Shown here one piece after another: positions 1 through 64,000 of a stretch of 64,000 nt of DNA. The notes under the pieces are model-generated. The model worked only from the letters and a program-made list of their open reading frames with translations, ran no database searches and was not told the DNA's origin. The stretch lies in the sequence record NC_019399.1; one strand, given 5' to 3'. The number at the start of each line of letters is the position of its first letter. Within the stretch, counting starts at the first letter, position 1. The DNA comes from Escherichia phage vB_EcoM_ACG-C40. Both the position numbers and the translations under genes were made by a program.

Positions 1-311
1 CAATGGCAATTTCTGAACATCTCATGCTCTACTGGAATCGTATAATAAAATAACTGTAAGTCTTTATTACTAGAATATTTAAATACACCTAGGTCTTCTA
101 GAAGGTCTGGATTATAATTGCTAAAACCGGTCTCTTCTAAGCATTCTCTTTTTGCAGCTTCCAGTGCATTCAAATCAGAACTTTCTACACGTCCCTTTGG
201 AATATCCCAGCGATGTGCCATCATTCCAGGCTTACGAGAACCAGTAACCCGACCCATAAATAAATCTTTATCTTCTGTCATGAAGATAATACCAGCTGAT
301 AATGTTTTCAT
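1..311 (-). CDS. nudE: Nudix hydrolase NudE, N-terminal part (3' end lies beyond window start)
   Basis: ATG at 311 on minus strand; Nudix-box-like GRVESSDLNALEAAKRECLEETG; start overlaps stop of 308..796 (ATGA). Confidence 0.65.
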   Translation of the reverse strand, partial: MKTLSAGIIFMTEDKDLFMGRVTGSRKPGMMAHRWDIPKGRVESSDLNALEAAKRECLEETGFSNYNPDLLEDLGVFKYSSNKDLQLFYYTIPVEHEMFRNCH

Positions 312-796
312 TTTAATTTCCTGCATTCAGTGATAAAGTTATTTAAATTTTGAGTATATTTCTTTTCATCAAAAATCTTTTGTTGTCTGCGTAGCCGCCA
401 TGGCATTTCAATGAACGTGTACCATATCCCAGATAATATTGATGCTGTAAAAATATTAACAAGTATGGTTAAAAGAATCCAATCTCCCGTTCTGTCTACT
501 GGACTTTCTCCAAAGAAGCAAAATACAAATGATGTCACAGGAAAACTAATAATATACCACAGAATCATAATCTTATCTGTGAACCAATCAGTGTTCGTTA
601 ACTTAGCACGACCATTTTGAATACACACGAATTTATCATCTGTTACAGTAGATGGCTTAACTGCTTGATATCCCATTCTAAACTCCCTAATCAGCAAATT
701 TTTCATATCTTCGGAACAGCCATTCCAGTCAACTCTATCAACTGAAATGCCATCATCCCCATCATCTAAATCATACCAGCGAGTTTTTAAAATCAT
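308..796 (-). CDS. membrane protein, paralog A (soluble N-domain + 2 predicted TM helices + basic C-tail)
   Basis: 162-aa ORF; hydrophobic segments IMILWYIISFPVTSFVFCFFG and WILLTILVNIFTASILSGIWYTF; C-tail ...NNFITECRKLK resembles tails of the next two genes. Confidence 0.6.
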   Translation of the reverse strand: MILKTRWYDLDDGDDGISVDRVDWNGCSEDMKNLLIREFRMGYQAVKPSTVTDDKFVCIQNGRAKLTNTDWFTDKIMILWYIISFPVTSFVFCFFGESPVDRTGDWILLTILVNIFTASILSGIWYTFIEMPWRLRRQQKIFDEKKYTQNLNNFITECRKLK

Positions 797-1167
797 TTGA
801 TTTTCCTACAATCATTCACGAATTCTTTCATTGATTCATTTTCAATATAAGACATGTAGTTATTATATTCTTTTAATTGTATTTTGTAATCCTTTTTTCT
901 TTGCCAATTTATTTTAAAATTATCATAATGAAAATATAAAATAATACCAAAGAATGAAAATAATGAAATCGCTATAGTATAATGAAGTTCACTCCAAACT
1001 TCTATTATATCTACTATACCGCTGACATTACTGCGGATGTTTAAAATAATACAGTCAATCATTAATCCAATAAGACTACCCGCAAGAGCTGCAGCCAACG
1101 CCACAGCAAAAATTAAAAATGACTCAGAAAACGAATATTTGACTTTATTTAGTTTTGGCTTTTGCAT
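793..1167 (-). CDS. membrane protein, paralog B (2 predicted TM helices + basic C-tail)
   Basis: 124-aa ORF; TM-like LIFAVALAAALAGSLIGLMI and AISLFSFFGIILYF; C-tail ...EFVNDCRKIK; ATGA overlap with downstream gene. Confidence 0.6.
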   Translation of the reverse strand: MQKPKLNKVKYSFSESFLIFAVALAAALAGSLIGLMIDCIILNIRSNVSGIVDIIEVWSELHYTIAISLFSFFGIILYFHYDNFKINWQRKKDYKIQLKEYNNYMSYIENESMKEFVNDCRKIK

Positions 1168-1541
1168 CGTGATTCCTTAACAAATTTCATAATTTCATCA
1201 AATTCATACGCGGCAAGTTTAAGCTGATGTTCCTTTTTAATCTTTTTACACTGTGCTTTCCAATCACGTACACGTTTACGATAATGTCTTCCTTGATACC
1301 AATATCCTATCCAATTTACAGGTACTAATAAAAGTGGAACTATTAATGGAAGAATTAGCATTAACACAAGTATTTCGCCAGAATCAATATCAGTCATAAC
1401 ATCTAAAACACCTCCAATAATCAATAGAATTACAAATGATATGAGTATAACAGGACCTATTAACACATCAGTAGAAATTATCTGACGCTTTGGTTCATAC
1501 TTCACAGGTTTACTTGGAAGGTATAGTGATGGTTTTGACAT
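1149..1541 (-). CDS. membrane protein, paralog C (2 predicted TM helices + basic C-tail)
   Basis: ORF 1149..1562; likely start is ATG at 1541 (MSKPSL...) 12 nt after TAAGGAA; C-tail ...KFVKESRCK. Confidence 0.55.
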   Translation of the reverse strand: MSKPSLYLPSKPVKYEPKRQIISTDVLIGPVILISFVILLIIGGVLDVMTDIDSGEILVLMLILPLIVPLLLVPVNWIGYWYQGRHYRKRVRDWKAQCKKIKKEHQLKLAAYEFDEIMKFVKESRCKSQN

Positions 1542-2124
1542 ATTCTCTACATTCCTTAACAAATTTTTCTAGTAATAAATCGCTTTCAAAACTAGGATTT
1601 TCCACGAATTTATCAAAAAGATCATCAACAATAGTTAAGATATTCTTTTTACTAAGAATACGTTTATTTTCATGCTTCGTTTCAGAATCAACTATAAGAG
1701 TAAAGAAATATTTCTTTCCCTGAAATTTTACTGTAGTATCAATATAGAATAAATTTGACTTTTGTAAGTTACGTTTAAACCATGCGTCACTTAAACTATA
1801 AACACCGAGATAATCAAAATCGTCGTTTAAATAACATACTGTCCATTCAGGAGAAATGAAATCAGTAAATTCAACATCAAAATCACACGTCAATGAATGA
1901 ATTGATTCAATACTGTTAATAAGTATTCCAGGACGTATTAAAGACTTTTTACCTCTGGAAAATCTTCCAGAAAGACTTTCATTAGTTTCATATGAAGAAC
2001 CCCAATAATAATTACGCCCTTCTGCCATACGTTTAAGAGCATTTAATAATTGGTCTGGAACATCAACTTGTCTTTGGAATTCTTCAAACATTGAATTGAA
2101 ATCACTTTGCATTTTCATTTTCAT
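1510..2124 (-). CDS. hypothetical protein (204 aa), C-terminus carries the same FVKECR tail motif
   Basis: Intact 204-aa ORF; 3' end overlaps the start region of the next gene. Confidence 0.55.
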   Translation of the reverse strand: MKMKMQSDFNSMFEEFQRQVDVPDQLLNALKRMAEGRNYYWGSSYETNESLSGRFSRGKKSLIRPGILINSIESIHSLTCDFDVEFTDFISPEWTVCYLNDDFDYLGVYSLSDAWFKRNLQKSNLFYIDTTVKFQGKKYFFTLIVDSETKHENKRILSKKNILTIVDDLFDKFVENPSFESDLLLEKFVKECREYVKTITIPSK

Positions 2125-2143
2125 TCCTATTTACTCCAAGTAT

Positions 2144-2161
2144 AAGGGGCCGAAGCCCCTT
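2144..2161 (-). repeat. intercistronic GC hairpin AAGGGGC-CGAA-GCCCCTT, copy 1 of 3
   Basis: Perfect 7-bp stem with tetraloop; identical core at 43093..43110 and 63084..63100, each just 3' of a minus-strand stop codon. Confidence 0.6.
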
Positions 2162-2165
2162 ATCA

Positions 2166-2759
2166 TTATTTCAGAGAATTAATGTATTCCTGAACATCGG
2201 CAGAGGTAGTTTCAACCCCAGAAATATTACCGTTAAAGGTTTCAACTCGAGCAAGGGTATCTTCAATATCAACCTTAGTCAGTGCTGCAATTTCAACTAC
2301 ATCATCAGCAGTACTAATTCCAAGGGCATTTGCTGCACGAGTTTCACGGATATATTCCAATTTAACCGCAAGTTCTTGACGAGCATCATCTAACTCAACT
2401 ACTTTCTTGGCGATTTCAATTCGCATTTCAGCATAACCGTCAGCCTTAGTAGTCAACTGCTCAGCTGTTCGACGATATAGCAAACCGAGTTTAGCATGCA
2501 TTGTTACATCTTGGCCTTCGGAAAGAAGTTTACGAATTTCACGCTCTTTTGATTCGGCCTGTCGATTCTTTTCGATAACAAGTTCACGAATACGTTTTTC
2601 TTCGTTAATAGATTTAACAGAAGCAGTTTTTAGATCTTTAATTTTATCAAGTAGTTTTGCTGCTGCGGCAGTATACTGTTCTTCGACAGATAGATTTTTA
2701 GCCATAGCAGAACCAAGTTTAGTGCGAATAAACTCAACAATTTTCTTCAGTGTGTTCAT
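2166..2759 (-). CDS. hypothetical coiled-coil protein (197 aa); weak PspA/IM30-like character
   Basis: Intact ORF rich in heptad-like E/K/R/L/A segments; family assignment is a guess. Confidence 0.5.
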
Positions 2760-2825
2760 AGTATTTCCTTAGGTTGATTAAGATTTAAAATCCGTAAAAG
2801 TAGTATTATACTCTATCATCAAGTT

Positions 2826-2863
2826 ACAGGCTCATAATATCTCAATCATGAGCCTGTGTAAAC
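2826..2863 (-). promoter_or_regulatory. early-promoter stem-loop (PeSL-like): GTTTAC -35 box followed by inverted repeat enclosing a -10-like TATTAT
   Basis: Minus strand reads GTTTAC-ACAGGCTCAT-GATTGAGATATT-ATGAGCCTGT; upstream of 2166..2759. Confidence 0.5.
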
Positions 2864-3190
2864 TTATTTCATATTATTGAAATATTCTTCAGCAATTTCA
2901 TCATTATCATGATAAACTTTAGAAGACAGTTTAACATAACTTTCAGCAGTGAACATGTTAATCACAACCTTTACAGTATACCACTGACCGTCTTCATTAC
3001 CCATTACTGCATAAGTTTCAAACATCGGATGGTCAGGACCGATAACTTTAATATCATTCACTGTACGACCGAAATCTTCTGAAACACATTTCATAAAGAA
3101 GTTGAACAGCTCACCGTAATTATCCATTTCATTCTCCAAGTTGTTTTCTGTATCAGTAGTTGATAGTTGTATAGTACCATGGAAGGACAA
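2864..3190 (-). CDS. hypothetical acidic protein (108 aa)
   Basis: Intact ORF with ATG start at 3190. Confidence 0.5.
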   Translation of the reverse strand: MSFHGTIQLSTTDTENNLENEMDNYGELFNFFMKCVSEDFGRTVNDIKVIGPDHPMFETYAVMGNEDGQWYTVKVVINMFTAESYVKLSSKVYHDNDEIAEEYFNNMK

Positions 3191-3333
3191 GGATGTAAAC
3201 CGTTTTGTGAAAAAATTTTTAAAAAGTTTTGGGGAATTCTAGGGCAGGGAGGGGAAATCAAAGGATAGGATAATATATTATAAAGGGTAGAAACTAAATG
3301 ATGTCTAGAGAGGCCTGGAAAGGCCTAGATACC

Positions 3334-3360
3334 AAAAAGCCCCAACCTTTCGGTTGGGGC
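3334..3360 (-). terminator. rho-independent terminator (minus strand)
   Basis: Minus strand GCCCCAACC-GAAA-GGTTGGGGC followed by TTTTT. Confidence 0.65.
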
Positions 3361-3364
3361 TAAG

Positions 3365-3673
3365 CCTTGCGGCAACCTTGTCGGGGTTCCACCTGCTAAG
3401 GCAAGTGTTTGTACGAAACGCCGGGATTCGAACCCGGTTATTAAGCAGTTGACGCTACTCAATATTTTTTAAAAGGCCATATCTCGACCATATCCGAACG
3501 TTCCGTCAAAAACGCTACTCGGCTTACGGCAAAGATATTTCCTCGAATCGATAATTCGGTGCGCCGTTTCTGCTGTGATGTAAGGGGACATTAACAAAAC
3601 ATAAAGATTTATTAATGCCAGTCCTTAAACAGGGAACATCAGTCCGACGACTTACCGGTAGCGACCCGGTTTC
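3365..3673 (-). ncRNA. candidate small stable RNA region downstream of tRNA-Arg
   Basis: About 300 nt with no ORF, a tRNA-like T-arm (CCGGG-TTCGAAT-CCCGG on minus strand), duplicated GAGTAGCGT motif, ends at terminator 3334..3360. Confidence 0.25.
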
Positions 3674-4024
3674 TTAATATTCTTTTAAAGCATCAATCTG
3701 TTCACGGCGTTTACGCCATAAATCAATTGCTTCATACGCAGATTCAGCATTTCGAATTAGCCGGCATTTATGTAAAGACTTATGATTTTGATATTGTGTA
3801 GATAATGGAATTGTATCTAAAAGGTCTTTACGATCAAAGTATTCGTAACCATCTAAACCAAATGAACGATTTTTGAGAAATTGCCAATGGCCAAATTCAT
3901 TTTCAACATAAACATAATCTGCATGCTGATAAAGTAAATTAATTACACGTTCAGAAATAGCAGTATCATTATGATTAAAATAGAATGTTAAATCATGAAC
4001 TACTAAATAAACATTACCTTTCAT
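3674..4024 (-). CDS. hypothetical protein (116 aa)
   Basis: Intact ORF immediately 3' of the tRNA cluster. Confidence 0.5.
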   Translation of the reverse strand: MKGNVYLVVHDLTFYFNHNDTAISERVINLLYQHADYVYVENEFGHWQFLKNRSFGLDGYEYFDRKDLLDTIPLSTQYQNHKSLHKCRLIRNAESAYEAIDLWRKRREQIDALKEY

Positions 4025-4042
4025 ATTTTCCTCACTTATAAT

Positions 4043-4118
4043 TGGTCGAGGCAGTAGGGATCGAACCTACGACCCAGGACTTAGAAGGTCCTTGCTCTTC
4101 CTTCTGAGCTATGCCCCG
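4043..4118 (-). tRNA. tRNA-Arg (anticodon UCU)
   Basis: 76-nt cloverleaf folded by hand; anticodon loop CTTCTAA; T-loop TTCGATC; encoded CCA. Confidence 0.8.
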
Positions 4119-4122
4119 TAAT

Positions 4123-4198
4123 TGGGGTGACCGATGGGAGTCGAACCCATGACTACGAGAATCACAATCTCGAGTTCTACCAACTGAACTACGGCCAC
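4123..4198 (-). tRNA. tRNA-His (anticodon GUG)
   Basis: 76 nt; acceptor GTGGCCG/CGGTCAC; anticodon loop TTGTGAT; discriminator C; CCA encoded; no encoded G-1. Confidence 0.7.
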
Positions 4199-4312
4199 AT
4201 TAATACCTACTCCAACAATCATGATGTCTTCACACGAAATTAAGAGAAGAGTGATCAGTTCAACCCCTATAATCGCGTCAAGTAGATATTAATGTGACAG
4301 TTGTCACAAATT

Positions 4313-4387
4313 TGGCGGACGTGATAGGATTCGAACCTATAACCAATCGCTTAACAGGCGATCGCTCTGCCATTGAGCTACACATCC
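4313..4387 (-). tRNA. tRNA-Asn (anticodon GUU)
   Basis: 75 nt; anticodon stem ATCGC/GCGAT, loop CTGTTAA; discriminator G; CCA encoded. Confidence 0.75.
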
Positions 4388-4391
4388 AAAT

Positions 4392-4478
4392 TGGTGGGGA
4401 GTGATGGAGTCGAACCACCCGAGTCGCAATGACAATGAATTTACAGTCCACACCGCTACCTCTACGGGATAACTCCCC
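4392..4478 (-). tRNA. tRNA-Tyr (anticodon GUA), long variable arm
   Basis: 87 nt; anticodon loop CTGTAAA; T-arm GGTGG-TTCGACT-CCATC; discriminator A; CCA encoded. Confidence 0.7.
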
Positions 4479-4490
4479 TAATTCATAATT

Positions 4491-4565
4491 TGGTGGCCCT
4501 GGGTGGAATTGAACCACCATCTGGCGATTATGAGTCGCTTGCTTGAACCTTCCAGCTACAGGGCC
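4491..4565 (-). tRNA. tRNA with CAU anticodon (Met, or Ile if lysidine-modified)
   Basis: 75 nt; anticodon loop CTCATAA; T-arm GGTGG-TTCAATT-CCACC; CCA encoded. Confidence 0.7.
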
Positions 4566-4566
4566 T

Positions 4567-4642
4567 TGGTGCTGATTGACGGAATCGAACCGCCGACCTT
4601 CTCATTACAAGTGAGTTGCTCTACCTACTGAGCTAAATCAGC
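4567..4642 (-). tRNA. tRNA-Thr (anticodon UGU)
   Basis: 76 nt; D-arm GCTC-AGTAGGTA-GAGC; anticodon loop CTTGTAA; CCA encoded. Confidence 0.8.
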
Positions 4643-4647
4643 AAAAC

Positions 4648-4737
4648 TGGCGGAGGCGATAGGATTTGAACCTATGAGTCGCCGGAGCGACTGCCGGTTT
4701 TCAAGACCGGTGCATTAAACCACTCTGCCACACCTCC
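4648..4737 (-). tRNA. tRNA-Ser (anticodon UGA), long variable arm
   Basis: 90 nt; anticodon stem CCGGT/ACCGG, loop CTTGAAA; CCA encoded. Confidence 0.8.
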
Positions 4738-4739
4738 AG

Positions 4740-4813
4740 TCTCCATACAAGGATTTGAACCTTGGACCTCCTGATCCCAAATCAGGCGCTCTACCAAACT
4801 GAGCTACACGGAG
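4740..4813 (-). tRNA. tRNA-Pro (anticodon UGG), CCA not encoded
   Basis: 74 nt; anticodon stem CCTGA/TCAGG, loop TTTGGGA; T-arm CAAGG-TTCAAAT-CCTTG. Confidence 0.75.
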
Positions 4814-4823
4814 TAAATTGAAT

Positions 4824-4897
<74 letters not shown>

Positions 4898-4902
4898 AAA
4901 TT

Positions 4903-4989
4903 TGGTGCGAGAAGTGGGACTCGAACCCACAAGGAAATCATTCCGCAGCATTTTAAGTGCTGTGCCTTTACCAATTTGACCATTCTCGC
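4903..4989 (-). tRNA. tRNA-Leu (anticodon UAA), long variable arm
   Basis: 87 nt; anticodon stem CAGCA/TGCTG, loop CTTAAAA; CCA encoded. Confidence 0.8.
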
Positions 4990-4995
4990 GTTATA

Positions 4996-5628
4996 TTATT
5001 TATTACGTGAAAAAGACTGTTCTATCAATTCTGGACACTTTCGTTCTATCCATTTTCTAGCTTTTTGTGGGCTTATACCTATTATTTTAGCAGCTTTACT
5101 AACCCATCCAAATTTAGAATAATCGATTTTAACTAATTCTTCGTAAATTTCATCAGTTAAAATCTTTTCATTAATATTTACCAGTAAATGATATAATTTG
5201 TTATCATTAGCAATTTTAATGAATCTTTTATAGTTTCCGCCTTTACTTAAACCTAATGAAGTAATTGCAGATGATATAGTAGCCGAATTTAATAATGCGT
5301 TTAAAATTTCTTCATCACTAACATTATAACGCTTTTTATTATTTTTAATATTTTTACCAGCAAAAGTATCAGTTTGCGAATGACAGTTTGGACATAATAA
5401 TCTTAAATTTGATTTAAGATGATTTTTGTTATTTCCATCAATATGGTCTAATTGTAGAACAATATGCTTATTTTGCCATTTTGAAATTTTACAAATTGCA
5501 CACTCATATGGAAAAATATTTTCTTTTATTATTTTGTCTTTTAGCTTTCCTGTACTAAAATTTGGATGTTTTCCTTCAAAAATTTCAGCTAATTTAGTAT
5601 CCATAATATGATTCCCAATTATTAACAA
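4996..5628 (-). CDS. HNH homing endonuclease with C-terminal helix-turn-helix-like DNA-binding region
   Basis: Zinc-finger HNH motif CAICK...LQLDHIDGNNKNH...NLRLLCPNCH; ORF start at 5628 is TTG, first ATG is at 5604. Confidence 0.75.
   Translation of the reverse strand: MLIIGNHIMDTKLAEIFEGKHPNFSTGKLKDKIIKENIFPYECAICKISKWQNKHIVLQLDHIDGNNKNHLKSNLRLLCPNCHSQTDTFAGKNIKNNKKRYNVSDEEILNALLNSATISSAITSLGLSKGGNYKRFIKIANDNKLYHLLVNINEKILTDEIYEELVKIDYSKFGWVSKAAKIIGISPQKARKWIERKCPELIEQSFSRNK
4996..5628 (-). mobile_element. freestanding homing-endonuclease gene abutting the 5' end of the tRNA cluster
   Basis: HNH ORF ends 6 nt from tRNA-Leu. Confidence 0.5.
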
Positions 5629-5714
5629 AGGCTCTCAAGCAAGAACCCTTGATGATAGAGGGTATTAATCAGTGCGGTATGAGTTAATAATAACAAATAA
5701 TTCTTAAAGCATAT

Positions 5715-6002
5715 TTACCATTTATGATGATACATACTTACGATGCATTCAAGACCCAAAGGATTCTTGAAAATATCATATTCAAGAGGACCTTTTTCTG
5801 TTTCAATAAAGAAATCAAAATTTACTGTATTAAATTTACGGTCTTCCTTTACTAATTTAACTTGAGAAGATGAACGGTCAATGTAAACCTTTTCAACTTC
5901 AAAACATGTTAAAATGCCATAATCATCAATCAAGGCTTTAGCTGCATCTTGATCATATTTATATCCATTTTCAATGGATGATACTTTAGCATAAAGAATC
6001 AT
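5715..6002 (-). CDS. hypothetical protein (95 aa)
   Basis: Intact ORF; last gene of a tightly packed three-gene set 5715..6588. Confidence 0.5.
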   Translation of the reverse strand: MILYAKVSSIENGYKYDQDAAKALIDDYGILTCFEVEKVYIDRSSSQVKLVKEDRKFNTVNFDFFIETEKGPLEYDIFKNPLGLECIVSMYHHKW

Positions 6003-6004
6003 TA

Positions 6005-6403
6005 TCAGCCTTCATCAACAATAGTGTGAGTATTAGCATTTACGATTTGCCACCAATCAAAGCGATTAGAATCCATCGGTTTGTTTTCATTTTCTTTGAT
6101 AATGTCACGGAGTTCATCTTCAGAGAATGCTTTAGCAATTAAATCGGTATACCCACCACGGGGATAATAATTATCACCTGCAAACAAAAGGAAATTTACC
6201 TTCCCGGAAGCAACATATGCTTCCTTAGGATACTTGTTTCCTGCGTGGTCAACCACTTCAATATAACGGTAAGGAATATCGGTTCTTTCAACCCATTGCC
6301 ATGCCGCCGCAGGGGAATCGAAAGCATCTACACCTAAACGATTATCTTCATCTTTAGACGGATTATTTTCGTAATCCGCATATACATAATATTCAACGTT
6401 CAT
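6005..6403 (-). CDS. hypothetical protein (132 aa)
   Basis: Intact ORF; start overlaps stop of 6403..6588 (ATGA). Confidence 0.5.
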   Translation of the reverse strand: MNVEYYVYADYENNPSKDEDNRLGVDAFDSPAAAWQWVERTDIPYRYIEVVDHAGNKYPKEAYVASGKVNFLLFAGDNYYPRGGYTDLIAKAFSEDELRDIIKENENKPMDSNRFDWWQIVNANTHTIVDEG

Positions 6404-6588
6404 TATTCACCTTTAGAAATTTTATCCATAACAATAGCAATTAAACCAATTAAAAATGCTACTACAAGTGAAAACACATTTTCTGCTGTAGTCAATAATC
6501 CACATATAAATCCAACAAACATTGAAAAACTAAAAGCGGAAGCAGAAATTGCAATAGCAACATTTCGAATTAATTCACAACGTTTCAT
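6403..6588 (-). CDS. small hydrophobic membrane protein (61 aa)
   Basis: Two hydrophobic segments (VAIAISASAFSFSMFVGFICGLL, FSLVVAFLIGLIAIVM); preceded by a PeSL-like promoter. Confidence 0.5.
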   Translation of the reverse strand: MKRCELIRNVAIAISASAFSFSMFVGFICGLLTTAENVFSLVVAFLIGLIAIVMDKISKGE

Positions 6589-6607
6589 TTTATTCTCCTC
6601 AGTAGTA

Positions 6608-6646
6608 GATAGGGTAATAGTATCACTACCCTATCTAAAAGTAAAC
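6608..6646 (-). promoter_or_regulatory. early-promoter stem-loop (PeSL-like)
   Basis: Minus strand GTTTAC-TTTTA-GATAGGGTA-GTGATACTAT-TACCCTATC; -10-like TACTAT in the loop. Confidence 0.55.
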
Positions 6647-6880
6647 TTATTTTTTACGAAAAATTGATTTATTTTCTGCTGCCCATTTTTCAATAACTGC
6701 AGCAGGACCAGTAACAACAATTTTATCACCGTAATCTTCTGCGGCGAGTTGACCGAAATTATCTAATGCATCACGAAGAACTCCATGAGGCATTTCACCC
6801 ATTTTATCTTTCTTGCCAGTGTAAATAAACTCAACTTTTACATCAGCAGTTTCAGCAATAAATTCTTGGTAAGTTTTCAT
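6647..6880 (-). CDS. internal head protein with capsid-targeting leader (MKTYQEFIAE)
   Basis: ORF 6647..6892; leader matches the T4 internal-protein targeting sequence as I recall it, so start placed at ATG 6880. Confidence 0.65.
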   Translation of the reverse strand: MKTYQEFIAETADVKVEFIYTGKKDKMGEMPHGVLRDALDNFGQLAAEDYGDKIVVTGPAAVIEKWAAENKSIFRKK

Positions 6881-6904
6881 TTTGATTTCCATTTGGTTTT
6901 GTTT

Positions 6905-6944
6905 TGATAGGGTAATAGTATCACAACTAAAACCCTATGTAAAC
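6905..6944 (-). promoter_or_regulatory. early-promoter stem-loop (PeSL-like)
   Basis: Minus strand GTTTAC-ATAGGGT...TACTAT...ACCCTAT; flanking sequence near-identical to the copy at 7246..7284. Confidence 0.55.
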
Positions 6945-6956
6945 AACTTTGTGAAA

Positions 6957-7214
6957 TTATTTTAAATCTTCTAATCGTTTCTTCATCTTAGAACCATTTT
7001 TAGCAATTTCTCCTGCATCGGAGCATAATGCTAAAAGTGCTTTAACTTTAGTTTGGTCTCCTTTAAAAGATGAAGGATCGACCGCAGCAGCAAGTTCTTT
7101 AATACGAGAGAAAAGACGCTCAGCTTCAGCTAAAGCCATTCCAAGCTTTACTTCCATACCGTGGGAAGATTCAGTGATAGTAGTTTTTGTAGCAAACTCT
7201 TTGAAAGTTTTCAT
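6957..7214 (-). CDS. internal head protein candidate with variant capsid-targeting leader (MKTFKEFATK...ITE)
   Basis: 85-aa ORF; leader resembles MKTYQEF; candidate gp21 cleavage site after ITE. Confidence 0.55.
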   Translation of the reverse strand: MKTFKEFATKTTITESSHGMEVKLGMALAEAERLFSRIKELAAAVDPSSFKGDQTKVKALLALCSDAGEIAKNGSKMKKRLEDLK

Positions 7215-7245
7215 TTTTATTTTCCTAATTAATTTGATGAGGTAA

Positions 7246-7284
7246 TAGTATCACTACCTCATCAGTATGTAAACAACTTTGTGA
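7246..7284 (-). promoter_or_regulatory. early-promoter stem-loop (PeSL-like)
   Basis: Minus strand GTTTAC-ATACT-GATGAGGTA-GTGATACTAT-TACCTCATCA. Confidence 0.55.
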
Positions 7285-7286
7285 AA

Positions 7287-7983
<697 letters not shown>

Positions 7984-7984
<1 letters not shown>

Positions 7985-8709
7985 TATAGTACCTTTAGTG
8001 TATTTTTAATTTTAGAAAAAAGTTCTTCAAGAGAACCATCGTTTGTAATTACTAAATCGCCATCACGAATTGGCAATCCAGCTTCTGTAATATGTGTATC
8101 ATTGGATTTTTGACCAGGACGAACTACATGAATTACTGTAGCACCCATCGCCCTAGCCGCATCCATTTCATGATCTTGACGAGTATCAGGAACGATATAA
8201 TAATCATAACCTGAGTTAAATTTATCAAGATAATCTAAAGCAAATAATTTTACCCAGTACATGCGGTCGAAGTTATTAACAATCAAATCCGTACCTAGGG
8301 CTTGCATCAGACGACGGACTGACCATTGATCTTCAATATTATTTATAACGTCAATAATCTTGTTAAATGCTACGGAATTAACTGATTCTTGTCCTTCGTC
8401 ATCAAAAACAAACACACCCTTAATTGGGCTTTTACCATTAAGATAGCAAAATGCTTGTTCCATAATCGTGATTACTTCTAATTTAGTCAGATTTAAATTA
8501 GTTTCACGATCATAGTCAATTCCTTCAAACTCTTTACGAGTTAAGCAAGGATAGTCAGTGTTTGCTGCAAATACGCCCCATGCATAAGCCAATGCATCCT
8601 TAATAGGACCTGCAAGTTGGTATTTAACTGCAGAATAATTGCTCATGATAAAATCAGCAGTAGTATCTTTTCCACTACGCTTTACACCGCTTAAAAAGAT
8701 TAGTTTCAT
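7984..8709 (-). CDS. 1: gp1 deoxynucleoside monophosphate kinase
   Basis: P-loop GVKRSGKDT; start placed at ATG 8709 (MKLIFLSG...) after GAGGAG RBS; the listed ORF begins 13 codons upstream. Confidence 0.85.
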
Positions 8710-8758
8710 GTGTTTCTCCTCAAATTTAATTAAGATTATAACACACAAAACTGAAGCA

Positions 8759-9289
8759 TTAAACTTCCGCTATAATTTTTCCATCTTTTTCTACTTGAAA
8801 ATACGTATAAGGAATCGTTGCAGTACATACTAAAGCCGGGTCTGAATCTTCTGTGTAGCTAAATTCTACTTCAGACAGGTCAGAAACCCAAGGCTTATAA
8901 AAATTTATTGACATCACGATTTCAGTTTTGCTATTATCTAAGATGTAAAGCGTAATGTACTCAGGACCTGTTTTTTGGGCAGTATTTTCACCTGTAAGAT
9001 AGTTGCTAGTTCCTAGCATCCATTCATACATTCCTATCCATGACTTAAGTTCTTCATCAACTATAAATCTCACGATGAGTGGATCGTACTCAAATGTAGC
9101 ACCTGGACGTTGTGCTCGGCCCAGTCCAAACGGCCCAGTCACGGTATCAGTAACAGGTATTCTAATTCCTGGAATAGGAACTGACTGAGCATTTAAAGTA
9201 AAAGCAGATGTAGTATTACTATGTGGTATTGATACTACAAAGTTAGTTGTATTTGCTTGGTTAAAAATTTGTTGCAGTGCTTGCGACAT
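8759..9289 (-). CDS. 3: gp3 tail completion / sheath stabiliser
   Basis: Start placed at ATG 9289 (MSQALQQIF...) after GAGGA RBS, giving 176 aa. Confidence 0.8.
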   Translation of the reverse strand: MSQALQQIFNQANTTNFVVSIPHSNTTSAFTLNAQSVPIPGIRIPVTDTVTGPFGLGRAQRPGATFEYDPLIVRFIVDEELKSWIGMYEWMLGTSNYLTGENTAQKTGPEYITLYILDNSKTEIVMSINFYKPWVSDLSEVEFSYTEDSDPALVCTATIPYTYFQVEKDGKIIAEV

Positions 9290-9395
9290 ATATTCCTCAT
9301 AATGCTTTATAACTGTTGGTGGTATAATGGGTCTAAGTCCCTTCCATTCAATTCCATTTAGAACAAACAACAGAAAAGAATGGAAGATAATAGAA

Positions 9396-10220
9396 TTAGA
9401 TATTTGACCAGACTTTGTTTGCAGAGAAACGTTTTCCTTTTGAAACGAACTGCTGAAGTGGCATTAACACAACGTTCGCCCAGTCTTTCGGGGCGATTTC
9501 AACAAGGCTACCCATAATATTACCAGGTATATATGCCTTAATCATTTGGTCTGCACCCCTAAATCCTTTCACTTGACTCCAATCAATTTTTAATTTCGTT
9601 TTATTAGTAATAGTAGGTGTATTTGCATATTGCTTTAAAAGCTCTTCTAGAAACTGTTGACGAGCTTTAGGTGGAATATAGTGCAAGTTTAATCCGTACA
9701 TTAAATTGTGCTTACCTAAACCAAGGTAAATTATCAAAGGAAATTTATCCCAGTAAGGAAGAGTTTCCTTGTGTTTAGCATCATAAGCAAAAGCATATAT
9801 TCGTCCCGGCTGCGGGCGAACAACTTTATGTCCTTTTACTTGCTTAATAGTTTCAGCAAACCATTTTCTAGTTTTATTATTAATTGCTGCGCCTTCATTA
9901 CGAATTTTATCACGCAATGTTTGTCTGAATGAATTTATCATAAGCAGTTGTCTTTCTTGCTTATTGAGTTTATTCATTGGTTTTGATTCAAGCTTTTGAA
10001 TCTTTTCAGCTGTTTTAATTCCTGAAGCATATTTTGACATTGCTGAAGTAAACGTAGAGTATTTAATTCCTCTTTCTTCAGCAAATTGCTTTCCTGTCAT
10101 TCCTTTTGCTTTGGCCTTTTTATATTCAAGACCTATCTGAATCCATTTCTTTTCGTTTAATGATTGCTTAACCTTTGGAACTTGGGGAGTGCTTTCATTA
10201 ATTATTTGAAAAATAGCCAT
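9396..10220 (-). CDS. 2: gp2 DNA end protector
   Basis: 274-aa ORF in the T4 position between 3 and 4. Confidence 0.8.
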
Positions 10221-10672
10221 TATGCCCCCTTAAAGCCAAGAGCTCGTAATCCATCTTCTGTTAGAATTCTAAATTTTATTCCACGCTTTTCAGCTAAAGA
10301 TTGTGCTGCTTTCCATTTATCAGTGTTCACAGACCAGGTATAAATTTCATTCATAAATCTTTTCTTCGCTGCGGTCGTTAGATGTGCTGGTTTAACTGGT
10401 GGTTGTGTTTCTTTTTTAGGTTTTATTTCAATAAAAAATTCTTGTCCAGAAGAATCTTTCATCCAAATATCCATGAAGTATCTACGTTTTTTCCCTTCTG
10501 CATTACAAAAATAAGGAATTACTGCTGTTTCACTACCCCATGCAATAATTTCTGGATTTTTATCTAACCATTCAAAAAAGAATTTTTCCCAATTTGATCT
10601 ATACGTAATTTTTTTAGGGTCACCTCTATACTTTGATATATTTTTAGGAACCCATTTTCCAGAATATGCCAT
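10220..10672 (-). CDS. 4: gp4 head completion protein
   Basis: 150-aa [24 protein letters not shown]...; T4 position and length. Confidence 0.85.
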
Positions 10673-10683
10673 TGGATTCTCCT

Positions 10684-10691
10684 TATAAATA
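10684..10691 (+). promoter_or_regulatory. T4-type late promoter (TATAAATA) for gene 53
   Basis: Exact TATAAATA about 29 nt upstream of the gene 53 ATG. Confidence 0.6.
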
Positions 10692-10698
10692 GATAATA

Positions 10699-10706
10699 TA
10701 TTTATA
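10699..10706 (-). promoter_or_regulatory. T4-type late promoter (TATAAATA on minus strand) for gene 4
   Basis: Plus-strand TATTTATA about 27 nt upstream of the gene 4 start. Confidence 0.5.
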
Positions 10707-10719
10707 AACAGGAGGGCCC

Positions 10720-11310
10720 ATGCTCTTTACATTTTTTGATCCGATTGAATATGCGGCCAAAACGGTGAATAAAAACGCGCCGACTATTCCTATGACAGAT
10801 ATTTTTAGAAACTATAAAGACTATTTTAAGCGTGCTCTTGCGGGATATCGCTTACGTACTTATTACATTAAAGGTTCACCACGCCCGGAAGAATTAGCAA
10901 ATGCTATATATGGAAATCCACAGCTGTATTGGGTTTTATTGATGTGTAATGATAATTATGACCCGTATTATGGATGGATTACTTCACAAGAAGCTGCTTA
11001 TCAAGCATCTATACAAAAATACAAAAACGTAGGTGGAGACCAGATAGTATATCATGTGAATGAGAACGGTGAAAAATTTTATAATTTAATATCATACGAT
11101 GATAATCCATATGTTTGGTATGATAAAGGCGATAAAGCTAGAAAATATCCTCAATATGAAGGAGCACTTGCTGCGGTCGATACGTATGAAGCGGCTGTTC
11201 TTGAAAATGAAAAACTTCGTCAAATAAAAATAATAGCAAAATCAGACATCAATTCATTTATGAACGACCTTATACGTATAATGGAGAAATCTTATGGAAA
11301 TGATAAGTAA
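10720..11310 (+). CDS. 53: gp53 baseplate wedge protein
   Basis: 196-aa ORF with GGAGG RBS; T4 position. Confidence 0.9.
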   Translation: MLFTFFDPIEYAAKTVNKNAPTIPMTDIFRNYKDYFKRALAGYRLRTYYIKGSPRPEELANAIYGNPQLYWVLLMCNDNYDPYYGWITSQEAAYQASIQKYKNVGGDQIVYHVNENGEKFYNLISYDDNPYVWYDKGDKARKYPQYEGALAAVDTYEAAVLENEKLRQIKIIAKSDINSFMNDLIRIMEKSYGNDK

Positions 11311-13024
11311 TAACCTCAACTGGTTTGTTGGTGTTGTTGAAGATAGAATGGACCCATTAAAATTAGGTCGTGTTCGTGTTCGTGTGGTTGGTTTGCATCC
11401 ACCTCAAAGAGCACAAGGTGATGTAATGGGTATTCCAACTGAAAAATTACCATGGATGTCAGTTATTCAACCTATAACTTCTGCAGCAATGTCTGGAATT
11501 GGAGGTTCTGTTACTGGACCGGTAGAAGGAACTAGAGTTTATGGTCATTTTTTAGACAAATGGAAAACTAACGGAATTGTCCTTGGCACGTATGGTGGAA
11601 TAGTTCGCGAAAAACCGAATAGACTTGAAGGATTTTCTGACCCAACTGGGCAATATCCTAGACGTTTAGGAAATGACACGAACGTACTAAACCAAGGCGG
11701 AGAAGTAGGATATGATTCGTCTTCTAACATTATCCAAGATAGTAACTTAGACACCGCAATAAATCCCGATGATAGACCACTATCAGAGATTCCAACCGAT
11801 GATAATCCAAATATGTCAATGGCTGAAATGCTTCGCCGTGATGAAGGATTAAGACTAAAAGTTTATTGGGATACAGAAGGATATCCGACAATTGGTATTG
11901 GTCATCTTATCATGAAGCAGCCAGTTCGTGATATGAACCAAATTAATAAAGTTTTATCAAAACAAGTTGGTCGTGAAATTACCGGAAATCCAGGTTCTAT
12001 TACAATGGAAGAAGCGGTAACTTTATTTGAACGCGATTTGGCTGATATGCAACGTGACATTAAATCACATTCTAAAGTAGGACCAGTCTGGCAAGCTGTC
12101 AACCGTTCTCGTCAAATGGCATTAGAAAATATGGCATTTCAGATGGGTGTTGGTGGTGTAGCTAAATTTAACACAATGTTAACTGCTATGTTAGCCGGAG
12201 ATTGGGAAAAAGCATATAAAGCTGGTCGTGATTCATTGTGGTATCAACAAACAAAAGGCCGTGCATCCCGTGTTACCATGATTATTCTTACCGGAAATTT
12301 GGAATCATATGGTGTTGAAGTGAAAACTCCGGCTAGGTCTTTATCGGCAATGGCTGCGACTGCAGCTAAATCTTCTGACCCTGCTGACCCTCCTATTCCA
12401 AATGACTCGAGAATTTTATTCAAAGAACCAGTTTCTTCATATAAAGGCGAATATCCTTATGTGCATACAATGGAAACTGAAAGCGGACATATTCAGGAAT
12501 TTGATGATACTCCTGGGCAAGAACGATACAGATTAGTTCATCCGACTGGAACTTATGAAGAAGTATCACCGTCAGGAAGAAGAACAAGAAAAACTGTCGA
12601 TAATTTGTATGATATAACCAACGCTGATGGTAATTTTTTGGTAGCCGGTGATAAAAAGACTAACGTCGGTGGATCAGAAATTTATTACAACATGGATAAT
12701 CGTCTTCACCAAATAGATGGAAGCAATACAATATTTGTACGTGGAGACGAAACGAAAACTGTTGAAGGTAATGGAACTATCCTAGTCAAAGGTAATGTTA
12801 CTATTGTAGTTGAAGGTAATGCTGACATTACAGTTAAAGGAGATGCTACCACTTTAGTTGAAGGAAATCAAACTAACACAGTAAATGGAAATCTTTCTTG
12901 GAAAGTTGCTGGGACAGTTGATTGGGACGTTGGTGGTGATTGGACAGAAAAAATGGCATCTATGAGTTCTATTTCATCTGGTCAATACACAATTGATGGT
13001 AGCCGTATAGACGTAGGTTTATAA
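11294..13024 (+). CDS. 5: gp5 baseplate hub / tail lysozyme with C-terminal beta-helix spike
   Basis: 576 aa; lysozyme core DTEGYPTIGIGHL; C-terminal VxGxxxxx repeats. Confidence 0.95.
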   Translation: MEMISNNLNWFVGVVEDRMDPLKLGRVRVRVVGLHPPQRAQGDVMGIPTEKLPWMSVIQPITSAAMSGIGGSVTGPVEGTRVYGHFLDKWKTNGIVLGTYGGIVREKPNRLEGFSDPTGQYPRRLGNDTNVLNQGGEVGYDSSSNIIQDSNLDTAINPDDRPLSEIPTDDNPNMSMAEMLRRDEGLRLKVYWDTEGYPTIGIGHLIMKQPVRDMNQINKVLSKQVGREITGNPGSITMEEAVTLFERDLADMQRDIKSHSKVGPVWQAVNRSRQMALENMAFQMGVGGVAKFNTMLTAMLAGDWEKAYKAGRDSLWYQQTKGRASRVTMIILTGNLESYGVEVKTPARSLSAMAATAAKSSDPADPPIPNDSRILFKEPVSSYKGEYPYVHTMETESGHIQEFDDTPGQERYRLVHPTGTYEEVSPSGRRTRKTVDNLYDITNADGNFLVAGDKKTNVGGSEIYYNMDNRLHQIDGSNTIFVRGDETKTVEGNGTILVKGNVTIVVEGNADITVKGDATTLVEGNQTNTVNGNLSWKVAGTVDWDVGGDWTEKMASMSSISSGQYTIDGSRIDVGL

Positions 13025-13027
13025 ATA
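13020..13027 (+). promoter_or_regulatory. late promoter (TATAAATA) overlapping the gene 5 stop codon
   Basis: Exact TATAAATA 17 nt upstream of the endonuclease ATG at 13044. Confidence 0.5.
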
Positions 13028-13043
13028 ATTCCAGAGGTGAATT

Positions 13044-13910
13044 ATGAAAAAATCTAACACAGTTCAATTTAGATACATATATAAAACAACCGTTACTAAT
13101 CCGAAAGGATTAGTACGGGTTTATATTGGTAAACATGAATCTAGATATTTTGATTTAGAAAATGATAAGTATAGAGGTTCCGGTGATTATATTAAAAAGA
13201 TACGTAATAAACCTGGTTATAAAATAGATTTTGAAATAATTGAATTTGTTTCTACTTATGAAATTCTCAATTCAAGAGAAAGATATTGGATTTCGAAATA
13301 TAAATCATCTGATATTCTATGTACCAATATAAAATCCGGCGGTGATGGTTTTTCATCCGAAGATTTGAAGAGAATGTGGTCTAATCCTGAATATAGGAAA
13401 GCTCAATTGAAGGCATTAGCTAAATCAACGTCAACTAAAGAATTTTCAGAGAAAATATCTAAAATAAACAAAGAAAGATGCGCATCGCCAGAATATCGAA
13501 AGAAAATGAGTAATGCGATGAAAACTGCTTTTGAAAATGATCCAACATTAAAAATTCGTATTTCTAATACCGTTAAATCTTTATGGAAATCCGATGAATA
13601 TAGAAACAAATTAATCAATCATCCAGGAAAAATAGAAGGAACGAAACAATCATGGAATGATCCTTTGATAAGAAAATCGAGATTAGATGCTAGAAATAAA
13701 AAACTAAGATCAGTTGAACCTTGGATTAGTATAGAAAAAGTCAAAAAACTTTGGGAGGATTTGGGAAAACCACATCCACAGAAATACAAATGGTTTAGAG
13801 AAAAAGCAATTGAACACGACCTCCCGGATGTAAGTTATAACGCAATTTTAAAAGCGTTGAAAAAATGTGATTATAAATTTACATCATTAGAGAATTCAAC
13901 AATTGGCTAA
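13044..13910 (+). CDS. GIY-YIG homing endonuclease (Seg-like) with four C-terminal repeats
   Basis: N-terminal FRYIYK...VYIGKH...YRGSG...RERYWISKY; repeats WSNPEYRK / SPEYRKK / KSDEYRNK / NDPLIRK. Confidence 0.7.
   Translation: MKKSNTVQFRYIYKTTVTNPKGLVRVYIGKHESRYFDLENDKYRGSGDYIKKIRNKPGYKIDFEIIEFVSTYEILNSRERYWISKYKSSDILCTNIKSGGDGFSSEDLKRMWSNPEYRKAQLKALAKSTSTKEFSEKISKINKERCASPEYRKKMSNAMKTAFENDPTLKIRISNTVKSLWKSDEYRNKLINHPGKIEGTKQSWNDPLIRKSRLDARNKKLRSVEPWISIEKVKKLWEDLGKPHPQKYKWFREKAIEHDLPDVSYNAILKALKKCDYKFTSLENSTIG
13044..13910 (+). mobile_element. freestanding homing-endonuclease gene between gene 5 and the 5.4/6 block
   Basis: GIY-YIG ORF flanked by conserved structural genes. Confidence 0.5.
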
Positions 13911-14439
13911 TATACTTCCAATGAGCGCTGATTTAGGAGAATCCATGGAAGGTTCTTCTATCGACGTCACCTTTACCGCTCAATTAGAAACAGGTGAAAC
14001 GTTAGTATCTATAAATATAACTAGTTACGAAGAAACTCCTGGGGTTTTAGTAGAAGAAAATCGCTTATACGGAACATATGAATCTGTGTTTGGATTTGGA
14101 AATGACGCGTTGAAATATCGTTTAGGCGATGAATTTAAAACTGCTGCTTCATGGGAAGAACTTCCTACTGATTCTGATACTCAGTTGTATTTATGGAAAG
14201 CTCCTCAAAACCTCCAGAAGACATTCACTTACGAAGTAACATTAATATATGACTACCAAGAACAAAGTGAATCTGGAGGTTCTGGCAGTAATTCTAGGTC
14301 ATCTTCTGATACTACTGAACCGACAGATCCTCCTGCTCCAGTAAGAAAAACTCTCGTTAAAAATTATACTAAAACTATAGTTGGAAATTGGAGTCGTTGG
14401 GCTAATAAATTAAGAAGCTATGTGTATGAGAGGTCATAG
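13903..14439 (+). CDS. hypothetical protein; acidic N-half, Ser/Gly-rich linker
   Basis: 178-aa ORF; a stronger RBS (AGGAGAA) precedes the internal ATG at 13945. Confidence 0.55.
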   Translation: MANILPMSADLGESMEGSSIDVTFTAQLETGETLVSINITSYEETPGVLVEENRLYGTYESVFGFGNDALKYRLGDEFKTAASWEELPTDSDTQLYLWKAPQNLQKTFTYEVTLIYDYQEQSESGGSGSNSRSSSDTTEPTDPPAPVRKTLVKNYTKTIVGNWSRWANKLRSYVYERS

Positions 14440-14733
14440 ATGTCAGGATTAAGTTATGATAAATGTGTTACTGCTGGTCATGAAGCATGGCCTCCAACAG
14501 TTGTGAATGCTACACAAAGTAAAGTATTCACTGGAGGAATTGCTGTTCTCGTAGCAGGTGATCTAATTACAGAACATACAGAAATTAAAAAGCCATATGA
14601 AACACATGGCGGAGTGACACAACCCAGAACTTCTAAGGTATATGTCACTGGAAAGAAAGCTGTTCAAATGGCTGATCCAATATCATGCGGTGATACTGTG
14701 GCTCAGGCATCATCTAAAGTATTCATTAAATAG
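14440..14733 (+). CDS. 5.4: gp5.4 PAAR-like spike tip protein
   Basis: 97-aa ORF directly upstream of gene 6; T4 gp5.4 length. Confidence 0.8.
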
Positions 14734-14741
14734 GATTTAAA

Positions 14742-16724
14742 ATGGCAAATACCCCTGTAAATTATCAATTAACAAGAACAGCAAATGCTATTCCCGAGAT
14801 ATTCGTCGGGGGTACGTTTGCTGAAATAAAACAAAACCTCATTGAATGGCTTAATGGCCAAAATGAATTTTTGGATTATGATTTTGAAGGCTCAAGATTA
14901 AACGTTCTGTGTGACCTTTTAGCTTATAATACATTGTACATTCAACAGTTTGGTAATGCTGCTGTGTATGAAAGCTTTATGCGTACTGCTAACTTACGAA
15001 GTTCAGTTGTTCAAGCTGCACAAGATAACGGATATTTACCTACTTCAAAATCCGCTGCGCAGACCGAAATTATGTTAACATGCACCGACGCATTGAATAG
15101 GAATTACATTACTATTCCTCGCGGAACTCGCTTTTTAGCATATGCAAAAGATACTTCTGTTAATCCATATAACTTCGTTTCTACCGAAGACGTTATTGCT
15201 ATTCGTGATAAAAATAACCAATATTTTCCGCGTTTAAAATTGGCCCAGGGACGTATAGTAAGAACTGAAATCATTTATGATAAATTAACACCTATTATCA
15301 TTTATGATAAAAATATTGATAGAAACCAGGTTAAATTATACGTTGATGGAGCAGAATGGATTAACTGGACAAGAAAGTCAATGGTTCATGCTGGTTCTAC
15401 ATCGACAATTTACTACATGCGTGAAACTATTGATGGAAATACTGAATTCTATTTTGGTGAAGGTGAAATTTCTGTTAATGCTTCTGAAGGAGCTTTGACC
15501 GCTAATTATATCGGAGGTCTTAAACCTACTCAGAACTCTACGATTGTTATTGAGTACATCAGTACTAATGGTGCTGACGCGAACGGAGCAGTCGGATTTT
15601 CATACGCAGATACATTAACAAATATAACTGTCATCAATATTAATGAAAATCCAAACGATGACCCAGATTTTGTTGGGGCAGATGGCGGCGGTGATCCAGA
15701 AGATATTGAGCGTATCCGCGAATTGGGTACTATTAAACGCGAAACCCAGCAACGCTGCGTAACTGCGACTGACTATGATACATTCGTTTCAGAGAGATTT
15801 GGTTCTATTATTCAAGCAGTTCAGACTTTCACTGATTCTACTAAACCTGGTTATGCATTTATTGCTGCTAAACCTAAATCAGGTCTGTATTTAACTACTG
15901 TACAGCGTGAAGATATTAAAAATTATCTCAAAGACTATAATTTAGCTCCTATTACGCCATCAATTATTTCTCCTAATTATCTTTTTATTAAGACTAATTT
16001 AAAAGTCACATATGCTTTAAATAAGCTGCAAGAATCCGAACAGTGGCTCGAAGGTCAAATAATTGATAAAATTGATCGTTATTATACCGAAGACGTAGAA
16101 ATTTTTAATTCATCTTTCGCTAAATCTAAGATGTTGACATATGTAGATGATGCAGATCATTCTATCATTGGCTCATCCGCGACAATTCAAATTGTTCGTG
16201 AAGTACAAAACTTCTATAAAACGCCTGAAGCAGGTATTAAATACAATAATCAAATAAAAGATCGTTCTATGGAATCTAATACGTTTTCATTTAATTCTGG
16301 ACGAAAGGTTGTAAATCCTGATACTGGTTTAGAAGAAGATGTATTATATGACGTTCGCATAGTATCAACAGACCGAGATTCTAAAGGAATTGGTAAAGTT
16401 ATTATTGGTCCATTTGCTTCTGGCGATGTTACAGAAAATGAAAACATTCAGCCATATACAGGCAACGATTTTAACAAATTAGCAAATTCTGATGGACGCG
16501 ACAAATACTATGTTATCGGTGAAATAAATTATCCAGCTGATGTGATTTATTGGAATATCGCTAAAATTAATTTAACATCTGAAAAATTTGAAGTTCAGAC
16601 CATCGAATTATATTCTGACCCAACCGATGATGTTATCTTTACTCGCGACGGTTCACTGATTGTATTTGAAAATGACTTACGTCCACAATACTTAACTATC
16701 GATTTGGAGCCTATATCACAATGA
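14742..16724 (+). CDS. 6: gp6 baseplate wedge protein
   Basis: 660 aa; T4 order and length. Confidence 0.95.
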   Translation: MANTPVNYQLTRTANAIPEIFVGGTFAEIKQNLIEWLNGQNEFLDYDFEGSRLNVLCDLLAYNTLYIQQFGNAAVYESFMRTANLRSSVVQAAQDNGYLPTSKSAAQTEIMLTCTDALNRNYITIPRGTRFLAYAKDTSVNPYNFVSTEDVIAIRDKNNQYFPRLKLAQGRIVRTEIIYDKLTPIIIYDKNIDRNQVKLYVDGAEWINWTRKSMVHAGSTSTIYYMRETIDGNTEFYFGEGEISVNASEGALTANYIGGLKPTQNSTIVIEYISTNGADANGAVGFSYADTLTNITVININENPNDDPDFVGADGGGDPEDIERIRELGTIKRETQQRCVTATDYDTFVSERFGSIIQAVQTFTDSTKPGYAFIAAKPKSGLYLTTVQREDIKNYLKDYNLAPITPSIISPNYLFIKTNLKVTYALNKLQESEQWLEGQIIDKIDRYYTEDVEIFNSSFAKSKMLTYVDDADHSIIGSSATIQIVREVQNFYKTPEAGIKYNNQIKDRSMESNTFSFNSGRKVVNPDTGLEEDVLYDVRIVSTDRDSKGIGKVIIGPFASGDVTENENIQPYTGNDFNKLANSDGRDKYYVIGEINYPADVIYWNIAKINLTSEKFEVQTIELYSDPTDDVIFTRDGSLIVFENDLRPQYLTIDLEPISQ

Positions 16725-19700
16725 CAGTAAAAGCACCTTCAGTCACTAGTCTCAGAATTTCCAAGTTATCCGCAAATCAGGTGCAAGTACGCTGGGATGA
16801 CGTTGGTGCTAATTTCTACTATTTTGTAGAAATCGCTGAGACAAAAACGAACTCGGGGGAAAATCTCCCGAGTAATCAATACAGATGGATTAACTTAGGA
16901 TATACTGCAAATAACAGCTTCTTTTTTGACGATGCTGACCCATTGACATCATACATTATTAGAGTAGCTACAGCTGCACAAGATTTTGAGCAGTCTGATT
17001 GGATTTATACCGAAGAGTTTGAAACTTTTGCTACAAATGCTTATACATTTCAAAACATGATTGAAATGCAATTAGCTAATAAATTCATTCAGGAAAAATT
17101 TACTCTTAATAATTCTGACTATGTTAATTTTAATAATGACACTATAATGGCTGCATTGATGAATGAATCATTCCAATTCAGCCCATCATATGCTGATGTT
17201 TCATCAATAAGTAATTTTATTATTGGTGAAAATGAGTATCATGAAATACAAGGTTCTATTCAGCAAGTATGTAAGGATATTAATCGAGTTTATTTGATGG
17301 AATCAGAAGGGATTCTATATCTTTTTGAGCGTTATCAACCTGTAGTTAAAGTATCCAATGATAAAGGTCAAACCTGGAAAGCTGTAAAGCTCTTCAATGA
17401 CCGTGTAGGATATCCTTTATCTAAGACTGTATATTACCAATCTGCGAGCACAACATATGTTCTAGGATACGACAAGATTTTCTATGGCCGCAAATCGACT
17501 GACGTTAGATGGTCAGCAGATGATGTCAGATTCAGTTCGCAGGATATAACATTTGCTAAACTTGGCGACCAGTTACATTTAGGATTTGATGTAGAAATCT
17601 TTGGTACTTATGCGACTTTACCAGCGAATGTATATCGTATAGCTGAAGCCATTACTTGTACGGATGATTATATCTATGTTGTTGCCAGAGATAAAGTTAG
17701 ATATATAAAAACGAGCAATGCACCTATAGATTCTGATCCATTATCTCCAACATATTCGGAAAGGCTATTTGAATCTGATACAATGACTATAACTGGAAAT
17801 CCTAAAGCAGTATGCTATAAAATGGATTCTATTGGTGATAAAGTTTTTGCTCTTATTATCGGTGAAGTTGAAACATTAAATGCTAATCCTAGAACGTCAA
17901 AAATAATTGATTCTACTGATAAAGGAATATATGTTTTAAATCATGACACAAAAACGTGGAAAAGAGTTTTTGGCAACACTGAAGAAGAAAGAAGACGTAT
18001 TCAACCTGGGTATGCGAATATGTCAACTGATGGTAAATTAGTTTCTCTATCTTCGAGTAATTTTAAATTTTTAAATGATAACGTTGTTAATGACCCTGAA
18101 ACTGTAGCAAAATATCAGTTAATCGGTGCCGTTAAATATGAATTTCCTCGTGAATGGTTAGCTGATAAGCATTATCATATGATGGCATTTATAGCAGATG
18201 AAAAGTCTGATTGGGAAACTTTTACGCCTCAGCCAATGAAATACTACGCAGAACCGTTCTTTAATTGGTCTAAAAAATCTAACACACGCTGTTGGATAAA
18301 CAACTCTAATAGAGCTGTAGTAGTTTATGCTGATTTAAAATACACTAAAGTTATAGAAAATATTCCGGAAACATCACCAGATAGATTAGTTCATGAATAC
18401 TGGGATGATGGTGATTGTACGATAGTAATGCCAAATGTTAAATTCACGGGATTTAAAAAATATGCGTCTGGGATGCTTTTTTATAAATCTTCTGGTGAAA
18501 TAATTTCTTATTATGATTTTAACTATCGTGTGAGAGATACAGTAGAAATTATTTGGAAGCCGACTGGAGTATTTTTAAAAGCATTTTTACAAAACCAAGA
18601 GCATGAGACTCCTTGGTCGCCAGAAGAAGAGCATGGATTAGCTGACCCTGATTTAAGACCATTAATTGGCACAATGATGCCTGATTCTTATTTGTTGCAG
18701 GATTCGAATTTTGAGGCATTTTGTGAAGCATATATTCAATATCTTTCTGACGGATACGGAACTCAGTATAATAATTTACGAAATTTAATTCGTAATCAGT
18801 ATCCACGAGAAGAGCATGCGTGGGAATATTTGTGGTCAGAGATATATAAAAGAAACATTTATTTAAATGCTGACAAACGTGATGCTGTTGCAAGATTTTT
18901 TGAATCACGTAGTTATGATTTTTATTCTACTAAAGGAATTGAAGCATCATACAAATTTCTTTTTAAAGTTCTTTATAATGAAGAAGTTGAAATTGAAATT
19001 GAATCTGGAGCTGGTACTGAATATGATATAATCGTTCAATCTGATTCTTTGACTGAGGATTTAGTAGGACAAACGATTTATACAGCTACAGGAAGATGTA
19101 ATGTTACTTATATAGAAAGAAGTTATTCTAATGGTAAATTGCAATGGACCGTGACTATACATAATCTTTTGGGGCGTTTAATAGCAGGGCAAGAAGTTAA
19201 AGCAGAAAGACTTCCTAGTTTTGAAGGCGAAATTATTCGTGGGGTTAAAGGAAAGGATTTGCTTCAAAATAATATAGACTATATTAATAGAAGTCGATCA
19301 TATTATGTAATGAAAATTAAATCCAATTTACCTTCTTCTCGTTGGAAATCTGACGTTATTCGTTTTGTTCATCCAGTAGGATTTGGATTTATAGCAATCA
19401 CGCTTTTAACTATGTTTATTAATGTCGGTTTAACTCTTAAACACACAGAGACAATAATTAATAAATATAAAAACTACAAATGGGATTCTGGATTGCCTAC
19501 TGAATATGCTGATAGAGTAGCTAAATTAACTCCAACTGGCGAAATTGAACATGATTCAGTAACAGGAGAAGCAATTTATGAACCTGGCCCAATGGCTGGT
19601 GTAAAATATCCTCTTCCTGATGACTATAATGCTGAAAATAATAATTCAATATTTCAAGGTCAATTGCCTTCTGAACGACGCAAGTTAATGAGTCCTCTAT

Positions 19701-19819
19701 TTGACGCATCTGGAACAACATTTGCACAATTTAGGGATTTAGTTAATAAACGTCTAAAAGATAATATAGGAAATCCAAGAGACCCTGAAAATCCAACACA
19801 GGTTAAAATAGATGAATGA
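16721..19819 (+). CDS. 7: gp7 baseplate wedge initiator
   Basis: 1032 aa; ATGA overlap with gene 6. Confidence 0.95.
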   Translation: MTVKAPSVTSLRISKLSANQVQVRWDDVGANFYYFVEIAETKTNSGENLPSNQYRWINLGYTANNSFFFDDADPLTSYIIRVATAAQDFEQSDWIYTEEFETFATNAYTFQNMIEMQLANKFIQEKFTLNNSDYVNFNNDTIMAALMNESFQFSPSYADVSSISNFIIGENEYHEIQGSIQQVCKDINRVYLMESEGILYLFERYQPVVKVSNDKGQTWKAVKLFNDRVGYPLSKTVYYQSASTTYVLGYDKIFYGRKSTDVRWSADDVRFSSQDITFAKLGDQLHLGFDVEIFGTYATLPANVYRIAEAITCTDDYIYVVARDKVRYIKTSNAPIDSDPLSPTYSERLFESDTMTITGNPKAVCYKMDSIGDKVFALIIGEVETLNANPRTSKIIDSTDKGIYVLNHDTKTWKRVFGNTEEERRRIQPGYANMSTDGKLVSLSSSNFKFLNDNVVNDPETVAKYQLIGAVKYEFPREWLADKHYHMMAFIADEKSDWETFTPQPMKYYAEPFFNWSKKSNTRCWINNSNRAVVVYADLKYTKVIENIPETSPDRLVHEYWDDGDCTIVMPNVKFTGFKKYASGMLFYKSSGEIISYYDFNYRVRDTVEIIWKPTGVFLKAFLQNQEHETPWSPEEEHGLADPDLRPLIGTMMPDSYLLQDSNFEAFCEAYIQYLSDGYGTQYNNLRNLIRNQYPREEHAWEYLWSEIYKRNIYLNADKRDAVARFFESRSYDFYSTKGIEASYKFLFKVLYNEEVEIEIESGAGTEYDIIVQSDSLTEDLVGQTIYTATGRCNVTYIERSYSNGKLQWTVTIHNLLGRLIAGQEVKAERLPSFEGEIIRGVKGKDLLQNNIDYINRSRSYYVMKIKSNLPSSRWKSDVIRFVHPVGFGFIAITLLTMFINVGLTLKHTETIINKYKNYKWDSGLPTEYADRVAKLTPTGEIEHDSVTGEAIYEPGPMAGVKYPLPDDYNAENNNSIFQGQLPSERRKLMSPLFDASGTTFAQFRDLVNKRLKDNIGNPRDPENPTQVKIDE

Positions 19820-20816
19820 TTCAAGTGTTATCTATCGTGCGATAGTTACTTCAAAATTTAGAACAGAAAAAATGTTGAATTTTTATAATTCAATTGGGAG
19901 TGGTCCGGATAAAAACACTATCTTTATCACATTTGGAAGATCAGAACCGTGGTCATCAAATGAAAATGAGGTGGGCTTTGCCCCACCTTATCCAACCGAT
20001 TCTGTATTAGGCGTAACTGACATGTGGACGCATATGATGGGAACAGTAAAAGTTCTTCCATCAATGCTTGACGCTGTTATTCCTCGCAGAGATTGGGGAG
20101 ATACTAGATATCCGGATCCATACACATTTAGAATTAACGATATTGTAGTGTGTAACTCAGCTCCTTACAACGCTACTGAATCAGGCGCAGGCTGGTTAGT
20201 ATATCGTTGTTTAGATGTTCCTGATACCGGAATGTGTTCAATAGCATCTTTAACTAATAAGGATGAATGCCTCAAATTAGGCGGAAAATGGACTCCTTCT
20301 GTTAGGTCAATGACTCCTCCTGAAGGTCGAGGAGATGCGGAAGGAACAATCGAACCTGGAGACGGATATGTTTGGGAATATCTTTTTGAGATTCCGCCCG
20401 ATGTATCTATAAATAGATGCACAAATGAATATATCGTAGTTCCTTGGCCTGAGGAATTAAAAGAAGATCCAACTAGATGGGGGTATGAAGATAATCTCAC
20501 TTGGCAACAAGATGATTTTGGATTAATTTACCGGGTTAAGGCAAATACTATCCGTTTTAAAGCATATTTAGATTCAGTTTACTTTCCTGATGCTGCATTG
20601 CCAGGAAATAAAGGATTTAGACAAATATCAATAATCACAAATCCTCTTGAAGCTAAAGCTCATCCAAATGACCCAAATGTTAAAGCTGAAAAGGATTATT
20701 ATGATCCAGAAGATTTAATGAGGCATTCGGGCGAAATGATTTATATGGAAAATAGGCCACCTATTATCATGGCAATGGATCAGACAGAAGAAATCAATAT
20801 TCTGTTTACATTTTAA
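19812..20816 (+). CDS. 8: gp8 baseplate wedge protein
   Basis: 334 aa. Confidence 0.95.
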   Translation: MNDSSVIYRAIVTSKFRTEKMLNFYNSIGSGPDKNTIFITFGRSEPWSSNENEVGFAPPYPTDSVLGVTDMWTHMMGTVKVLPSMLDAVIPRRDWGDTRYPDPYTFRINDIVVCNSAPYNATESGAGWLVYRCLDVPDTGMCSIASLTNKDECLKLGGKWTPSVRSMTPPEGRGDAEGTIEPGDGYVWEYLFEIPPDVSINRCTNEYIVVPWPEELKEDPTRWGYEDNLTWQQDDFGLIYRVKANTIRFKAYLDSVYFPDAALPGNKGFRQISIITNPLEAKAHPNDPNVKAEKDYYDPEDLMRHSGEMIYMENRPPIIMAMDQTEEINILFTF

Positions 20817-20821
20817 ATTAA

Positions 20822-20845
20822 GGGAGCCCATGGGCTCCCTTTTTC
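20822..20845 (+). terminator. rho-independent terminator after gene 8
   Basis: GGGAGCCC..GGGCTCCC hairpin followed by TTTTTC. Confidence 0.65.
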
Positions 20846-20846
20846 T

Positions 20847-20854
20847 TTATAAAT
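20847..20854 (+). promoter_or_regulatory. late promoter (TATAAATA) for gene 9
   Basis: Exact TATAAATA 26 nt upstream of the gene 9 ATG. Confidence 0.6.
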
Positions 20855-20879
20855 ACTATAAACTCATAAGGAAACCGCT

Positions 20880-21746
20880 ATGTTCATTCAAGAACCAAAG
20901 AAATTGATTGATACCGGCGAAATTGGTAACGCTTCTACTGGTGATATCTTATTCGACGGTGGTAATAAAATTAATAGTGATTTTAACGCAATTTATAATG
21001 CGTTTGGCGATCAGCGTAAAATGGCAGTAGCAAATGGCACTGGAGCAGATGGTCAAATTATCCATGCTACTGGATATTATCAAAAGCACTCTATCGCGGA
21101 GTACGCAACTCCAGTGAAAGTTGGCACTAGACATGATATTGATACCTCTACTGTAGGTGTTAAAGTTATTATTGAAAGAGGAGAACTTGGCGATTGTGTT
21201 GAATTCATTAACTCTAATGGATCAATATCAGTTACTAATCCTTTAACGATTCAGGCTATTGATTCAATTAAAGGCGTTTCAGGTAATTTAGTAGTAACTA
21301 GTCCATATAGTAAAGTTACTTTACGTTGTATTTCATCTGATAATTCTACGTCGGTTTGGAATTATTCTATTGAAAGTATGTTTGGTCAAAAGGAATCACC
21401 TGCTGAAGGTACATGGAATATTTCTACATCTGGGTCAGTTGACATTCCACTATTTCATCGTACTGAATATAACATGGCTAAATTGTTAGTTACATGCCAA
21501 TCAGTAGATGGAAGAAAAATTAAAACGGCAGAAATAAATATTCTTGTAGATACTGTTAATTCAGCGGTCATTTCTTCTGAATATGCTGTCATGCGGGTTG
21601 GAAATGAAACAGAAGAAGACGAAATCGCTAATATTGCATTTAGTATTAAAACAAATTATGTAACAGCGACTATAAGTTCTTCAACTGTCGGTATGAGAGC
21701 AGCAGTTAAAGTTATCGCTACGCAGAAAATCGGGGTGGCTCAATAA
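20880..21746 (+). CDS. 9: gp9 baseplate protein, long-tail-fibre socket
   Basis: 288 aa. Confidence 0.95.
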   Translation: MFIQEPKKLIDTGEIGNASTGDILFDGGNKINSDFNAIYNAFGDQRKMAVANGTGADGQIIHATGYYQKHSIAEYATPVKVGTRHDIDTSTVGVKVIIERGELGDCVEFINSNGSISVTNPLTIQAIDSIKGVSGNLVVTSPYSKVTLRCISSDNSTSVWNYSIESMFGQKESPAEGTWNISTSGSVDIPLFHRTEYNMAKLLVTCQSVDGRKIKTAEINILVDTVNSAVISSEYAVMRVGNETEEDEIANIAFSIKTNYVTATISSSTVGMRAAVKVIATQKIGVAQ

Positions 21747-23551
21747 TGAAACAAAATATTAATATCGGTAATGTTGTTGATGATGGTACCGGTGACTACC
21801 TGCGTAAAGGTGGTATAAAAATAAATGAAAACTTTGATGAACTTTATTATGAACTTGGCGATGGAGATGTTCCATATTCAGCCGGTGCCTGGAAAACTTA
21901 TAATGCTTCATCCGGTCAAACATTAAAAGCTAAGTGGGGAAAATCATACGCTATTAATACCTCTTCTGGAAGAGTAACTTTACAACTTCCTAAAGGAACT
22001 GTTAATGATTATAATAAAGTAATTAGAGCTAGGGATGTATTTGCAACATGGAACATTAATCCAGTTACTTTAGTAGCTGCTTCTGGGGATACAATTAAAG
22101 GGTCGTCATCGTCAGTTGAAATTAATATTCAATTTAGTGATTTAGAGCTCGTTTATTGTGCTCCAGGACGTTGGGAATATGTCAAAAACAAACAAATTGA
22201 CAAAATTATTAGTTCAGATATTAGTAATGTAGCACGTAAAGAATTTTTAGTCGAAGTTCAAGGACAAACAGACTTTTTAGATGTTTTCCGCGGAACTAGC
22301 TATAATGTTAATAACATCCGAGTAAAACACCGTGGTAATGAATTATATTACGGCGATGTATTTAGTGAAAACAGTGACTTTGGCTCTCCTGGGGAAAATG
22401 AAGGAGAATTGATTCCTCTTGATGGATTTAATATTAGGTTAAGACAGCCTTGTAATATTGGTGACACTGTTCAAATTGAAACATTTATGGATGGTATATC
22501 ACAATGGAGAAGTTCATATACAAGACGCCAAATAAAAGTATTAGATTCAAAATTAACGTCAAAAACTTCTTTAGAAGGAAGTATTTACGTTACTGATTTA
22601 TCAACAATGAAATCAATTCCATTCTCTGCATTTGGATTAATTCCTGGAGAACCTATTAATCCTAATTCTCTTGAAGTTCGTTTTAATGGAATTTTACAAC
22701 AACAGGCTGGAACAGCAGGATATCCTCTGTTTTTGTGTGAAGGTGCTAACTCAGATACGCAAGCAGGATGTATATCTCTTGGTGGTGAATGGAAAGAATC
22801 TAACACAGATTATTCTATAGAATATGAAGATGGAAAACCTGTCAGTCTTTTATTTGATAGAAAATTTGAATCAGGTGATATAATCGTTATAACATGGTTT
22901 AATAATGATTTAGGAACTCTTTTAGAAAAAGATGACATTATTGAATTAACTGATGACCGTTATGTTAGTAAAGGATCATCTACTGAAGTTACTGGGGATG
23001 TAGCCTTAACAGATTTTGATAAAATCGGTTGGCCAAATGTTGAAAAAGTTGATTCTTATACTAGAACGTATAATTCAATATCATCTATTTTCGATAGCAT
23101 TTATCCCGTAGGTTCAATTTATGAAAATGCTATAAACCCAAATAATCCGGTGACTTATATGGGGTTTGGTTCGTGGAAATTATTTGGTAAAGGACAAGTT
23201 TTAGTAGGATGGAATGATGATGTTACAGATCCAAACTTTGCATTAAACAATAATGATTTAGATTCTAGCGGAAATCCTTCACACACTGCCGGTGGAACAG
23301 TTGGAACAACGTCAGTAACGCTTGAAAATGCAAATCTTCCTGCGACTAAAACTGACGAAAGAGTTTTAATTGAAGATGAAAATGGATCAGTTATTATTGG
23401 AGGTTGTCAATATGACCCAGATGAAACTGGTCCTATATATACAAAATATCGTGAAGACTATGCAACAACAAACTCTTCACATACTCCTCCTACTAATATT
23501 AGTAATATTCAACCGTCTATTACTGTATACCGTTGGATAAGGATTGCATAA
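21746..23551 (+). CDS. 10: gp10 baseplate wedge / short-tail-fibre attachment
   Basis: 601 aa. Confidence 0.95.
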
Positions 23552-24210
23552 TGAGTTTACTTAATAATAAAGCGGGAGTTATTTCCCGCTTAGCGGATTT
23601 TCTTGGTTTTAGAACTAAGAAAAATGATATTTCGATTATGAATAATCAGCCAGTAGGCGCTGTAACAATTTCACAAATATCAAAAGGTTTTTATGATTCA
23701 AATGTAGAATCTGCTATCAATGACGTTAGAAATATGGCAGAGCAACCGGTTGGAGCTGTATTAGTTAATATAAGCGGCGTATCTCCTACTGGCGTGCAAC
23801 AAACCGACTATTGGTCATTTGAAGGAACTGTTACTGATACTTCAGTCAAATCAGGTGACCCAGTTATTGTTAACATGTTTGGTATTCCAGTTAAAGCTAC
23901 TAATGGAATGACTTCAATTGAATTTACTAGTGCCGTTAGAATAGCTCTACAGGAAATGGTTGTAAAATTTATTGCAATTGATTCATTTGAAGACCATCCT
24001 ACCATAGGAAATAAAATACAAGTTAAGTATTTAGATAACCAAGAACATATCTTAGAACAATACTCTGATAAAGGAATTACTTTCAAACAGGAAATAATTT
24101 CTCCTTCTAAACCTGGGTATGGAACTTGGCAATTATTAGGTGCGCAAACTGTTACGCTAGATAGTCACACACAACCTACAGTATTTTATTATTTTGAGAG
24201 AGTAGCATGA
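23551..24210 (+). CDS. 11: gp11 baseplate wedge protein
   Basis: Start placed at ATG 23551 ([10 protein letters not shown]...), giving 219 aa; the listed ORF starts 6 codons upstream. Confidence 0.9.
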
Positions 24211-25757
24211 GTAACAATACATATCAGCACGTATCAAATGAATCAAAATATGTTAAATTCGATCCTACTGGATCGAATTTTCCTGGCACTGTTACGACAG
24301 TACAGTCTGCATTATCAAAAATAAGTAATATCGGCGTAAATGGTATTCCTGATGCAACTATGGAAGTTAAAGGAATAGCAATGATTGCGTCAGAGCAAGA
24401 GGTTTTAGATGGAACTAATAATTCTAAAATCGTTACACCAGCTACATTAGCAACAAGATTATTGTATCCAAATGCTACTGAAACTAAATATGGTTTAACG
24501 CGTTATTCAACAAATGAAGAAACATTAAAAGGCTCAGATAATAATTCATCAATAACACCACAAAAACTGAAATACCACACTGACGATGTGTTCAAAAATA
24601 GATATTCGTCTGAGTCATCAAACGGGGTTATTAAAATATCATCTACACCTGCAGCTTTGGCTGGAGTTGATGATACTACTGCGATGACTCCGCTAAAAAC
24701 CCAAAAACTTGCAATGAAATTAATTTCGCAAATAGCTCCTTCAGAAGACACTGCAACAGAATCGGTGAGAGGAGTAGTTCAATTATCTACTGTTGCACAA
24801 ATTCGTCAAGGAACTCTCCGCGAAGGATATGCAATTTCCCCGTATACCTTTATGAATTCTGTTGCAACACATGAATATAGGGGTGTTATACGCCTAGGAA
24901 CGCAGACTGAAATTAATAATAATTTGGGTGGTGTTGCAGTAACAGGTGAAACACTAAATGGTCGAGGAGCTACCGGTTCTATGCGTGGAGTAGTTAAATT
25001 AACGACACAAGCCGGTATTGCCCCTGAAGGTGATAGCTCTGGAGCATTAGCATGGAACGCAGATGTAATTAATACTCGTGGTGGACAAACTATTAATGGT
25101 TCTTTAAATTTAGACCATCTTACAGCAAATGGAATTTGGTCACGCGGTGGAATGTGGAAAAATGGCGATCAACCTGTTGCCACTGAAAGATATGCGTCCG
25201 AACGAGTTCCGGTTGGAACTATTATGATGTTTGCGGGTGATTCAGCACCTCCAGGTTGGATTATGTGTCATGGTGGAACCGTGTCAGGTGACCAATTTCC
25301 TGATTATAGAAACGTAGTTGGAACAAGATTTGGTGGCGATTGGAATAATCCTGGCGTTCCTGATATGCGGGGTCTTTTCGTCAGAGGAGCCGGCACAGGC
25401 GGTCATATTTTAAATCAACGTGGACAAGATGGCTATGGAAAGGATAGACTGGGCGTAGGATGTGACGGAATGCATGTTGGTGGTGTTCAGGCACAACAAA
25501 TGTCATACCATAAACATGCTGGTGGTTGGGGTGAATATAACAGAAGTGAAGGCCCATTTGGCGCGTCAGTTTATCAAGGATATCTTGGAACTAGAAAATA
25601 TTCCGACTGGGATAATTCTTCATACTTCACTAATGATGGATTTGAATTAGGTGGACCGAGAGATGCTCATGGTACACTTAATCGTGAAGGATTAATTGGT
25701 TATGAAACTAGACCATGGAATATATCATTAAACTATATTATTAAAGTTCATTACTAA
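24207..25757 (+). CDS. 12: gp12 short tail fibre
   Basis: 516 aa; N-terminus [13 protein letters not shown]; Gly-rich C-terminal domain. Confidence 0.95.
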
Positions 25758-25766
25758 GGATTACAA

Positions 25767-27224
25767 ATGATTGAATTAAAAGAGTTACCTTTTGTTGATA
25801 GCGTTCCTGACGAAGGTCAGGAACGTATTTCATGGATTAAAAATGGTGAAGAAATATTAGGAGCTAGTACTAAGTATGGAAATGATGGATCAATGAATAG
25901 ACCAATTGTTTCCGTGTTTAAAAACGTCGAAGTTCTTGATGAAAATGTGGGAATTCTTAAAACTGCCATTGAAACATCACAGAAAGATATTAAAACAATT
26001 CAAGGAGTTTTAGATGTATCAGGAGATATAGAAGCACTATCGCAGATCAGTGTTAATAAAAATGACATATCGAATTTAAAGACACTTACCAGTGAACACA
26101 CTGATATATTAACTGGAACTAATAATACAGTTGACAAAATTATTGCTGATATAGGTCCATTTAATGATGAAGAAAACTCTGTTTATAGAACAATTAGAAA
26201 TGATTTATTGTGGATTAAACAGGAATTAGGACAATATTCTGGCCAAGACATTAACGGTCTTCCTGTTGTTGGTAATGCTAGCACAGGAATGAAACACAGA
26301 ATAATAACAAATAGTACATTATTATCTTCACAGGGCATTCGTTTAAGCGAATTAGAAAATAAATTTACTGAATCTGACGTAGGATCATTAACTGTTGAAG
26401 TTGGTAAATTACGTGATGAACTTGGTAATAAACCAGTAGATTTTGGGCCAAATATTTATAATAGATTAAACACCATAGATGATAAACAAACTTTAATAAT
26501 TTCTGATATAGCAGAAATTAAATCTTCTATTGGATACCCAGAAAATGTTTCTATAATAACAGAAATTAATAATAACAAAAGTAGCATTGAAGCTATTAAT
26601 AATGAATTAAATCAGAGTGAAGGTGTTAAACAGCGCTTAACGGCTATTGAAACTTCTATAGGTTCAGATGATATTCCTTCTAGTATTAAAGGAAAAATTA
26701 AAAATCACACAACTTCTATTGAGTCTTTAAACGGAATTGTTGGTGAAAACACTTCGTCTGGTTTAAGAGCGAATGTTTCGTGGTTAAATCAAATTGTTGG
26801 AACTGACTCCAGCGGAGGACAACCGTCTCCTTCTGGATCTCTATTAAATAAAGTTTCAGTGCTTGAAGGAGAAGTTTCAGTTTTAAACAATAATGTTCAA
26901 AATATACAAGTTGAAATAGGAAATAATAGAACAGGAATTAAAGGTCAAGTTATTGAACTTACTTCACTTATAAATGGAAATAATCCTGACGGATCAACTG
27001 TTGAAGAACGAGGATTAACTAATTCTATAAAAACGAATGAAACCAACATTGCGGCAGTCACACATGAAGTAAATACAGCTAAAGACAATATATCCTCTTT
27101 ACAGAGCAGCGTTCAAGCTCTACAAGAAGCAGGTTATATTCCTGAAGCTCCAAAAGATGGCCAAGCTTACGTTCGTAAAGACGGCGAATGGGTACTACTT
27201 TCTACCTTTTTATCACCAGCATAA
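25767..27224 (+). CDS. wac: fibritin (whisker antigen control) with C-terminal foldon
   Basis: 485 aa coiled coil; C-terminal [27 protein letters not shown]. Confidence 0.95.
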
Positions 27225-27227
27225 CAT

Positions 27228-27243
27228 GGGGCCGCAAGGCCCC
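27228..27243 (+). terminator. GC hairpin after wac (weak terminator or RNA stability element)
   Basis: GGGGCC-GCAA-GGCCCC; no clean U-tract. Confidence 0.4.
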
Positions 27244-27255
27244 AAAGGATTTTAA

Positions 27256-28957
<1,702 letters not shown>

Positions 28958-28998
28958 TAAATATTATAAACTAATTAAAGCCCAGATTAGGAGAAATC

Positions 28999-32139
<3,141 letters not shown>

Positions 32140-32167
32140 TATTAAAGCATATTAAAGAGGATTAAAA

Positions 32168-34147
32168 ATGACTTTATTATCTCCGGGCATTGAGCTCAAA
32201 GAAACTACGGTTCAAAGCACCGTGGTTAATAACTCTACTGGTACAGCAGCTTTGGCCGGTAAATTCCAGTGGGGTCCTGCTTTTCAGATTAAACAGGTTA
32301 CAAACGAAGTAGATTTAGTTAATACTTTTGGTCAACCTACAGCTGAAACTGCTGACTATTTTATGTCTGCAATGAATTTCTTACAATATGGAAATGATTT
32401 GCGAGTTGTGCGCGCTGTCGATAGAGATACCGCTAAAAACTCATCTCCGATTGCTGGTAATATTGAATACACAATTTCTACCCCAGGTAGTAACTACGCG
32501 GTTGGAGATAAAATCACGGTCAAATATGTTTCAGAAGATGTTGAAACAGAAGGTAAAATTACCGAAGTAGATGCTGATGGAAAAATTAAGAAAATTAATA
32601 TTCCTACTGCAAAAATTATTGCTAAAGCTAAAGAAGTTGGCGAATACCCAACATTAGGTTCTAACTGGACTGCAGAAATTTCTTCATCTTCTTCCGGTTT
32701 AGCTGCAGTAATAACTCTTGGAAAAATTATTACTGATTCCGGTATTTTATTAGCTGAAATTGAAAATGCTGAAGCTGCTATGACAGAGGTTGACTTTCAA
32801 GCAAATCTCGAAAAATACGGAATTCCAGGAGTAGTAGCTCTCTATCCAGGCGAATTAGGCGATAAAATTGAAATTGAAATCGTATCTAAAGCTGACTATG
32901 CGAAAGGCGCTTCTGCATTACTGCCAATTTATCCAGGCGGTGGTACTCGTGCATCTACTGCTAAAGCTGTATTTGGATATGGGCCGCAGACTGACTCGCA
33001 GTACGCTATTATAGTTCGTCGAAATGATGCTATTGTTCAAAGCGTTGTTCTTTCAACTAAGCGTGGTGAAAAAGATATTTACGATAGTAACATCTATATT
33101 GATGACTTTTTCGCAAAAGGTGGTTCAGAATATATTTTCGCAACTGCGCAAAACTGGCCAGAAGGCTTCTCTGGAATTTTAACTCTGTCTGGTGGATTAT
33201 CATCAAATGCTGAAGTAACAGCAGGAGATTTAATGGAAGCCTGGGACTTCTTTGCTGACCGTGAATCTGTTGACGTTCAGTTGTTTATTGCGGGTTCTTG
33301 TGCCGGTGAATCTTTAGAAACAGCATCTACTGTCCAAAAACACGTCGTTTCAATTGGGGATGCTCGCCAGGATTGCTTAGTATTGTGCTCACCACCGCGC
33401 GAAACTGTAGTTGGAATTCCTGTAACTCGTGCAGTAGATAATTTAGTTAACTGGAGAACTGCGGCAGGTTCATATACTGATAATAACTTTAATATTAGTT
33501 CAACCTACGCAGCAATTGATGGTAACTACAAATATCAGTATGACAAATATAATGATGTCAATCGCTGGGTTCCATTAGCAGCTGATATTGCCGGTTTATG
33601 TGCAAGAACCGATAACGTTTCTCAGACTTGGATGTCTCCAGCTGGTTATAATCGTGGTCAGATTCTTAACGTTATTAAACTTGCTATTGAAACTCGCCAA
33701 GCTCAGCGCGACCGTTTATATCAAGAAGCTATCAACCCAGTAACTGGTACAGGTGGTGATGGTTACGTATTGTATGGTGATAAAACAGCTACTTCTGTTC
33801 CTTCTCCATTTGATCGTATTAACGTTCGTCGTCTGTTTAATATGTTGAAAACGAATATCGGACGTAGTTCAAAATATCGTTTGTTCGAATTAAACAACGC
33901 GTTTACTCGTTCATCATTCCGCACAGAAACTGCCCAATACTTACAGGGAATTAAAGCTCTCGGTGGAATTTATGAATATCGTGTAGTTTGCGATACAACA
34001 AATAACACTCCGTCAGTAATTGATAGAAATGAGTTTGTTGCAACATTCTACATTCAACCGGCGCGCAGTATAAATTATATCCAGCTTAACTTCGTAGCAA
34101 CTGCTACTGGTGCAGATTTCGATGAGTTAACTGGTCTTGCTGGTTAA
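32168..34147 (+). CDS. 18: gp18 tail sheath protein
   Basis: 659 aa. Confidence 0.95.
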   Translation: MTLLSPGIELKETTVQSTVVNNSTGTAALAGKFQWGPAFQIKQVTNEVDLVNTFGQPTAETADYFMSAMNFLQYGNDLRVVRAVDRDTAKNSSPIAGNIEYTISTPGSNYAVGDKITVKYVSEDVETEGKITEVDADGKIKKINIPTAKIIAKAKEVGEYPTLGSNWTAEISSSSSGLAAVITLGKIITDSGILLAEIENAEAAMTEVDFQANLEKYGIPGVVALYPGELGDKIEIEIVSKADYAKGASALLPIYPGGGTRASTAKAVFGYGPQTDSQYAIIVRRNDAIVQSVVLSTKRGEKDIYDSNIYIDDFFAKGGSEYIFATAQNWPEGFSGILTLSGGLSSNAEVTAGDLMEAWDFFADRESVDVQLFIAGSCAGESLETASTVQKHVVSIGDARQDCLVLCSPPRETVVGIPVTRAVDNLVNWRTAAGSYTDNNFNISSTYAAIDGNYKYQYDKYNDVNRWVPLAADIAGLCARTDNVSQTWMSPAGYNRGQILNVIKLAIETRQAQRDRLYQEAINPVTGTGGDGYVLYGDKTATSVPSPFDRINVRRLFNMLKTNIGRSSKYRLFELNNAFTRSSFRTETAQYLQGIKALGGIYEYRVVCDTTNNTPSVIDRNEFVATFYIQPARSINYIQLNFVATATGADFDELTGLAG

Positions 34148-34163
34148 TACGGTGCATTCTAAA

Positions 34164-34181
34164 GGCCTGTTTCGGCAGGCC
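34164..34181 (+). terminator. GC hairpin after gene 18 (GGCCTG..CAGGCC)
   Basis: Stem-loop between gene 18 stop and the late promoter; no U-tract. Confidence 0.4.
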
Positions 34182-34182
34182 A

Positions 34183-34190
34183 TATAAATA
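34183..34190 (+). promoter_or_regulatory. late promoter (TATAAATA), distal, for gene 19
   Basis: Exact TATAAATA. Confidence 0.55.
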
Positions 34191-34241
34191 CACTATATCC
34201 TTAATTCTTTAATTCTATATGCCCTAGGTTAAACATAGGGA

Positions 34242-34249
34242 TATAAATA
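34242..34249 (+). promoter_or_regulatory. late promoter (TATAAATA), proximal, for gene 19
   Basis: Exact TATAAATA 15 nt upstream of the gene 19 ATG. Confidence 0.6.
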
Positions 34250-34263
34250 CTACAGAGGCTAAT

Positions 34264-34755
34264 ATGTTTGTAGATGATGTAACACGAGCGTTTGAATCTG
34301 GTGATTTTGCTCGACCTAACTTATTCCAAGTAGAAATTTCTTATCTTGGACAAAATTTTACATTCCAATGTAAAGCCACTGCTTTACCAGCTGGTATTGT
34401 AGAAAAAATTCCAGTCGGATTTATGAACCGTAAAATTAACGTAGCAGGCGATCGTACATTCGATGACTGGACTGTTACAGTAATGAACGATGAAGCTCAT
34501 GATGCTCGCCAGAAGTTTGTTGATTGGCAAAGCATTGCTGCTGGTCAAGGAAACGAAATTACTGGTGGAAAACCTGCAGAGTATAAAAAGAGCGCTATTG
34601 TTCGTCAATATGCTCGTGATGCTAAAACAGTAACAAAAGAAATTGAAATTAAAGGTCTGTGGCCTACTAACGTGGGTGAACTTCAATTAGATTGGGATTC
34701 AAACAATGAAATCCAAACCTTTGAAGTAACTCTTGCTCTCGATTATTGGGAATAA
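34264..34755 (+). CDS. 19: gp19 tail tube protein
   Basis: 163 aa. Confidence 0.95.
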   Translation: MFVDDVTRAFESGDFARPNLFQVEISYLGQNFTFQCKATALPAGIVEKIPVGFMNRKINVAGDRTFDDWTVTVMNDEAHDARQKFVDWQSIAAGQGNEITGGKPAEYKKSAIVRQYARDAKTVTKEIEIKGLWPTNVGELQLDWDSNNEIQTFEVTLALDYWE

Positions 34756-34787
34756 AATGAATGGGGAGAAATCCCCATCCTGCTTAA

Positions 34788-36412
<1,625 letters not shown>

Positions 36413-36413
<1 letters not shown>

Positions 36414-36652
36414 TGGAAGGTTTAATTGAAGCTATTAAATCAAACGACCTCGTAGCCGCTCGTAAATTATTTGCTGAAGCCATGGCTGCAAGAACGACTG
36501 ATTTAATTAAAGAAGAAAAAATCGCTATCGCTCGTAATTTCTTAATCGAAGGTGAAGAACCTGATGACGAGGATGATGACGAAGACGAAGATAGTGATGA
36601 TAAAGACGACAAAAAAGACAAAGACTCTGACGAAGACGAGGATGATGAATAA
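36413..36652 (+). CDS. 67: gp67 prohead core protein with acidic tail
   Basis: 79 aa; C-terminal D/E-rich tail. Confidence 0.9.
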
Positions 36653-37077
36653 TGCTTCTGATCCCTGAAACTCATGAATTAGTTCTCGAGAATGTCGAAG
36701 CACTTATTCCTGAAGCACAGGGTCGCTTTGACGAATTGTCTTCTGCTTTAAATAAAGACGATATAAATACAATTGTCGAGAATATGCTTGATGATGAAAC
36801 TGATTTAGCGGTTGCATTAGCTTCTATTAATGAAAATATGCCGTTAAATGAATTTATCGTTAAACATGTTTCTGCCCGTGGTGAAATTACTCGCACTAAA
36901 GATCGCAAAACCCGCGAACGTAATGCATTTCAAACTACCGGGTTGTCTAAAGCAAAACGTAGACAAATTGCTCGTAAAGCTACCAAAACGAAGATTGCCA
37001 ATCCAGCAGGTCAATCTCGTGCTCAGCGTAAGCGTAAAAAAGCTCTTAAACGCCGTAAGGCATTAGGATTAAGCTAA
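36652..37077 (+). CDS. 68: gp68 prohead core protein
   Basis: 141 aa; basic C-terminus. Confidence 0.9.
36762..36769 (+). promoter_or_regulatory. late promoter candidate (TATAAATA) inside gene 68
   Basis: Exact TATAAATA; function unproven. Confidence 0.35.
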
Positions 37078-37715
37078 TGAATGAACCCCAATTACTAATT
37101 GAAACTTGGGGTCAACCTGGCGAAATTATTGATGGCGTACCAATGCTTGAATCTCATGATGGAAAAGACTTAGGTTTAAAACCGGGTTTATACATCGAAG
37201 GAATATTCATGCAAGCGGAAGTCGTCAATAGAAATAAACGTCTTTATCCAAAACGTATATTAGAAAAAGCGGTAAAAGACTATATTAATGAGCAAGTTTT
37301 AACTAAACAAGCTCTCGGAGAATTAAATCATCCTCCACGCGCTAATGTTGACCCGATGCAAGCCGCTATCATTATAGAAGATATGTGGTGGAAAGGAAAT
37401 GACGTATACGGACGAGCTCGTGTTATTGAAGGTGACCACGGTCCTGGAGATAAATTAGCAGCTAATATTCGTGCCGGATGGATTCCAGGAGTTTCTTCTC
37501 GTGGATTAGGTTCATTGACTGACACAAATAAAGGTTATCGTATCGTAAACGAAGGATTCAAATTAACTGTAGGTGTTGATGCAGTATGGGGTCCAAGTGC
37601 TCCAGATGCATGGGTAACTCCTAAGGAAATTACCGAATCACAGACGGCGGAAGCCGATACAAGTGCCGATGACGCCTATATGGCTCTCGCAGAGGCCATG
37701 AAAAAAGCGTTATAA
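37077..37715 (+). CDS. 21: gp21 prohead core protease
   Basis: 212 aa. Confidence 0.95.
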   Translation: MNEPQLLIETWGQPGEIIDGVPMLESHDGKDLGLKPGLYIEGIFMQAEVVNRNKRLYPKRILEKAVKDYINEQVLTKQALGELNHPPRANVDPMQAAIIIEDMWWKGNDVYGRARVIEGDHGPGDKLAANIRAGWIPGVSSRGLGSLTDTNKGYRIVNEGFKLTVGVDAVWGPSAPDAWVTPKEITESQTAEADTSADDAYMALAEAMKKAL

Positions 37716-37718
37716 ATA
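37711..37718 (+). promoter_or_regulatory. late promoter (TATAAATA) for gene 22
   Basis: TATAAATA overlapping the gene 21 stop, 28 nt upstream of gene 22. Confidence 0.6.
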
Positions 37719-37745
37719 TTATTATCTAAACAACAGGACTACAAA

Positions 37746-38555
37746 ATGCTTAAAGAACAACTGATTGCTGAAGCGCAAAAAATTGATGCTTCCGTTGCTC
37801 TTGATAGTATTTTCGAATCAGTTAATATTTCTCCGGAAGCAAAAGAAACTTTCGGCACTGTATTCGAAGCTACCGTCAAGCAGCACGCCGTTAAATTAGC
37901 TGAATCTCATATCGCTAAAATTGCTGAAAAAGCAGAAGAAGAAGTAGAAAAAAATAAAGAAGAAGCAGAAGAAAAAGCTGAGAAGAAAATCGCTGAGCAA
38001 GCTTCTAAATTCCTTGACCATCTTGCAAAAGAATGGCTCACTGAAAATAAATTAGCAGTAGATAAAGGTATCAAAGCCGAACTGTTTGAATCCATGCTTG
38101 GTGGATTGAAAGAGCTCTTCGTTGAACACAACGTTGTTGTTCCAGAAGAATCAGTTGATGTTGTAGCTGAAATGGAAGAAGAACTGCAAGAACATAAAGA
38201 AGAATCAGCTCGTCTGTTCGAAGAACTCAATAAGCGTGACGCATATATCAATTATGTGCAGCGTGAAGTGGCATTGAGCGAAAGTACTAAAGATCTGACT
38301 GAGTCTCAAAAAGAAAAAGTCTCTGCTCTGGTCGAAGGTATGGATTATTCAGATGCATTCTCAAGTAAATTGAGTGCAATCGTAGAAATGGTGAAGAAAT
38401 CTAATAAAGATGAAAGCACTATTACTGAGAGTATAAATACTCCTGATACTGAAGCAGCCGGACTGAATTTCGTCACTGAAGCTGTAGAAGATAAATCTGC
38501 ACAAGGTGCAGAAGATATTGTAAGTGTATATGCGAAAGTCGCATCTCGTTTCTAA
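37746..38555 (+). CDS. 22: gp22 major prohead scaffolding core protein
   Basis: 269 aa, acidic coiled coil. Confidence 0.95.
   Translation: MLKEQLIAEAQKIDASVALDSIFESVNISPEAKETFGTVFEATVKQHAVKLAESHIAKIAEKAEEEVEKNKEEAEEKAEKKIAEQASKFLDHLAKEWLTENKLAVDKGIKAELFESMLGGLKELFVEHNVVVPEESVDVVAEMEEELQEHKEESARLFEELNKRDAYINYVQREVALSESTKDLTESQKEKVSALVEGMDYSDAFSSKLSAIVEMVKKSNKDESTITESINTPDTEAAGLNFVTEAVEDKSAQGAEDIVSVYAKVASRF
38432..38439 (+). promoter_or_regulatory. late promoter (TATAAATA) for gene 23, inside the 3' end of gene 22
   Basis: Exact TATAAATA about 135 nt upstream of gene 23. Confidence 0.55.
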
Positions 38556-38573
38556 TTTTAAAGGTTAACACAA

Positions 38574-40133
38574 ATGACTATCAAAACTAAAGCTGAACTT
38601 TTGAACAAATGGAAGCCATTACTGGAAGGTGAAGGTTTACCGGAAATTGCTAATAGCAAACAAGCGATTATCGCTAAAATCTTTGAAAACCAGGAAAAAG
38701 ATTTCCAGACAGCTCCGGAATATAAAGACGAAAAAATTGCTCAGGCATTCGGTTCTTTCTTAACAGAAGCTGAAATCGGTGGTGACCACGGTTACAATGC
38801 TACCAACATCGCTGCAGGTCAGACTTCTGGAGCAGTAACTCAGATTGGCCCAGCTGTTATGGGTATGGTACGTCGTGCTATTCCTAACCTGATTGCTTTC
38901 GATATTTGTGGTGTTCAGCCAATGAACAGCCCGACTGGCCAGGTATTCGCACTGCGCGCAGTATATGGTAAAGACCCAATCGCTTCCGGTGCTAAAGAAG
39001 CATTCCACCCAATGTATGGTCCAGATGCAATGTTCTCTGGTCAGGGTGCTGCTAAGAAATTCCCAGCTCTGGCTGCTAGCACACAAACCACAGTAGGTGA
39101 TATCTATACTCACTTCTTCCAGGACACTGGTACTGTGTATCTGCAAGCTTCTGCTAAAGTAACAATTAGCGCAACTGACGCAGCTAAATTAGATGCTGAA
39201 ATTAAGAAACAAATGGAAGCTGGTGTACTGGTAGAAATCGCTGAAGGTATGGCTACTTCTATCGCTGAACTCCAGGAAGGTTTCAATGGTTCTACCGATA
39301 ACCCATGGAATGAAATGGGCTTCCGTATCGATAAGCAAGTTATCGAAGCTAAATCTCGTCAGCTGAAAGCTGCTTACTCTATCGAATTAGCACAGGACCT
39401 CCGCGCTGTTCACGGTATGGATGCTGATGCTGAACTGTCTGGCATTCTGGCTACAGAAATTATGTTGGAAATCAACCGCGAAGTTGTTGATTGGATTAAC
39501 TACTCAGCTCAGGTTGGTAAATCTGGTATGACCCTGACTCCGGGTTCTAAAGCTGGTGTATTTGACTTCCAGGACCCAATCGATATTCGTGGTGCTCGCT
39601 GGGCAGGTGAATCCTTTAAAGCTCTGTTGTTCCAGATTGACAAAGAAGCAGTTGAAATTGCTCGTCAGACTGGTCGCGGCGAAGGCAACTTCATTATCGC
39701 TTCCCGTAACGTAGTTAACGTTCTGGCTTCAGTTGATACCGGCATTTCTTATGCTGCACAGGGTCTGGCTACCGGCTTTAACACTGATACTACCAAGTCA
39801 GTATTTGCCGGTGTTCTGGGCGGTAAATACCGTGTATATATCGACCAGTATGCTAAACAGGATTATTTCACTGTAGGTTATAAAGGTCCGAACGAAATGG
39901 ATGCTGGTATTTACTATGCTCCATATGTAGCTCTGACTCCGCTGCGTGGTTCCGATCCGAAGAACTTCCAACCGGTAATGGGATTCAAAACTCGTTACGG
40001 TATCGGTATCAACCCATTTGCAGAATCCGCTGCTCAGGCTCCGGCTTCTCGCATCCAGAGCGGTATGCCTTCTATTCTGAATAGCCTTGGTAAAAACGCT
40101 TACTTCCGCCGTGTATATGTTAAAGGTATCTAA
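38574..40133 (+). CDS. 23: gp23 major capsid protein
   Basis: 519 aa; N-terminus MTIKTKAELLNKWKPLLEGEGLPEIANSKQ. Confidence 0.95.
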   Translation: MTIKTKAELLNKWKPLLEGEGLPEIANSKQAIIAKIFENQEKDFQTAPEYKDEKIAQAFGSFLTEAEIGGDHGYNATNIAAGQTSGAVTQIGPAVMGMVRRAIPNLIAFDICGVQPMNSPTGQVFALRAVYGKDPIASGAKEAFHPMYGPDAMFSGQGAAKKFPALAASTQTTVGDIYTHFFQDTGTVYLQASAKVTISATDAAKLDAEIKKQMEAGVLVEIAEGMATSIAELQEGFNGSTDNPWNEMGFRIDKQVIEAKSRQLKAAYSIELAQDLRAVHGMDADAELSGILATEIMLEINREVVDWINYSAQVGKSGMTLTPGSKAGVFDFQDPIDIRGARWAGESFKALLFQIDKEAVEIARQTGRGEGNFIIASRNVVNVLASVDTGISYAAQGLATGFNTDTTKSVFAGVLGGKYRVYIDQYAKQDYFTVGYKGPNEMDAGIYYAPYVALTPLRGSDPKNFQPVMGFKTRYGIGINPFAESAAQAPASRIQSGMPSILNSLGKNAYFRRVYVKGI

Positions 40134-40146
40134 TCTTTGACGATTT

Positions 40147-40177
40147 AAGGGACCTTCGGGTCCCTTTAGTTGTTTTT
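40147..40177 (+). terminator. rho-independent terminator after gene 23
   Basis: AAGGGACC-TTCG-GGTCCCTT followed by T-rich TAGTTGTTTTT. Confidence 0.65.
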
Positions 40178-40181
40178 ATGG

Positions 40182-40189
40182 TATAAATA
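40182..40189 (+). promoter_or_regulatory. late promoter (TATAAATA) for gene 24
   Basis: Exact TATAAATA 28 nt upstream of the gene 24 ATG. Confidence 0.6.
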
Positions 40190-40216
40190 AATCATATAAA
40201 CTGAAAGGAAAGCGCA

Positions 40217-41500
40217 ATGGCTAAAATCAACGAACTTCTGCGCGAATCAACCACAACGAATAGCAACTCAATCGGTCGCCCAAATCTCGTTGCTTTGACT
40301 CGCGCTACCACTAAATTAATATATTCTGACATTGTAGCAACGCAAAGAACTAATCAACCTGTTGCTGCTTTTTATGGTATCAAATACCTTAACCCGGATA
40401 ACGAATTTACATTTAAAACTGGTGCTACTTACGCTGGCGAAGCTGGGTATGTAGACCGAGAACAAATCACAGAATTAACAGAAGAGTCTAAATTAACTCT
40501 CAATAAAGGCGATTTATTCAAATATAATAATATCGTTTATAAAGTATTAGAAGATACACCATTTGCTGATATTGAAGAAAGCGATTTAGAATTAGCTCTT
40601 CAGATTGCAATCGTTCTTTTAAAGGTTCGTCTATTTTCTGATGCTGCAGTAACAAGCAAATTTGAAAACTCTGATAGCGAAATTGCGGATGCTAGATTCC
40701 AGATTAATAAATGGCAAACCGCAGTTAAATCTCGTAAACTTAAAACTGGCATCACAGTTGAATTAGCACAAGATTTAGAAGCAAACGGATTCGATGCTCC
40801 TAATTTCTTGGAAGATTTGCTTGCAACTGAAATGGCGGATGAAATCAATAAAGATATTCTGCAGTCTTTGATTACAGTATCAAAACGCTATAAAGTTACA
40901 GGAATTACTGATACTGGATTCATTGATTTGAGTTATGCATCTGCACCTGAAGCTGGTCGTTCATTATACCGAATGGTGTGTGAAATGGTTTCACATATCC
41001 AGAAAGAATCAACTTATACAGCAACGTTCTGTGTTGCTTCAGCTCGTGCCGCTGCGATTCTTGCTGCATCAGGTTGGTTAAAACATAAACCAGAAGATGA
41101 CAAATATCTTTCACAAAATGCCTACGGGTTCTTAGCTAATGGTTTACCGCTTTATTGCGATACCAACAGTCCATTAGATTATGTAATCGTTGGCGTAGTA
41201 GAAAATATTGGTGAAAAAGAAATTGTTGGATCAATTTTCTATGCTCCGTATACAGAAGGTCTTGACTTAGATGACCCTGAACATGTAGGTGCATTTAAAG
41301 TTGTTGTTGATCCAGAAAGCTTACAACCGTCTATCGGTTTATTAGTTAGATATGCTTTATCAGCAAATCCTTATACCGTAGCAAAAGATGAAAAAGAAGC
41401 AAGAGTAATTGATGGTGGAGATATGGATAAAATGGCGGGTCGTTCAGATTTGTCTGTTTTATTAGGTGTTAAGCTACCAAAAATTATCATTGATGAATAA
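40217..41500 (+). CDS. 24: gp24 capsid vertex protein
   Basis: 427 aa; gp23 paralog. Confidence 0.95.
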   Translation: MAKINELLRESTTTNSNSIGRPNLVALTRATTKLIYSDIVATQRTNQPVAAFYGIKYLNPDNEFTFKTGATYAGEAGYVDREQITELTEESKLTLNKGDLFKYNNIVYKVLEDTPFADIEESDLELALQIAIVLLKVRLFSDAAVTSKFENSDSEIADARFQINKWQTAVKSRKLKTGITVELAQDLEANGFDAPNFLEDLLATEMADEINKDILQSLITVSKRYKVTGITDTGFIDLSYASAPEAGRSLYRMVCEMVSHIQKESTYTATFCVASARAAAILAASGWLKHKPEDDKYLSQNAYGFLANGLPLYCDTNSPLDYVIVGVVENIGEKEIVGSIFYAPYTEGLDLDDPEHVGAFKVVVDPESLQPSIGLLVRYALSANPYTVAKDEKEARVIDGGDMDKMAGRSDLSVLLGVKLPKIIIDE

Positions 41501-41504
41501 AACA

Positions 41505-41532
41505 AAGGGACCGAAAGGTCCCTTTTTTATTT
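41505..41532. terminator. bidirectional rho-independent terminator between convergent gene 24 and rnlB
   Basis: AAAGGGACC-GAAA-GGTCCCTTT with T-rich flanks on both strands. Confidence 0.65.
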
Positions 41533-42535
41533 AACTTACCAATTCAATCCAAGCCGGACGAAGTACATCTTGTACCATTTTAACTAATTCCTTCTTAATC
41601 AAAGAAGGATTATCCGCTTGAGTTAGAGTAATACCTTCACGAGAAGTTTCTTCCAAAATATCTTGAACAGTTAGCCCCATCACCTTTCCAAAATCTTTTG
41701 GACCAATTTCACCAATTTTAGAAATAACGTTATTTACTCGGTTCAGTGTAACGTAGCAAGCTAAAATTCCCACCAATTTGTTATCAGCTTCTGATAGTTC
41801 AACTTTAGCTTTAATAGGCTTATCAGACTTTTTCTTTTCACTAAATTTGGAATTCTTGCATTTGATGGCTACACGATTTCCATTATGAAGTCAAGAAGGA
41901 TAACAAGGTTTCAATACATATCCTTCAGCGGTAAATACTTCGCCTTTGGCTTCAGCTTTCCAAACACATTTGTTAGCGTCAACTAATCCAGCATGGTCTA
42001 CTGTAAAATTATAATCTTGGACGACAGAATCTAAATCATTTGGCAATTTAATAAGCTCTTCAAATTTACCGCGACCTAAAAGTGGAGCCATTTTAAATTT
42101 AAATGTATTACAAAATGATTCCATCATATAATCATCGACATAAGTCACATCACCACTTTCTGTAGTGACAATAATGTCAAATACATAAAAATCTTTATCG
42201 CCATAATCGACATTCTTCTGAATGCCAGGTCCAGCGAATTCGCCAAAGACTTGATAAGATACAACCGCTGAGGTTTCCATAATATCTTGTACTGCTTTAA
42301 TAGAATCTTCGTAATTCTTTAGAATAATTTCATACCCAAAGAAATCTTCAGCAGGAAGAATCGGTCCAGTACGTTTAGCGCAAGTTACTTTATCACGCTC
42401 AATAATCAATGAGAAATTTGTGCCGTGAATCTTTTCACGAGCTACCCACTCCCCACCAGTCAATCCCAAGCTATAAAGTTTTTCAATAAATTTAGAGTTG
42501 TAATGATTTTCAAGACTGCTATACTTTTTAAACAT
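41531..42535 (-). pseudogene. rnlB: RNA ligase 2 (rnlB) interrupted by an in-frame TGA at codon 215
   Basis: ORF 41891..42535 (214 aa, KxHGxN with K35) stops at TGA 41891..41893; same frame continues ...LHNGNRVAIK... into ORF 41531..41776; total 334 codons. Confidence 0.8.
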
Positions 42536-42544
42536 AATTAATCC

Positions 42545-42823
42545 TCAAAATGTAATTTCTAACCAATCACCATCACGCTGATCACTATTGACTTTAAAGC
42601 TGAATCCTTCTTTTCTCAGCCAATCACCAATTTCTTCAGTAATCAATTTATCACGAGCAATACAATAATAACTAAAATGTGTTTTACCTTGTTCAGCTGC
42701 TTTATTAGCAAGTTCCGAAAAATCTTTAATAAAACACTCTAGCTTAAACTGTTTACTTTTAAGTGCTTTTTCGCGCAATTGATTAGCAAAAGATTCATTT
42801 TCATAAAGATCATACTGTTCCAT
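42545..42823 (-). CDS. hypothetical protein (92 aa)
   Basis: Intact ORF between rnlB and hoc. Confidence 0.6.
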   Translation of the reverse strand: MEQYDLYENESFANQLREKALKSKQFKLECFIKDFSELANKAAEQGKTHFSYYCIARDKLITEEIGDWLRKEGFSFKVNSDQRDGDWLEITF

Positions 42824-43025
42824 TTTTCACCTTTTTATTGATATGTCTTTTTCTATAGACGACTTTTTCTCGAGTTTCAAATTTATTTTTAGCAGTCATA
42901 GCTCGAGCCCATAATACAGCCACTTCTTTTGCCTGTAAGTTTAATTCACGAGCAATTTCAATGAATGACTTTCCAGACTCATGAAGAGTAAACACCACAA
43001 CCTCAGTTCTCATAATCAATCTCAT
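42810..43025 (-). CDS. hypothetical protein (71 aa)
   Basis: Intact ORF. Confidence 0.55.
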   Translation of the reverse strand: MRLIMRTEVVVFTLHESGKSFIEIARELNLQAKEVAVLWARAMTAKNKFETREKVVYRKRHINKKVKNGTV

Positions 43026-43092
43026 GTTATCGAGTTGATGCCATTATATACATCATTTTCTGAGTATGTTTTGTGTGCTTTCAAAATGAAGA

Positions 43093-43110
43093 AAGGGGCC
43101 GAAGCCCCTT
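43093..43110 (-). repeat. intercistronic GC hairpin AAGGGGC-CGAA-GCCCCTT, copy 2 of 3
   Basis: Identical to the copies at 2144..2161 and 63084..63100. Confidence 0.6.
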
Positions 43111-43129
43111 ATGATTATGATTATGATTA
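43109..43129 (-). repeat. hexanucleotide tandem repeat (TAATCA)x3.5 giving four in-frame TAA stops at the hoc 3' end
   Basis: Minus strand CCA-TAA-TCA-TAA-TCA-TAA-TCA-TAA. Confidence 0.7.
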
Positions 43130-44258
43130 TGGATAGGTGTAGATGATACCAGTTTCTAAAGCAGTTTTATGAATGATGTATCCATTGCGTGATTCTTGAA
43201 CATCAACTTCTGGATAGTCTTTCATCATCTTCTGAAGAGTGTAACGATGCAGGTAGTATTTACTGTCTGGATCTTCAGTTTTCCAATCTTTACCTTCTTC
43301 GGTCATTTTTTGGATTTCATCCATAACCCACCAACCGCACCAGATATAAGCTGAAGTACGATGTGGAAGAGGATGAACATAAGGTAGTTCACCTTCTGGT
43401 TCTGGAGCAACTTTATCAGTTACCTGAACTTGACCTTCTGCTGTAATAGTTTTGCTATCATAATCAGTTGCAGTAACGACAGCAGTAACTTCAATAGTTT
43501 GACTTCCAACAGATGAGGTATCGACAGTATATACGTTAGTTGACCCTTCTACAGGAGAAGAATCTTTCTTCCATGAGTAAGTAATTTGTGCTTCTTCTGG
43601 AGCACCCGTAACATTAGCCGTAAATGTAGCCGAAGCATCTTGCTGAACATTAATAGAAGGAGGAGTCAATGTAACCTGTGGATTCATTGTCTTCTTATTA
43701 ACTGTCAATGATACTTCATTAGAAGTAACTTCCTTTTCATTGTAATTTTCAGCAGTTACTTGCGCTACACACTTGATTTTTTTTAACTCCACTTGTGTCA
43801 GGAGTGTAATTGAATGTAGCGTCAGTTGCTTTGTCTACAGGAGAACCGTCAACGTGCCATTGATACGTAGGGTTTGCACCTGATGGCTGTGAAGCTAAGG
43901 CAGCGGTAAATTCAATTGGAGTTCCAATCACTCCAGCATCAGGGCTACCAGGAGTTACAGCTAAAGTAGTTGTTTGTGTCTTATTTTGAACTGTGATAGT
44001 TGTACTAATTTCTGCTGTTTCAGGTTCAGATTCTGCAACTTGATTGGTTGCAACTACTTTAATAGTCTTTTGACCGGCAGGTCCTTTTAGTACATAACTA
44101 AAAGTTGCTGACGTTTCTTCCTGTGGAGCGTCGTCTACAGTCCAAGCATATGTAATAGATCCATCTCCAGTTTGACCACTGGGTGTAGCAGTAAACTGCT
44201 GAGTCTGATCTATAACTCCAGTAGGTGTTTTAGGAGTTATATCAACTGTAAAAGTCAT
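43127..44258 (-). pseudogene. hoc: hoc outer capsid protein with a +1 frameshift in an A8 homopolymer
   Basis: N-terminal ORF 43749..44258 and C-terminal ORF 43127..43792 are both Hoc-like; frames switch at 43777..43784. Confidence 0.8.
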
Positions 44259-44267
44259 AAGTTATCC

Positions 44268-44948
44268 TTATTTTAATGTTACGAAAGAAGAGTTGCGTGT
44301 TTCACGAATTAAAACTGATCCGTCACGGTTAATGTAATAAATTAAGCTAAATAAAGTTTGGTGTGCTGACGCATGTTCAAAACTAGTTGGGTGAGATTTC
44401 CAATCAGGAGTTTCAGCAATCCATTGATAAATCCACCAAGGAACAGTACAGAATCCTGGATTTTTTCCAATCAACTGAAGATTCGGGCTAAAGTTTTCCG
44501 GAAGAGTAAATACAGACGGCTTTTCAGATTCAATAATCTCAGCTACAGCCTGTTCAAATTTTTCTTCAACAAATGGAGTATCTTCAATCAAAACATCGGT
44601 ATTTTCAGGAATTTTATCTGTTTCTACTACTTCAATTTTAATGTCAGATTTAACCGGAGAATCAATCAAAAGTGCTGCTTCTGGATTGACTTCTTCATCG
44701 TCATATTTTAACCCCTCTGCAGCATCAGCAGCATCAATTAAGTCTTTAATAGATAACCCATCAGTCTCCGGCATAGGTTCACTAGCGAGCTTCTGGAGGG
44801 CTTCTTCAATATCAACAACGATATTATCAAAAGATTTATTCTTTTTGACCTTTATACCAAACTGTTCAGCATATTCAGCTAATTTAGCTTTAGCTTCTTT
44901 GTTATCATCAAGAGCCTTCAGCTCTGCAATATAATCTTTATCTATCAT
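44268..44948 (-). CDS. inh: Inh, inhibitor of prohead protease gp21
   Basis: 226-aa acidic protein in the T4 position after hoc. Confidence 0.8.
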   Translation of the reverse strand: MIDKDYIAELKALDDNKEAKAKLAEYAEQFGIKVKKNKSFDNIVVDIEEALQKLASEPMPETDGLSIKDLIDAADAAEGLKYDDEEVNPEAALLIDSPVKSDIKIEVVETDKIPENTDVLIEDTPFVEEKFEQAVAEIIESEKPSVFTLPENFSPNLQLIGKNPGFCTVPWWIYQWIAETPDWKSHPTSFEHASAHQTLFSLIYYINRDGSVLIRETRNSSFVTLK

Positions 44949-44961
44949 AATATTTCCTCAG

Positions 44962-44969
44962 TATAAATA
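44962..44969 (+). promoter_or_regulatory. late promoter (TATAAATA) upstream of the segE-like gene
   Basis: Exact TATAAATA 29 nt upstream of ATG 44998. Confidence 0.5.
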
Positions 44970-44997
44970 TAGATATATTTATTACTCGGAAAATAGT

Positions 44998-45615
44998 ATG
45001 TACCACTTTGTATATGAAACAACAAATCTAATAAATGGTAAAAAGTATATAGGAAAACACTCTACTGATGACTTGAATGATGGTTACCTTGGTTCCGGTA
45101 AGGCAATTCAGCAGGCTATAAAGAAATATGGTGAAAACAATTTCTCTAGAACAATACTAAAAGAGTTTAAAACTTCCGAAGAAGCGTACATGTATGAAGA
45201 AGAAATTATAACTCCTGAAATAATAAAAAGCAAAAATTATTATAATATGAAACCTGGCGGAATTGGTGGAATTGTTATGACTACAGAGGTTATAGCAAAG
45301 ATGAAAGAATCTTCCGCTAAGAGATTTGAAAACTCACCGGGCACGGTATTAGGTACAACTTGTTACACTAATGGAACTAAAAATATTTTTATTAAGCCTG
45401 GAGAACTTGTTCCAGAAGGATTTGTAAAAGGGATGGTTCATCCTAATAGAAAGTCCAGAAAAGGATGTAAAGTCAAACCGACTACCACAGGAACTTTTTG
45501 GGTCAATAATGGTGCAATAAATAAATTAATACAACCAGACGGTATTATTCCCGACGGATTTATTAAAGGTCGTCTCATGAAAAGAGATTCTAAAGGCAAA
45601 TTTAGTAAGGCATAA
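44998..45615 (+). CDS. segE: GIY-YIG homing endonuclease, SegE-like
   Basis: 205 aa; YHFVYETTNLINGKKYIGKH...YLGSG...EEAYMYEEE...YNMKPGG. Confidence 0.75.
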   Translation: MYHFVYETTNLINGKKYIGKHSTDDLNDGYLGSGKAIQQAIKKYGENNFSRTILKEFKTSEEAYMYEEEIITPEIIKSKNYYNMKPGGIGGIVMTTEVIAKMKESSAKRFENSPGTVLGTTCYTNGTKNIFIKPGELVPEGFVKGMVHPNRKSRKGCKVKPTTTGTFWVNNGAINKLIQPDGIIPDGFIKGRLMKRDSKGKFSKA

Positions 45616-45617
45616 TT

Positions 45618-47126
45618 ATGGATATTAAAGTACATTTTCACGACTTCAGTCATGTACGCATCGATTGTGAAGAGAGCACGTTCCACGAATTAAGAGATTT
45701 CTTTTCGTTTGAGGCCGATGGATATAGATTTAACCCTCGCTTCAGATATGGCAACTGGGATGGACGAATTCGTCTTTTAGATTATAATCGCCTTCTTCCA
45801 TTCGGTTTAGTCGGGCAAATTAAAAAGTTCTGCGATAACTTTGGCTATAAAGCCTGGATTGACCCACAGATTAACGAAAAAGAAGAATTATCAAGAAAAG
45901 ATTTTGATGAATGGCTTTCTAAATTAGAAATCTATTCAGGAAATAAAAGAATTGAACCGCATTGGTATCAAAAAGATGCAGTGTTCGAAGGATTAGTTAA
46001 TCGTCGTAGAATTCTTAATCTTCCAACATCCGCAGGTAAATCTTTAATTCAAGCTTTGCTTGCTCGGTATTATTTGGAAAATTATGAAGGCAAAATTCTT
46101 ATTATTGTTCCAACAACTGCTCTGACAACTCAGATGGCTGATGACTTTGTTGACTATCGTTTATTCAGTCATGCAATGATAAAGAAAATCGGTGGTGGAG
46201 CATCAAAAGATGATAAATATAAAAATGATGCACCGGTCGTTGTTGGTACATGGCAAACTGTAGTAAAACAACCGAAAGAATGGTTCTCACAGTTTGGAAT
46301 GATGATGAATGATGAATGTCATCTTGCTACAGGAAAAAGTATTTCATCTATCATATCAGGTTTAAATAACTGCATGTTCAAATTCGGTTTGTCTGGTTCA
46401 TTACGTGATGGCAAAGCCAATATCATGCAGTATGTTGGAATGTTCGGTGAAATATTTAAGCCAGTAACGACCTCTAAATTAATGGAAGATGGACAAGTAA
46501 CTGAGTTAAAAATTAATAGTATTTTTCTTCGCTATCCCGATGAGTTCACTACTAAATTAAAGGGAAAAACTTATCAAGAAGAAATAAAAATTATTACTGG
46601 GCTTAGTAAAAGAAATAAATGGATCGCTAAATTAGCTATTAAGCTTGCGCAAAAAGATGAAAACGCTTTTGTCATGTTTAAACATGTATCGCACGGTAAA
46701 GCTATTTTCGATTTAATTAAAAATGAATACGATAAAGTTTATTACGTATCAGGGGAAGTTGATACCGAAACCCGCAATATAATGAAAACCTTAGCTGAAA
46801 ATGGTAAAGGAATAATTATAGTAGCGAGTTATGGTGTATTTTCTACTGGTATTTCAGTTAAAAATCTGCATCATGTTGTTTTAGCGCACGGTGTTAAATC
46901 TAAAATTATTGTATTGCAAACAATAGGTCGCGTATTACGTAAGCATGGTTCTAAGACAATAGCAACAGTCTGGGACCTCATAGATGACGCGGGCGTGGTT
47001 TCTAAATCAAAAACATCTTCTAAAAAATACTCGCATTTAAACTATCTTTTAAAACATGGACTTGATCGTATTCAGCGTTATGCTGATGAAAAGTTTAATT
47101 ATGTGATGAAAGAGGTTAAACTTTGA
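45618..47126 (+). CDS. uvsW: UvsW DNA/RNA helicase
   Basis: 502 aa; motifs LPTSAGKS and DECH. Confidence 0.9.
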   Translation: MDIKVHFHDFSHVRIDCEESTFHELRDFFSFEADGYRFNPRFRYGNWDGRIRLLDYNRLLPFGLVGQIKKFCDNFGYKAWIDPQINEKEELSRKDFDEWLSKLEIYSGNKRIEPHWYQKDAVFEGLVNRRRILNLPTSAGKSLIQALLARYYLENYEGKILIIVPTTALTTQMADDFVDYRLFSHAMIKKIGGGASKDDKYKNDAPVVVGTWQTVVKQPKEWFSQFGMMMNDECHLATGKSISSIISGLNNCMFKFGLSGSLRDGKANIMQYVGMFGEIFKPVTTSKLMEDGQVTELKINSIFLRYPDEFTTKLKGKTYQEEIKIITGLSKRNKWIAKLAIKLAQKDENAFVMFKHVSHGKAIFDLIKNEYDKVYYVSGEVDTETRNIMKTLAENGKGIIIVASYGVFSTGISVKNLHHVVLAHGVKSKIIVLQTIGRVLRKHGSKTIATVWDLIDDAGVVSKSKTSSKKYSHLNYLLKHGLDRIQRYADEKFNYVMKEVKL

Positions 47127-47815
47127 ATTATAAATTAATATATGATAATTTAATTAATAGAGCCCAGAATCGGGCTCGCCTTAATGGATACACTGAAACT
47201 CATCATATAATTCCTAGATGTATGGGTGGTACAGATGATAGGTGTAATTTAGTAGAACTAACAGCTGAAGAACATTTTATAGCCCATAAACTTTTAGCTA
47301 AAATTCATCCAAATCATTACGGTATAATTAAAGCCGTTATATGTATGGGAATGAACTCAAAGACTCATGAAAGACACGTTAATAAATCTTACGCATGGGA
47401 ACGTCGTAAAATGGCAGAACTTCAATCCGGTGAAGGTAATCCATTTTACGGAAAACACCATACGGAAGAACATAAACAATATATGTCAAAACTCATGAAA
47501 AGTCGTCCAATTACATGGGGAAATAAAATTAGTAAAACTAAAAGAATGAACCCAACAAAATGGACCGAAGAAGCTAAAAGATTACATTCAATCAATCAAT
47601 CGGGTAAAAATAATGGCATGTATGGAAGGAAACATTCCGCTAAATCTATTCAGAAAATTAAAGATAACATGCCAGATAATTCAGGAGCTAATAACCCAGC
47701 TGCTAAACCTATAGAAGTAAATGGTGTTAAATATAAATGTATGAAAGACGCTTCTAAAGCTACTGGATTATCAATGTACAAACTAAGAATACTCAGAAAA
47801 ACAGTTAATTTATAA
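47123..47815 (+). CDS. HNH homing endonuclease with NUMOD-like DNA-binding repeats
   Basis: HNH core THHIIPRCMGGTDDRCNLVELTAEEHFIAH; repeats GNPFYGKHHTEEHK and NNGMYGRKHSAKS; ATGA overlap with the uvsW stop. Confidence 0.8.
   Translation: MNYKLIYDNLINRAQNRARLNGYTETHHIIPRCMGGTDDRCNLVELTAEEHFIAHKLLAKIHPNHYGIIKAVICMGMNSKTHERHVNKSYAWERRKMAELQSGEGNPFYGKHHTEEHKQYMSKLMKSRPITWGNKISKTKRMNPTKWTEEAKRLHSINQSGKNNGMYGRKHSAKSIQKIKDNMPDNSGANNPAAKPIEVNGVKYKCMKDASKATGLSMYKLRILRKTVNL
47123..47815 (+). mobile_element. freestanding homing-endonuclease gene inserted between uvsW and uvsW.1
   Basis: HNH ORF lies exactly between two genes that I recall as adjacent in T4. Confidence 0.55.
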
Positions 47816-47829
47816 GGGCTTCGGCCCTT
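47814..47829 (+). terminator. GC hairpin (AAGGGC-TTCG-GCCCTT) after the HNH gene
   Basis: Tetraloop hairpin immediately before the uvsW.1 RBS; no U-tract. Confidence 0.4.
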
Positions 47830-48071
47830 TGGAGAAAAAGATGTTACTAGAATTTAAACAATTTCTTTATGAAGCTTCTATTGATGAATTTATGGGTAAA
47901 ATTGCCTCTTGTCAAACATTAGAAGGTTTAGAAGAACTTGAAGCTTATTATAAGAAAAGAGTTAAAGAAACTGAATTAAAAGATACTGATGACATCTCAG
48001 TCAGAGATGCTTTGGCAGGAAAAAGAGCTGAATTAGAAGATTCAGACGATGAAGTAGAAGAAAGCTTTTAA
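47829..48071 (+). CDS. uvsW.1: UvsW.1-like small acidic protein
   Basis: 80-aa ORF with GGAG RBS; position and size fit T4 uvsW.1. Confidence 0.7.
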   Translation: MEKKMLLEFKQFLYEASIDEFMGKIASCQTLEGLEELEAYYKKRVKETELKDTDDISVRDALAGKRAELEDSDDEVEESF

Positions 48072-48077
48072 ATTAAA

Positions 48078-48110
48078 AAAGGCCCAACCAAAAAGGAAGG
48101 GCCAAAACTA
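48078..48110 (-). terminator. possible minus-strand terminator downstream of the small ORF at 48127..48294
   Basis: Minus strand GGCCC...GGGCC followed by TTTTTT; stem is short. Confidence 0.3.
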
Positions 48111-48126
48111 TAGACTAAAGGTCACA

Positions 48127-48294
48127 CTATAGCAAAAGTTGCGTTTCATTTAATTGTTCTTCCGAACTTTCTGAAACTGGTAGTTCTTTAATGTAATTAT
48201 AGCAAGGCCCAGGATGTACAGGACCTTTGTCTGTTTCAACAACCAATGCAGAATCGATTGGAGTTTTACAGACAACACAAATCTTATCTGACAT
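48127..48294 (-). CDS. small Cys-rich protein (55 aa), zinc-ribbon-like; not in the ORF track (under 60 aa)
   Basis: Hand-translated: MSDKICVVCKTPIDSALVVETDKGPVHPGPCYNYIKELPVSESSEEQLNETQLLL. Confidence 0.45.
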   Translation of the reverse strand: MSDKICVVCKTPIDSALVVETDKGPVHPGPCYNYIKELPVSESSEEQLNETQLLL

Positions 48295-48322
48295 GATTGT
48301 CTCCTCTGAATTATATATCTAT

Positions 48323-48547
48323 TTATACAACTCTCATATGCATATCAATGCCCATATCTTTAGAATAAAAATATTCATCAAGATATCCGGCAAATTTTCC
48401 TTTAATATAAAGAACATCTTCACCGCACGGGTGGTCGGCCAGGATACGAATATCCTGACGCTTGAGATTATACTTTTTCATTAAGAATTGAATTTCCGTT
48501 TCGAATTCTTCTTCATAATTAAAAGCATCATCAATGCTATATTTCAT
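48323..48547 (-). CDS. hypothetical protein (74 aa) downstream of uvsY
   Basis: Start overlaps the uvsY stop (ATGA). Confidence 0.6.
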   Translation of the reverse strand: MKYSIDDAFNYEEEFETEIQFLMKKYNLKRQDIRILADHPCGEDVLYIKGKFAGYLDEYFYSKDMGIDMHMRVV

Positions 48548-48960
48548 TATTTTCCAGCCTCAAATGCTCGCATGTCTTGAATATGCTTAATAGCAAATCC
48601 GCGTGATTTAATAGCATCAAGAGCTCCGCTACAGAAATCCAATAAAATCCCCCAATACTGCAACGAGGTATCAACCTTTAAAACATCCTTATCAGCTGAT
48701 AGAACTGTCTTCATTTCTGATTTCTCGTAACGATCCATACTAAATTCATCACCATCTCCTCGTCCCGAGTAGTAGTCTAATTTAGCTTTAAGAGCAACTT
48801 TTTTCTGTGCATCAATTCTAAGCATTTCCTTTTTAATACTTGAATGCTTATTAAGCCATTTACTATATAACATCACATTATTAGCTGCTTCATACTGTAA
48901 TTTAGTCGAATCTATAAACACATCTTTCTTCAATTCTTCTTGAAGATCTTCTAATCTCAT
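48547..48960 (-). CDS. uvsY: UvsY recombination mediator
   Basis: 137 aa; MRLEDLQEELKKDVFIDSTKLQYEAANN... Confidence 0.9.
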   Translation of the reverse strand: MRLEDLQEELKKDVFIDSTKLQYEAANNVMLYSKWLNKHSSIKKEMLRIDAQKKVALKAKLDYYSGRGDGDEFSMDRYEKSEMKTVLSADKDVLKVDTSLQYWGILLDFCSGALDAIKSRGFAIKHIQDMRAFEAGK

Positions 48961-49000
48961 ATTGTTCTCTATTCAATTGTTATTGGATGGACTTAGATTC

Positions 49001-49028
49001 ATTATACCACGTTTATACGTGAAGCATT
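49001..49028 (-). promoter_or_regulatory. T4 middle-type promoter candidate for uvsY (MotA box + -10)
   Basis: Minus strand AATGCTTCA, 13 nt, TATAAT; about 40 nt upstream of the uvsY ATG. Confidence 0.45.
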
Positions 49029-49425
49029 ATACTCTATTACTGGAAGCCAGTTGTAGTTTTATCTGCTCAATATCATCAGGGTTATCGATGACTGAAAAGC
49101 GTATTTCTACTATCAAAGTATAATCATCATAAACCGGTATTACATTAACTGCTAATTTATCAATACGTGGCTCATAGTTTCTTACTGCGCTTTCGATATT
49201 ACGCTCAACCGTGTCAGCAGTAAGAGGAGTCATATTCTCAAAAAGTTGGTCAGATAAATCGCATCCAAATTCAGGGTCAAACGGTCTTGAACCTTTTCTT
49301 GTTGTAATAATTCCTAAAAGACTATTTTTAATTGACCTTAATCCAAGTGATCTTGAAACGTCTTTGTTCCAATCCATTTTCATCTCTGGGTCAATATCAG
49401 AATAAAGCTTATTAATATTTGCCAT
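49027..49425 (-). CDS. 25: gp25 baseplate wedge protein
   Basis: 132 aa. Confidence 0.9.
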   Translation of the reverse strand: MANINKLYSDIDPEMKMDWNKDVSRSLGLRSIKNSLLGIITTRKGSRPFDPEFGCDLSDQLFENMTPLTADTVERNIESAVRNYEPRIDKLAVNVIPVYDDYTLIVEIRFSVIDNPDDIEQIKLQLASSNRV

Positions 49426-50051
49426 TACAATAGCTCAAAGAATTCTTTGAGTCCTCTTATTACATGAGCGTGAGTTTTTCCACACTCTGGACACTTAATT
49501 GGAACAGCCAAATAAACAGTAGGCTTTAAAAGCATATCTTTTATAGCTACAATATCTGACTCTGTGATGATAGAATATAAATCTTCTAGTTCCTTTTCAT
49601 TTAAGTCTTCAACTGGAATGCTTTCCCCGTTAGCATGAATCGTTTCTATACATGATACTATCATGTGGGCTATATTTTTATCATCAAAAATTTTAGGGTA
49701 TCGGAATTTAATTTTAATGTCACCCAGTGTATACCAAAGGTCTTCTGGTGCATCTATTTGTGTATGTAATAGATTTATATGGGTTGGTATTTCAGTTCCG
49801 CAGGTGCACTTCCAGGAGTTTTCGTGATTAACTTCTCCAAGAGAATGCGCCCATAAATGAATCAACAATAGTTCTGATTCTTGGCGATTTAAATCTTTTG
49901 CATTTGTACAGTCTTTGATTAGCTTTTTAACAATCTCTTCTACTGAACCATTCTTTTTAGCAGTAATAAGTTCTAGATATTCTTTAAGAGTAAATGCGCG
50001 ACAGTTGATTATTTTAGAACCAACTCTCACATCAAATTTGTATTCATACAT
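49425..50051 (-). CDS. 26: gp26 baseplate hub protein
   Basis: 208 aa; ATGA overlap with gene 25. Confidence 0.9.
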
Positions 50052-50072
50052 ATTTAGCTCCTTTATTTATCA

Positions 50073-50080
50073 TATTTATA
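50073..50080 (-). promoter_or_regulatory. late promoter (TATAAATA on minus strand) for genes 26 and 25
   Basis: Plus-strand TATTTATA 22 nt upstream of the gene 26 start; overlaps the plus-strand promoter. Confidence 0.5.
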
Positions 50081-50084
50081 AATA
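50077..50084 (+). promoter_or_regulatory. late promoter (TATAAATA) for gene 51
   Basis: Exact TATAAATA 18 nt upstream of the gene 51 ATG. Confidence 0.55.
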
Positions 50085-50101
50085 GAATAAAAGGAGCATC
50101 T

Positions 50102-50854
50102 ATGGCAAACATTATTCGTTGTAAATTACCAGATGGTGTTCATCGTTTTAAACCATTTACGGTAGAAGATTATCGAGATTTTTTGTTAGTTCGAAACGAT
50201 ATAGAACATCGGTCACCACAAGAACAAAAAGAAATAATTACTGATTTAATTGATGATTATTTTGGAGACTATCCGAAGACTTGGCAACCATTTATATTTT
50301 TGCAGGCATTTGTAGGTTCAATAGGTAAAACTAAAGTACCAGTCACATTTGTATGTCCAAAATGTAAAAAAGAAAAGACAGTTCCATTTGAAATATATCA
50401 AAAAGAATTAAAGGAACCTATTTTTGATGTAGCTAATGTTAAAATTAAATTAAATTTTCCTTCTGAGTTTTATGAAAATAAAGCAAAGATGATTACTGAA
50501 AATATTCATTCTGTTCAAGTAGATGAAATGTGGTATGATTGGAAGGAAATTAGTGAATCGAGTCAAATAGAACTTGTTGACGCCATCGAGATAGAAACAT
50601 TAGAAAAAATTCTCGATGCAATGAATCCTATTAATTTAACATTGCACATGTCGTGTTGTGATAAGTACATTAAAAAATACACTGATATAGTAGATGTGTT
50701 TAAGCTATTAGTTAATCCAGATGAGATATTTACTTTTTATCAAATTAATCACACGCTTGTAAAAAGTAATTATAGCTTAAATTCAATAATGAAAATGATT
50801 CCTGCCGAGCGCGGATTCGTATTAAAACTGATTGAGAAGGATAAACATCAATGA
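50102..50854 (+). CDS. 51: gp51 baseplate hub assembly catalyst
   Basis: 250 aa. Confidence 0.9.
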
Positions 50855-52023
50855 GTATGTTACAACGTCCTGGATATCCAAATCTCAGCGTTAAATTATT
50901 TGAGAGTTATGACGCTTGGAGTAATAATAGATTTGTTGAATTAGCTGCTACTATTACCACATTAACTATGCGTGACTCTCTTTATGGTCGAAATGAAGGA
51001 ATGCTGCAGTTTTATGATTCTAAAAATATCCACACAAAAATGGATGGAAATGAAATAATTCAAATTTCTGTAGCTAATGCAAACGATATTAATAATGTTA
51101 AAACACGAATTTATGGATGCAAGCATTTTTCCGTGTCAGTAGATTCAAAAGGCGATAACATCATTGCTATTGAATTGGGAACTATTCATTCTATAGAAAA
51201 TCTTAAATTTGGTAGACCATTTTTCCCTGATGCAGGTGAATCTATAAAAGAAATGCTTGGTGTCATTTATCAAGACCGCACATTATTAACTCCAGCAATA
51301 AATGCTATAAATGCTTATGTTCCTGATATTCCATGGACTAGTACATTTGAAAATTATTTGTCCTATGTAAGAGAAGTTGCTCTAGCTGTAGGAAGTGACA
51401 AATTTGTATTTGTGTGGCAAGACATCATGGGAGTTAACATGATGGACTATGATATGATGATAAATCAAGAACCATATCCAATGATTGTAGGTGAGCCAAC
51501 TTTAATAGGTCAATTCGTCCAAGAATTGAAATATCCATTAGCATATGATTTTGTTTGGTTGACTAAATCAAACCCGCATAAACGTGATCCAATGAAAAAT
51601 GCTACTATCTATGCTCATTCGTTTTTAGATTCTTCACTGCCAATGATTACTACAGGAAAGGGTGAAAACTCTATTGTAGTGTCAAGGTCAGGTGCTTATT
51701 CTGAAATGACTTATAGGAATGGCTATGAAGAAGCTATTCGTCTTCAAACTATGGCGCAATATGATGGCTATGCTAAATGTTCTACTGTCGGTAATTTTAA
51801 CTTGACTCCTGGTGTTAAAATTATTTTTAATGATAGTAAAAACCAATTTAAAACAGAATTTTACGTTGATGAAGTTATCCATGAATTATCAAATAATAAT
51901 TCAGTAACTCATCTATATATGTTCACTAATGCAACGAAACTGGAAACAATAGACCCAGTTAAGGTTAAAAATGAATTTAAATCTGATACTACCACTGAAG
52001 AAAGTAGTTCTTCCAATAAGTAA
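50851..52023 (+). CDS. 27: gp27 baseplate hub protein
   Basis: 390 aa. Confidence 0.95.
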
Positions 52024-52504
52024 TAAAGAAGTTTCTATTCCTAAGATGGGTCTTAAACATTATAACATTTTAAAAGATGTTAAAGGTCCTGATGAAAATT
52101 TAAAACTTCTTATTGATTCTATTTGTCCGAATTTATCACCGGCAGAAGTTGATTTCGTTTCTATTCATTTATTGGAATTTAATGGAAAGATTAAATCTCG
52201 TAAAGAAATAGATGGTTATACTTATGATATTAATGACGTTTATGTATGTCAAAGATTGGAATTTCAATACCAAGGAAATACATTTTATTTTAGACCTCCT
52301 GGAAAATTTGAACAATTTTTAACGGTGAGCGATATGTTATCTAAATGCTTGCTTAAGGTCAACGATGAAGTTAAAGAAATTAATTTTCTTGAGATGCCAG
52401 CATTCGTTTTAAAATGGGCAAATGATATTTTTACAACTTTAGCAATTCCTGGCCCTAATGGTCCAATAACTGGAATTGGCAATATTATTGGATTATTTGA
52501 ATGA
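51971..52504 (+). CDS. 28: gp28 baseplate hub distal subunit
   Basis: 177 aa; overlaps the gene 27 3' end. Confidence 0.85.
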
Positions 52505-54273
52505 AAAAGCCACAAGAAATGCAAACGATGCGTAGAAAAGTTATTTCAGATAATAAACCAGTTCAGGAAGCGGCTAAATCCGCTTCTAACACTTTATCTG
52601 GGCTTAATGACATTTCTACAAAATTGGATGATGCTCAAGCTGCTTCTGAATTAATAGCTCAAACCGTTGAAGAAAAATCGAATGAAATAATTGGAGCAAT
52701 TGACAATGTAGAAAGCGCAGTGAGTGATACTACTGCTGGTTCTGAGTTAATTGCTGAAACTGTAGAAATTGGCAACAATATTAATAAAGAAATCGGTGAA
52801 TCACTCGGAAGTAAATTAGATAAATTAACGAGTTTACTAGAACAAAAAATTCAAACAGCTGGAATTCAACAGACAGGAACCAGCTTAGCTGTAGTCGAAA
52901 GTGCTATTCCCGTTAAAGTTGTTGAGGATGATACAGCTGAATTTGTTGGTCCATTATTACCAGCTCCTGAAGCAGTTAATAATGATCCTGACGCTGATTT
53001 TTTCCCTGCCCCTCAACCAGTTGAACCTAAGCGAGAGTCACCGGAAGAAAAACAGAAAAAAGAAGCATTTAATTTAAAATTATCTCAAGCTTTAGATAAA
53101 TTAACAAAGACTGTTGATTTTGGATTTAAAAAATCCATTTCAATTACTGATAAAATATCAAGCATGCTATTTAAGTATACTGTCAGTGCTGCTATTGAAG
53201 CTGCTAAAATGGTTGCATTAATAATGGCTGTTGTTATTGGAATAGACCTACTGATGGTTCATTTTAAATATTGGTCAGATAAATTTTCAAAAGCCTGGGA
53301 TTTGTTTAGCACTGATTTTAAAACTTTTTCAAGCGAAACCGGAACTTGGGGTCCTTTATTACAGAGCATCTTTGAATCTATTGATGAAATTAAAAAGTTC
53401 TGGGAAGCGGGAGATTGGGGCGGTTTGACGGTAGCTATTGTAGAAGGGCTTGGAAAGGTTCTTTATAATTTAGGAGAACTTATTCAGCTTGGAATGGCTA
53501 AATTATCAGCAGCAATTCTTCGAGTTATTCCTGGTATGAAAGATACTGCTGACGAAGTAGAAGGAAGAGCACTGGAAAATTTCCAAAATTCTACTGGAGC
53601 ATCTCTCAATAAAGAAGACCAGGAAAAAGTTGCGAATTATCAAGATAAACGAATGAATGGAGACCTTGGTCCGATAGCAAAAGGATTAGACAAAATTGCG
53701 AACTGGAAAACTCGTGCATCTAACTGGATTCGTGGTGTTGATAATAAAGAAGCATTGACAACTGATGAAGAACGCGCAGCAGAAGAAGAAAAATTAAAGC
53801 AGCTTTCACCAGAAGAAAGAAAAAATGCTTTAATGAAGGCTAATGAAGCCCGTGCCGCGATGATTCGTTTTGAAAAATATGCTGATTCAGCTGATATGAG
53901 TAAAGACTCAACAGTTAAATCAATTGAAGCTGCTCATGAAGACCTTAAAAAACGAATGAATGATCCGGATTTAAATAATTCACCAGCAGTTAAAAAAGAA
54001 CTTGCTTCTAGATTTGCTAAAATTGATGCCACTTATCAAGAGCTCAAGAAAAATCAACCTGAAGCAAAACCTGAAACTTCTGCTAAATCACCAGAAGCAA
54101 AACAGGTCCAGGTGATTGAAAAGAACAAAGCACAACAAGCTCCTGTTCAACAAGCATCTCCTTCAATCAATAATACTAATAATGTTATTAAGAAAAATAC
54201 TGTCGTTCATAATATGACACCTGTCACAAGCACAACTGCTCCTGGTGTATTTGGTGCGACGGGAGTTAATTAA
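52501..54273 (+). CDS. 29: gp29 tail length tape-measure / hub protein
   Basis: 590 aa. Confidence 0.95.
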   Translation: MKKPQEMQTMRRKVISDNKPVQEAAKSASNTLSGLNDISTKLDDAQAASELIAQTVEEKSNEIIGAIDNVESAVSDTTAGSELIAETVEIGNNINKEIGESLGSKLDKLTSLLEQKIQTAGIQQTGTSLAVVESAIPVKVVEDDTAEFVGPLLPAPEAVNNDPDADFFPAPQPVEPKRESPEEKQKKEAFNLKLSQALDKLTKTVDFGFKKSISITDKISSMLFKYTVSAAIEAAKMVALIMAVVIGIDLLMVHFKYWSDKFSKAWDLFSTDFKTFSSETGTWGPLLQSIFESIDEIKKFWEAGDWGGLTVAIVEGLGKVLYNLGELIQLGMAKLSAAILRVIPGMKDTADEVEGRALENFQNSTGASLNKEDQEKVANYQDKRMNGDLGPIAKGLDKIANWKTRASNWIRGVDNKEALTTDEERAAEEEKLKQLSPEERKNALMKANEARAAMIRFEKYADSADMSKDSTVKSIEAAHEDLKKRMNDPDLNNSPAVKKELASRFAKIDATYQELKKNQPEAKPETSAKSPEAKQVQVIEKNKAQQAPVQQASPSINNTNNVIKKNTVVHNMTPVTSTTAPGVFGATGVN

Positions 54274-54281
54274 GGAATAAT

Positions 54282-55376
54282 ATGGCAATTGTTAAAGAAA
54301 TAACTGCTGATTTAATTAAAAAGTCCGGTGAAACAATTTCAGCCGGACAGAGTACTAAATCAGAAGTAGGAACTAAAACATACACAGCCCAGTTTCCAAC
54401 TGGGCGTGCTAGTGGTAATGACACTACAGGGGACTTCCAGGTAACAGATCTATATAAGAATGGATTATTATTTACTGCATACAATATGTCATCTAGGGAT
54501 TCTGGAAGTCTTAGAACGATGAGATCTAACTACTCTTCTTCATCTTCGAGTATTTTACGTACAGCCAGAAACACTATCAGTAATACAGTATCAAAACTAT
54601 CAAATGGACTAATATCAGATAATAATTCAGGAACAATAAGTAAAGTTCCTGTTGCAAATATTCTTTTACCTAGATCTAAATCTGACGTCGATACGTCATC
54701 ACATAGATTTAATGATGTTCAAGATAGTCTTATTACAAAAGGTGGAGGTACTGCTACTGGTGTGCTAAGCAATATGGCTTCAACCGCAGTATTTGGAGCG
54801 CTGGAAAGTATAACACAAGGTATAATGGCTGATAATAATGAACAGATTTATACGACAGCCAGAAGCATGTACGGCGGTGCTGAAAATAGAACTAAAGTGT
54901 TCACTTGGGATTTGACTCCGCGCTCAACAGAAGATTTAATGGCTATTATTAATATCTATCAGTATTTTAACTATTTTTCTTACGGTGAAACTGGTAAATC
55001 TCAATATGCTGCTGAAATAAAAGGATATTTAGATGAGTGGTACCGTTCTACTTTTATTGAGCCGTTAACTCCAGAAGATGCAGTTAAAAATAAGACGTTA
55101 TTTGAGAAAATGACATCGAGTTTAACTAACGTTCTTGTAGTTTCAAACCCGACAATTTGGATGGTGAAAAACTTTGGTGCAACATCTAAGTTTGATGGAA
55201 AAACGGAAATATTCGGTCCATGTCAAATCCAGAGTATCAGATTTGATAAAACACCTAATGGTAACTTTAACGGATTAGCTATTGCTCCAAATCTCCCTAG
55301 TACATTTACTCTCGAGATTACTATGAGAGAAATTATCACGTTAAACCGTGCTTCTTTATATGCGGGGACTTTTTAA
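54282..55376 (+). CDS. 48: gp48 baseplate tail-tube cap
   Basis: 364 aa. Confidence 0.95.
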   Translation: MAIVKEITADLIKKSGETISAGQSTKSEVGTKTYTAQFPTGRASGNDTTGDFQVTDLYKNGLLFTAYNMSSRDSGSLRTMRSNYSSSSSSILRTARNTISNTVSKLSNGLISDNNSGTISKVPVANILLPRSKSDVDTSSHRFNDVQDSLITKGGGTATGVLSNMASTAVFGALESITQGIMADNNEQIYTTARSMYGGAENRTKVFTWDLTPRSTEDLMAIINIYQYFNYFSYGETGKSQYAAEIKGYLDEWYRSTFIEPLTPEDAVKNKTLFEKMTSSLTNVLVVSNPTIWMVKNFGATSKFDGKTEIFGPCQIQSIRFDKTPNGNFNGLAIAPNLPSTFTLEITMREIITLNRASLYAGTF

Positions 55377-56341
55377 TGTATTCTTTAGAGGAATTTAATA
55401 ATCAAGCAATAAACGCAGATTTCCAACGTAATAATATGTTCAGCTGTGTTTTTGCTACAACTCCATCAACTAAAAGCTCTTCGTTGATAAGTTCAATTAG
55501 CAACTTTTCTTATAATAACTTGGGCCTAAATTCAGATTGGTTAGGATTAACTCAAGGCGATATTAATCAGGGAATTACTACGCTAATTACAGCTGGCACA
55601 CAAAAACTGATAAGAAAATCAGGGGTTAGTAAATATCTTATTGGTGCCATGAGTCAACGTACAGTTCAAAGTTTATTAGGCTCATTTACAGTTGGTACAT
55701 ATTTAATTGACTTCTTTAACATGGCATATAACTCATCTGGATTGATGATATACTCTGTAAAAATGCCAGAGAATAGATTATCCTATGAAACTGACTGGAA
55801 CTATAATTCTCCTAATATTCGTATAACTGGGAGAGAATTAGACCCTTTGGTTATTTCATTCAGAATGGATTCAGAAGCTTGTAACTATCGTGCAATGCAA
55901 GACTGGGTTAACGCTGTTCAAGACCCAGTAACTGGATTGCGTGCTTTGCCGCAAGATGTCGAGGCAGATATTCAGGTTAATCTTCATTCTCGCAATGGAT
56001 TACCACATACTGCGGTGATGTTCACTGGATGCATTCCAGTGTCCGTAAGCGCTCCTGAGTTATCATATGATGGAGATAACCAAATAACTACATTTGATGT
56101 TACTTTTGCGTATAGAGTGATGCAGGCTGGAGCAGTTGATAGACAAGCTGCCCTTGAATGGCTTGAATCTGCTACTATAAATGGTATTCAAAGCGTTCTC
56201 GGAAATAGTGGAGGTGTTACTGGACTATCTAATTCGCTTTCACGACTTAGTAGATTAGGGGGAACTGCAGGAAGCATTTCAAATATTAATACTATGACAG
56301 GAATTGTCAATTCGCAGAGTAAAATATTAGGAGCAATATAA
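55376..56341 (+). CDS. 54: gp54 baseplate tail-tube initiator
   Basis: 321 aa. Confidence 0.95.
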   Translation: MYSLEEFNNQAINADFQRNNMFSCVFATTPSTKSSSLISSISNFSYNNLGLNSDWLGLTQGDINQGITTLITAGTQKLIRKSGVSKYLIGAMSQRTVQSLLGSFTVGTYLIDFFNMAYNSSGLMIYSVKMPENRLSYETDWNYNSPNIRITGRELDPLVISFRMDSEACNYRAMQDWVNAVQDPVTGLRALPQDVEADIQVNLHSRNGLPHTAVMFTGCIPVSVSAPELSYDGDNQITTFDVTFAYRVMQAGAVDRQAALEWLESATINGIQSVLGNSGGVTGLSNSLSRLSRLGGTAGSISNINTMTGIVNSQSKILGAI

Positions 56342-56343
56342 CA

Positions 56344-56373
56344 ATGGGGACCTTTCGGTCCCCATATTTTTAT
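56344..56373 (+). terminator. rho-independent terminator after gene 54
   Basis: ATGGGGACC-TTTC-GGTCCCCAT followed by ATTTTTATTT. Confidence 0.65.
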
Positions 56374-56660
56374 TTACGGAATGAAATGAAAGCAGAAACT
56401 GAAGCAACTAAACTGTCTTCAATATAAACTTCAATTTTTACCGGAGCTTCTGACTCAAATTTACCTGTTACTACACCTTGGAAAATACTTTCAGTCTGTT
56501 CTGGTTTTGAAAAATTTTCAGAAGGAAAAATTCCGAACTTTTTATCTGTTCCAAAAATTTTAATAAATTCATCGTAAACTGCTTCATTAAAAGCATTATC
56601 AGCAGGAATAACGCCTTCAACGACGAGCTCTTGGCCTAAAAAGCGTAAAGAAGATTTCAT
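56370..56660 (-). CDS. hypothetical protein (96 aa) downstream of the alt region
   Basis: Intact ORF. Confidence 0.55.
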   Translation of the reverse strand: MKSSLRFLGQELVVEGVIPADNAFNEAVYDEFIKIFGTDKKFGIFPSENFSKPEQTESIFQGVVTGKFESEAPVKIEVYIEDSLVASVSAFISFRK

Positions 56661-56689
56661 TTTGTGTTCCTCATGTTATGTCAGTAAGA

Positions 56690-57078
56690 CTACTGTAACA
56701 CAACACGAGGGACTTGTAAACTACATTTTGAACTTTTTAGTACGCGTAATAGGCATGCGTCGATTTTATACTGTTTCATTGTTTGAAGAGCAGTATCAAA
56801 AACAGCATTAATGACACCAATTGGATTTCCACCCAAGTTTTTAAGCTTAACTAATGATAGTTTCTCATTAACACCTATCATTACGATATGCATCATTTTG
56901 TCGCCTGGTTTAACGTTTTATCTGTATCACCGCCAGAGGTGTATGTACAAAATCTAAATCCAGGAAGCACGCTTTCTTCGCCGGCTTGAATAGCAAAAAT
57001 TTGTGGTATTTTATGCTTAGGATTTAAGTTAACAACCGGCGCCGAAGCGCCGTCAAATAATTATGTAATAAGTTCCAT
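56690..57078 (-). pseudogene. degenerate tandem duplicate of the alt 5' region (about 125 codons) with a nonsense codon and a frameshift
   Basis: Starts 3 nt after the alt stop: MELIT-TAA-LFDGASAPVVNLNPKHKIPQIF...CTYTSGGDT..., then MMHIV...QYKIDACLLRVL in another frame. Confidence 0.7.
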
Positions 57079-57081
57079 GAT

Positions 57082-59133
57082 TTATCCTTGAACGAACTTG
57101 TAAGGCATGTTTGCAATATCTATGCAAGACGCAATAATTCCAAGAGATGATTCTACTTTCTGTTTAACATTTGATGAAACAAATGATGCAAAGTCAACTC
57201 TGTCTTCTATATCACCTGTCATTGTAACCAATTCACCAGTTTCCATTAAATGGTCTCCGTCATAGATTACCGATTCGGTGAGTTCTTCTGTGGTCATAAC
57301 TTCAGCTTGAATAAGCTTGTTGTTAGTTCTAACTGTTCCATCGTTGTAAGATGCATCGGTTATTTTATTAACTTTGACCATTAATCCACGTGGCAAAATG
57401 ACTTCCATTTCATTTGAAGGCGCTAAACTTCCACCGGGTAAAACAACATTAACCTTATCAGCCCCAGTAATAACCCATCCAATTCCAACTAAATTATCGC
57501 TAGAATTTACTAGTCCTTCATCAGTTTTATCAATAGAAACACTTAGACGCTTTTCGTCTGGTAAAACACCCACAGATGAATCAGTCATCCAAGTACCAAA
57601 AATATTTGGATATAATGATGTTGACACAAAGTTTCTAAAATAAAAAACTCGATTTTTTACCATTGCTTCGTATATTGAAGGTAACATTCGTTGTGAACGA
57701 TACAAAGTAATACCTTTTGGTAATCGTTCACCATTTTTAAAGGCTGAATCTAAATTATCAATGGCTTGTTCTATTTCAGGTGCTGTTAAAATACTTGTAC
57801 GCTCATCTGGATTATATAATCCCAAAAGAGCATTATTTATGTCTACATATCCTGAACCTACGTATTCACGAATTCCGCGTTTTTGTGCTGGTGTGTATTT
57901 AGATGAATCTTTATTTTCGACTATAGGATGTAATGACCATCCAGCGGTAAGAGCATATCCACGTAATTCTCTTCGAATAATCTTTGTTTTTATTGCATTC
58001 CAAGAATTTTGTACTAACTCATTTGCAGCATCTTGGTTTAAATGCGAATGTCTGTTAATATTTCTTTCAAACCAAGCACCTTTATATTTTTCTAAAGTAT
58101 CATCGACGATAGAAGCAATAGTTTCTAAAGTTTTTATTGAAGTAATAGATTCTTTTCGTAATTTTTCTAAAGCTTTATTTTTTATTTCTGCATTAATAAT
58201 GGATTCTTTATCTTCAGGAATTATAGAAGCTTCTCTGAATGCCATCCCAGCTGTAACACTGCTAAGAGCATTCTCTAGTGCAAATCCTGAAGTAGAAATT
58301 ACCGTTAATTCATTAGAATCAGAAATTAAAGGAGCGTCCGCTGGTTTATTTAATTCTGCCGCTGAAGCCTCAAATTTTTGAAACATCGGTGTTTCAAATC
58401 TAGAAGATTCCAACGACTGACTTTGTGCAATTGCTCTACGGGAAATTTTAACTTTAACGATTACAGCTTGATCAGAACGTTTATCATTTTCTTGTGCAAT
58501 AGATGCTGCAATTGCCTCATTTTTAGTTACTTGAGCTCCAGTATCTTTATTGATATAAACATCACCGACCTTCGATTCAACTTTAGTAAAGAGCTCGGTA
58601 CTAATTTCCGGAACCCCTGGAATGTCTTCTAGTGATACATTTTTGCGATGTATAAGAATATATGCATACTTTTTATCATAATCCCAGAGTTCCTTAAGAA
58701 GGACGTATCTGCCACCTGAACGACTACGGATAAGTCTATCAGCAATAACTTGAATTTGTCGAGCTTGACCAGCGGTTTTAGACTTAAGAATACGGAGCAT
58801 ACAGGCATCAATTTTATACTGACGCATCGTTTGCATTGCAACAGTAAAAACCGAATTGATATAATTAATTGGGCTTGGACCAAGACCTTTCAATTTAGCA
58901 ATTGAACCTTTAGCGGTTAATGTAAAAGGAACAATATGCATCATTTTATCGCCCATCTTTAAATCACGATTAGTATCACCTCCAGATGTATAGGTACATA
59001 AACGAAAGCCTGGTTGTTCAATTGCGTCATCAACATGAACTGAAAAAATTTGCGGTATTTTCTTCTTTGGATTTAAGTTTGTAATCGGAAGAGTAGTATC
59101 TTCGTCAAATAATTCTGTAATTAGTTCCATCAT
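57082..59133 (-). CDS. alt: Alt ADP-ribosyltransferase (head-packaged, modifies host RNA polymerase)
   Basis: 683 aa; N-terminus MMELITELFDEDTT; T4 position. Confidence 0.9.
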   Translation of the reverse strand: MMELITELFDEDTTLPITNLNPKKKIPQIFSVHVDDAIEQPGFRLCTYTSGGDTNRDLKMGDKMMHIVPFTLTAKGSIAKLKGLGPSPINYINSVFTVAMQTMRQYKIDACMLRILKSKTAGQARQIQVIADRLIRSRSGGRYVLLKELWDYDKKYAYILIHRKNVSLEDIPGVPEISTELFTKVESKVGDVYINKDTGAQVTKNEAIAASIAQENDKRSDQAVIVKVKISRRAIAQSQSLESSRFETPMFQKFEASAAELNKPADAPLISDSNELTVISTSGFALENALSSVTAGMAFREASIIPEDKESIINAEIKNKALEKLRKESITSIKTLETIASIVDDTLEKYKGAWFERNINRHSHLNQDAANELVQNSWNAIKTKIIRRELRGYALTAGWSLHPIVENKDSSKYTPAQKRGIREYVGSGYVDINNALLGLYNPDERTSILTAPEIEQAIDNLDSAFKNGERLPKGITLYRSQRMLPSIYEAMVKNRVFYFRNFVSTSLYPNIFGTWMTDSSVGVLPDEKRLSVSIDKTDEGLVNSSDNLVGIGWVITGADKVNVVLPGGSLAPSNEMEVILPRGLMVKVNKITDASYNDGTVRTNNKLIQAEVMTTEELTESVIYDGDHLMETGELVTMTGDIEDRVDFASFVSSNVKQKVESSLGIIASCIDIANMPYKFVQG

Positions 59134-59154
59134 ATCCTCTCTAGTGTTTATTCT

Positions 59155-59162
59155 ATTTATAA
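59155..59162 (-). promoter_or_regulatory. late promoter (TATAAATA on minus strand) for alt
   Basis: Plus-strand TATTTATA 22 nt upstream of the alt start. Confidence 0.5.
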
Positions 59163-59167
59163 AATTA

Positions 59168-59185
59168 AAGGCCCGAAGGCCTTTA
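59168..59185 (-). terminator. GC hairpin AAAGGCC-CGAA-GGCCTTT overlapping the 3' end of the 62-aa ORF
   Basis: Perfect 7-bp stem with tetraloop. Confidence 0.4.
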
Positions 59186-59371
59186 GTAATCTAGTGGTAA
59201 GAGAGTACGATATATTTCAAACTTTGGTCCTTTTTCATAGGCATCAAATGCTTCTGTGAATTTATTATAAGCGTATGCATCTACAAATTCGAGAATGACT
59301 TGTGATACAGAAGTAGAAACATCTCCACCTTCTTTTTGAGCAATGACAATTGTTTCTAAGTAAGCTTTCAT
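59183..59371 (-). CDS. hypothetical small protein (62 aa) between gene 30 and alt
   Basis: Intact ORF; start overlaps the gene 30 stop. Confidence 0.5.
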   Translation of the reverse strand: MKAYLETIVIAQKEGGDVSTSVSQVILEFVDAYAYNKFTEAFDAYEKGPKFEIYRTLLPLDY

Positions 59372-60831
59372 AAACCAGTTACCTCATGAAAATCACCAAA
59401 TACATCTTCGAACGTATTAGCTTTAGTTTTATCTTCGCGTAAACGAATCGCAATCGGAAGAAATAATTTAACGTAATCAGTGCGGCCATCAGATTTTAAC
59501 CAACCGTTGCATTCGCACTCTAGAATTTTTCCAATATAATAATTTTGGTTTTCCATAATGCGAGTACGGTCAAGTTCATGCGATTTTACACCGGCTTTAT
59601 CTTTTAAGCCTGAACCAGCATTTACTTTAATTTTTCCACACTCTGACTCAAGAATAAATCCGCCTGCTTTAGTAGGGTCTTTACGGTGAGGATAAATTCC
59701 TACAATTTTTAAATCAACATCAATTACTTCTTTAAATTTATAGAGATTTTTTGAACGGGCATTTTCCCATAACCCATCAACGTTTTTGAGAATAATACCT
59801 TCAAGACCTTGGTCAATATACTTTTTGTAAATTACCTTAGCTTCATCTAGGTTATTTACTACCTGGTTTTCAATTAAAATTACTTTATCACAGCCTGATG
59901 TCATTTGTTCTAGTTTAGAAAAACGTACATCATACTTTAAACGAAATGCAGGAAGACCATATATTTCTACTAATGGAACATAATCCCAGACCTGAAACTT
60001 CATGCATTGAGCTTCTTTTTCTGAAATAGTTCCCTTTAAAGATTTATTAGCGATTCCATTAGAAGCAGTACGTGATTCAGCTACTTCGGCGAATTCTTTA
60101 GCTTTACTAATTTCAGGATAAGCATCAAAAAGAAAATCTAGGCCTTCTGGCTCCTTTTTAACTTGCTCATGGTATACCAATTCGCCATCAATTAACACGC
60201 CTTCTGGATGAATCTGGCGGGCTTCAGCGGTCATTTTGATTAATTCTTCCTTAAGAAGATCTAATCCTAGATATTCATTACCGGCTCGTGATAAAAGACG
60301 AACATCATCTAATTCATCACCTCTGACTTCGGCAAAGCACCGAGCCCCATCAGCTTTTAACTGGGCAAAGGCTGGAAATTTGATATTCTTATTAATGCCT
60401 TTTTCATCATAAGAACTTGCAAGCATTTGAGGTTGTTCAGGAATTAAACCTGGCCAAACTTTGTTTGCAATAGATACTGAAGCACCACATTCAAGGTCTC
60501 GCATCATCACTCGACGCAAAACTTCAACATCATCTTTTTTACCGTCAGTAATATATCCAGTTAATTCCTCAATTGCTGCATTTCCAGTCAATTTCCGAGT
60601 AGCTAATGTGAATTCAATGAAGTCAAGCATATCGGTAAGAGTCAACATTCCAAAACTCTGGGTAGCAATACCAGGTTTAGGCCATTTCTTGATATAATAC
60701 TGCAGCCCACGAGAATAAGTCAGACGATATACTCGTTTAAGCAATTCATTATCTTTATTCTTTTCAAGAATTGCTTGCTTCTGCTTAGTTGAACCAATAG
60801 ATGCTATTTCGTTCAGAATTTTAAGAATCAT
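59368..60831 (-). CDS. 30: gp30 ATP-dependent DNA ligase
   Basis: 487 aa; adenylation motif QLKADGARC. Confidence 0.95.
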   Translation of the reverse strand: MILKILNEIASIGSTKQKQAILEKNKDNELLKRVYRLTYSRGLQYYIKKWPKPGIATQSFGMLTLTDMLDFIEFTLATRKLTGNAAIEELTGYITDGKKDDVEVLRRVMMRDLECGASVSIANKVWPGLIPEQPQMLASSYDEKGINKNIKFPAFAQLKADGARCFAEVRGDELDDVRLLSRAGNEYLGLDLLKEELIKMTAEARQIHPEGVLIDGELVYHEQVKKEPEGLDFLFDAYPEISKAKEFAEVAESRTASNGIANKSLKGTISEKEAQCMKFQVWDYVPLVEIYGLPAFRLKYDVRFSKLEQMTSGCDKVILIENQVVNNLDEAKVIYKKYIDQGLEGIILKNVDGLWENARSKNLYKFKEVIDVDLKIVGIYPHRKDPTKAGGFILESECGKIKVNAGSGLKDKAGVKSHELDRTRIMENQNYYIGKILECECNGWLKSDGRTDYVKLFLPIAIRLREDKTKANTFEDVFGDFHEVTGL

Positions 60832-61097
60832 TGTTCATCCTTTAGAGTTTGGTTTACAGCTCTATTATAAATCAATTCATCATTAAGCTCAGTCAAAGAC
60901 TTATGATATGTGGTTCTAACTTTATTTCCTTGCATCCAGTGCTTGACGTAAATGAAACCTTGCTCTACGCATTTTTTAAAAATTCGTTCGTCTTTTTGAG
61001 CTCGGAATTCTGGATTGCATCTAAAAAATTGATTTACGTGACCGTAATCACGTGTAGTATTACCTTCATTTTCATAAATAGTGTGAACAACAAACAT
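60828..61097 (-). CDS. hypothetical protein (89 aa)
   Basis: Intact ORF coupled to gene 30. Confidence 0.55.
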   Translation of the reverse strand: MFVVHTIYENEGNTTRDYGHVNQFFRCNPEFRAQKDERIFKKCVEQGFIYVKHWMQGNKVRTTYHKSLTELNDELIYNRAVNQTLKDEQ

Positions 61098-61933
61098 TAG
61101 AATGCTCCTTGGAAAATATTATCACCACAAGTAGGTCTATTATACAAATACTCTATGCCACCGGGTTTAATATAGTTCCATGTCTGAAACGGATGCGTCT
61201 GATATGGATGATATGGATTATAAGGATTAAATCCAGGAGTTCTCCAGGTAGTGTTCCAAGGAAAAGAATCGTTTTTAATCATCTTTTCAATTACATCTTT
61301 TATAGCTTTTTCACTATCAAAACTTTCTTTATTTTCCTTCGGTGAAAAAAGCTTATTTTCTACATCATTCCATGTATAAACTCGCTGAGCAGTTTTTGGA
61401 ATATTGTCACGCTCTCCTCGAGCCATCCAATAAACAGGAACATTTAATATTTCACTCGCATGATCGCAGTGGTGAGCGAGATCGTCAATATAACAAATTA
61501 CGTTATATTTCTCTTTTGCCTTTTTGAACAGCTCTTCTTTTGAAGAATCATGACCACACATCAGTACTTCTGAGAAGGCACCAGGAAAAAGAGCATTCAA
61601 ATTAAATTGACGATTCAGCAGAGCGTCAATAGAATCACCCAGCGCTGTAACAGCTACAAAATTATAATCTTCTTTTAATTTGTTAATTACACACAGAGCA
61701 TCTTTATATGGAGACAAGTAACGAATAAAATCTGAACGATTGTATTTTTCAATTAACTTGACACCAAGTTCTTCATCACAATTAAAAAGTTTACCAGGAG
61801 AAATAAATTTTTCATCTTGGATCATTTTTAAAATATGTTCCAACGGAAGATTATATTTCTGAGCAAAATAAGGAAGGCCTGATTGCCAGCTTAAACATAC
61901 TCCATCAATATCAGTTAAAATAGTAGGCTTCAT
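61097..61933 (-). CDS. HAD-superfamily hydrolase, deoxyribonucleotidase-like, with aromatic/Pro-rich C-terminal extension
   Basis: HAD motif I ILTDIDGV near the N-terminus; later ICYIDDLAHH; tail ...WNTTWRTPGFNPYNPYHPYQTHPFQTW. Confidence 0.6.
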   Translation of the reverse strand: MKPTILTDIDGVCLSWQSGLPYFAQKYNLPLEHILKMIQDEKFISPGKLFNCDEELGVKLIEKYNRSDFIRYLSPYKDALCVINKLKEDYNFVAVTALGDSIDALLNRQFNLNALFPGAFSEVLMCGHDSSKEELFKKAKEKYNVICYIDDLAHHCDHASEILNVPVYWMARGERDNIPKTAQRVYTWNDVENKLFSPKENKESFDSEKAIKDVIEKMIKNDSFPWNTTWRTPGFNPYNPYHPYQTHPFQTWNYIKPGGIEYLYNRPTCGDNIFQGAF

Positions 61934-62394
61934 AGAGAGTCTCTTAATAGGTTTAACACATCAATAAATTCAGCTTCGGTTAGTATTGTATCATCTTTTG
62001 TTAGACCACTAGCCATGCTGTGCTTCAAAACTTTTCCTTTCGAGGCTTGTAATGCATCGCGAAAGCCCTTGTTTTGAATCGCTGCTTCAAAATATGCATT
62101 TGTGTATAATTCTTTCCACGCCGGGGAGTATCTTGAAAACGGAACTCCAAGCCAGAAGAGGGTCCCACGGTCCTGAGCTCTAGCATAAGACCTTCCAGCT
62201 TGTTGAGCGGCAAGCCCGGATAACCCAAATATACGTTTTTGTTGTTCAACGTTTTTCACCTTGCATCCTTGGAGGAATCCTTCAAGACCTCCAAATTGAA
62301 TACCATCCATAACGAAAGGCCATTGGGCGAAATTACTTAATGCACATGATGGCCACCTAAAATTGCTTCTAATCTCTAACTCAGACATTTTCAA
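61930..62394 (-). CDS. NADAR/YbiA-like domain protein (candidate N-glycosidase / ADP-ribose-processing enzyme)
   Basis: 154 aa; motif ALSNFAQWPFVMDGIQFGGLEGFLQGCK resembles the YbiA signature as I recall it. Confidence 0.5.
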   Translation of the reverse strand: MKMSELEIRSNFRWPSCALSNFAQWPFVMDGIQFGGLEGFLQGCKVKNVEQQKRIFGLSGLAAQQAGRSYARAQDRGTLFWLGVPFSRYSPAWKELYTNAYFEAAIQNKGFRDALQASKGKVLKHSMASGLTKDDTILTEAEFIDVLNLLRDSL

Positions 62395-62587
62395 TGCTTA
62401 TAATTTCAACATCAGCCCAATGACCATAGCAAGGAAGACGAAATTCAACTGGCCAGTTAGGGTCCTTTTCTAATATAATAGACTTAACTTGTGGTTCTTC
62501 ATGTTCATCAGTATATGGATTTTTATCTGTTACTTTATATGTGACCTTAATGTACTGAATTCCAAAAATCTTATTAATTATATTCAT
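62381..62587 (-). CDS. hypothetical protein (68 aa)
   Basis: Intact ORF. Confidence 0.5.
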   Translation of the reverse strand: MNIINKIFGIQYIKVTYKVTDKNPYTDEHEEPQVKSIILEKDPNWPVEFRLPCYGHWADVEIISIENV

Positions 62588-62781
62588 ACTAGTTCCTTTA
62601 ATCCGTAAATAGGAGATAATTCATCACCCATACGAAGGTCTTCATTTCCATCTACCCAGGAAACAATATAAGCCTCTTTTATTTGAACACCACTCCATTT
62701 AAATGGAGGTAGAACCTTAGAAATTAATCCAGGTATACCAATTCCCTTTAATTCAACAGTTTGACCTAAAAAGAATTTCAT
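62584..62781 (-). CDS. hypothetical protein (65 aa)
   Basis: Intact ORF. Confidence 0.5.
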   Translation of the reverse strand: MKFFLGQTVELKGIGIPGLISKVLPPFKWSGVQIKEAYIVSWVDGNEDLRMGDELSPIYGLKELV

Positions 62782-63068
62782 TAGAACCTCATCTGAAAAC
62801 CGTGCGATTTAACATTACCGCCGCCAATATCAGAGATATTAATTTCGCGCGCAATTGTAGGGTCAATGTCAATTTCACGATTGAGTTTAGTGATAGCTAA
62901 AGTATCGCGCCCATTTACAGTACGAAACTCTAAAGGACAAACCACATCAACGTAGTTTTTAATCGATTCACTGGTAGGCTGCAAATGAGCAGGAAGGTCT
63001 TTAGGCGCCTTTGAGAAAACCACTTCACAGAAATTTTTGCGGGTATCAAAATAAGTAGTCATAAACAT
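62781..63068 (-). CDS. hypothetical protein (95 aa)
   Basis: Intact ORF. Confidence 0.5.
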   Translation of the reverse strand: MFMTTYFDTRKNFCEVVFSKAPKDLPAHLQPTSESIKNYVDVVCPLEFRTVNGRDTLAITKLNREIDIDPTIAREINISDIGGGNVKSHGFQMRF

Positions 63069-63083
63069 AGTATTTTCCTCAGT

Positions 63084-63100
63084 AAGGGGCCGAAGCCCCT
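63084..63100 (-). repeat. intercistronic GC hairpin AAGGGGC-CGAA-GCCCCT, copy 3 of 3
   Basis: Same core as the copies at 2144..2161 and 43093..43110. Confidence 0.6.
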
Positions 63101-63109
63101 CATTTTATT

Positions 63110-63475
63110 TTAAATATCAAATTCGTTAAGAACTACATCAAAGATTGCTTCAAGATGCTCAGGTTTAGCTCTGTTACTCAGAATATGACGAATCCAAGTT
63201 TTAACCAGAAGCTTGCGATTAACGCCATTCCAGCAAGGATGAGTCCCTAAATCGCGTTGACGAAAATCATCATCCAAAGCAATTTTGAAGTTGGAACCTT
63301 CCATTGTGATTGAAACCGTGATGCCATTTTCAAATCGCATATAAACGTAGTTAGGAGTCATATACTGTTCAATTTCGCATACTGATCCATTTTGATGTTT
63401 CCAAAGGCAAATAGTATCAATAGAACCTGCAATACCATTAGAAACATATTTACGTTCAAAGTTGATGTAGTTCAT
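63110..63475 (-). CDS. hypothetical protein (121 aa)
   Basis: Intact ORF preceded by GGAG RBS and a PeSL-like promoter. Confidence 0.55.
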   Translation of the reverse strand: MNYINFERKYVSNGIAGSIDTICLWKHQNGSVCEIEQYMTPNYVYMRFENGITVSITMEGSNFKIALDDDFRQRDLGTHPCWNGVNRKLLVKTWIRHILSNRAKPEHLEAIFDVVLNEFDI

Positions 63476-63501
63476 TTTTATTCTCCGAGATGTTTAATTG
63501 C

Positions 63502-63541
63502 GGTACAGGTATATAATATCATATCCTGTACCAAAGTAAAC
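63502..63541 (-). promoter_or_regulatory. early-promoter stem-loop (PeSL-like)
   Basis: Minus strand GTTTAC-TTT-GGTACAGG-ATATGATATTATATA-CCTGTACC. Confidence 0.55.
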
Positions 63542-63543
63542 AA

Positions 63544-63876
63544 TTATTTTACTACTTTCCAGTGCTGCATGTCAAGTTTACCAACTTTTTTCATCTTCTC
63601 AATTAAGCGTTCGGCGCGTTGGCGAGCTGTAACATAATACCATTCACCTAATTCATTTTGTTCAATTTTTCCAACGATTACTGTGTTCAATTCATAAATC
63701 CAACCAGTAAAGAAATTATGAACTTGAATTGTAAAGGTGAAATCTGTTCCCATGCCTTCTGTTGTTTCTACTTCAATAATATCACCTTCAACTGCCATTA
63801 AGAACCACATAGTTTCATCATATTTACCGTTGAAGCATTTAGTTTTAACTGCAGCGTTCAGATTAATCGTTTTCAT
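63544..63876 (-). CDS. hypothetical protein (110 aa)
   Basis: Intact ORF. Confidence 0.55.
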   Translation of the reverse strand: MKTINLNAAVKTKCFNGKYDETMWFLMAVEGDIIEVETTEGMGTDFTFTIQVHNFFTGWIYELNTVIVGKIEQNELGEWYYVTARQRAERLIEKMKKVGKLDMQHWKVVK

Positions 63877-63883
63877 TTTATTC

Positions 63884-63934
63884 TCCTTTGTTTGTGTAAG
63901 ATAATACTATCACAAAGGAACCATACTGTAAACA
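63884..63934 (-). promoter_or_regulatory. early-promoter stem-loop (PeSL-like)
   Basis: Minus strand GTTTAC...TCCTTTGT-(loop with TAGTAT)-ACAAAGGA; upstream flank matches the copies at 6944 and 7284. Confidence 0.5.
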
Positions 63935-63949
63935 ACTTTGTGCAATCTT

Positions 63950-63981
63950 TGGAAAATAAAAAAGGACTCCCGAAGGAGTCC
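63950..63981 (-). terminator. rho-independent terminator (minus strand) at the window end
   Basis: Minus strand GGACTCC-TTCG-GGAGTCC followed by TTTTTTATTTTCC. Confidence 0.6.
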
Positions 63982-64000
63982 TCAACTTATGCTTTCTGCT

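Follow-up and report, generated by a model that had tools for sequence, protein, structure and literature searches.

Three small genes beside nudE raise two questions: whether they arose from one another by local duplication, and what to make of the short peptide with which all of them end. A sequence-only reading of the 64,000-nt stretch of DNA analysed here (the window) had described three consecutive coupled genes, each encoding two hydrophobic helices and then a basic tail, and had taken them for a locally duplicated, diverged membrane-protein family.

Identity and arrangement of the genes

The window is Tequatrovirus (T4-like) DNA with about 94% nucleotide identity to T4, and its region of interest is collinear, at about 94% identity, with T4 positions 67165-70796, annotated as e.2 to e.6. 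The gene order by T4 annotation is e.6, e.5, e.4, e.3, e.2, nudE, all on the minus strand. By sequence comparison the three genes are T4 e.2, e.3 and e.4, with the same order, strand and overlaps as in T4 and with e.5 upstream; this was the outcome of the comparison with the T4 reading frames near nudE that the sequence-only reading had suggested. PHROG profiles were matched by e.2 (phrog_2203, E=3e-78, residues 1-160 of 162), e.3 (phrog_2330, E=1e-61, residues 1-122 of 124), e.4 (phrog_2604, E=2e-70, residues 1-130 of 130) and e.5 (phrog_2607, E=1e-108). Many Tequatrovirus records hold e.2, e.3 and e.4 proteins that are 82-99% identical, the e.2 homologues at 93-82%. The e.2 of the T4 reference is frameshifted (102 aa); that of the window is intact (162 aa).

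The genes e.2 to e.4 are already catalogued as T4 accessory early genes, under the old names msp7 (e.2), msp6 (e.3) and msp5 (e.4), with msp4 for e.5. Their identity is not new and, because they are long-catalogued T4 reading frames, finding them here is ordinary. All three carry the T4 annotation 'conserved hypothetical, predicted membrane protein', and the literature searched on e.2-e.6 or the msp genes held nothing on function. Precomputed Pfam families on the homologues of e.2-e.4 are PF26896 and PF26873, the latter comprising e.4 homologues. Searches with e.2-e.6 against Pfam, NCBIfam, PADLOC and PDB sequences returned nothing above threshold, and among the PADLOC defence and anti-defence models no family was matched at E up to 1. 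The NCBI label 'sulfurtransferase', attached to some e.3 and e.4 entries, was dismissed as unsupported by the Pfam, NCBIfam, PADLOC and PDB scans. An e.3 profile searched among 1.84 billion representatives gave 7 matches, with no e.4, no e.2 and no distant relatives.

The genes e.5, e.4, e.3, e.2 and nudE form a single gap-free, translationally coupled run, with overlaps of 32 nt (e.5/e.4), 19 nt (e.4/e.3), 4 nt (e.3/e.2) and 4 nt (e.2/nudE); in the last two the stop of one gene and the start of the next meet in ATGA. The upstream limit of the run is a GC-rich hairpin between e.6 and e.5. The description of the three genes as consecutive and coupled is thus accurate, as they are both adjacent and overlapping. 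Positions of all features are collected in Table 1.

Table 1 Features of the e.5-nudE region, in window coordinates
Feature	Position	Strand	Basis or remark
nudE, 5' part (Nudix hydrolase)	1..311	-	Pfam NUDIX E=4e-13, T4 annotation; last of the coupled run within the window
e.2 (T4 msp7), 162 aa	308..796	-	phrog_2203, homologues, T4 annotation, hydropathy, AF2
22-nt junction repeat TGAATGCAGGAAATTAAAATGA, e.2 end/nudE start	308..329	-	partner of the repeat at 793..814
e.2 motif FITECR, TTT ATC ACT GAA TGC AGG	320..337	-	nudE Shine-Dalgarno AGGAAA in R-K codons
e.2 predicted TM2 (aa 105-129)	410..484	-	hydropathy, AF2
e.2 predicted TM1 (aa 75-96)	509..574	-	hydropathy, AF2; holds TCCTGT microhomology
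e.3 (T4 msp6), 124 aa	793..1167	-	phrog_2330, homologues
22-nt junction repeat TGATTGTAGGAAAATCAAATGA, e.3 end/e.2 start	793..814	-	crossover site of RB32-type e.2 deletion
e.3 motif FVNDCR, TTC GTG AAT GAT TGT AGG	805..822	-	e.2 Shine-Dalgarno AGGAAA in R-K codons
e.3 predicted TM2 (aa 61-80)	928..987	-	hydropathy; pN/pS 0.61
e.3 predicted TM1 (aa 15-43)	1039..1125	-	hydropathy; pN/pS 0.51
e.4 (T4 msp5), 130 aa	1149..1541	-	phrog_2604, homologues, AF2; ATG at 1541
e.4 motif FVKESR, TTT GTT AAG GAA TCA CGA	1167..1184	-	e.3 Shine-Dalgarno AAGGAA in K-E codons
exact 16-nt direct repeat AAATTTGTTAAGGAAT, first copy, e.4 end	1172..1187	-	
e.4 predicted TM2 (aa 56-78)	1308..1376	-	hydropathy, AF2; pN/pS 0.87
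e.4 predicted TM1 (aa 24-45)	1407..1472	-	hydropathy, AF2; pN/pS 0.61
e.5 (T4 msp4), 204 aa, soluble	1510..2124	-	phrog_2607, hydropathy
e.5 motif FVKECR, TTT GTT AAG GAA TGT AGA	1546..1563	-	e.4 Shine-Dalgarno AAGGAA in K-E codons
exact 16-nt direct repeat AAATTTGTTAAGGAAT, second copy, e.5 end	1551..1566	-	
GC-rich hairpin between e.6 and e.5	2142..2163	.	putative stem-loop annotated in T4 record L13089

Predicted membrane hairpins with basic tails

Kyte-Doolittle windows gave two hydrophobic segments per protein, at about residues 75-96 and 105-129 in e.2, 15-43 and 61-80 in e.3, and 24-45 and 56-78 in e.4; e.5 and e.6 had no such segment. Segment charges were +4 at the N-terminus (e.3 and e.4), -1 to -3 in the loop and +3 to +9 in the tail. 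The AF2 models, whose confidence is moderate or low, show plain helical hairpins, with helices at 24-49, 54-108 and 111-128 in e.4 (pLDDT 67) and at 69-96 and 103-161 in the low-confidence model of e.2 (pLDDT 50).

In e.4 a basic start, MSKPSLYLPSKP, precedes TM1; the loop between TM1 and TM2 is acidic, and the helical tail, which is long and basic, ends EIMKFVKESRCKSQN. In e.3 the basic start is MQKPKL, the loop that joins TM1 to TM2 would be periplasmic, and the tail ends ESMKEFVNDCRKIK. In e.2 an acidic N-terminal domain of 74 aa comes before TM1, the loop to TM2 is short, and the basic tail ends NLNNFITECRKLK; because of this additional soluble domain the two-helix layout of e.2 is confined to the C-terminal half. 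Basic stretches follow TM2 (PWRLRRQQK, NWQRKKDYK and YWYQGRHYRKRVRDWK). Domain order and predicted topology, as judged by hydropathy, charge and AF2, are common to the three proteins. We infer that e.2, e.3 and e.4 are small inner-membrane proteins, each predicted to form an N-in/C-in helical hairpin with a short acidic periplasmic loop, and that their cytoplasmic tails would be basic, helical and 33-52 residues long. Two helices followed by a basic tail had been proposed for all three, and the transmembrane prediction, the charges and the AF2 models bear this out.

A common motif at the ends of four adjacent genes

The ending F-[VI]-x-[ED]-[CS]-R had been noticed in the three genes, and FVKECR in the next. 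Six-frame translations of the window and of the rest of T4 (ORFs of at least 40 codons) were scanned for the strict motif, which confirmed the pattern: at gene ends it occurs only in e.2, e.3, e.4 and e.5, the last of which closes with LLLEKFVKECREYVKTITIPSK. Two other matches were exceptions, one inside nrdH and the other in a T4 reading frame that is not annotated; one further match in the window lies in a 27-codon ORF, below the length limit. Reversed sequences, scanned as a control, gave 0 matches. The occurrence of the motif at four adjacent gene ends exceeds chance.

The common pattern of the tail-end helix is hydrophobic-x-x-F-[IV]-x-[ED]-[C/S/I]-[RK]. It is kept in Tequatrovirus, the Mosigvirus-like JK45, Gaprivervirus and Dhakavirus by orthologues whose overall identity is only 21-53%, in the forms FIKECR, FVKEIR, FIMECR, FIKECK, FIKEIR, FITECR and FIEECR; the JK45 orthologue of e.5, for example, is 45% identical and has FIMECREY. 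A fifth motif-bearing family, RB69ORF133c / JK45 gp130 (phrog_9798), ends LENFIKECRGK. The motif is not specific to membrane proteins, because the soluble e.5 and its remote relatives have it. Neither the motif nor its occurrence on e.5 was found in annotations or in the literature searched.

Selection on the peptide or on the nucleotides

The last codons of each gene had been said to encode the ribosome-binding site of the following gene (AGGAAA or AAGGAA), and they do so at all four ends. The motif could consequently be a translation initiation region, consisting of a Shine-Dalgarno sequence and a U-rich upstream enhancer, that was copied with each cassette and encodes a functionless peptide. 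That the next gene's Shine-Dalgarno always falls within the motif agrees with this, as does the coupled gene that starts within 17-40 nt after every motif-bearing gene (the next start codon comes 17-28 nt after the F codon, or about 40 nt in the e.5-like gene of Dhakavirus). Moreover, 16 nucleotides are identical between the ends of e.4 and e.5, where synonymous diversity is near zero, with pS 0 in the e.4 motif (no synonymous change in 11 genomes) and pS 0.045 in that of e.5. Against it, the residues are constant across genera while the codons vary (AGG, AGA, CGA, CGT and CGC for Arg; TGT and TGC for Cys; TTT and TTC for Phe). Within Tequatrovirus, the motifs of e.3 (pS 0.21, pN 0.025) and e.2 (pS 0.12, pN 0) combine a normal pS with a pN close to zero, so that pN/pS is about 0.1 or less. 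The codon pair that holds the Shine-Dalgarno also differs between genes (R-K in e.2 and e.3, K-E in e.4 and e.5), the ATG follows at variable spacing, and many other coupled T4 genes have no motif. The junction RNAs folded no better than shuffles (z -0.41 to +0.54) and matched no Rfam family, on which grounds an RNA-element reading of the junctions was rejected. A functionless peptide is, on balance, improbable.

Judged by these codon and substitution patterns, it is selection on the protein that has kept the motif in four Tevenvirinae genera, and the motif is more than a by-product of the ribosome-binding site. Over whole segments, pN/pS is 0.08-0.12 in the tails as against 0.53-0.63 in the hairpins. 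Conservation had been put down partly to the nucleotide level; this may hold for the e.4 and e.5 ends, which are nearly without synonymous variation, and the e.2 and e.3 motifs show selection on the protein. At the e.4 and e.5 motifs the two levels of constraint are inseparable, owing to the pS values of 0 and 0.045, the 16 shared nucleotides and the overlap with the next gene and its Shine-Dalgarno sequence. Since every motif-bearing gene seen precedes a coupled gene, the motif may still have some role in downstream initiation. What is new is that five 'hypothetical' families carry, at their cytoplasmic ends, one short peptide that is under protein-level selection in four Tevenvirinae genera; it gives a concrete handle on these families in a part of the T4 genome that had no earlier functional lead.

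Repeats at the gene junctions and cassette loss

Short direct repeats lie at the junctions because the last ~25 nt of a gene are the translation start region of the next. The e.3/e.2 and e.2/nudE repeats are identical at 18/22 positions, and in RB32 and L009 e.2 is exactly missing, the crossover lying within GA(T/A)TG(T/C)AGGAAA; the e.3 of these phages therefore ends CRKLK and is coupled to nudE. At 60% identity or above, e.2 is present in about 50 fewer records than e.3 or e.4. Gene content varies elsewhere as well: e.4 is absent in Dhakavirus QL01, e.3 is lost in UFV11, and VR7 has no e.5-like gene before e.4. A natural e.4::e.2 hybrid in UFV05 and UFV11 is joined at TCCTGT, a 6-nt microhomology. 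In vB_SsoM_113 a 1-nt deletion fuses e.5 in frame to e.4. A programmed e.5-to-e.4 frameshift was considered for this junction and rejected, as A5-TTT is not a canonical slippery heptamer and the lone fused record more likely reflects a homopolymer error.

The repeats thus act as crossover points at which cassettes are removed, and the same repeats presumably once added them. In T4-type hyperplastic regions, modular shuffling is known from promoter-early stem-loop (PeSL) cassettes, whose boundaries are intergenic promoter and stem-loop units (PMC2839356, PMC4122927). As with PeSLs, short boundary repeats in a variable T4-type region serve here as crossover points by which small accessory genes are gained or lost; unlike PeSLs, the repeats of the array are coding, consisting of last codons together with the next Shine-Dalgarno and start. 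Classification as a PeSL-type cassette was rejected, given that successive genes from e.5 to nudE overlap (4-32 nt), that neither an intergenic promoter nor a hairpin separates them, the sole hairpin lying upstream of e.5, and that the RNAs of the junctions show no folding beyond that of shuffles. The e.2 deletion in RB32 and L009 is accordingly analogous to PeSL behaviour and does not imply membership. The e.5-nudE locus is unmentioned in the PeSL papers PMC2839356 and PMC4122927 (checked for the 2014 paper). The exact loss of e.2 at a repeated junction means that coupled genes can be removed as cassettes even where they overlap and intergenic repeats are absent, which adds a little to the PeSL view of T4-type genome plasticity.

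Relatedness of e.2, e.3 and e.4

Single-sequence and shallow-profile comparisons of the three proteins found short patches only (hhalign probability <8%). With cross-genus profiles, 40 columns of the e.3 and e.4 tails aligned (hhalign 82%, E=1e-5), as did 18 columns of the e.3 and e.2 ends (hhalign 78%, E=1.9e-5); e.4 against e.2 was never significant. Cross-matches between PHROG HMMs tie e.3, e.4 and e.2 together in register (E=7e-4 to 8e-3) and also take in RB69ORF133c. When the motif and everything after it were masked, Smith-Waterman scores against shuffles gave P = 0.011 (e.3-e.4), 0.059 (e.2-e.3) and 0.16 (e.2-e.4), hhalign gave P = 0.019, 0.28 and 0.52, and the PHROG cross-matches vanished, the best one left having E=0.066. 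Imm of T4, an unrelated two-helix protein included as a control, gave comparable scores (P=0.0075 and 0.26). A 13-mer common to TM1 of e.2 and TM1 of e.4 was dismissed as evidence, since unrelated parts of the region match equally well.

By these comparisons, what e.2, e.3 and e.4 demonstrably share is the tail end; between the fast-evolving hairpins no homology is detectable. The similarity that the sequence-only reading saw upstream of the last 8 or so codons does not withstand masking by any of the methods, and the absence of significant pairwise similarity that it had named beforehand as grounds for giving up a duplicated family was found for the gene bodies. Of the duplicated and diverged family, adjacency, layout and tail-end similarity stand, and the relationship of the gene bodies is not supported.

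It is nonetheless quite possible, if somewhat short of probable, that a single two-helix gene, duplicated locally in tandem, gave rise to the C-terminal half of e.2, to e.3, to e.4 and also to RB69ORF133c; the hairpins would then have diverged past detection, with the constrained tail end still marking the common origin. The genes are adjacent, of similar length and identical in order of parts and predicted topology; e.3 and e.4 have in common an N-terminal M-x-K-P-x-L...KY patch in addition to the 40-column tail alignment, and the PHROG cross-matches run in register over both helices and the tail. The remnants of e.3-e.4 signal after masking agree with one another (Smith-Waterman P=0.011, hhalign P=0.019, HMM E=0.066), and as the hairpins evolve fast (pN/pS 0.5-0.9) a loss of signal would be expected under such descent. 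The e.4::e.2 hybrid, viable, in frame and in register, points the same way, although its junction is a mere 6-nt microhomology. Set against common descent are the masked comparisons, all below significance and equalled by the unrelated Imm, and the e.4-e.2 pair, which never reached it. Sharing of the motif does not in itself prove whole-gene ancestry, because the soluble e.5 family also ends in it.

Possible roles of the motif

The explanation that we consider best as a whole, and hold to be somewhat probable, combines the T4 genes e.2-e.4, a common tail motif, a docking helix and cassette dynamics at junction repeats. Residues -3, 0, +1 and +4 of the motif helix would lie on one face. Because these conserved positions fall on a single face, the motif is read as a common docking helix in the cytoplasm, our best inference as to function, drawn from conservation pattern and helical periodicity only. 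Such a helix would recruit e.2, e.3, e.4 and e.5 to a shared cytoplasmic partner at the membrane; that it binds these proteins to each other is less likely. The repeats of the array would meanwhile serve as crossover points for cassette loss and, presumably, for earlier gain.

A stronger form of the same idea makes the C-terminal helix hydrophobic-x-x-F-[IV]-x-E-C-R a portable address tag on several unrelated T-even early proteins, one of them soluble and three or four of them membrane hairpins. The tag would direct all of these to a single target, host or phage, at the membrane's inner face, and its coding sequence would double as the translation start region of the next gene and as the recombination joint at which new tagged cassettes enter or leave; we regard this as unlikely. 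Assembly of e.5, e.4, e.3 and e.2 by way of identical C-terminal helices into one membrane-bound complex, at a ratio fixed by translational coupling, seems less likely again. The tight coupling and overlap of the genes, the common hydrophobic face at -3, 0, +1 and +4 and the in-frame e.5-e.4 fusion in vB_SsoM_113 would all suit a complex, but a homopolymer sequencing error may account for the fusion, and membership varies, with RB32 lacking e.2, UFV11 e.3, QL01 e.4 and VR7 an e.5-like gene before e.4. The variable gene content in QL01, VR7 and RB32 therefore speaks against an obligate hetero-complex.

As independent effectors acting through the variable hairpin and periplasmic loop, e.2, e.3 and e.4 could have been kept as diverging copies by an arms race, for instance in superinfection exclusion or in countering a membrane-based host defence. 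Variable hairpins and loops (pN/pS 0.5-0.9, and 1.7 in an 8-codon loop of e.2), indels and swapped TM1-loop alleles, as in P0132-P0135, and the status of early non-essential genes in a variable region with frequent gains, losses and hybrids all favour this. Values of pN/pS below 1 are, however, equally consistent with relaxed constraint as with diversifying selection; conservation peaks in the cytoplasmic tail and not in the exposed loop; and similarity to Imm or to any PADLOC model is absent, which leaves this a doubtful account. T4 Imm, a small early inner-membrane protein, confers superinfection immunity. It resembles e.2-e.4 in being small, early and predicted to have two transmembrane helices; unlike them it has no long basic tail and no motif, and a relation was rejected at hhalign probabilities of 0.2% (e.4) and 5% (e.3).

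A close parallel to the array genes is the RB69ORF133c/JK45 gp130 family, which resembles them in its two TM helices, tail, motif ending, closely spaced downstream gene (after a 4-nt gap) and e.6-nudE neighbourhood. Outside its own PHROG, it best matches the family of e.2 (E=1.2e-4; the alignment is in register with residues 79-165 of e.2), a match lost after motif removal, and it has no N-terminal soluble domain. RB69ORF133c is also set apart from the array genes by its position, about 2.4 kb from e.3 and outside the array.

Identity and layout of the e.2-e.4 genes

Over its first 3.3 kb the window matched 542 phage records, nearly all of them Tequatrovirus, at 90-96% identity. The T4 counterpart (AF158101, 67165-70796; ~94% identity to the window start) is annotated with nudE, e.2, e.3, e.4, e.5 and e.6, all on the early-gene strand, and labels e.2, e.3 and e.4 as 'conserved hypothetical, predicted membrane protein'; an older T4 record uses the names msp8 to msp3. 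The T4 comparison proposed in the sequence-only reading therefore equates its three genes with e.2, e.3 and e.4. Because these genes are named in T4 and each gene gave a full-length PHROG profile match (E=1e-61 to 1e-108), the finding bears on genes that had been catalogued before, without an assigned function. The genes are consecutive and coupled, as had been described: overlaps measure 32 nt (e.5/e.4), 19 nt (e.4/e.3), 4 nt (e.3/e.2) and 4 nt (e.2/nudE), and each downstream gene's Shine-Dalgarno sequence sits within the final codons of the gene upstream.

The e.6-e.5 gap holds a perfect GC-rich hairpin, AAGGGGCCGAAGCCCCTT, which lacks a T-run on the coding strand and whose counterpart is listed as a putative stem-loop in T4 record L13089; its role may lie in processing or stability and not in termination. 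In the databases, e.3 and e.4 are called 'sulfurtransferase' in some NCBI entries and e.6 is called 'host specificity protein' in RAST-based records. Neither label was supported by Pfam/NCBIfam scans, and both look like propagated misannotations.

Coordinates of the genes and features described, in the window or in the named phage locus
Feature	Sequence	Position	Strand
nudE	window	up to 311	minus
e.2	window	308..796	minus
e.3	window	793..1167	minus
e.4	window	1149..1541	minus
e.4 hairpin helices	window	1407-1472, 1308-1376	
e.5	window	1510..2124	minus
GC-rich hairpin, e.6-e.5 gap	window	2142-2163	
e.6	window	2166..2759	minus
e.2, frameshifted	T4 locus	2827-3296	
RB69ORF133c (gp130)	JK45 locus	6652-6957	
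e.3, annotated 98 aa	RB32 locus	678-974	
e.4::e.2 hybrid	vB_EcoM-UFV11 locus	608-928	
e.5-e.4 fusion (possible)	vB_SsoM_113 locus	1237-2211	
Second array	JK45 locus	4231-5025	
Second array	VR7 locus	3984-5243	
Second array	QL01 locus	3114-4374	
Second array	compared locus L013	3191-4457	

Membrane topology

In hydropathy windows e.2, e.3 and e.4 each showed two hydrophobic segments; e.5 and e.6 showed none. AF2 models placed helices at residues 24-49 and 54-108 of e.4 (pLDDT 67) and at 69-96 and 103-161 of e.2 (pLDDT 50), in agreement with the two-helix description, although e.2 carries an additional acidic N-terminal domain of 74 residues. Net charge was +4 at the N-termini of e.3 and e.4, -1 to -3 in the loops and +3 to +9 in the tails, so that by the positive-inside rule both ends would be cytoplasmic and the short loop periplasmic.

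The T4 reference e.2 is broken by frameshift to 102 aa, and the 162-aa form is found in the window and most relatives. Compared with the window gene, T4 e.2 lacks 1 nt and, 78 nt further on, has 1 extra nt, hence the annotated 102-aa product and the 161-nt 'gap' before nudE. Shortened e.2 forms of 102 aa and 122 aa recur in several clusters.

The three proteins share an architecture and a C-terminal module

Smith-Waterman comparison of single sequences against shuffles gave weak signals (z=5.9 for e.2-e.3, 4.5 for e.3-e.4 and 2.1 for e.2-e.4), and hhalign probability was <8% with shallow profiles built from close protein-search homologues. Distant orthologues were gathered by translated search of phage genomes, giving a cross-genus set from Mosigvirus-like JK45, Gaprivervirus VR7 and relatives, and the Dhakaviruses QL01, Bp7 and ABTNLsp5. 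With these profiles the e.3 and e.4 tails aligned over 40 columns (probability 82%, E=1e-5) and the e.3 and e.2 ends over 18 (78%, E=1.9e-5); e.4 and e.2 gave no alignment. Library-wide PHROG HMM searches gave cross-matches from e.3 to the e.4 family (E 0.008) and, with the Gaprivervirus proteins, from e.4 to the e.3 family (0.0011) and from e.3 to the e.2 family (0.0007). These matches fall exactly between the neighbouring families and are in register over helices and tail.

The sequence-only reading had proposed a duplicated, diverged family whose similarity extends beyond the motif, and had named masking of the motif as its own test. Without the motif and everything after it, Smith-Waterman z fell to 1.7 (e.2-e.3), 3.0 (e.3-e.4) and 0.9 (e.2-e.4). 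After motif removal hhalign gave P=0.019 for e.3-e.4 and 0.28 and 0.52 for the other two pairs, and the PHROG cross-matches disappeared (best remaining E=0.066). Against the profiles of e.3 and e.4, the unrelated two-helix T4 protein Imm gave comparable values (P=0.0075 and 0.26). Significant similarity of the gene bodies therefore did not survive masking. What is shown to be shared is the architecture and the C-terminal module, with tail homology somewhat longer for e.3/e.4; whole-gene paralogy of e.2, e.3 and e.4 is possible but not demonstrated. The observation is confirmed and its interpretation partly supported.

Distribution and form of the motif

Six-frame translation of the 64 kb window contained five occurrences of F-[VILM]-x-[ED]-[CS]-R, four of them the C-termini of e.2, e.3, e.4 and e.5. 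The reversed-sequence control contained none, placing the shared ending, e.5 included, far beyond chance. Elsewhere in the T4 genome, covered in three further pieces, matches in ORFs of at least 40 codons were limited to an internal nrdH site and one in a non-annotated frame.

Soluble e.5 ends in LLLEKFVKECREY, and its JK45 orthologue (45% identical) in LILEQFIMECREY. In Dhakavirus and some Gapriverviruses the e.5 position is occupied by a PHROG 8788 gene. That family is remotely related to e.5, in register (E=0.005), and BLASTP found only L-x-x-F-I-x-E-C-R-E-Y common to the two. Orthologues of e.2 end in FIEECRK (QL01, 45% identical) and FIKECRK (Bp7, 34%). A fifth family with the motif is RB69ORF133c (JK45 gp130). 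Its 101 residues include two hydrophobic segments and a tail that ends LENFIKECRGK, and in JK45 its stop lies 4 nt before the next gene; its top foreign PHROG match was the e.2 family (E=1.2e-4), which vanished without the motif. The consensus, hydrophobic(-3)-x-x-F(0)-[IV](+1)-x-[ED](+3)-[C/S/I/V](+4)-[RK](+5), has four hydrophobic positions spaced i, i+3, i+4, i+7, as on one helix face, and AF2 placed the e.4 motif stretch in its own C-terminal helix (111-128).

Conservation of peptide and of nucleotides

The same residues are encoded by varied codons across genes and genera (Arg AGG, AGA, CGA, CGT, CGC; Cys TGT, TGC; Phe TTT, TTC). The Shine-Dalgarno sequence falls on the R-K codons (AGGAAA) in e.2 and e.3 and on the K-E codons (AAGGAA) in e.4 and e.5, and the F codon lies 17 to 28 nt from the next start, or ~40 nt in the Dhakavirus e.5-like gene. 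Across 11 Tequatrovirus genomes, pS and pN in the motif region were 0.21 and 0.025 for e.3 and 0.12 and 0 for e.2. Junction RNAs folded no better than shuffles and matched no Rfam family, and the motif is absent from many other T4 gene pairs that overlap. Together with the low pN/pS of the tails, these results argue for selection on the motif peptide, with e.4 and e.5 as the exception. In these two genes synonymous change in the motif codons is nearly absent (pS 0 in e.4, 0.045 in e.5), and the two share the exact 16-mer AAATTTGTTAAGGAAT; since these stretches overlap or abut the start of the next gene, nucleotide constraint or gene conversion probably adds to the conservation.

Gene loss, a hybrid and a possible fusion

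Aligned in phase with the start codon, the e.3/e.2 and e.2/nudE junctions agree at 18 of 22 nucleotides. In RB32 and an IMG/VR contig (L009) e.2 is exactly missing, the joint reading ...GATTG(T/C)AGGAAA followed by TTAAAATGAAAAC..., and e.3, now coupled to nudE, has gained the e.2 ending CRKLK. The crossover behind this loss lies within the motif and Shine-Dalgarno sequence that the two junctions repeat. The annotated 98-aa e.3 of RB32 ends ...WQRKKGLQNTIKRI, the ending that a +1 shift in the tail reading frame would produce, yet downstream the original frame still encodes the motif; the gene may be decaying, or the record may be in error.

UFV05 and UFV11 carry an in-frame e.4::e.2 hybrid (P0143, 106 aa) in place of e.4, e.3 and e.2, joined at a 6-nt microhomology, TCCTGT, within TM1. 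In vB_SsoM_113 the A5 run that immediately precedes the e.5 motif is one A short, fusing e.5 in frame to e.4 as a 324-aa ORF, which may be real or a homopolymer sequencing error. At ≥60% identity, e.2 was found in 446 phage records, ~50 fewer than e.3 (497) and e.4 (502). From the e.2 loss, the hybrid, the record counts and the fusion it follows that the array is an unstable set of cassettes. In this it resembles the PeSL-mediated shuffling reported for T4-type hyperplastic regions (PMC2839356, PMC4122927), but its repeats are coding and serve translation initiation, whereas PeSLs are intergenic promoter and stem-loop units.

Some e.4 alleles (P0132-P0135) have a wholly different TM1-loop-TM2 between near-identical N-terminal and tail regions, which suggests allelic segment replacement inside the hairpin; 4-aa indels also occur among e.4 homologues.

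Possible function

Pfam, NCBIfam, PADLOC and PDB sequence searches returned nothing for these proteins, and the literature searched was silent on their function. The tail is strongly constrained (pN/pS 0.08-0.12 at normal pS) and the hairpin weakly (0.53-0.63 overall; 0.47-0.87 for TM1 and TM2 separately). Because of this difference, the one-sided hydrophobic motif of the tail and the same ending on a soluble neighbour, we infer that the membrane hairpin may serve chiefly as an anchor, with the C-terminal helix as a possible docking surface through which these proteins meet one partner on the inner side of the membrane. Since gene content differs between phages, that partner seems more likely to be an external one than the four proteins themselves in an obligate complex. 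The new details are modest, namely a C-terminal motif that is conserved in five families and also serves as a recombination joint, and they make these 'hypothetical' genes experimentally approachable.

A second array with another C-terminal motif

Mosigvirus-like, Gaprivervirus and Dhakavirus genomes carry another tandem array immediately downstream of e.3, encoding 3-5 small acidic soluble proteins of 65-101 aa. Its genes are spaced by 9-10 nt in JK45 and VR7, and some pairs overlap in QL01 and L013. All of the proteins end in G-W-[VI]-[SA]-S-S-x-x-C-stop or a variant (GAWVSSSALC, GGWVASSHTC, QGWVSSSYSC, FWYNSSMSC, IWYPSSC), and the array appears to be a further local family whose members have a C-terminal motif in common.

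Follow-up and report, generated by a model that had tools for sequence, protein, structure and literature searches.

The tRNA operon of Escherichia phage vB_EcoM_ACG-C40 ends with orthologues of T4 rnaC and rnaD: identity of the locus and conserved junction fold of rnaC

Escherichia phage vB_EcoM_ACG-C40 (NC_019399.1) almost certainly carries orthologues of rnaD (species 2) and rnaC (species 1), two small stable RNAs of T4, at 3334–3677 on the minus strand of the 64,000-nt stretch analysed here (the window), as the last two products of its tRNA operon before the terminator. The source genome is that of a T4-like (Tequatrovirus-type) phage, and the locus is an already known one, seen here in a T4 relative: rnaC and rnaD of T4 have been described since the 1970s. 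The elements of the locus, from 5' to 3' on the minus strand, are as follows.

4043..4118, minus strand: tRNA-Arg(UCU), the last tRNA of the array (ARAGORN/Rfam)
3674..4024, minus strand: 116-aa ORF (351 nt) between tRNA-Arg and rnaD (phrog_3355, E = 3e-53)
3558..3677, minus strand: rnaD orthologue, about 120 nt (T4/RB10 annotation mapping)
3552..3557, minus strand: spacer GAAUUA between rnaD and rnaC, 6 nt (T4/RB10 mapping)
3412..3551, minus strand: rnaC orthologue, 140 nt (T4/RB10 annotation mapping; covariance model R1, 166 bits)
3363..3411, minus strand: 3' trailer with three small hairpins (fold; kept in T4 and RB10)
3333..3361, minus strand: intrinsic terminator of the tRNA operon (hairpin 3361..3338 and T run)

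The coordinates of rnaD and rnaC were transferred from the annotations of T4 (NC_000866; rnaC is T4s001 and rnaD is T4s002) and RB10 (annotated ncRNAs rnaC and rnaD) through an alignment of this phage with both (A1). The identity to the annotated T4 and RB10 genes is about 94–97% (3334–3677, minus strand), with a mean column identity of 94% in the 387 columns of A1, in which rnaC is almost invariant. This near identity spans both RNA genes, the trailer and the terminator, and direct alignment therefore bears out the equivalence to the T4 small stable RNAs near the tRNA genes that the first-pass annotation had suggested. By blastn against 50,697 phage records, the region 3300–3700 matched 805, and in 677 of these the match spanned 80% or more of the query, so the likeness of the region reflects homology and not chance. 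With nhmmer, the rnaC copy of this phage was found at E = 1e-49 (166 bits with R1), and its rnaD copy at E = 5e-43, with 90% mean identity in the rnaD alignment (A5).

Gene order in T4 and RB10 is tRNA-Arg, rnaD, rnaC and terminator. This phage has in common with T4 the succession of rnaD, 6-nt spacer, rnaC, trailer and terminator, as well as the strand, the lengths and the place at the end of the tRNA operon. Three differences were seen: tRNA-Arg and rnaD are separated by 1 nt in T4 and RB10 but by the 116-aa ORF in this phage; the T4 rnaC linker has one A fewer; and the rnaD tail reads ACCG here but ACCA in T4, RB10 and PD112. The region had been placed after tRNA-Arg, and it does lie downstream of this gene, but not directly, because the ORF at 3674–4024 intervenes. 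Similarly, the extent first assigned, 3334–3673, covers the locus but stops 4 bases short of the rnaD 5' end, which is at about 3677 by homology. Proper annotation of rnaC and rnaD was seen in the RB10 and RB33 records, and in many GenBank records the locus is mislabelled as hypothetical proteins, tRNA-OTHER or tRNA-Lys.

Upstream of the two RNAs, ARAGORN called ten tRNA genes on the minus strand (4043–4989), nine of which were confirmed by Rfam at the gathering score. T4 and RB10 lack the 116-aa ORF at this site; RB69, AV118, HY03 and vB_Eco_EL have it. Since an ORF between tRNA-Arg and rnaD occurs also in RB69, AV118 and HY03, it represents a known variant of the locus and is no argument against rnaD orthology. 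It had no Pfam match, and phrog_3355 carries no functional assignment. Downstream, the minus-strand terminator was found as described, a 10-bp hairpin (7 GC) followed by TTTTT at 3361..3338, and the trailer before it is retained even in phage dhabil, which is without rnaC. In T4, transcription of the tRNA cluster was reported to stop after the species I gene, and eight tRNAs as well as species I and II are all derived from one transcript of about 1.75 kb that starts at a middle promoter (PMC2330249, summarising earlier work).

Several features had been read from the letters of this region alone, and all of them are present. No ORF of at least 60 aa overlaps 3334–3673, in agreement with an ORF-free stretch. 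The T arm CCGGG-TTCGAAT-CCCGG is present at 3437..3421 of the minus strand. Of the duplicated motif, GAGTAGCGT, the 64-kb window has exactly two copies, at 3452–3460 and 3512–3520, both on the minus strand, while 0.14 occurrences are expected by chance. The extended complementarity is reflected in the minimum free energy fold of the rnaC segment (−50.2 kcal/mol, z = −4.0) and, for the rnaD segment, in a folding z of −2.4.

In order to compare the RNA across phages, rnaC homologues were recovered through distant blastn matches, pattern scans and covariance model R1. They were found in at least nine Tevenvirinae genera and in the Klebsiella phage Marfa clade; the carriers are listed below.

Tequatrovirus; Mosigvirus (RB69); Gaprivervirus (TH15)
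Karamvirus (UFV01, KaAlpha, Pet-CM3-4, PS49)
Winklervirus (Virsaitis27, LC53)
Kanagawavirus (PEi26, Q7622, Kosakonia 305)
Moonvirus (NM4.3); Gelderlandvirus (Melville); Mosugukvirus (PM2); Marfa clade

In this phage, rnaC sits in the tRNA operon, 3' of rnaD and 5' of the operon terminator, and in every lineage examined it is located within a tRNA gene array or ends it. It lies directly between tRNA genes in KaAlpha, Pet-CM3-4, Melville, LC53 and Virsaitis27; for example, KaAlpha and Melville have the order tRNA-Trp, rnaC, tRNA-Gly. Dhakavirus dhabil has no rnaC, and its rnaD leads straight into the trailer. A loop-independent pattern scan added no lineage beyond PM2. Viral contigs gave at least three further sequences, placed in the Marfa clade via L143, and the matches listed there for the pattern TTCGAGGA...GGTTCGANTCC are mostly chance. 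Metagenome and bacterial genome collections were scanned with a more specific pattern than this one, again with mostly chance hits in the lists: among the metagenome matches listed, the R1/nhmmer filter left T4-like copies and one divergent sequence, and among the 120 pattern matches listed from bacterial genomes there were 0 homologues.

The homologues show that rnaC folds into a four-way junction backed by covariation. In the list below, numbering within rnaC starts at the annotated 5' end (3551).

3544..3550, minus strand: 5' strand of the acceptor-like stem, CGAUUCG, pairing with 3414–3420
3541–3543 with 3474–3476, minus strand: P2, closing the base of P3
3479..3538, minus strand: long hairpin P3, about 27 bp with small defects (19 of 21 pairs compensatory, helices 3–5)
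3504..3509, minus strand: P3 hexaloop UUGACG, invariant in 31 of 36 sequences
3439..3464, minus strand: hairpin P4, 10 bp (9 of 10 pairs compensatory)
3449..3454, minus strand: P4 hexaloop CGUCAA, the exact complement of the P3 loop
3421..3437, minus strand: T arm with 5-bp stem and loop UUCGAAU, adjoining the acceptor stem (covariation)
3414..3420, minus strand: 3' strand of the acceptor-like stem, CGUUUCG, pairing with 3544–3550
3410..3413, minus strand: discriminator-position U and ACA at the site of tRNA N73-CCA (GUACAA invariant in most lineages)

A consensus was computed by RNAalifold on 17 sequences, and pairs were counted in 36 distinct model-aligned sequences. In these, paired cells amount to 92.7%, and compensatory change was seen in 33 of the 52 pairs, in an alignment that was fitted to the model and so favours the structure. 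The observed values were reached by none of 500 column shuffles, and slid controls gave at most 11 compensatory pairs. An independent MAFFT alignment (A3) agrees, with 25 of 45 rnaC pairs compensatory. In the apical helix of P3 all five pairs changed in this way (5/5), and a 9-nt A-rich linker separates P3 and P4.

The acceptor-like stem joins rnaC positions 2–8 with 132–138 as C-G, G-C, A-U, two U.U, C-G and G-C. Its third pair covaries, A-U here and G-C in most other genera. The two U.U mismatches are invariant except in Pectobacterium phage PM2, whose stem is fully Watson-Crick: both U.U are replaced by U-A, and C-G by A-U. The third pair of the T stem varies between G-C, U-A and A-U. We infer that the acceptor-like stem stacks on the T stem, as in a tRNA minihelix. 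The T arm is the part that both ARAGORN and the Rfam tRNA-Sec model align, and in Winklervirus and some Kanagawavirus copies its loop reads UGCAUCC or UGCAUGC instead, which weakens the case that every tRNA-binding enzyme recognises rnaC. CCA is encoded in two lineages, the Marfa clade (GUCCAA) and PM2 (UUCCAU), and all others have U-ACA. The T4 annotation ends rnaC at ...GUA and not at CCA, so that a CCA end in the E. coli phages is only putative.

Compared with a canonical tRNA, rnaC shares the 7-position acceptor stem formed by its ends, the 5-bp T stem, the UUCGAAU loop, the discriminator position, the location in a tRNA array and, in two lineages, the encoded CCA. However, a tRNA has a D arm and a 7-nt anticodon loop where rnaC has a hairpin of about 60 nt and a hairpin of 10 bp with a 6-nt loop, and the rnaC acceptor stem contains the two U.U mismatches. 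At the gathering score, Rfam had nothing in 3300–3700, and only the tRNAs of the array matched. A permissive search of 3200–4100 gave sub-threshold matches in the region (E = 0.46 to 7.1) and no rnaC or rnaD family (Rfam 15), the best being tRNA-Sec, whose 16.8 bits come from the T arm and fall far short of its threshold of 47. The Rfam scan that had been proposed as a check thus comes up empty, as neither RNA has a family there. ARAGORN reported a 'tRNA-???' of 96 nt at 3411–3506 with an aberrant 2-base anticodon, whose acceptor would be formed by ACGGAACG and CGUUUCGU. This pairing is lost in KaAlpha, PEi26, NM4.3 and the Marfa clade. We rejected the ARAGORN fold because its acceptor pairing fails in divergent homologues, while the true 5' and 3' ends covary instead.

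A second comparison was made with tmRNA. As in tmRNA, the ends of rnaC make an acceptor stem and T arm that flank a body unlike that of a tRNA. An A-rich linker is present as well, and in T4-type sequences only it leads into a short frame that closes with UAA UAA. Also confined to T4-type sequences is an 11-nt identity, GCUUAAUAACC, with the last part of the E. coli ssrA tag frame, and three further collinear 7–8-mers are shared between rnaC and ssrA. On the other hand, the G3.U70 pair (3:70 is A-U or G-C in rnaC), the discriminator A (U in rnaC) and the pseudoknots are missing, tmRNA has about 360 nt against 140 nt, and its body is a loop enclosed by helix P2 where that of rnaC consists of two closed hairpins. 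ARAGORN made no tmRNA call on the window. With neither G3.U70 nor pseudoknots, and with the ssrA string limited to T4-type sequences, we rejected a tmRNA identity and regard the string as a curiosity.

There are further non-decoding RNAs, such as the YrlA Y-RNA-like RNAs, gammaherpesvirus vtRNAs and mascRNA, in which tRNA-like modules are freed by RNase P-type processing. rnaC differs from them in that no sequence or Rfam model match was obtained. They are not known to have a complementary pair of hexaloops, and E. coli is not known to have Ro60, the partner of YrlA.

This pair of hexaloops is the second conserved element of the fold. The P3 and P4 loops are complementary at six of six positions, for which we calculate a chance of about 1 in 4096, and they are invariant in 31 of the 36 sequences while their stems vary freely. 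The four Marfa-clade sequences have UUGGCG and CGCCAA, a double change from A-U to G-C. In PM2 the P3 loop is GAGACG, leaving a core of GACG with CGUC (4 of 6 pairs). Overall, the proposed loop-loop helix is 99.5% paired in the 36 sequences. These data suggest that the P3 and P4 loops may form a kissing contact, within one molecule or between two; the covariation of this helix is one evolutionary event and therefore suggestive, not conclusive. A contact within the molecule needs P3 folded back on itself, and stacking of P3 and P4 end to end, like the D and anticodon arms of tRNA, would keep the loops apart within one molecule.

Detection of rnaD was limited to four genera, namely Tequatrovirus, Mosigvirus, Gaprivervirus and Dhakavirus. 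Two of its elements are given here.

3654..3670, minus strand: 5' hairpin H1, 5-bp stem and invariant 7-nt loop GUCGCUA (closing pair A-U, G-C or G-U)
3559..3566, minus strand: CGGCG-C-AC, 3' half of the terminal stem, with GUCGUCG (3645–3651) as its partner

In its consensus, from 14 sequences, pairing stands at 96.4% and compensatory change is seen in 11 of 32 pairs; as for rnaC, none of 500 shuffles attained such values, and the slid controls stayed at 5 pairs or fewer. For rnaD as for rnaC, a secondary structure is thus conserved across relatives. The first 52 nt and the last 20 nt are almost invariant, and the central hairpin is variable and wholly replaced in HY03 and dhabil. An inner pair flips between U-A and A-U in three sequences, and the terminal stem is invariant, hence there is no covariation for or against that stem. 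At the 3' end, the last C of ACC is at 3558, followed by G at 3557. Generally, rnaD is a structured RNA, but tRNA-like in its ACC(A) tail only. Two other readings of H1 were discarded. A 'terminator-like' match on the plus strand is H1 read on the other strand. Pairing of the rnaD hairpin loop (CGCUAC) with the duplicated GUAGCG of rnaC was rejected, as the motif is mostly inside rnaC stems; it is also disfavoured by the fact that rnaC keeps GUAGCG in genera without rnaD.

Reviews and recent papers give no role for rnaC or rnaD (PMC3014915, PMC9697503, PMC12685909). T4 RNAC and RNAD were late RNAs in a 2022 omics study, with a Northern blot check by an RNAC probe (PMC9697503). In the T4-like phage BW-1 adapted to E. 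coli ECOR34, an rnaD SNP at genome position 164264 was the sole mutation common to the independent lines (3 of 3), the virulence on this strain going from 0.17 to 0.98 (PMC12685909), and this SNP points to a host-specific role of rnaD. Since dhabil is without rnaC and most genera are without detectable rnaD, neither RNA is universally required. T4 deletions of the tRNA region still grow on laboratory strains. From the orthology with T4, a stable rnaC of about 140 nt would be expected to accumulate in cells infected by this phage.

Our best guess is that rnaC is matured by tRNA enzymes and may act as a tRNA mimic on a host protein. It would be freed from the precursor by tRNA-processing enzymes, with RNase P cutting the 5' end; cleavage of species 1 RNA has been linked to RNase III or RNase P. 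The 3' end would be made by trimming, with or without CCA repair, as for T4 tRNAs without an encoded CCA (background in PMC11143913). The loop-loop contact would then lock the body in a compact form or join two molecules. Mature rnaC could in this way occupy a host protein that reads the acceptor/T-arm end, the candidates being a defence enzyme directed at tRNAs and an enzyme of processing or modification, and it would not act by base-pairing with mRNA. rnaD would be a separate structured RNA (5' hairpin, closing stem and ACC(A) tail) linked to strain-specific infection success. Stated in full, namely that rnaC is a dedicated mimic with a CCA-type end and a kissing-locked or dimerised body, serving as decoy, inhibitor or trigger for a protein that recognises tRNA ends, with rnaD in the same host-specific interplay, the proposal is a tentative one that we consider quite unlikely to hold in every part. 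In a weaker form of the proposal, what rnaC mimics would be the tRNA-like domain of tmRNA.

The main rival is an action in cis only, the RNAs serving the operon as structured spacers or trailers, by which processing of the polycistronic precursor is guided or paced, or as shields of its 3' end against exonucleases, with stable accumulation as a by-product of their structure. It would account for the fact that they are always co-transcribed with tRNAs and lie beside the terminator in Tequatrovirus (PMC2330249), for the structured trailer that persists where rnaC is missing, and for the outcome of the searches of E. coli genomes and the 64-kb window, in which no trans target turned up. However, rnaC is located mid-array and not 3'-terminally in Karamvirus, Winklervirus and Gelderlandvirus, so 3'-end protection cannot be its general role. 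Invariant loops and junction strands together with a covarying loop contact, over ten lineages, exceed the needs of a spacer, and a point mutation in rnaD altered host-specific virulence (PMC12685909). We give this explanation a small but appreciable chance. Regulation of host or phage mRNAs in trans by antisense pairing seems improbable to us. Abundant small RNAs with long invariant stretches, such as the almost invariant rnaD 1–52, could be regulators, and they have loosely been named so (PMC9697503, PMC12685909), but when both RNAs were compared by blastn with 5,426 E. coli genomes at E ≤ 10, the sole match was one of 27 nt (E = 3). Perfect complements elsewhere in the window, which covers 64 kb of the phage genome in a scan that would miss short seed pairings, are AT-rich 11–13-mers judged chance-like in an AT-rich genome, and the unpaired hexamers that rnaC conserves best have each other as pairing partners.

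Two further explanations would deprive the region of any RNA function. That rnaC is a decayed or insertion-bearing tRNA gene without function is what the 96-nt ARAGORN call (3411–3506) with its aberrant anticodon, the 16.8 bits with tRNA-Sec and the GenBank labels tRNA-OTHER and tRNA-Lys might imply. But the ACGGAACG/CGUUUCGU acceptor is not conserved while the pairing of the true ends covaries, there is neither a D arm nor a 7-nt anticodon loop, and a pseudogene would not retain 33 compensatory pairs and invariant loops over ten lineages; this reading is extremely unlikely. We give next to no weight, likewise, to the coding of small proteins. Mechanical minus-strand ORFs of 42 and 45 aa do overlap the region, and many deposited genomes carry a 'hypothetical protein' there; yet the mechanical ORFs (32–45 aa) have TTG starts, their ends differ in T4 (53 and 39 aa), one passes through the terminator hairpin, and the overlapping ORFs of KaAlpha are unrelated and extend into neighbouring tRNA genes. 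The substitutions track base-pair compensation and not codon structure.

In summary, the locus itself is nothing new, and its interest lies in RNAs that date from the 1970s and are without an assigned role. The comparison exposes wrong GenBank labels and a gap in Rfam at the rnaC/rnaD locus. What it adds is a covariation-backed junction model, a tRNA-like end, a pair of covarying hexaloops, and a list of presence and absence by lineage.

Besides rnaD and rnaC, the window contains these elements in and next to the tRNA array and around the two RNA genes:

4996-5628, minus strand, HNH homing-endonuclease ORF (phrog_14736, E = 6e-124)
4199-4312, minus strand, structured spacer of 114 nt between tRNA-His and tRNA-Asn
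3674-4024, minus strand, ORF of 116 aa (phrog_3355) between tRNA-Arg and rnaD
3363-3411, minus strand, conserved trailer of three small hairpins between rnaC and the terminator

The ORF between tRNA-Arg and rnaD, for which no Pfam match was found, is shared with RB69, AV118, HY03 and vB_Eco_EL, and its stop codon adjoins the rnaD 5' end (placed by homology). T4 and RB10 are without this ORF, and the distance from tRNA-Arg to rnaD is 1 nt there. Since the ORF separates the two genes in this phage, the 5' end of rnaD cannot be set here by 3' processing of tRNA-Arg.

At the 3' end of the operon, the trailer lies directly 3' of rnaD in the homologous locus of phage dhabil (L008), because rnaC is missing there. 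The trailer acts as a module of its own at the operon 3' end. In some close relatives, for example G9062 (L002 986-1532) and vB_Eco_EL (L003 1570-2043), rnaC is closely followed on its 3' side by an ORF of 474 nt; the window is without it. In G9062 one terminator hairpin stands in identical copies on both sides of this ORF, each annotated at -17.10; this suggests that the terminator was duplicated by an insertion.

The HNH ORF is directly upstream of tRNA-Leu, the place taken by tRNA-Gln in T4, RB10 and G9062, and ARAGORN detected no tRNA-Gln in the whole window. The tRNA-His/tRNA-Asn spacer has a folding energy of -32.7 kcal/mol (z = -3.7), includes the perfect hairpin GUGACA-ACUG-UGUCAC and gives no match in Rfam; it may be a further processed RNA or the remnant of a mobile element.

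In public annotation, the rnaC/rnaD locus is labelled inconsistently among the GenBank records matched by blastn (H1-H40, H45), as one to four hypothetical proteins, tRNA-OTHER, tRNA-Lys or nothing, and rnaC or rnaD is named in only a few, such as RB9, RB10, RB33, Aplg8, ATK47 and T4.

In a pairwise comparison of rnaC with E. coli ssrA (L409), the E-value is 0.009. The 11-nt string GCUUAAUAACC is common to rnaC positions 106-116 (window 3436-3446, minus strand) and ssrA 117-127, at the end of the tmRNA tag reading frame, and further short collinear matches are GAUUCGA, AAAAAAUA and CGGGUUC. Among rnaC sequences, GCUUAAUAACC is restricted to those of the T4 type. The T loop varies: in the rnaC copies L005 and L279 (Winklervirus) and L016, L145 and L154 (Kanagawavirus type), the canonical UUCGAAU gives way to UGCAUCC or UGCAUGC, while the T stem and the remaining fold are kept. 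The rnaC family therefore does not depend on a canonical T loop.

Follow-up and report, generated by a model that had tools for sequence, protein, structure and literature searches.

Results

Organization of the locus

We analysed a 64,000-nucleotide stretch of DNA from Escherichia phage vB_EcoM_ACG-C40 (NC_019399.1), hereafter the window, in which an open reading frame (ORF) for an HNH endonuclease precedes a cluster of tRNA genes. The phage is T4-like and falls within the genus Tequatrovirus, with 1154 phage records matching a 4-kb query around the HNH ORF and an 851-bp segment containing the ORF being 99.6% identical to phage Ozark and 99.3% identical to phage HY03. On the minus strand, gene 1 (dNMP kinase) is followed by 57A, 57B, an internal protein gene, trna.4, trna.3, trna.2, the HNH ORF and ten tRNA genes, which run in the order Leu, Gly, Pro, Ser, Thr, Ile2 (CAU), Tyr, Asn, His and Arg. 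The Ile2 (CAU) tRNA is labelled Met by ARAGORN. Around the junction of the HNH gene and the tRNA operon lie the following features:

5611..5617, minus strand: 5′ stub of tRNA-Gln, 7 nt, TGGGAAT (alignment with the HNH-less phage Paracelsus; the same in 10 of 10 HNH-positive loci)
4996..5604, minus strand: HNH endonuclease coding sequence (ORF list, sequence, PHROG 14736, the same coding sequence in 10 related phages, pN/pS 0.03)
4990..4995, minus strand: 6-nt spacer TATAAC from the HNH stop codon to tRNA-Leu, the 3′ junction of the cassette
4903..4989, minus strand: tRNA-Leu(UAA), intact, the first tRNA of the operon here (ARAGORN; Rfam tRNA, 59.3 bits)
4043..4897, minus strand: the remaining tRNAs Gly, Pro, Ser, Thr, Ile2 (CAU), Tyr, Asn, His and Arg (ARAGORN, Rfam, annotation of near-identical phages)

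The ORF list places the frame at 4996..5628 on the minus strand, with 210 aa counted from a TTG, where 5628 marks nothing more than an in-frame TTG upstream of the HNH ATG. Read from the ATG at 5602-5604, which is likely the start of the gene, the coding sequence covers 4996..5604 on the minus strand (609 nt, 202 aa), and the identical ATG and length occur in ten related phage loci, with the exception of KarlGJung, which carries a 9-nt duplication. The TAA stop codon at 4996-4998 is separated from tRNA-Leu(UAA) by exactly 6 nt, in agreement with the first-pass annotation of this DNA, which had also remarked on a missing tRNA-Gln; indeed, ARAGORN found no tRNA-Gln in the whole 64-kb window, and the Rfam tRNA model had no match in 4990..5700. 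What that annotation had stated of T4 is likewise borne out, with tRNA-Gln lying directly before tRNA-Leu and the GIY-YIG gene segB sitting between tRNA-Arg and tRNA-Ile; all eight T4 tRNA genes (T4t001 to T4t008) are annotated within one cluster.

Upstream of the coding sequence, two further features were recognized:

5687..5714, minus strand: predicted T4 middle-type promoter (MotA box ATATGCTTTA at 5705-5714, 12-nt spacer, -10 element TATTAT at 5687-5692)
5626..5651, minus strand: leader hairpin AAGGGUUCUUG-CUUG-AGAGCCUUU from the RNA fold, between the promoter and the HNH start, found in HNH-less phages too

The predicted promoter was read by eye from the sequence against the published middle promoter consensus (www-TGCTTtA, 12±1 bp, TAtaaT; PMC2988021); it is near-consensus, lies just past the trna.2 stop codon, and the same 27 nt carry a "promoter" annotation in the record of phage Lutter. 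Together with an 85-nt leader it is present in both HNH-positive and HNH-less phages and precedes tRNA-Gln in the latter, so that the HNH gene took over the first position of the tRNA operon. The whole leader fold is no more stable than shuffled sequences (z -0.8), and a sigma-70 scan of 4800-6100 returned promoter-like matches no commoner than in shuffles and no terminator. A second MotA-like box, TCTTGCTTGA, just upstream of the tRNA-Gln stub, was rejected, as it has no acceptable -10 element at 12±1 bp. The HNH start codon lies 13 nt past the former tRNA-Gln +1, and the GGGA within the stub, the sole Shine-Dalgarno-like element there, is a possible weak ribosome-binding site.

An HNH nuclease core joined to a C-terminal helical region

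Two parts can be delimited in the 202-aa protein:

5350..5517, minus strand: predicted zinc-binding HNH (beta-beta-alpha-Me) nuclease core, approximately residues 30-85
5020..5157, minus strand: predicted C-terminal helical DNA-binding region with a terminal helix-turn-helix, approximately residues 150-195 (weak Pfam helix-turn-helix matches, helices of the structural model, likeness to the CM8 C-terminus, PHROG 16521)

The zinc-finger HNH assignment made in the first-pass annotation held up in profile searches, with PHROG 14736 ("HNH endonuclease") matching the protein end to end (E=5.5e-124) and twelve or so further HNH PHROGs matching it as well. The Pfam HNH profile (PF01844) scored 17.3 bits on the 202-aa protein (E 0.0054), under its gathering cutoff of 21.4; the same profile was matched at E<=0.01 by 25 of 30 relatives, at best with 1.4e-6, and Pfam HNH_3 by 14 of the 30 family members. 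The ORF contains the motif CxxC...DH...N...CPNCH, and in the alignment of 30 relatives residues C36, C39, D54, H55, N67, C72, C75 and H76 are invariant (numbered on the 203-residue translation; numbering in the true protein is lower by 1). The beta-beta-alpha-metal core, with the catalytic His of the DH pair, the conserved Asn and a distal His/Asn metal ligand, is thus found along with two invariant CxxC pairs, C36-x2-C39 and C72-x2-C75, which form a predicted structural zinc site. In NCBIfam, the HNH portion of IscB was matched locally. No GIY-YIG motif was matched by the ORF in Pfam or PHROGs, and the nuclease is of a different family from SegB, as had been proposed.

An AlphaFold model of the protein had a mean pLDDT of 88, with the nuclease core above 90 and confident helices in the C-terminal third; a Foldseek search with the whole elongated model gave no significant match, and PDB sequence searches with the protein alone and with a 30-sequence profile returned nothing usable. 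The helical C-terminal third has weak Pfam helix-turn-helix matches at residues 165-193, PHROG 16521 matches residues 77-189, and over its last 95 aa the protein shares 34% identity (E 6e-5) with the C-terminal end of a segB-like protein of phage CM8. From these matches we conclude that the protein is an HNH (His-Me finger) nuclease with a putative C-terminal DNA-binding region.

The cassette replaces the body of tRNA-Gln

Three ORF-bearing sequences (the window, KarlGJung and a51) were aligned with that of Paracelsus, which lacks the ORF. The alignment of the flanks is perfect, with sharp junctions between the two kinds of allele. On the operon strand the alleles read:

HNH-less allele: ...TTAATAAT-TGGGAAT-TAGCCAAG...(tRNA-Gln)...TTCCCAG-C-GCGAGAATGG (tRNA-Leu)
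Window allele: ...TTAATAAT-TGGGAAT-CATATT-ATG...(HNH)...TAA-TATAAC-GCGAGAATGG

Relative to HNH-less Tequatrovirus phages, a cassette of ~620 nt substitutes for nucleotides 8 to ~72 of tRNA-Gln, and TGGGAAT, the first 7 nt of tRNA-Gln, is retained 6 nt 5′ of the HNH ATG. Some HNH-positive alleles have TATAGC at the 3′ junction, where as many as 2 nt (AG) from the 3′ end of tRNA-Gln may have been kept. All ten HNH-positive loci inspected share one geometry, measuring 628 nt from Gln +1 to Leu +1, or 637 nt in KarlGJung with its 9-nt duplication, and tRNA-Leu has zero fixed differences between HNH-positive and HNH-less phages. The initial description of the gene as abutting the tRNA cluster is therefore right as to the 6-nt gap and falls short otherwise: the gene replaces the body of tRNA-Gln and leaves a 7-nt 5′ stub. 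An endonuclease encoded by a group I intron in a tRNA was rejected as an explanation, since the 3′ half of tRNA-Gln is missing and 7 nt at the 5′ end and at most 2 nt at the 3′ end are left. Rfam found no intron and no known small RNA in 4990-5700, with tRNAs as the only matches in the region and in contig L007, which carries an orthologue of the gene.

Distribution and diversity of the HNH gene

A tblastn search of the phage collection found the protein at >=95% identity in 62 records, the next-best matches being at <=80% identity; matches over most of its length, T5 HegA among them, are at ~30-35%. A query composed of the gene and both flanks was covered at >=80% in exactly 62 records, and thus every HNH copy lies at one locus. 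The 72-nt tRNA-Gln was found in 441 records, and the HNH gene is carried by about one in eight sequenced Tequatrovirus phages. Carriers comprise at least 10 ICTV Tequatrovirus species, including ozark, lutter, hy03, slur03, cm8, deeone, snuabm and pyps2t, as well as the RefSeq records OE5505, PD112, MLF4 and teqhad. The gene is thus polymorphic for presence and absence at a single fixed locus with sharp junctions.

The cassette occurs on at least three upstream flank haplotypes, each of which is common to HNH-less phages too. The flank of KarlGJung matches those of Paracelsus, PYPS2T and fPS-90; the flank of a51, CM8 and phiD1 matches that of SHBML-50-1 and Sf23, all five having an extra 171-aa ORF; and the flank of the window and Ozark resembles that of F1 and RB10. 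All four combinations of HNH or tRNA-Gln with the presence or absence of the adjacent 171-aa ORF exist, and the same is true of HNH or tRNA-Gln with segB. Between KarlGJung, which is HNH-positive, and PYPS2T, an HNH-less phage of the same species, 6 of 2191 upstream positions differ, and between KarlGJung and Paracelsus 3 of 2156 downstream positions differ, so that the swap is essentially the sole difference in this near-isogenic comparison. No flanking SNP is fixed between HNH-positive and HNH-less phages (10 and 8 genomes), and no co-conversion tract is visible; any such tract upstream in the KarlGJung and PYPS2T pair would be shorter than ~26-130 nt.

Synonymous diversity of the HNH gene (piS 0.038) is lower than that of trna.2, trna.4, 57B and 57A in the same genomes (0.076-0.106), a drop of only about two-fold across 9-10 non-independent genomes. 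The distribution of the gene is thus incongruent with the phage backbone and its divergence lower than that of its neighbours, in a small sample of 10 and 8 genomes. Within Tequatrovirus the HNH gene has a pN/pS of 0.03. Orthologues of 58-68% identity occupy the same genome position in metagenomic contigs of diverged T4-like phages, and comparison with them gives a dN/dS of 0.10-0.26. By these comparisons the gene is intact, not decaying, and under strong purifying selection, and the overall comparative pattern fits an active homing element.

Distant relatives and tRNA-Leu(UAA)

The closest named relative is T5 HegA, with significant full-length similarity to the HNH protein (tblastn, E 5e-15, with 34.7% identity across 83% of the query). 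HegA is F-TflIV, an HNH site-specific endonuclease from the T5 tRNA gene region according to Akulenko et al. 2004 as cited in PMC2330249 and PMC5714182. In T5, hegA stands in for a 62-aa ORF and a tRNA-Leu(UAA) that hegA-less T5-like phages keep, with the 3′ CCTACCA alone remaining. The Tequatrovirus gene is already labelled "HNH endonuclease", "homing endonuclease" or "F-TflIV" in GenBank, the records of BP32 and Ec_O157kw naming it "H-N-H endonuclease F-TflIV". In the literature searchable without subscription we found no description of the gene, its replacement of tRNA-Gln or its association with tRNA-Leu.

Outside Tequatrovirus, 20 homologue loci were sampled, of which 17 lie no more than 300 nt from a tRNA, and at 7 of the 20, in unrelated phages, the nearest or next tRNA is tRNA-Leu(UAA). 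The homologue lies 0 nt from a downstream tRNA-Leu(UAA) in Aeromonas phage avDM4 and 7 nt in contig L035, and in the jumbo phages KP13-7 and 7t3 tRNA-Leu(UAA) is 29-66 nt upstream of it. In L007, 14 nt separate an intact tRNA-Gln from the orthologue after it, which is 68% identical, and a tRNA-Leu-like 5′ stub comes next. For loci that are not independent of one another, a rough binomial estimate puts this enrichment at p 0.0006-0.008, given a chance adjacency of 0.10-0.15. The pattern suggests that some feature of tRNA-Leu(UAA) genes is recognized by the HNH family. A joint transfer of nuclease and tRNA-Leu was rejected, as the neighbouring tRNA-Leu genes are just 52-74% identical across phages.

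Other nuclease cassettes in the tRNA operon

Other slots of the operon hold cassettes of their own. The Tyr/Asn slot contains segB in T4, fPS-90, F1, HY03 and pSe_SNUABM_01; the tRNA-Pro slot of CM8 contains a segB-like GIY-YIG gene that occurs in 56 records at >=95%; and the tRNA-Thr slot of Lutter and pSe_SNUABM_01 contains a 160-aa ORF (PHROG 16521, no function assigned), which is found in 26 records, including a truncated copy in T2, and keeps the first 15 nt of tRNA-Thr. Three tRNA-slot cassettes occur together in pSe_SNUABM_01. The distance from the end of the cassette to the next tRNA is 6 nt for HNH, 5 nt for T4 segB and 8 nt for the 160-aa ORF, and the CM8 cassette ends a few nt before tRNA-Ser. 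The C-terminal 65-75 residues of the 160-aa ORF and the CM8 protein are homologous (41% identity, E 1e-16), and from this and from the weaker likeness between the HNH and CM8 C-termini, a DNA-binding module appears to be common to cassettes with different catalytic domains.

The first-pass annotation had taken the boundary of the tRNA cluster for a repeatedly used homing site. That nuclease genes have repeatedly colonized the operon agrees with this proposal as far as the operon is concerned; the boundary itself does not, as the Gln slot was seen to hold nothing other than tRNA-Gln or this one HNH gene, with 62 of 62 copies of the latter there. Homing endonuclease genes in phage tRNA clusters were described as rarely observed in the 2008 SegB paper (PMC2330249), and the cassettes found here suggest that they are common.

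Discussion

A probable free-standing homing endonuclease in the tRNA-Gln slot

We consider it probable, at about 0.7, that the ORF is an active free-standing HNH homing endonuclease gene of an F-TflIV/HegA-like lineage residing in the tRNA-Gln slot, a level of confidence set by the fact that general recombination among T-even phages could yield much of the same picture. The gene would share its transcript with the tRNA operon, starting at the upstream promoter that has been kept, and the 3′ end of its mRNA would be made by the RNase P cut at the 5′ end of tRNA-Leu, 6 nt past the stop codon, which would probably keep expression low, as proposed for segB. Where both alleles meet in one infected cell, the HNH-less one would be nicked or cut by the enzyme, either inside the tRNA-Gln sequence that the cassette displaces or where tRNA-Gln adjoins tRNA-Leu. 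Repair by recombination, with the HNH-positive genome as template, would convert tRNA-Gln to the HNH cassette, and the HNH-positive genome would be immune since it lacks that sequence. Homing is what we infer from the comparative data, and the target probably falls either in the displaced tRNA-Gln sequence or at the Gln/Leu junction, which are the simplest candidates because of the analogy with SegB and because they are missing from HNH-positive genomes, thereby explaining self-immunity. Our guess is that a site spanning the Gln/Leu junction reconciles the adjacency to tRNA-Leu with the invariance of tRNA-Leu.

As T-even phages recombine freely, the mosaic distribution of the gene could also arise without homing. 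The nuclease might then not be, or might never have been, an active homing element, and one ancient replacement of tRNA-Gln would have been shuffled by ordinary homologous recombination and kept for a benefit to the phage, such as competitor exclusion or provoked recombination or amplification at the tRNA locus, to which SegB has been linked (PMC13096335). The highly mosaic nature of T-even genomes, the lack of a visible co-conversion tract and the 58-68% identical orthologues at the same position in diverged T4-like contigs, which point to an old association, would all be in keeping with this account, and the purifying selection (pN/pS 0.03) fits a phage-beneficial role equally well. We nevertheless find it unlikely, although not mutually exclusive with homing, given that the HNH gene has half the synonymous diversity of its neighbours, that HNH-positive and HNH-less members of one species form a near-isogenic pair in which the swap is about the only difference, and that all 62 copies have exactly identical junctions.

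A homing endonuclease whose site is anchored in tRNA-Leu(UAA), with the loss of tRNA-Gln as collateral damage, would explain why the nearest or next tRNA is tRNA-Leu(UAA) both in the window and at 7 of the 20 other homologue loci, why T5 hegA displaces a tRNA-Leu(UAA), and why the L007 orthologue lies after an intact tRNA-Gln and before a tRNA-Leu-like stub. Yet tRNA-Leu is identical in HNH-positive and HNH-less phages, so that a site wholly inside it would leave the carrier unprotected; moreover, the neighbouring tRNA-Leu genes are just 52-74% identical to each other and at some loci lie upstream or on the opposite strand, making such an anchor distinctly improbable. It is very improbable that the ORF is what remains of a decaying or defunct mobile gene, or that it encodes an accessory packaging nuclease like those beside the terminases of HK97-like phages: numerous phage HNH ORFs belong to one of these two kinds, and the Pfam score is sub-threshold, but the ORF is full-length in 62 of 62 records with its catalytic residues intact and under strong purifying selection, and a packaging role was rejected on genomic position, the gene lying inside the tRNA operon between trna.2 and tRNA-Leu and away from packaging genes.

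Implications for phage tRNA repertoires

Four different nuclease cassettes that each overwrite one tRNA slot would explain the differing tRNA sets of otherwise similar phages. A broader and tentative proposal, which we think has less than an even chance of being correct, is that F-TflIV-like HNH nucleases form a homing lineage that specializes in the tRNA genes of phages and favours tRNA-Leu(UAA), spread across T4-like, T5-like and jumbo phages and Herelleviridae and sharing a C-terminal DNA-binding module with GIY-YIG and other T-even cassettes, where each cassette would overwrite one tRNA slot, borrow the operon promoter and RNase P, and together they would be a main driver of tRNA gain and loss in phages. 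If this is true, F-TflIV-like cassettes would affect the ability of phages to withstand host tRNA-cleaving defences. Phage tRNAs counter such defences, and SegB is tied to amplification of the tRNA locus, so that selfish nucleases deleting or carrying tRNA genes may affect host range. The tRNA-Gln and HNH alleles constitute a clean natural pair, available in the near-isogenic BASEL phages KarlGJung and Paracelsus.

Comparison with known systems

Judged from its sequence, the HNH gene adds one more putative homing endonuclease to those of T-even phages and is not unusual among mobile genes of this known kind, with the possibility that its F-TflIV-like lineage is specialized on tRNA genes and shapes phage tRNA repertoires. 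T5 HegA, a His-Me finger nuclease assigned to the PF01844 group (PMC5714182), aligns with the same HNH core and a similar C-terminal helix-turn-helix motif, and hegA is also inside a tRNA cluster, 23 nt past tRNA-Ile2, where it displaces a tRNA gene. By contrast, hegA leaves a 3′ tRNA stub rather than the 5′ stub of the Tequatrovirus cassette, its product has an extra N-terminal ~65 aa, and it comes from an unrelated phage family, Demerecviridae.

T4 SegB is likewise encoded by a free-standing nuclease gene in the same tRNA operon, in place of tRNAs (Tyr/Asn) that segB-less phages keep. Its preferred cleavage site is in tRNA-Asn, a gene missing from segB-positive T4, its ORF ends 5 nt before tRNA-Arg in an arrangement proposed to limit a potentially toxic enzyme, and segB was inherited by ~99% of progeny in T4 x T2L crosses (PMC2330249). 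SegB differs in its GIY-YIG fold, shows no sequence similarity in the nuclease domain and occupies another slot, and it has been experimentally tested, whereas the HNH gene is known from sequence; the two coexist in HY03 and pSe_SNUABM_01. Within the same genus, MobA-E and I-TevIII of T4 are products of free-standing or intron-borne HNH genes of the PF01844 group, and T-even HNH homing genes spread by gene conversion between co-infecting phages (PMC2988022; PMC5714182). These genes lie at other loci (nrd, alpha-gt and others), and the present protein falls in a separate PHROG, 14736, for which T5 HegA is the nearest named member. The same architecture, an extended protein with an N-terminal HNH domain and a C-terminal helix-turn-helix, is found in I-HmuI, the intron-encoded HNH nicking endonuclease of Bacillus phage SPO1.

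Other cassettes in tRNA slots of the operon

In related phages, genes other than the 202-aa HNH endonuclease ORF of the tRNA-Gln slot occupy the place of a tRNA gene, as seen in three of the extracted comparison loci:

L006 (phage Lutter) 2239-2721 and L015 (phage pSe_SNUABM_01) 2240-2722: 160-aa ORF (PHROG 16521, function unknown), in place of tRNA-Thr
L013 (phage CM8) 2290-2898: segB-like GIY-YIG gene, in the tRNA-Pro slot

In both Lutter and pSe_SNUABM_01, a 15-nt 5′ remnant of tRNA-Thr (GCTGATTTAGCTCAG) was retained beside the 160-aa ORF, and the ORF ended 8 nt upstream of tRNA-Ile2. This ORF was present at ≥95% in 26 phage records, with a truncated copy in T2, and a family search with its N-terminal half returned no match. 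The segB-like gene of CM8, found at ≥95% in 56 records, encodes a protein with N-terminal 95 residues almost identical to those of T4 SegB, whereas its C-terminal DNA-binding half differs from SegB and is homologous to the C-terminus of the 160-aa ORF product. The CM8 gene looks like a case of domain swapping among the nucleases of the tRNA operon.

Layout of distant HNH homologues

In two metagenomic contigs, the final codons of a distant HNH ORF overlap the 5′ end of the downstream tRNA, which is tRNA-Lys in L033 (1564-1637) and tRNA-Tyr in L039 (1430-1513), a still tighter form of the layout in which the stop codon lies next to the tRNA. In a metagenomic T4-like contig (L007), a 68%-identical HNH orthologue is followed, over 4604-5010, by a tRNA-Leu-like 5′ stub (GCGAGACCAAGCTGGTAA) and ~400 nt of non-coding sequence with higher G+C, and then by tRNA-Met. 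The ~400-nt stretch contained no ORF and had no Rfam match; it may be the remains of a decayed tRNA gene, or a structured RNA of a kind not yet described.

Allelic variation and variable blocks near the HNH gene

The HNH allele of phage KarlGJung (L001) carries a 9-nt tandem duplication (TAAAAATAT; alignment A1 columns 379-387), which adds three residues to the linker behind the HNH core and leaves the frame intact. Window position 4979 (tRNA-Leu position 11) is a T/C polymorphism in the D-arm, GCGAGAATGG[T/C]CAAATTGG, segregating among phages with and without the HNH gene alike. Larger differences involve two blocks:

Window 4199-4312, minus strand: 114-nt tRNA-His/tRNA-Asn spacer
L003 (phage a51) 2868-3383: 171-aa ORF (PHROG 2290, function unknown), between trna.2 and the operon leader

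The spacer contained no tRNA and had no Rfam match; its predicted fold was stable (−32.7 kcal/mol, z −3.7), equalled by only 1 of 200 shuffles. Both tRNA-His and this spacer are missing from RB10, PYPS2T and Sf23, and therefore constitute a further variable block of the operon. The 171-aa ORF, without a Pfam match, is polymorphic ~100 nt from the HNH cassette; its carriers include a51, CM8, phiD1, SHBML-50-1 and Sf23, and its presence or absence is independent of the HNH/tRNA-Gln state.

A probable stable-RNA region past the 116-aa ORF

Window 3674-4024: 116-aa ORF (PHROG 3355)

Past this ORF, ARAGORN made a 'tRNA-???' call at window 3411-3506, within a minus-strand region (3300-3670) with a start resembling T4 rnaD/rnaC (AAACCGGGTCGCTACCGGTAAGTCGTCGGACTGATG). 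Rather than a tRNA gene, the call is probably the tRNA-like part of stable RNAs of the T4 rnaD/rnaC type.

Follow-up and report, generated by a model that had tools for sequence, protein, structure and literature searches.

Results

Small genes and early promoters in the window

The DNA analysed here is a 64,000-nucleotide stretch of Escherichia phage vB_EcoM_ACG-C40 (NC_019399.1), which we refer to as the window. It belongs to a Tequatrovirus, i.e., a T4-like phage, with approximately 97-99% identity to sequenced relatives, and its plus strand corresponds to the plus strand of the T4 GenBank record. Between 6 and 9 kb, its identity to phages FL23 and FL44 amounts to 99.1%, and many other phages match at 98-99%. 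At its left end, the window carries genes 4, 2, 3, 1, 57A and 57B/Acb1 on the minus strand, which are followed on the same strand by two IP-like ORFs of 85 and 81 aa, trna.4, trna.3, trna.2, the tRNA cluster, e.8 and e.6, and the right end holds gene 30 (DNA ligase) and 30.1 to 30.8. Both IP-like ORFs are cassettes: the 85-aa ORF (6957-7214, minus strand) is unlike T4 IPI and is missing in the contig L118, and the 81-aa ORF (MKTYQEFIAE..., 6647-6892, minus strand) is missing in T4. An Rfam scan of the window returned tRNAs only, such that the promoter hairpins described below had no match there. The T4 GenBank and RefSeq records carry no promoter annotation, and no map of T4 transcription start sites or 3′ ends was found in the literature searched.

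A strict promoter scan (GTTTAC-N17/18-TAnnAT) gave seven matches in the window versus 0.59 expected (maximum of three in 100 shuffles). All seven lie on the minus strand, and each of them has a TGn 5′ of the -10 as well as a Shine-Dalgarno sequence and an ATG downstream. This motif fits the 'UP/-35/TGn/-10' architecture of T4 early promoters (PMC2988021), and the intergenic gap that holds each promoter measures 60-75 nt and separates two small early genes. An earlier note on this DNA had pointed out six such sites upstream of minus-strand ORFs; the scan confirmed every one of them, and judged by sequence they are strict T4 early promoters. The coordinates given there held to within 1-2 nt except at site 1, which actually spans 7235-7274 and not 7246-7284. 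At sites 1-5, a stop codon is located 0-17 nt upstream of GTTTAC, whereas site 6 is instead preceded by a terminator. The seventh promoter (3171-3200, minus strand), upstream of e.8, is preceded by a canonical terminator found in the terminator scan (3338-3361, minus strand); it lacks a hairpin (z +0.6) and serves as an internal control.

Hairpins around the -10 element

At five of the six sites, a strong inverted repeat encloses the extended -10, which forms the loop. The stems are AT-rich and measure 7-11 bp (10, 7, 11, 10 and 8+ bp at sites 1 to 5), the loops comprise 10-18 nt, and the five RNA folds have z-scores between -4.0 and -7.3, with none of 200 shuffles folding as well. Site 1 (7235-7274, z -4.2), upstream of the 85-aa IP gene, was found by the strict scan with GTTTAC at 7274-7269 and TGn plus TACTAT at 7248-7245. 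Its hairpin pairs TGATGAGGTA (7264-7255) with TACCTCATCA (7244-7235) over 10 bp with 100% complementarity around the loop GTGATACTAT, and an identical copy of this element is present upstream of T4 ipI. Site 2 (6907-6944, z -4.0) precedes the 81-aa IP gene. Its -35 is immediately followed by the 5′ arm ATAGGGT (6938-6932), which pairs with ACCCTAT (6913-6907) in a 7-bp stem, and TGn and the -10 lie in the 18-nt loop. Site 3 (6606-6646, z -4.7), upstream of trna.4, forms 11 bp between TAGATAGGGTA (6637-6627) and TACCCTATCTA (6616-6606), again with the loop GTGATACTAT. The hairpin of site 4 (2826-2863, z -7.3), between e.8 and the e.6 homologue, has 10 bp (ACAGGCTCAT, 2857-2848, with ATGAGCCTGT, 2835-2826), and its 3′ arm begins within the -10 TATTAT. 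At site 5 (63502-63541, z -4.4), upstream of 30.7, GGTACAGG (63532-63525) pairs with CCTGTACC (63509-63502) over 8 bp, to which inner AT pairs are added with one bulge. All five sites lie on the minus strand. The register of the 5′ arm differs among them: sites 1 and 3 have this arm next to TGn, sites 2 and 4 have it next to the -35, and site 5 has it in between.

The inverted repeat that the earlier note had ascribed to all sites thus is a property of these five. Site 6 (63883-63933, minus strand), upstream of 30.8, has TAGTAT as its -10 and no strong hairpin around it; its fold is weak (z -1.7; 11 of 200 shuffles reached its stability) and built differently.

When the six copies were aligned by their promoters, RNAalifold returned no consensus pairs, since the stems differ in register and are unrelated in sequence. 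The six copies do not constitute a single structured-RNA family, and the covariance model that had been proposed for them would have modelled the promoter alone; it was replaced by register-free statistics. The compensatory changes that had been reported between the copies hold only loosely at that level; real ones exist among the orthologues of single promoters. For the trna.4 promoter, hairpin orthologues in ten phages have 91% of cells paired versus 38-52% with slid 3′ partners, and five of the nine pairs are altered on both sides (14 cells); the covariation score observed was reached by none of 500 shuffles. Furthermore, a C-G pair of the window in the hairpin downstream of e.8 is T-A in T4, and the 30.7 stem (GGTACAGG/CCTGTACC) is kept in T4, in the Mosigvirus ST0 and in the Gaprivervirus VR26. 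The covariation among orthologues together with the conservation of the 30.7 stem argues that the pairing is under selection.

The frequency of the hairpin was evaluated in promoters sampled from IMG/VR by the promoter motif alone (GTTTAC-N14-GTGATACTAT), such that a stem was not required. Perfect inverted repeats around the -10 measure 7 bp or more in 11 of 49 non-redundant promoters (null mean 1.9) and 10 bp or more in 7 of the 49 versus 0 in the null. When spacers were paired with their own discriminators, 14.6% of 89 promoters gave a duplex of -10 kcal/mol or stronger, as compared to 1.2% of cross-pairs (p 5e-5). In this wider sample, approximately 15-25% of such promoters carry a hairpin and 75-85% do not. 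For T4, none of the nine strict early promoters between 1 and 50 kb has one; those with a hairpin are the promoters of ipI, trna.4, 30.7 and, as judged by eye, e.7. We conclude that the hairpin is a real minority feature that is concentrated in the regions covered by the window. Since most early promoters are hairpin-less, it is dispensable for promoter function and for cassette exchange in general. Two candidate generalizations were rejected: a fixed register with TGn and the -10 as the loop is not the general architecture, as just 5 of 61 non-redundant promoters fit it, and T at position 4 of the -10, as a G·U extension, is not favoured by hairpin promoters (10 of 15 versus 49 of 74, i.e., no difference).

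Because sites 1-3 are paralogous repeats of approximately 70 nt, and because ATAGGGT/ACCCTAT is common to sites 2 and 3 with its positions permuted, the hairpins might be regarded as chance or by-products, in the form of paralogous copies or side-products of recombination whose pairing is unselected. However, the stems of sites 4 and 5 are unrelated, the folds were not matched by any of the 200 shuffles, stems of at least 10 bp were observed seven times and never in the null, and compensatory changes are seen in orthologues. As a full explanation, this possibility is refuted, and we give it virtually no weight. A second possibility is that a dimeric DNA-binding protein, for instance one responsible for the shut-off of early promoters, uses the inverted repeat as its operator. 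With its centre at the -10 and with +1 inside it, the repeat occupies the classic position for a repressor, and the mechanism of this shut-off is described as incompletely understood (PMC3014915). Yet, arms and registers are wholly different between promoters and covary among orthologues, which points to pairing rather than to a recognised sequence, and the repeat is found in a minority of early promoters only, such that an operator appears highly improbable.

The strand that folds

When the fixed bases of TGn and the -10 are set aside, G·T outnumbers A·C among the stem mismatches by 16 to 4 (p 0.012, for 20 mismatches in partly related sequences), and all six folds of the window are more stable on the sense strand, by 1.1-3.8 kcal/mol. 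These observations favour the sense strand as the one that folds, most likely in read-through RNA, though folding of the non-template DNA strand would account for the G·T bias equally well. A hairpin in this DNA strand would display TGn and the -10 in single-stranded form and thus offer a pre-melted bait for sigma-70, which could make the promoters responsive to supercoiling or to replication or transcription forks. We hold this to be very unlikely.

Repeated modules and gene-content junctions

The promoters at the IP locus are part of a direct repeat of approximately 70 nt on the minus strand, which comprises the end of the upstream ORF, an UP-like AT tract, the -35, the spacer, the -10 and the 3′ arm. 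Taking the copy at 6903-6972, which includes the last codons of the 85-aa IP gene, as the reference, the copy at 7233-7302 is 86% identical to it and includes the last codons of 57B (DLK, stop), and the copy at 6605-6674 is 61% identical. A further repeat of 44 nt (7179-7222, minus strand, with its partner at 6845-6888) belongs to the 85-aa IP gene and holds its Shine-Dalgarno sequence, its ATG and the codons for its capsid-targeting N-terminus (MKTFKEF...).

The interval between 57B and trna.4 contains 0 to 5 IP cassettes among 18 phages. The trna.4 promoter of T4 is a chimera whose left half corresponds to site 2 and whose right half corresponds to site 3, with one mismatch on each side, and the switch lies inside the 19-nt sequence GTGATACTATTACCCTATC that is common to both sites. 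This is as would be expected if the 81-aa IP cassette had been deleted or inserted by recombination between modules. In the contig L118, precisely the cassette flanked by sites 1 and 2 is missing. The window lacks e.7 of T4, and the corresponding junction (2825/2826) coincides with the 3′ edge of the site 4 hairpin. In 17 relatives, all alignment ends at the IP locus fall inside the repeated modules, which is partly expected by construction, and those at the 44-nt repeat lie at 7179-7195. A metagenome scan for neighbours of trna.4 yielded 9 loci only. The window and T4 are collinear at sites 5 and 6, which display no gene-content breakpoint within the genus; what looked like a breakpoint at 63541 in comparisons with Mosigvirus and Gaprivervirus proved to be only a drop in DNA similarity, as 30.8 is still there. 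The association with gene-content breakpoints that had been anticipated for these elements therefore is borne out at sites 1-4, but not at sites 5 and 6.

The location of junctions inside or at the edge of hairpins raises the question whether the repeat is a recombination device at the DNA level, which would fold in single-stranded DNA and stall synthesis or be cut by a nuclease, such that shuffling would be the selected trait and the RNA hairpin incidental. The G·T bias is also compatible with folding of the non-template DNA strand, and in related elements of other T4-type phages, termed PeSLs (promoter-early stem-loops), a mini-circle crossover was localised to the loop of one stem-loop, and a stem-binding recombination protein has been speculated upon (PMC2839356). 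However, a structure that can form on either strand should accept G·T and A·C mismatches equally, which is at odds with the count of 16 to 4, and plain homology accounts for the crossovers, given the identical stretches of 19 nt and approximately 33 nt. Loops of 10-18 nt with AT-rich stems of 7-11 bp moreover are poorly extruded, and the stems of sites 5 and 6 are kept across genera without indels. We therefore consider such a device unlikely.

Hairpins and termination of upstream transcripts

A stable intergenic hairpin right after a stop codon is reminiscent of an intrinsic terminator. The five hairpins differ from this class, however, in their AT-rich stems, their loops of 10-18 nt and the lack of a U-tract, and the terminator scan flagged none of them; the combination of a G+C-rich stem and a U run is absent from sites 1-5. 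Without a U-tract, efficient intrinsic termination is unlikely. Textbook terminators do exist elsewhere in the window, namely the one at 3338-3361 and a second one at 63956-63983 (minus strand), which consists of AGGACTCC-TTCG-GGAGTCCT followed by a T-run and lies upstream of the promoter of site 6 at a distance of approximately 20 nt. Within the window, all five promoters that adjoin an upstream stop codon have a hairpin, and the two that are preceded by a terminator have no strong one. In the wider sample, a hairpin was found in 15 of 41 promoters that are not preceded by a terminator versus 1 of 13 that are (Fisher p 0.08); the association with context is only suggestive (Fisher p 0.05-0.08).

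This tendency, seen in the window as well as in the wider sample, would agree with the hairpins being terminators or attenuators as in the strict definition of PeSLs, which stop the upstream RNA polymerase and thus turn the cassette into an autonomous transcription unit. The drop in lacZ expression caused by a PeSL stem-loop of phage RB49 was as large as that caused by rrnB T1 (PMC2839356). The RB49 stem that was tested is G/C-rich, though, and not homologous to the stems described here, all five of which are AT-rich and devoid of a U-tract, and the phage possesses textbook terminators at the two positions given above. This reading strikes us as improbable.

Pairing of the spacer with the ribosome-binding site at site 6

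The best helix at site 6 is formed by the spacer sequence UUCCUUUGU and ACAAAGGAG, the latter being the ribosome-binding site of 30.8; in positions, TTCCTTTGT of the spacer (63920-63912) pairs with ACAAAGGAG at the Shine-Dalgarno sequence (63891-63883). For the 30.8 promoter of T4, the duplex between spacer and TIR amounts to -11.3 kcal/mol. Spacers with such anti-Shine-Dalgarno pairing form a subclass, in that 7 of 89 sampled promoters (approximately 8%) reach -12 kcal/mol or stronger as compared to 1.4% expected, and its members include T4 30.8, denV and motB.2. Site 6 belongs to the tail of this class.

In this respect, site 6 resembles the hairpins of T4 e, soc, 49 and I-TevI, which mask translation and contain an internal promoter (PMC3014915), though with an early promoter in place of the late promoters of the known cases. 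In both situations, the promoter lies in the DNA of the 5′ strand of the helix, such that RNA initiated upstream would fold and RNA initiated at the promoter would not, and the pairing of a spacer with its own ribosome-binding site is shared by site 6 and some 8% of the sampled early promoters. The helix at sites 1-5, by contrast, stops 12-20 nt before the Shine-Dalgarno sequence and leaves it unmasked; a Shine-Dalgarno sequence or AUG within the helix thus is seen weakly at site 6 and not at sites 1-5. It is conceivable, if doubtful in our estimation, that the spacer of early promoters is an RNA 'origin tag' by which read-through transcripts, and these alone, meet a different fate, and this notion is better supported than that of a sigma-70 bait. 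If true, the anti-Shine-Dalgarno subclass would extend the masking principle of e, soc and 49 to early promoters.

Discussion

The reading that we favour, and regard as rather probable, is that the elements described here are PeSL-type promoters that at the same time mark the boundary of a cassette on read-through RNA, and that the homology of their modules secondarily drives cassette exchange. According to this proposal, a strong sigma-70 early promoter of the 'UP/-35/TGn/-10' type would be packed between two small early genes, and at five sites its otherwise free spacer would have been selected for complementarity to the discriminator/+1 region, such that the sense strand could fold as a hairpin with the extended -10 as its loop. 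Given standard sigma-70 geometry, the promoter's own RNA should start approximately 7 nt after the -10 and hence within the 3′ arm, and therefore the hairpin would be present solely in RNA that reads through from the upstream gene. There, it may act as a barrier or attenuator and may fix and stabilise the 3′ end of the upstream mRNA. In doing so, it would insulate the promoter and replace the canonical terminator that precedes hairpin-less promoters. The repeated module of approximately 70-115 nt, which comprises the promoter, the Shine-Dalgarno sequence and, at the IP locus, the capsid-targeting codons, would in turn provide homology for the T4 recombination system. Since this system needs short homology alone, cassettes could be inserted, deleted and swapped at the modules.

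The earlier note had assigned the sites to the PeSLs, and this assignment is supported by their architecture, the IP locus and the promoter consensus, with the caveats that sites 5 and 6 have no breakpoints, that site 6 is different and that a U-tract is lacking. In a PeSL, the stop codon of the preceding gene, which is set in AT-rich sequence, is followed by an early promoter with a stem-loop and then by a Shine-Dalgarno sequence and an ATG (PMC2839356). Their stem-loops fall into five positional classes, and those of phages RB49 and phi1 mostly lie in the spacer that separates -35 from -10 or overlap the -10 (PMC2839356). The sites in the window follow the same composite order: they are intergenic, with the upstream stop in an AT-rich tract before the -35 at sites 1-5, they have what by its motif would be a sigma-70 type promoter with proper spacing, and a Shine-Dalgarno sequence and start codon are present at the 3′ end. 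A stem-loop within or next to the promoter is found at five sites and weakly at site 6, which has a terminator stem upstream. Like the RB49 and phi1 elements, which are clustered among small non-essential genes and located at indel or replacement junctions, sites 1-4 are situated in a hyperplastic region at such junctions, whereas within the genus this does not hold for sites 5 and 6. The natural variants that we encountered, i.e., the chimeric promoter of T4 and the contig L118, equal the products that would be predicted for recombination between neighbouring elements.

However, there is no sequence homology between the two sets. The RB49 and phi1 elements have near-perfect TTGACA and TATAAT boxes and G/C-rich stems (GGGG...CCCC), while those in the window have GTTTAC and AT-rich stems, and it is for RB49 and phi1 alone that terminator activity and mini-circle formation have been demonstrated; promoter activity was also shown there (PMC2839356). 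Because homology to the TTGACA...TATAAT elements with their polyG/polyC stems is lacking, we view PeSLs as a functional and architectural class and not as a homologous family, and the evidence from architecture and context supports placing the sites in this known class at a known locus.

Closer counterparts are found within the genus. The elements that Repoila 1994 described at the IP locus of T-even phages have been called 'PeSL-like' by the authors of the RB49/phi1 study, who regard them as analogues and not as homologues, with T4 early promoters and weaker, AT-rich stems (PMC2839356). They are located in the same 57B-trna.4 interval as sites 1-3, where the number and identity of IP genes vary between conserved flanks that contain promoters (PMC2839356, PMC4122927). 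For the PeSLs of phages PST and T4, a promoter consensus of TTTACW-N17-TAYWAT has been given (PMC4122927), which fits five of the six sites, the exception being site 6 with its TAGTAT. The PST/T4 elements share with ours the genus and this promoter, the differential ORFs they are associated with include internal-protein genes, and the terminator-promoter pair of the window upstream of 30.8 (AGGA...TCCT stem) agrees with how they are described. The PST/T4 stem pattern, 'AGNA-loop-TCNT', is drawn as a terminator followed by a promoter (PMC4122927), and the terminator at 63956-63983 together with site 6 has the same layout. According to the figure legend of that study, the stem-loop is placed just 5′ of the promoter, whereas the stems of sites 1-5 are built around the -10; these five sites have no upstream stem because the stop codon abuts the -35.

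Elements of this kind are thus already known from Repoila 1994, Arbiol 2010 (PMC2839356) and Comeau 2014 (PMC4122927). What is added here is that the stem is selected for pairing, as seen among orthologues, that the sense strand is favoured as the one that folds, and that the hairpin tends to occur where no canonical terminator precedes the promoter. These points render the function of the stem directly testable. For the biology of T4-type phages, the genes that are swapped at the window's modules include those of injected internal proteins, among which are anti-restriction factors. Each cassette would bring its own promoter and ribosome-binding site and would be bounded by sequence that doubles as homology for recombination. 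Such modules would explain how T4-type phages can swap small genes for host adaptation without loss of their expression.

Promoter spacers and the repeated module

In two of the early promoters on the minus strand of the window, the spacers contain nearly the same elements in opposite order. At site 2, which lies upstream of the gene for an 81-aa internal protein (IP), the spacer (6923-6944, minus strand) reads ATAGGGT followed by TTTAG, whereas at site 3, upstream of trna.4, it reads TTTTAG followed by ATAGGGT (6623-6646, minus strand). Judged by sequence, the two spacers look like circular permutations of one another, so that the shared 3′ arm, ACCCTAT, has its pairing partner at a different place in each. 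Orthologues from other phages are likewise covered by these two configurations. In the T4 reference sequence, the hairpin at the e.7 promoter has an ambiguous base in its 5′ arm (ataggctNatg; about position 6340 of L001, equivalent to about 70339 of NC_000866).

Gene 57B and the 85-aa IP gene share their terminal codons, D-L-K-stop (7287-7302 and 6957-6972, minus strand), because the repeated 70-nt module holding the promoter also takes in the 3′-terminal part of the preceding ORF. The shared ends are a footprint of recombination within coding sequence.

The tRNA region

The minus-strand tRNA cluster (4043-4989) comprises ten genes (Arg, His, Asn, Tyr, Met/Ile-CAT, Thr, Ser, Pro, Gly and Leu). 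T4 has eight, among them a Gln tRNA that is lacking here, but no His, Asn or Tyr tRNA. An odd ARAGORN call, "tRNA-???" (3411-3506, minus strand), aligns with the rnaC/rnaD (species 1/2 RNA) region of T4, and Rfam gave no match there at gathering score. Relative to T4, the gap between the cluster and trna.2 carries an insertion of ~620 nt (4996-5628, minus strand) encoding an ORF of ~202 aa. This ORF, which matches HNH below threshold (E 0.005), probably specifies a homing endonuclease. The corresponding tRNA region lacks the segB gene of T4.

Ribosome-binding sites

In a subclass of early promoters, the spacer is an anti-Shine-Dalgarno sequence to the very gene that it drives, as in the pairing GTTTACTTTCTCCTCTTTAT...ATAAAGAGGAGAAA (-18 kcal/mol). 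Pairing of -12 kcal/mol or stronger was found in 7 of the 89 sampled early promoters (cross-pairs, 1.4%). Examples are found in IMG/VR loci L025, L006, L110 and L106, in T4 (ATG at 65355, denV; ATG at 8161, motB.2) and in the window (63883-63920). Translational masking by such spacers would concern read-through transcripts only.

All three downstream ribosome-binding sites at 6588-6600, 63476-63490 and 63877-63890 (minus strand) consist of GGAG followed by a AATAAAATG-like sequence. Motifs of this form belong to the class cleaved by the T4 endonuclease RegB. Cleavage here would leave an upstream fragment ending a few nucleotides beyond the hairpin, and this predicted end fits a role of the hairpin in 3′-end protection.

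Follow-up and report, generated by a model that had tools for sequence, protein, structure and literature searches.

The ip5 and ip6 genes of Escherichia phage vB_EcoM_ACG-C40: a T6-type internal-protein pair between PeSL promoter elements

Introduction

Internal proteins of T-even phages are best described in T4, whose head holds about 1000 internal protein molecules among the packaged DNA, with lysines contacting the DNA phosphates (PMC3012670). Their leaders are thought to target proteins to the gp22 core, and the ten leader residues of IPIII are sufficient for head targeting, also of foreign proteins; targeting depends on positions 4 and 7, and processing on positions 8 and 10 (PMC9026906). 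The protease gp21 cuts after L/I-X-E, a short motif that suffices for cleavage (PMC9026906). T4 Ip1, Ip2, and Ip3 are injected, and each inhibits a single GmrSD Type IV restriction enzyme, with no cross-protection; the family of these enzymes is very diverse (Silas et al. 2025, PMC12373910). In the same work, ip4-10 gave no reproducible inhibition of the active GmrSD systems of a panel of 15 groups, where the equation of these names with the ip5 and ip6 considered here rests on shared nomenclature. Phage T6, which carries ip5 and ip6, was restricted by GmrSD-ECOR17 and GmrSD-ECOR21 (PMC12373910). Of the three GmrSD enzymes for which Ip inhibitors are known, two or more are thus active against T6.

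Another described system is the promoter-early stem-loop, or PeSL (Arbiol et al. 2010, PMC2839356; Comeau et al. 2014, PMC4122927). Published PeSLs are intergenic repeats in which an early promoter and a hairpin are combined and which bracket variable small genes. Similar observations at the T4 IP locus were mentioned by Comeau et al. (PMC4122927). The names Ip5 and Ip6 date from the study of phage T6 by Repoila et al. (1994, EMBO J), and later papers trace the polymorphism of the ip slot to that same study.

The window considered here is the whole 64,000-nucleotide stretch of Escherichia phage vB_EcoM_ACG-C40 (NC_019399.1) that was analysed. By megablast similarity, it belongs to Tequatrovirus, the T4-like phages.

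The ip5 and ip6 genes and their setting

The original prediction placed two tandem internal-protein genes in the window without stating their strand. Both open reading frames were confirmed at the predicted coordinates, and both lie on the minus strand. The genes, their parts, and the neighbouring or functionally related genes are as follows.

6957..7214, minus: ip5 gene, 85 aa (ORF; 100% identity to T6 Ip5; phrog_3499 'internal head protein', E 1.2e-49)
7170-7214, minus: ip5 leader, MKTFKEFATKTTITE, aligning to the T4 IPI leader
6960-7169, minus: predicted mature Ip5, 70 aa, SSHGMEVK...EDLK
6647..6880, minus: ip6 gene, 77 aa (ORF; 76/77 identity to T6 Ip6; phrog_8111 'internal virion protein', E 1.2e-52)
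6851-6880, minus: ip6 leader, MKTYQEFIAE, identical to the T4 IPII/IPIII leader
6650-6850, minus: predicted mature Ip6, 67 aa, TADVKVEF...FRKK
7287..7742, minus: gene 57B (Acb1, anti-CBASS phosphodiesterase), upstream flank (Pfam PF23474 Acb1, E 2.6e-60; near-identical to T4 57B)
6403..6588, minus: trna.4 homologue, 61-aa hydrophobic protein, downstream flank (phrog_1692, E 6e-35; near-identical to T4 trna.4)
37077..37715, plus: gene 21, prohead core serine protease (Pfam Peptidase_S77, E 1.5e-111)
37746..38555, plus: gene 22, scaffolding core protein (Pfam T4_CASP, E 5.2e-90)

The 85-aa protein is a member of the UniRef100 cluster Ip5 (Q38630_BPT6) and equals T6 Ip5 at 85 of 85 residues. The 77-aa protein equals T6 Ip6 at 76 of 77 (99%), the single and conservative difference being V62 in the window against I in T6. 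In the T6 record MH550421, the slot beside 57B holds two coding sequences noted as 'Ip5 ... replaces ipI' and 'Ip6' (68326-68583 and 68016-68249; UniProt Q38630), and gene order, slot, and flanks match those of the window. The gene ip6 is annotated as such in phages JK08, fFiEco06, and VR7, other records label these genes ip5/ip6 or ipVI, and Ip5 and Ip6 occur in at least 267 and at least 229 sequenced phage records, respectively. Going by this sequence identity, the pair is ip5 plus ip6, the form that the T-even internal-protein locus takes in phage T6. Together with the two PHROG assignments, the match to T6 bears out the call of tandem internal-protein genes. It also makes the locus an ordinary one, since its genes are the Ip5 and Ip6 of T6 that were named in 1994; publications already cover the genes (in a model phage), their leaders, the variability of the locus, and the promoter cassettes.

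An in-frame ATG upstream of ip6, at 6892, would give a protein beginning MEIKMKTY.... This codon lies in a shared 5' leader and, as read from the sequence, lacks a Shine-Dalgarno of its own, so that 6880 is the likelier start. The upstream ATG (6881-6892, minus) belongs to the shared 5' leader ATGGAAATCAAAATG, which also precedes the trna.4 homologue in another phage (L009 3710; MEIKMKIAEAIRN), and a longer, 81-aa form of Ip6 is annotated in several database entries.

Above the ip pair lie 57B, 57A, and genes 1, 3, 2, and 4; below it lie ten tRNA genes and homologues of trna.2, trna.3, and trna.4. The surrounding 24 kb is a mosaic, with best matches to Yersinia phage PYPS2T-like records at about 98% identity. 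With megablast, the 901-bp ip5/ip6 region was matched in 733 phage records and at least 80% covered in 159 of them; these 159 share the ip5/ip6 cassette. Rfam gave no RNA family within 5600-8100. Directly upstream of the variable ip slot sits 57B, which is Acb1; a variable slot for injected proteins therefore adjoins a proven counter-defence gene.

A further feature of the tRNA region is a 210-aa ORF at 4996-5628 (minus), between tRNA-Leu (4903-4989) and the trna.2 homologue, with weak matches to HNH nucleases (IscB HNH region, E 4e-6; YajD). Its position is occupied by tRNA-Gln in T4 and in phage Pinarejo, and ARAGORN found no tRNA-Gln in the scanned tRNA region, 3500-5800. The ORF is probably a homing endonuclease insertion.

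Leaders and cleavage motifs

Both proteins start directly with a capsid-targeting sequence of MKT(Y/F)(Q/K)EF type, closed by an L/I-X-E motif that ends at residue 10 in Ip6 (IAE) and at residue 15 in Ip5 (ITE). A six-frame scan for MKT[YF]..F leaders found ip5 and ip6 to be the sole ORFs carrying one in the 64-kb window. The T4-type partners of such leaders, the gp21 protease and the gp22 scaffold, are both encoded in the window, as is gp67. All ten residues of the Ip6 leader recur at the start of T4 IPII and IPIII, as had been proposed for MKTYQEFIAE, and the leader keeps positions 4 and 7 (targeting) and 8 and 10 (processing) of IPIII. The packaging, processing, and injection logic of IPII and IPIII would then be common to Ip6. 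These two T4 proteins, also known as Ip2 and Ip3, inhibit GmrSD-ECOR21 and GmrSD-ECOR17, respectively; their genes sit close to e and denV, in the second IP locus, and their mature parts are unrelated to Ip5 and Ip6.

The leader of Ip5 had been taken for a divergent variant. Its sequence, MKTFKEFATKTTITE, can be aligned to that of T4 IPI, MKTFKEFTSTTTPVSTITE, once a gap of four residues is allowed. Since it is the IPI leader minus these four residues, it is of a known type and not new, the IPII/IPIII leader not being the sole type in T4.

By the L/I-X-E rule, mature Ip6 would have 67 residues (7.4 kDa, pI 6.5) and mature Ip5 70 residues (7.5 kDa, pI 9.2, 13 K+R). For T4, the 76 residues reported for IPI* (PMC3012670) agree with cleavage after ITE-19 of the 95-residue IPI precursor.

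Two extra L/I-X-E motifs are present in mature Ip5 (window 7080-7127, minus; residues 28-40), namely LAE(30) followed by A and IKE(40) followed by L. A motif scan found none in mature T4 IPI, IPII, IPIII, or Ip6. Because of these motifs, Ip5 may be cut again by gp21 at one or both sites, which would yield short peptides as from the core proteins gp22, gp67, and gp68. The short motif is enough for gp21 (PMC9026906), and a 54%-identical Mosigvirus homologue of Ip5 has LVE and ISE at the positions of LAE and IKE. However, both motifs fall within a predicted helix (residues 17-44) and may be inaccessible to the protease, their positions could be conserved for helix packing, and all 70 residues are 86-100% conserved in the aligned close relatives of Ip5. 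Such further cleavage is considered quite unlikely, and a mature Ip5 of 70 residues is preferred here.

PeSL promoter elements

A repeat of about 70 nt (repeat family D1) is present in three copies, which precede ip5, ip6, and trna.4.

7233..7302, minus: PeSL copy 1, upstream of ip5 (TTTACA-17-TACTAT at 7273-7245; fold z -3.95; identical to the element upstream of T4 ipI)
6903..6972, minus: PeSL copy 2, upstream of ip6 (TTTACA-17-TACTAT at 6943-6915; fold z -3.52)
6605..6674, minus: PeSL copy 3, lying after ip6 and in front of the trna.4 homologue (hairpin z -4.57; 61% identity with the reference copy)

The promoter scan found an upstream TG with both TTTACA-17-TACTAT sites of copies 1 and 2. 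In DNA folding, all three copies form a hairpin around the -10 element, of about -8 kcal/mol, and only 0-1 of 200 shuffled sequences fold as well; the hairpin of copy 1 is GATGAGGTA / TACCTCATC. Repeat, promoter scan, and hairpin z-scores of -3.5 to -4.6 agree with the earlier statement that each gene has its own stem-loop promoter. A repeated early promoter with a stable stem-loop that brackets variable genes is what defines the PeSL class, and the elements show no notable difference from the published ones; here, the -10 hexamer lies in the hairpin loop. The 'stem-loop promoters' are thus the published PeSL cassettes. Comparison with T4 shows that the boundaries of the ip cassette coincide with PeSL elements, copy 3 closing the cassette at the point where identity to T4 restarts. 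The late-promoter consensus TATAAATA was not found directly upstream of ip5 or ip6, the nearest copy on the same strand being at 8340-8347.

Cassette exchange at the ip locus

T4 carries ipI between trna.4 and 57B; in the window, this slot is taken by ip5 and ip6, in line with the known hypervariability of this locus to which the original prediction had pointed. The window and T4 are near-identical from 57B through the promoter element and ribosome-binding site up to codon seven (MKTFKEF). They then diverge wholly, and identity is back at the promoter element before trna.4. This pattern indicates that one cassette has replaced another, with the left junction falling within the codons of the leader.

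The slot was surveyed in 33 anchored loci, comprising 31 IMG/VR T4-like contigs with both anchor genes, the window, and T4. Each locus holds 0-4 leader-bearing ORFs, and the 58 leader-bearing mature parts fall into 14 unrelated sequence clusters. As the same leader fronts all of these, it is conserved independently of its cargo. The two genes also occur separately, ip6 alone in one surveyed locus (L039) and ip5 alone in phage Lutter. Leaders have been swapped as well, Ip6 being found with MKTFKEFIAE (L008) and Ip5 with MKTYQTFMTE (L020).

In Mosigvirus phages, the 54%-identical relative of Ip5 lies in the other IP locus (e/denV), under the leader MKTYSEFLSE. These contents of the e/denV locus imply that Ip families move between the two IP loci and between genera. 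In one such phage (L006, Mosigvirus vB_VIPECOMC06; 2438-4570), the Ip5-like gene shares the e/denV locus with at least two further leader-bearing ORFs, one starting MKTYKEFIAE and one MKTYQEFITE; a gene of about 190 aa between these two is annotated 'internal virion protein'.

The retention and swapping of the leader among 58 cargoes of 14 clusters argue for selection on the leader itself. This bears on the idea that the leaders are vestigial and that Ip5 and Ip6 act solely as early cytoplasmic proteins and are never packaged. That idea would fit the early-type promoters, the only type found, and the lack of a late-promoter consensus directly upstream. Against it, leader and cleavage motif are kept on 58 cargoes in 14 unrelated clusters, with swaps, and the IPIII leader, to which that of Ip6 is identical, suffices to package foreign proteins (PMC9026906). 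A purely cytoplasmic role appears highly improbable.

Mature parts and predicted folds

Neither protein matched Pfam or NCBIfam, and neither had a significant sequence match in the PDB. Mature Ip5 and Ip6 gave zero BLASTP alignments with mature T4 IPI, IPII, or IPIII at E values up to 100, so homology to the GmrSD inhibitors was not found for either mature part. In a word-indexed search of 5.8 billion proteins, the mature parts had 10 matches for Ip6 and 5 for Ip5, all of them proteins of T4-like phages; no homologues outside these phages were found. An exhaustive HMMER search with the Ip6-family profile against 1.84 billion representatives returned five matches, four of which are the family itself; the fifth, a repetitive 419-aa protein (E 7e-4), was taken as spurious. 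Mature Ip5 is conserved at 86-100% over its whole length when its close relatives are aligned.

Both proteins are predicted to have generic folds, Ip6 a ferredoxin-like one and Ip5 that of a helical hairpin. The AlphaFold model of Ip5 (pLDDT 70) is a two-helix hairpin, with the first long helix at residues 17-44, and had no significant viral structure match. The BFVD search with Ip6 returned phage VR7 Ip6 (E 3.2e-12) and an unnamed 78-aa viral protein, A0A7T5UET5 (E 2.4e-5, 28% identity); all remaining matches were weaker than E 1e-3.

The C-terminal half of Ip6 shares a motif, FxGPxxxI(D/E)xW...N, with small leader-bearing slot proteins (L034/L035 3453-3689, L018 3453-3662, and similar). The identity of Ip6 to these proteins, 33% over 49 aa, hints at a wider family through a weak link. 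A wider 'Ip6 superfamily' of 59-78-aa FxGPxxxIxxW proteins, obtained by single-linkage clustering, was rejected, the direct link having 28.5 bits and E 0.69 at a realistic database size.

In T4, the pair has a described counterpart in IPI/IPI*, the injected inhibitor of the GmrSD of E. coli CT596. It has the same slot and PeSL promoter and, for Ip5, the same type of leader (MKTFKEF...ITE). Its mature form has 76 residues against 70 in Ip5, and is unrelated in sequence to Ip5 and Ip6. IPI* consists of two beta-sheets flanked by helices (PMC3012670), in contrast to the helical hairpin predicted for Ip5 and the ferredoxin-like fold predicted for Ip6. Mature Ip6 is near neutral (pI 6.5), whereas the T4 internal proteins are basic. 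The mature parts had been suggested to be uncharacterised injected counter-defence proteins. The word 'uncharacterised' stands for function and not for newness, the genes having been named since 1994 and ip4-10 already tested on a panel. The mature regions coincide with those of named internal proteins, not with those of characterised ones.

Probable packaging, injection, and function

A search of the searchable literature turned up neither proteomic data on virions nor N-terminal sequencing for Ip5 or Ip6, and no paper assigning a function to either. The account best supported, given the findings on T4 Ip1-3 and this state of the literature, is T4-like packaging, processing, and injection with a probable counter-defence role. 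In this account, each gene would be an independent cassette bounded by PeSLs, with an early sigma-70-type promoter within a hairpin. The N-terminal capsid-targeting sequence would carry Ip5 and Ip6 into the gp22 scaffolding core of the prohead, where gp21 would cleave after I-X-E (IAE|T in Ip6, ITE|S in Ip5) and leave mature proteins of about 7.4 kDa (Ip6) and 7.5 kDa (Ip5) inside the head. At infection, these would exit the head alongside the DNA and most probably neutralise some host defence protein by binding to it, in the manner of T4 Ip1-3 with GmrSD. By extension from the T4 work on packaging, cleavage, and ejection, it is very probable that both proteins enter the phage head and reach the host together with the DNA. 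The counter-defence role is proposed by analogy only.

Taken as a whole, that Ip5 and Ip6 are T6-type internal proteins that are PeSL-bounded, packaged, cut by gp21, and injected, with a probable role in counter-defence, is regarded as likely. It is favoured by the identity with T6, the ipI slot, the leaders and their independence of the cargo, the presence of gp21 and gp22, the neighbouring Acb1, and the inhibition of GmrSD by T4 Ip1-3. Points against it are that no proteomics was found, the null result for ip4-10, the restriction of T6, the lack of a late promoter directly upstream, the neutral Ip6, and the extra motifs in Ip5.

The proteins might instead have a physical role inside the head (DNA charge neutralisation, packaging, or ejection) with no specific host target. 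The roughly 1000 internal proteins amid T4 DNA, with their lysine-phosphate contacts (PMC3012670), would agree with such a role, as would the basic mature Ip5 (pI 9.2, with 13 K+R in 70 residues). Mature Ip6, however, with a pI of 6.5, is not basic. Moreover, the slot holds 0-4 unrelated cargoes in related phages, so that no single cargo is needed for head function, and the rapid turnover of the cassettes suits an arms race better than a structural role. A merely physical function is therefore held to be unlikely.

Within the preferred account of injected counter-defence proteins, the nature of the target can be narrowed in two ways. Ip5, Ip6, or both could be specific inhibitors of a GmrSD subtype beyond those tested so far, for example one recognising the glucosylation pattern of T6/T2. 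Each of the three T4 internal proteins whose function is known blocks a single GmrSD variant, the enzyme family is diverse, and Ip5 occupies the ipI slot. On the other hand, ip4-10 showed no reproducible inhibition against the active systems of the 15-group panel, T6 is restricted by GmrSD-ECOR17 and GmrSD-ECOR21, and the mature parts do not resemble IPI*, IPII, or IPIII in sequence. This narrower form of the account is thus a possible one, with the balance of probability against it. The negative GmrSD panel, the lack of a homologue, and the predicted folds unlike that of IPI* also leave room for a broader reading, in which Ip5 or Ip6 would be an injected inhibitor of a non-GmrSD host defence or of a GmrSD subtype that the tested panel did not include. 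This broader reading, again drawn by analogy, is put forward more tentatively. If true, it would widen the known targets of T-even internal proteins. The targets of Ip5 and Ip6, if identified, would help to explain the host range of T4-like therapy phages.
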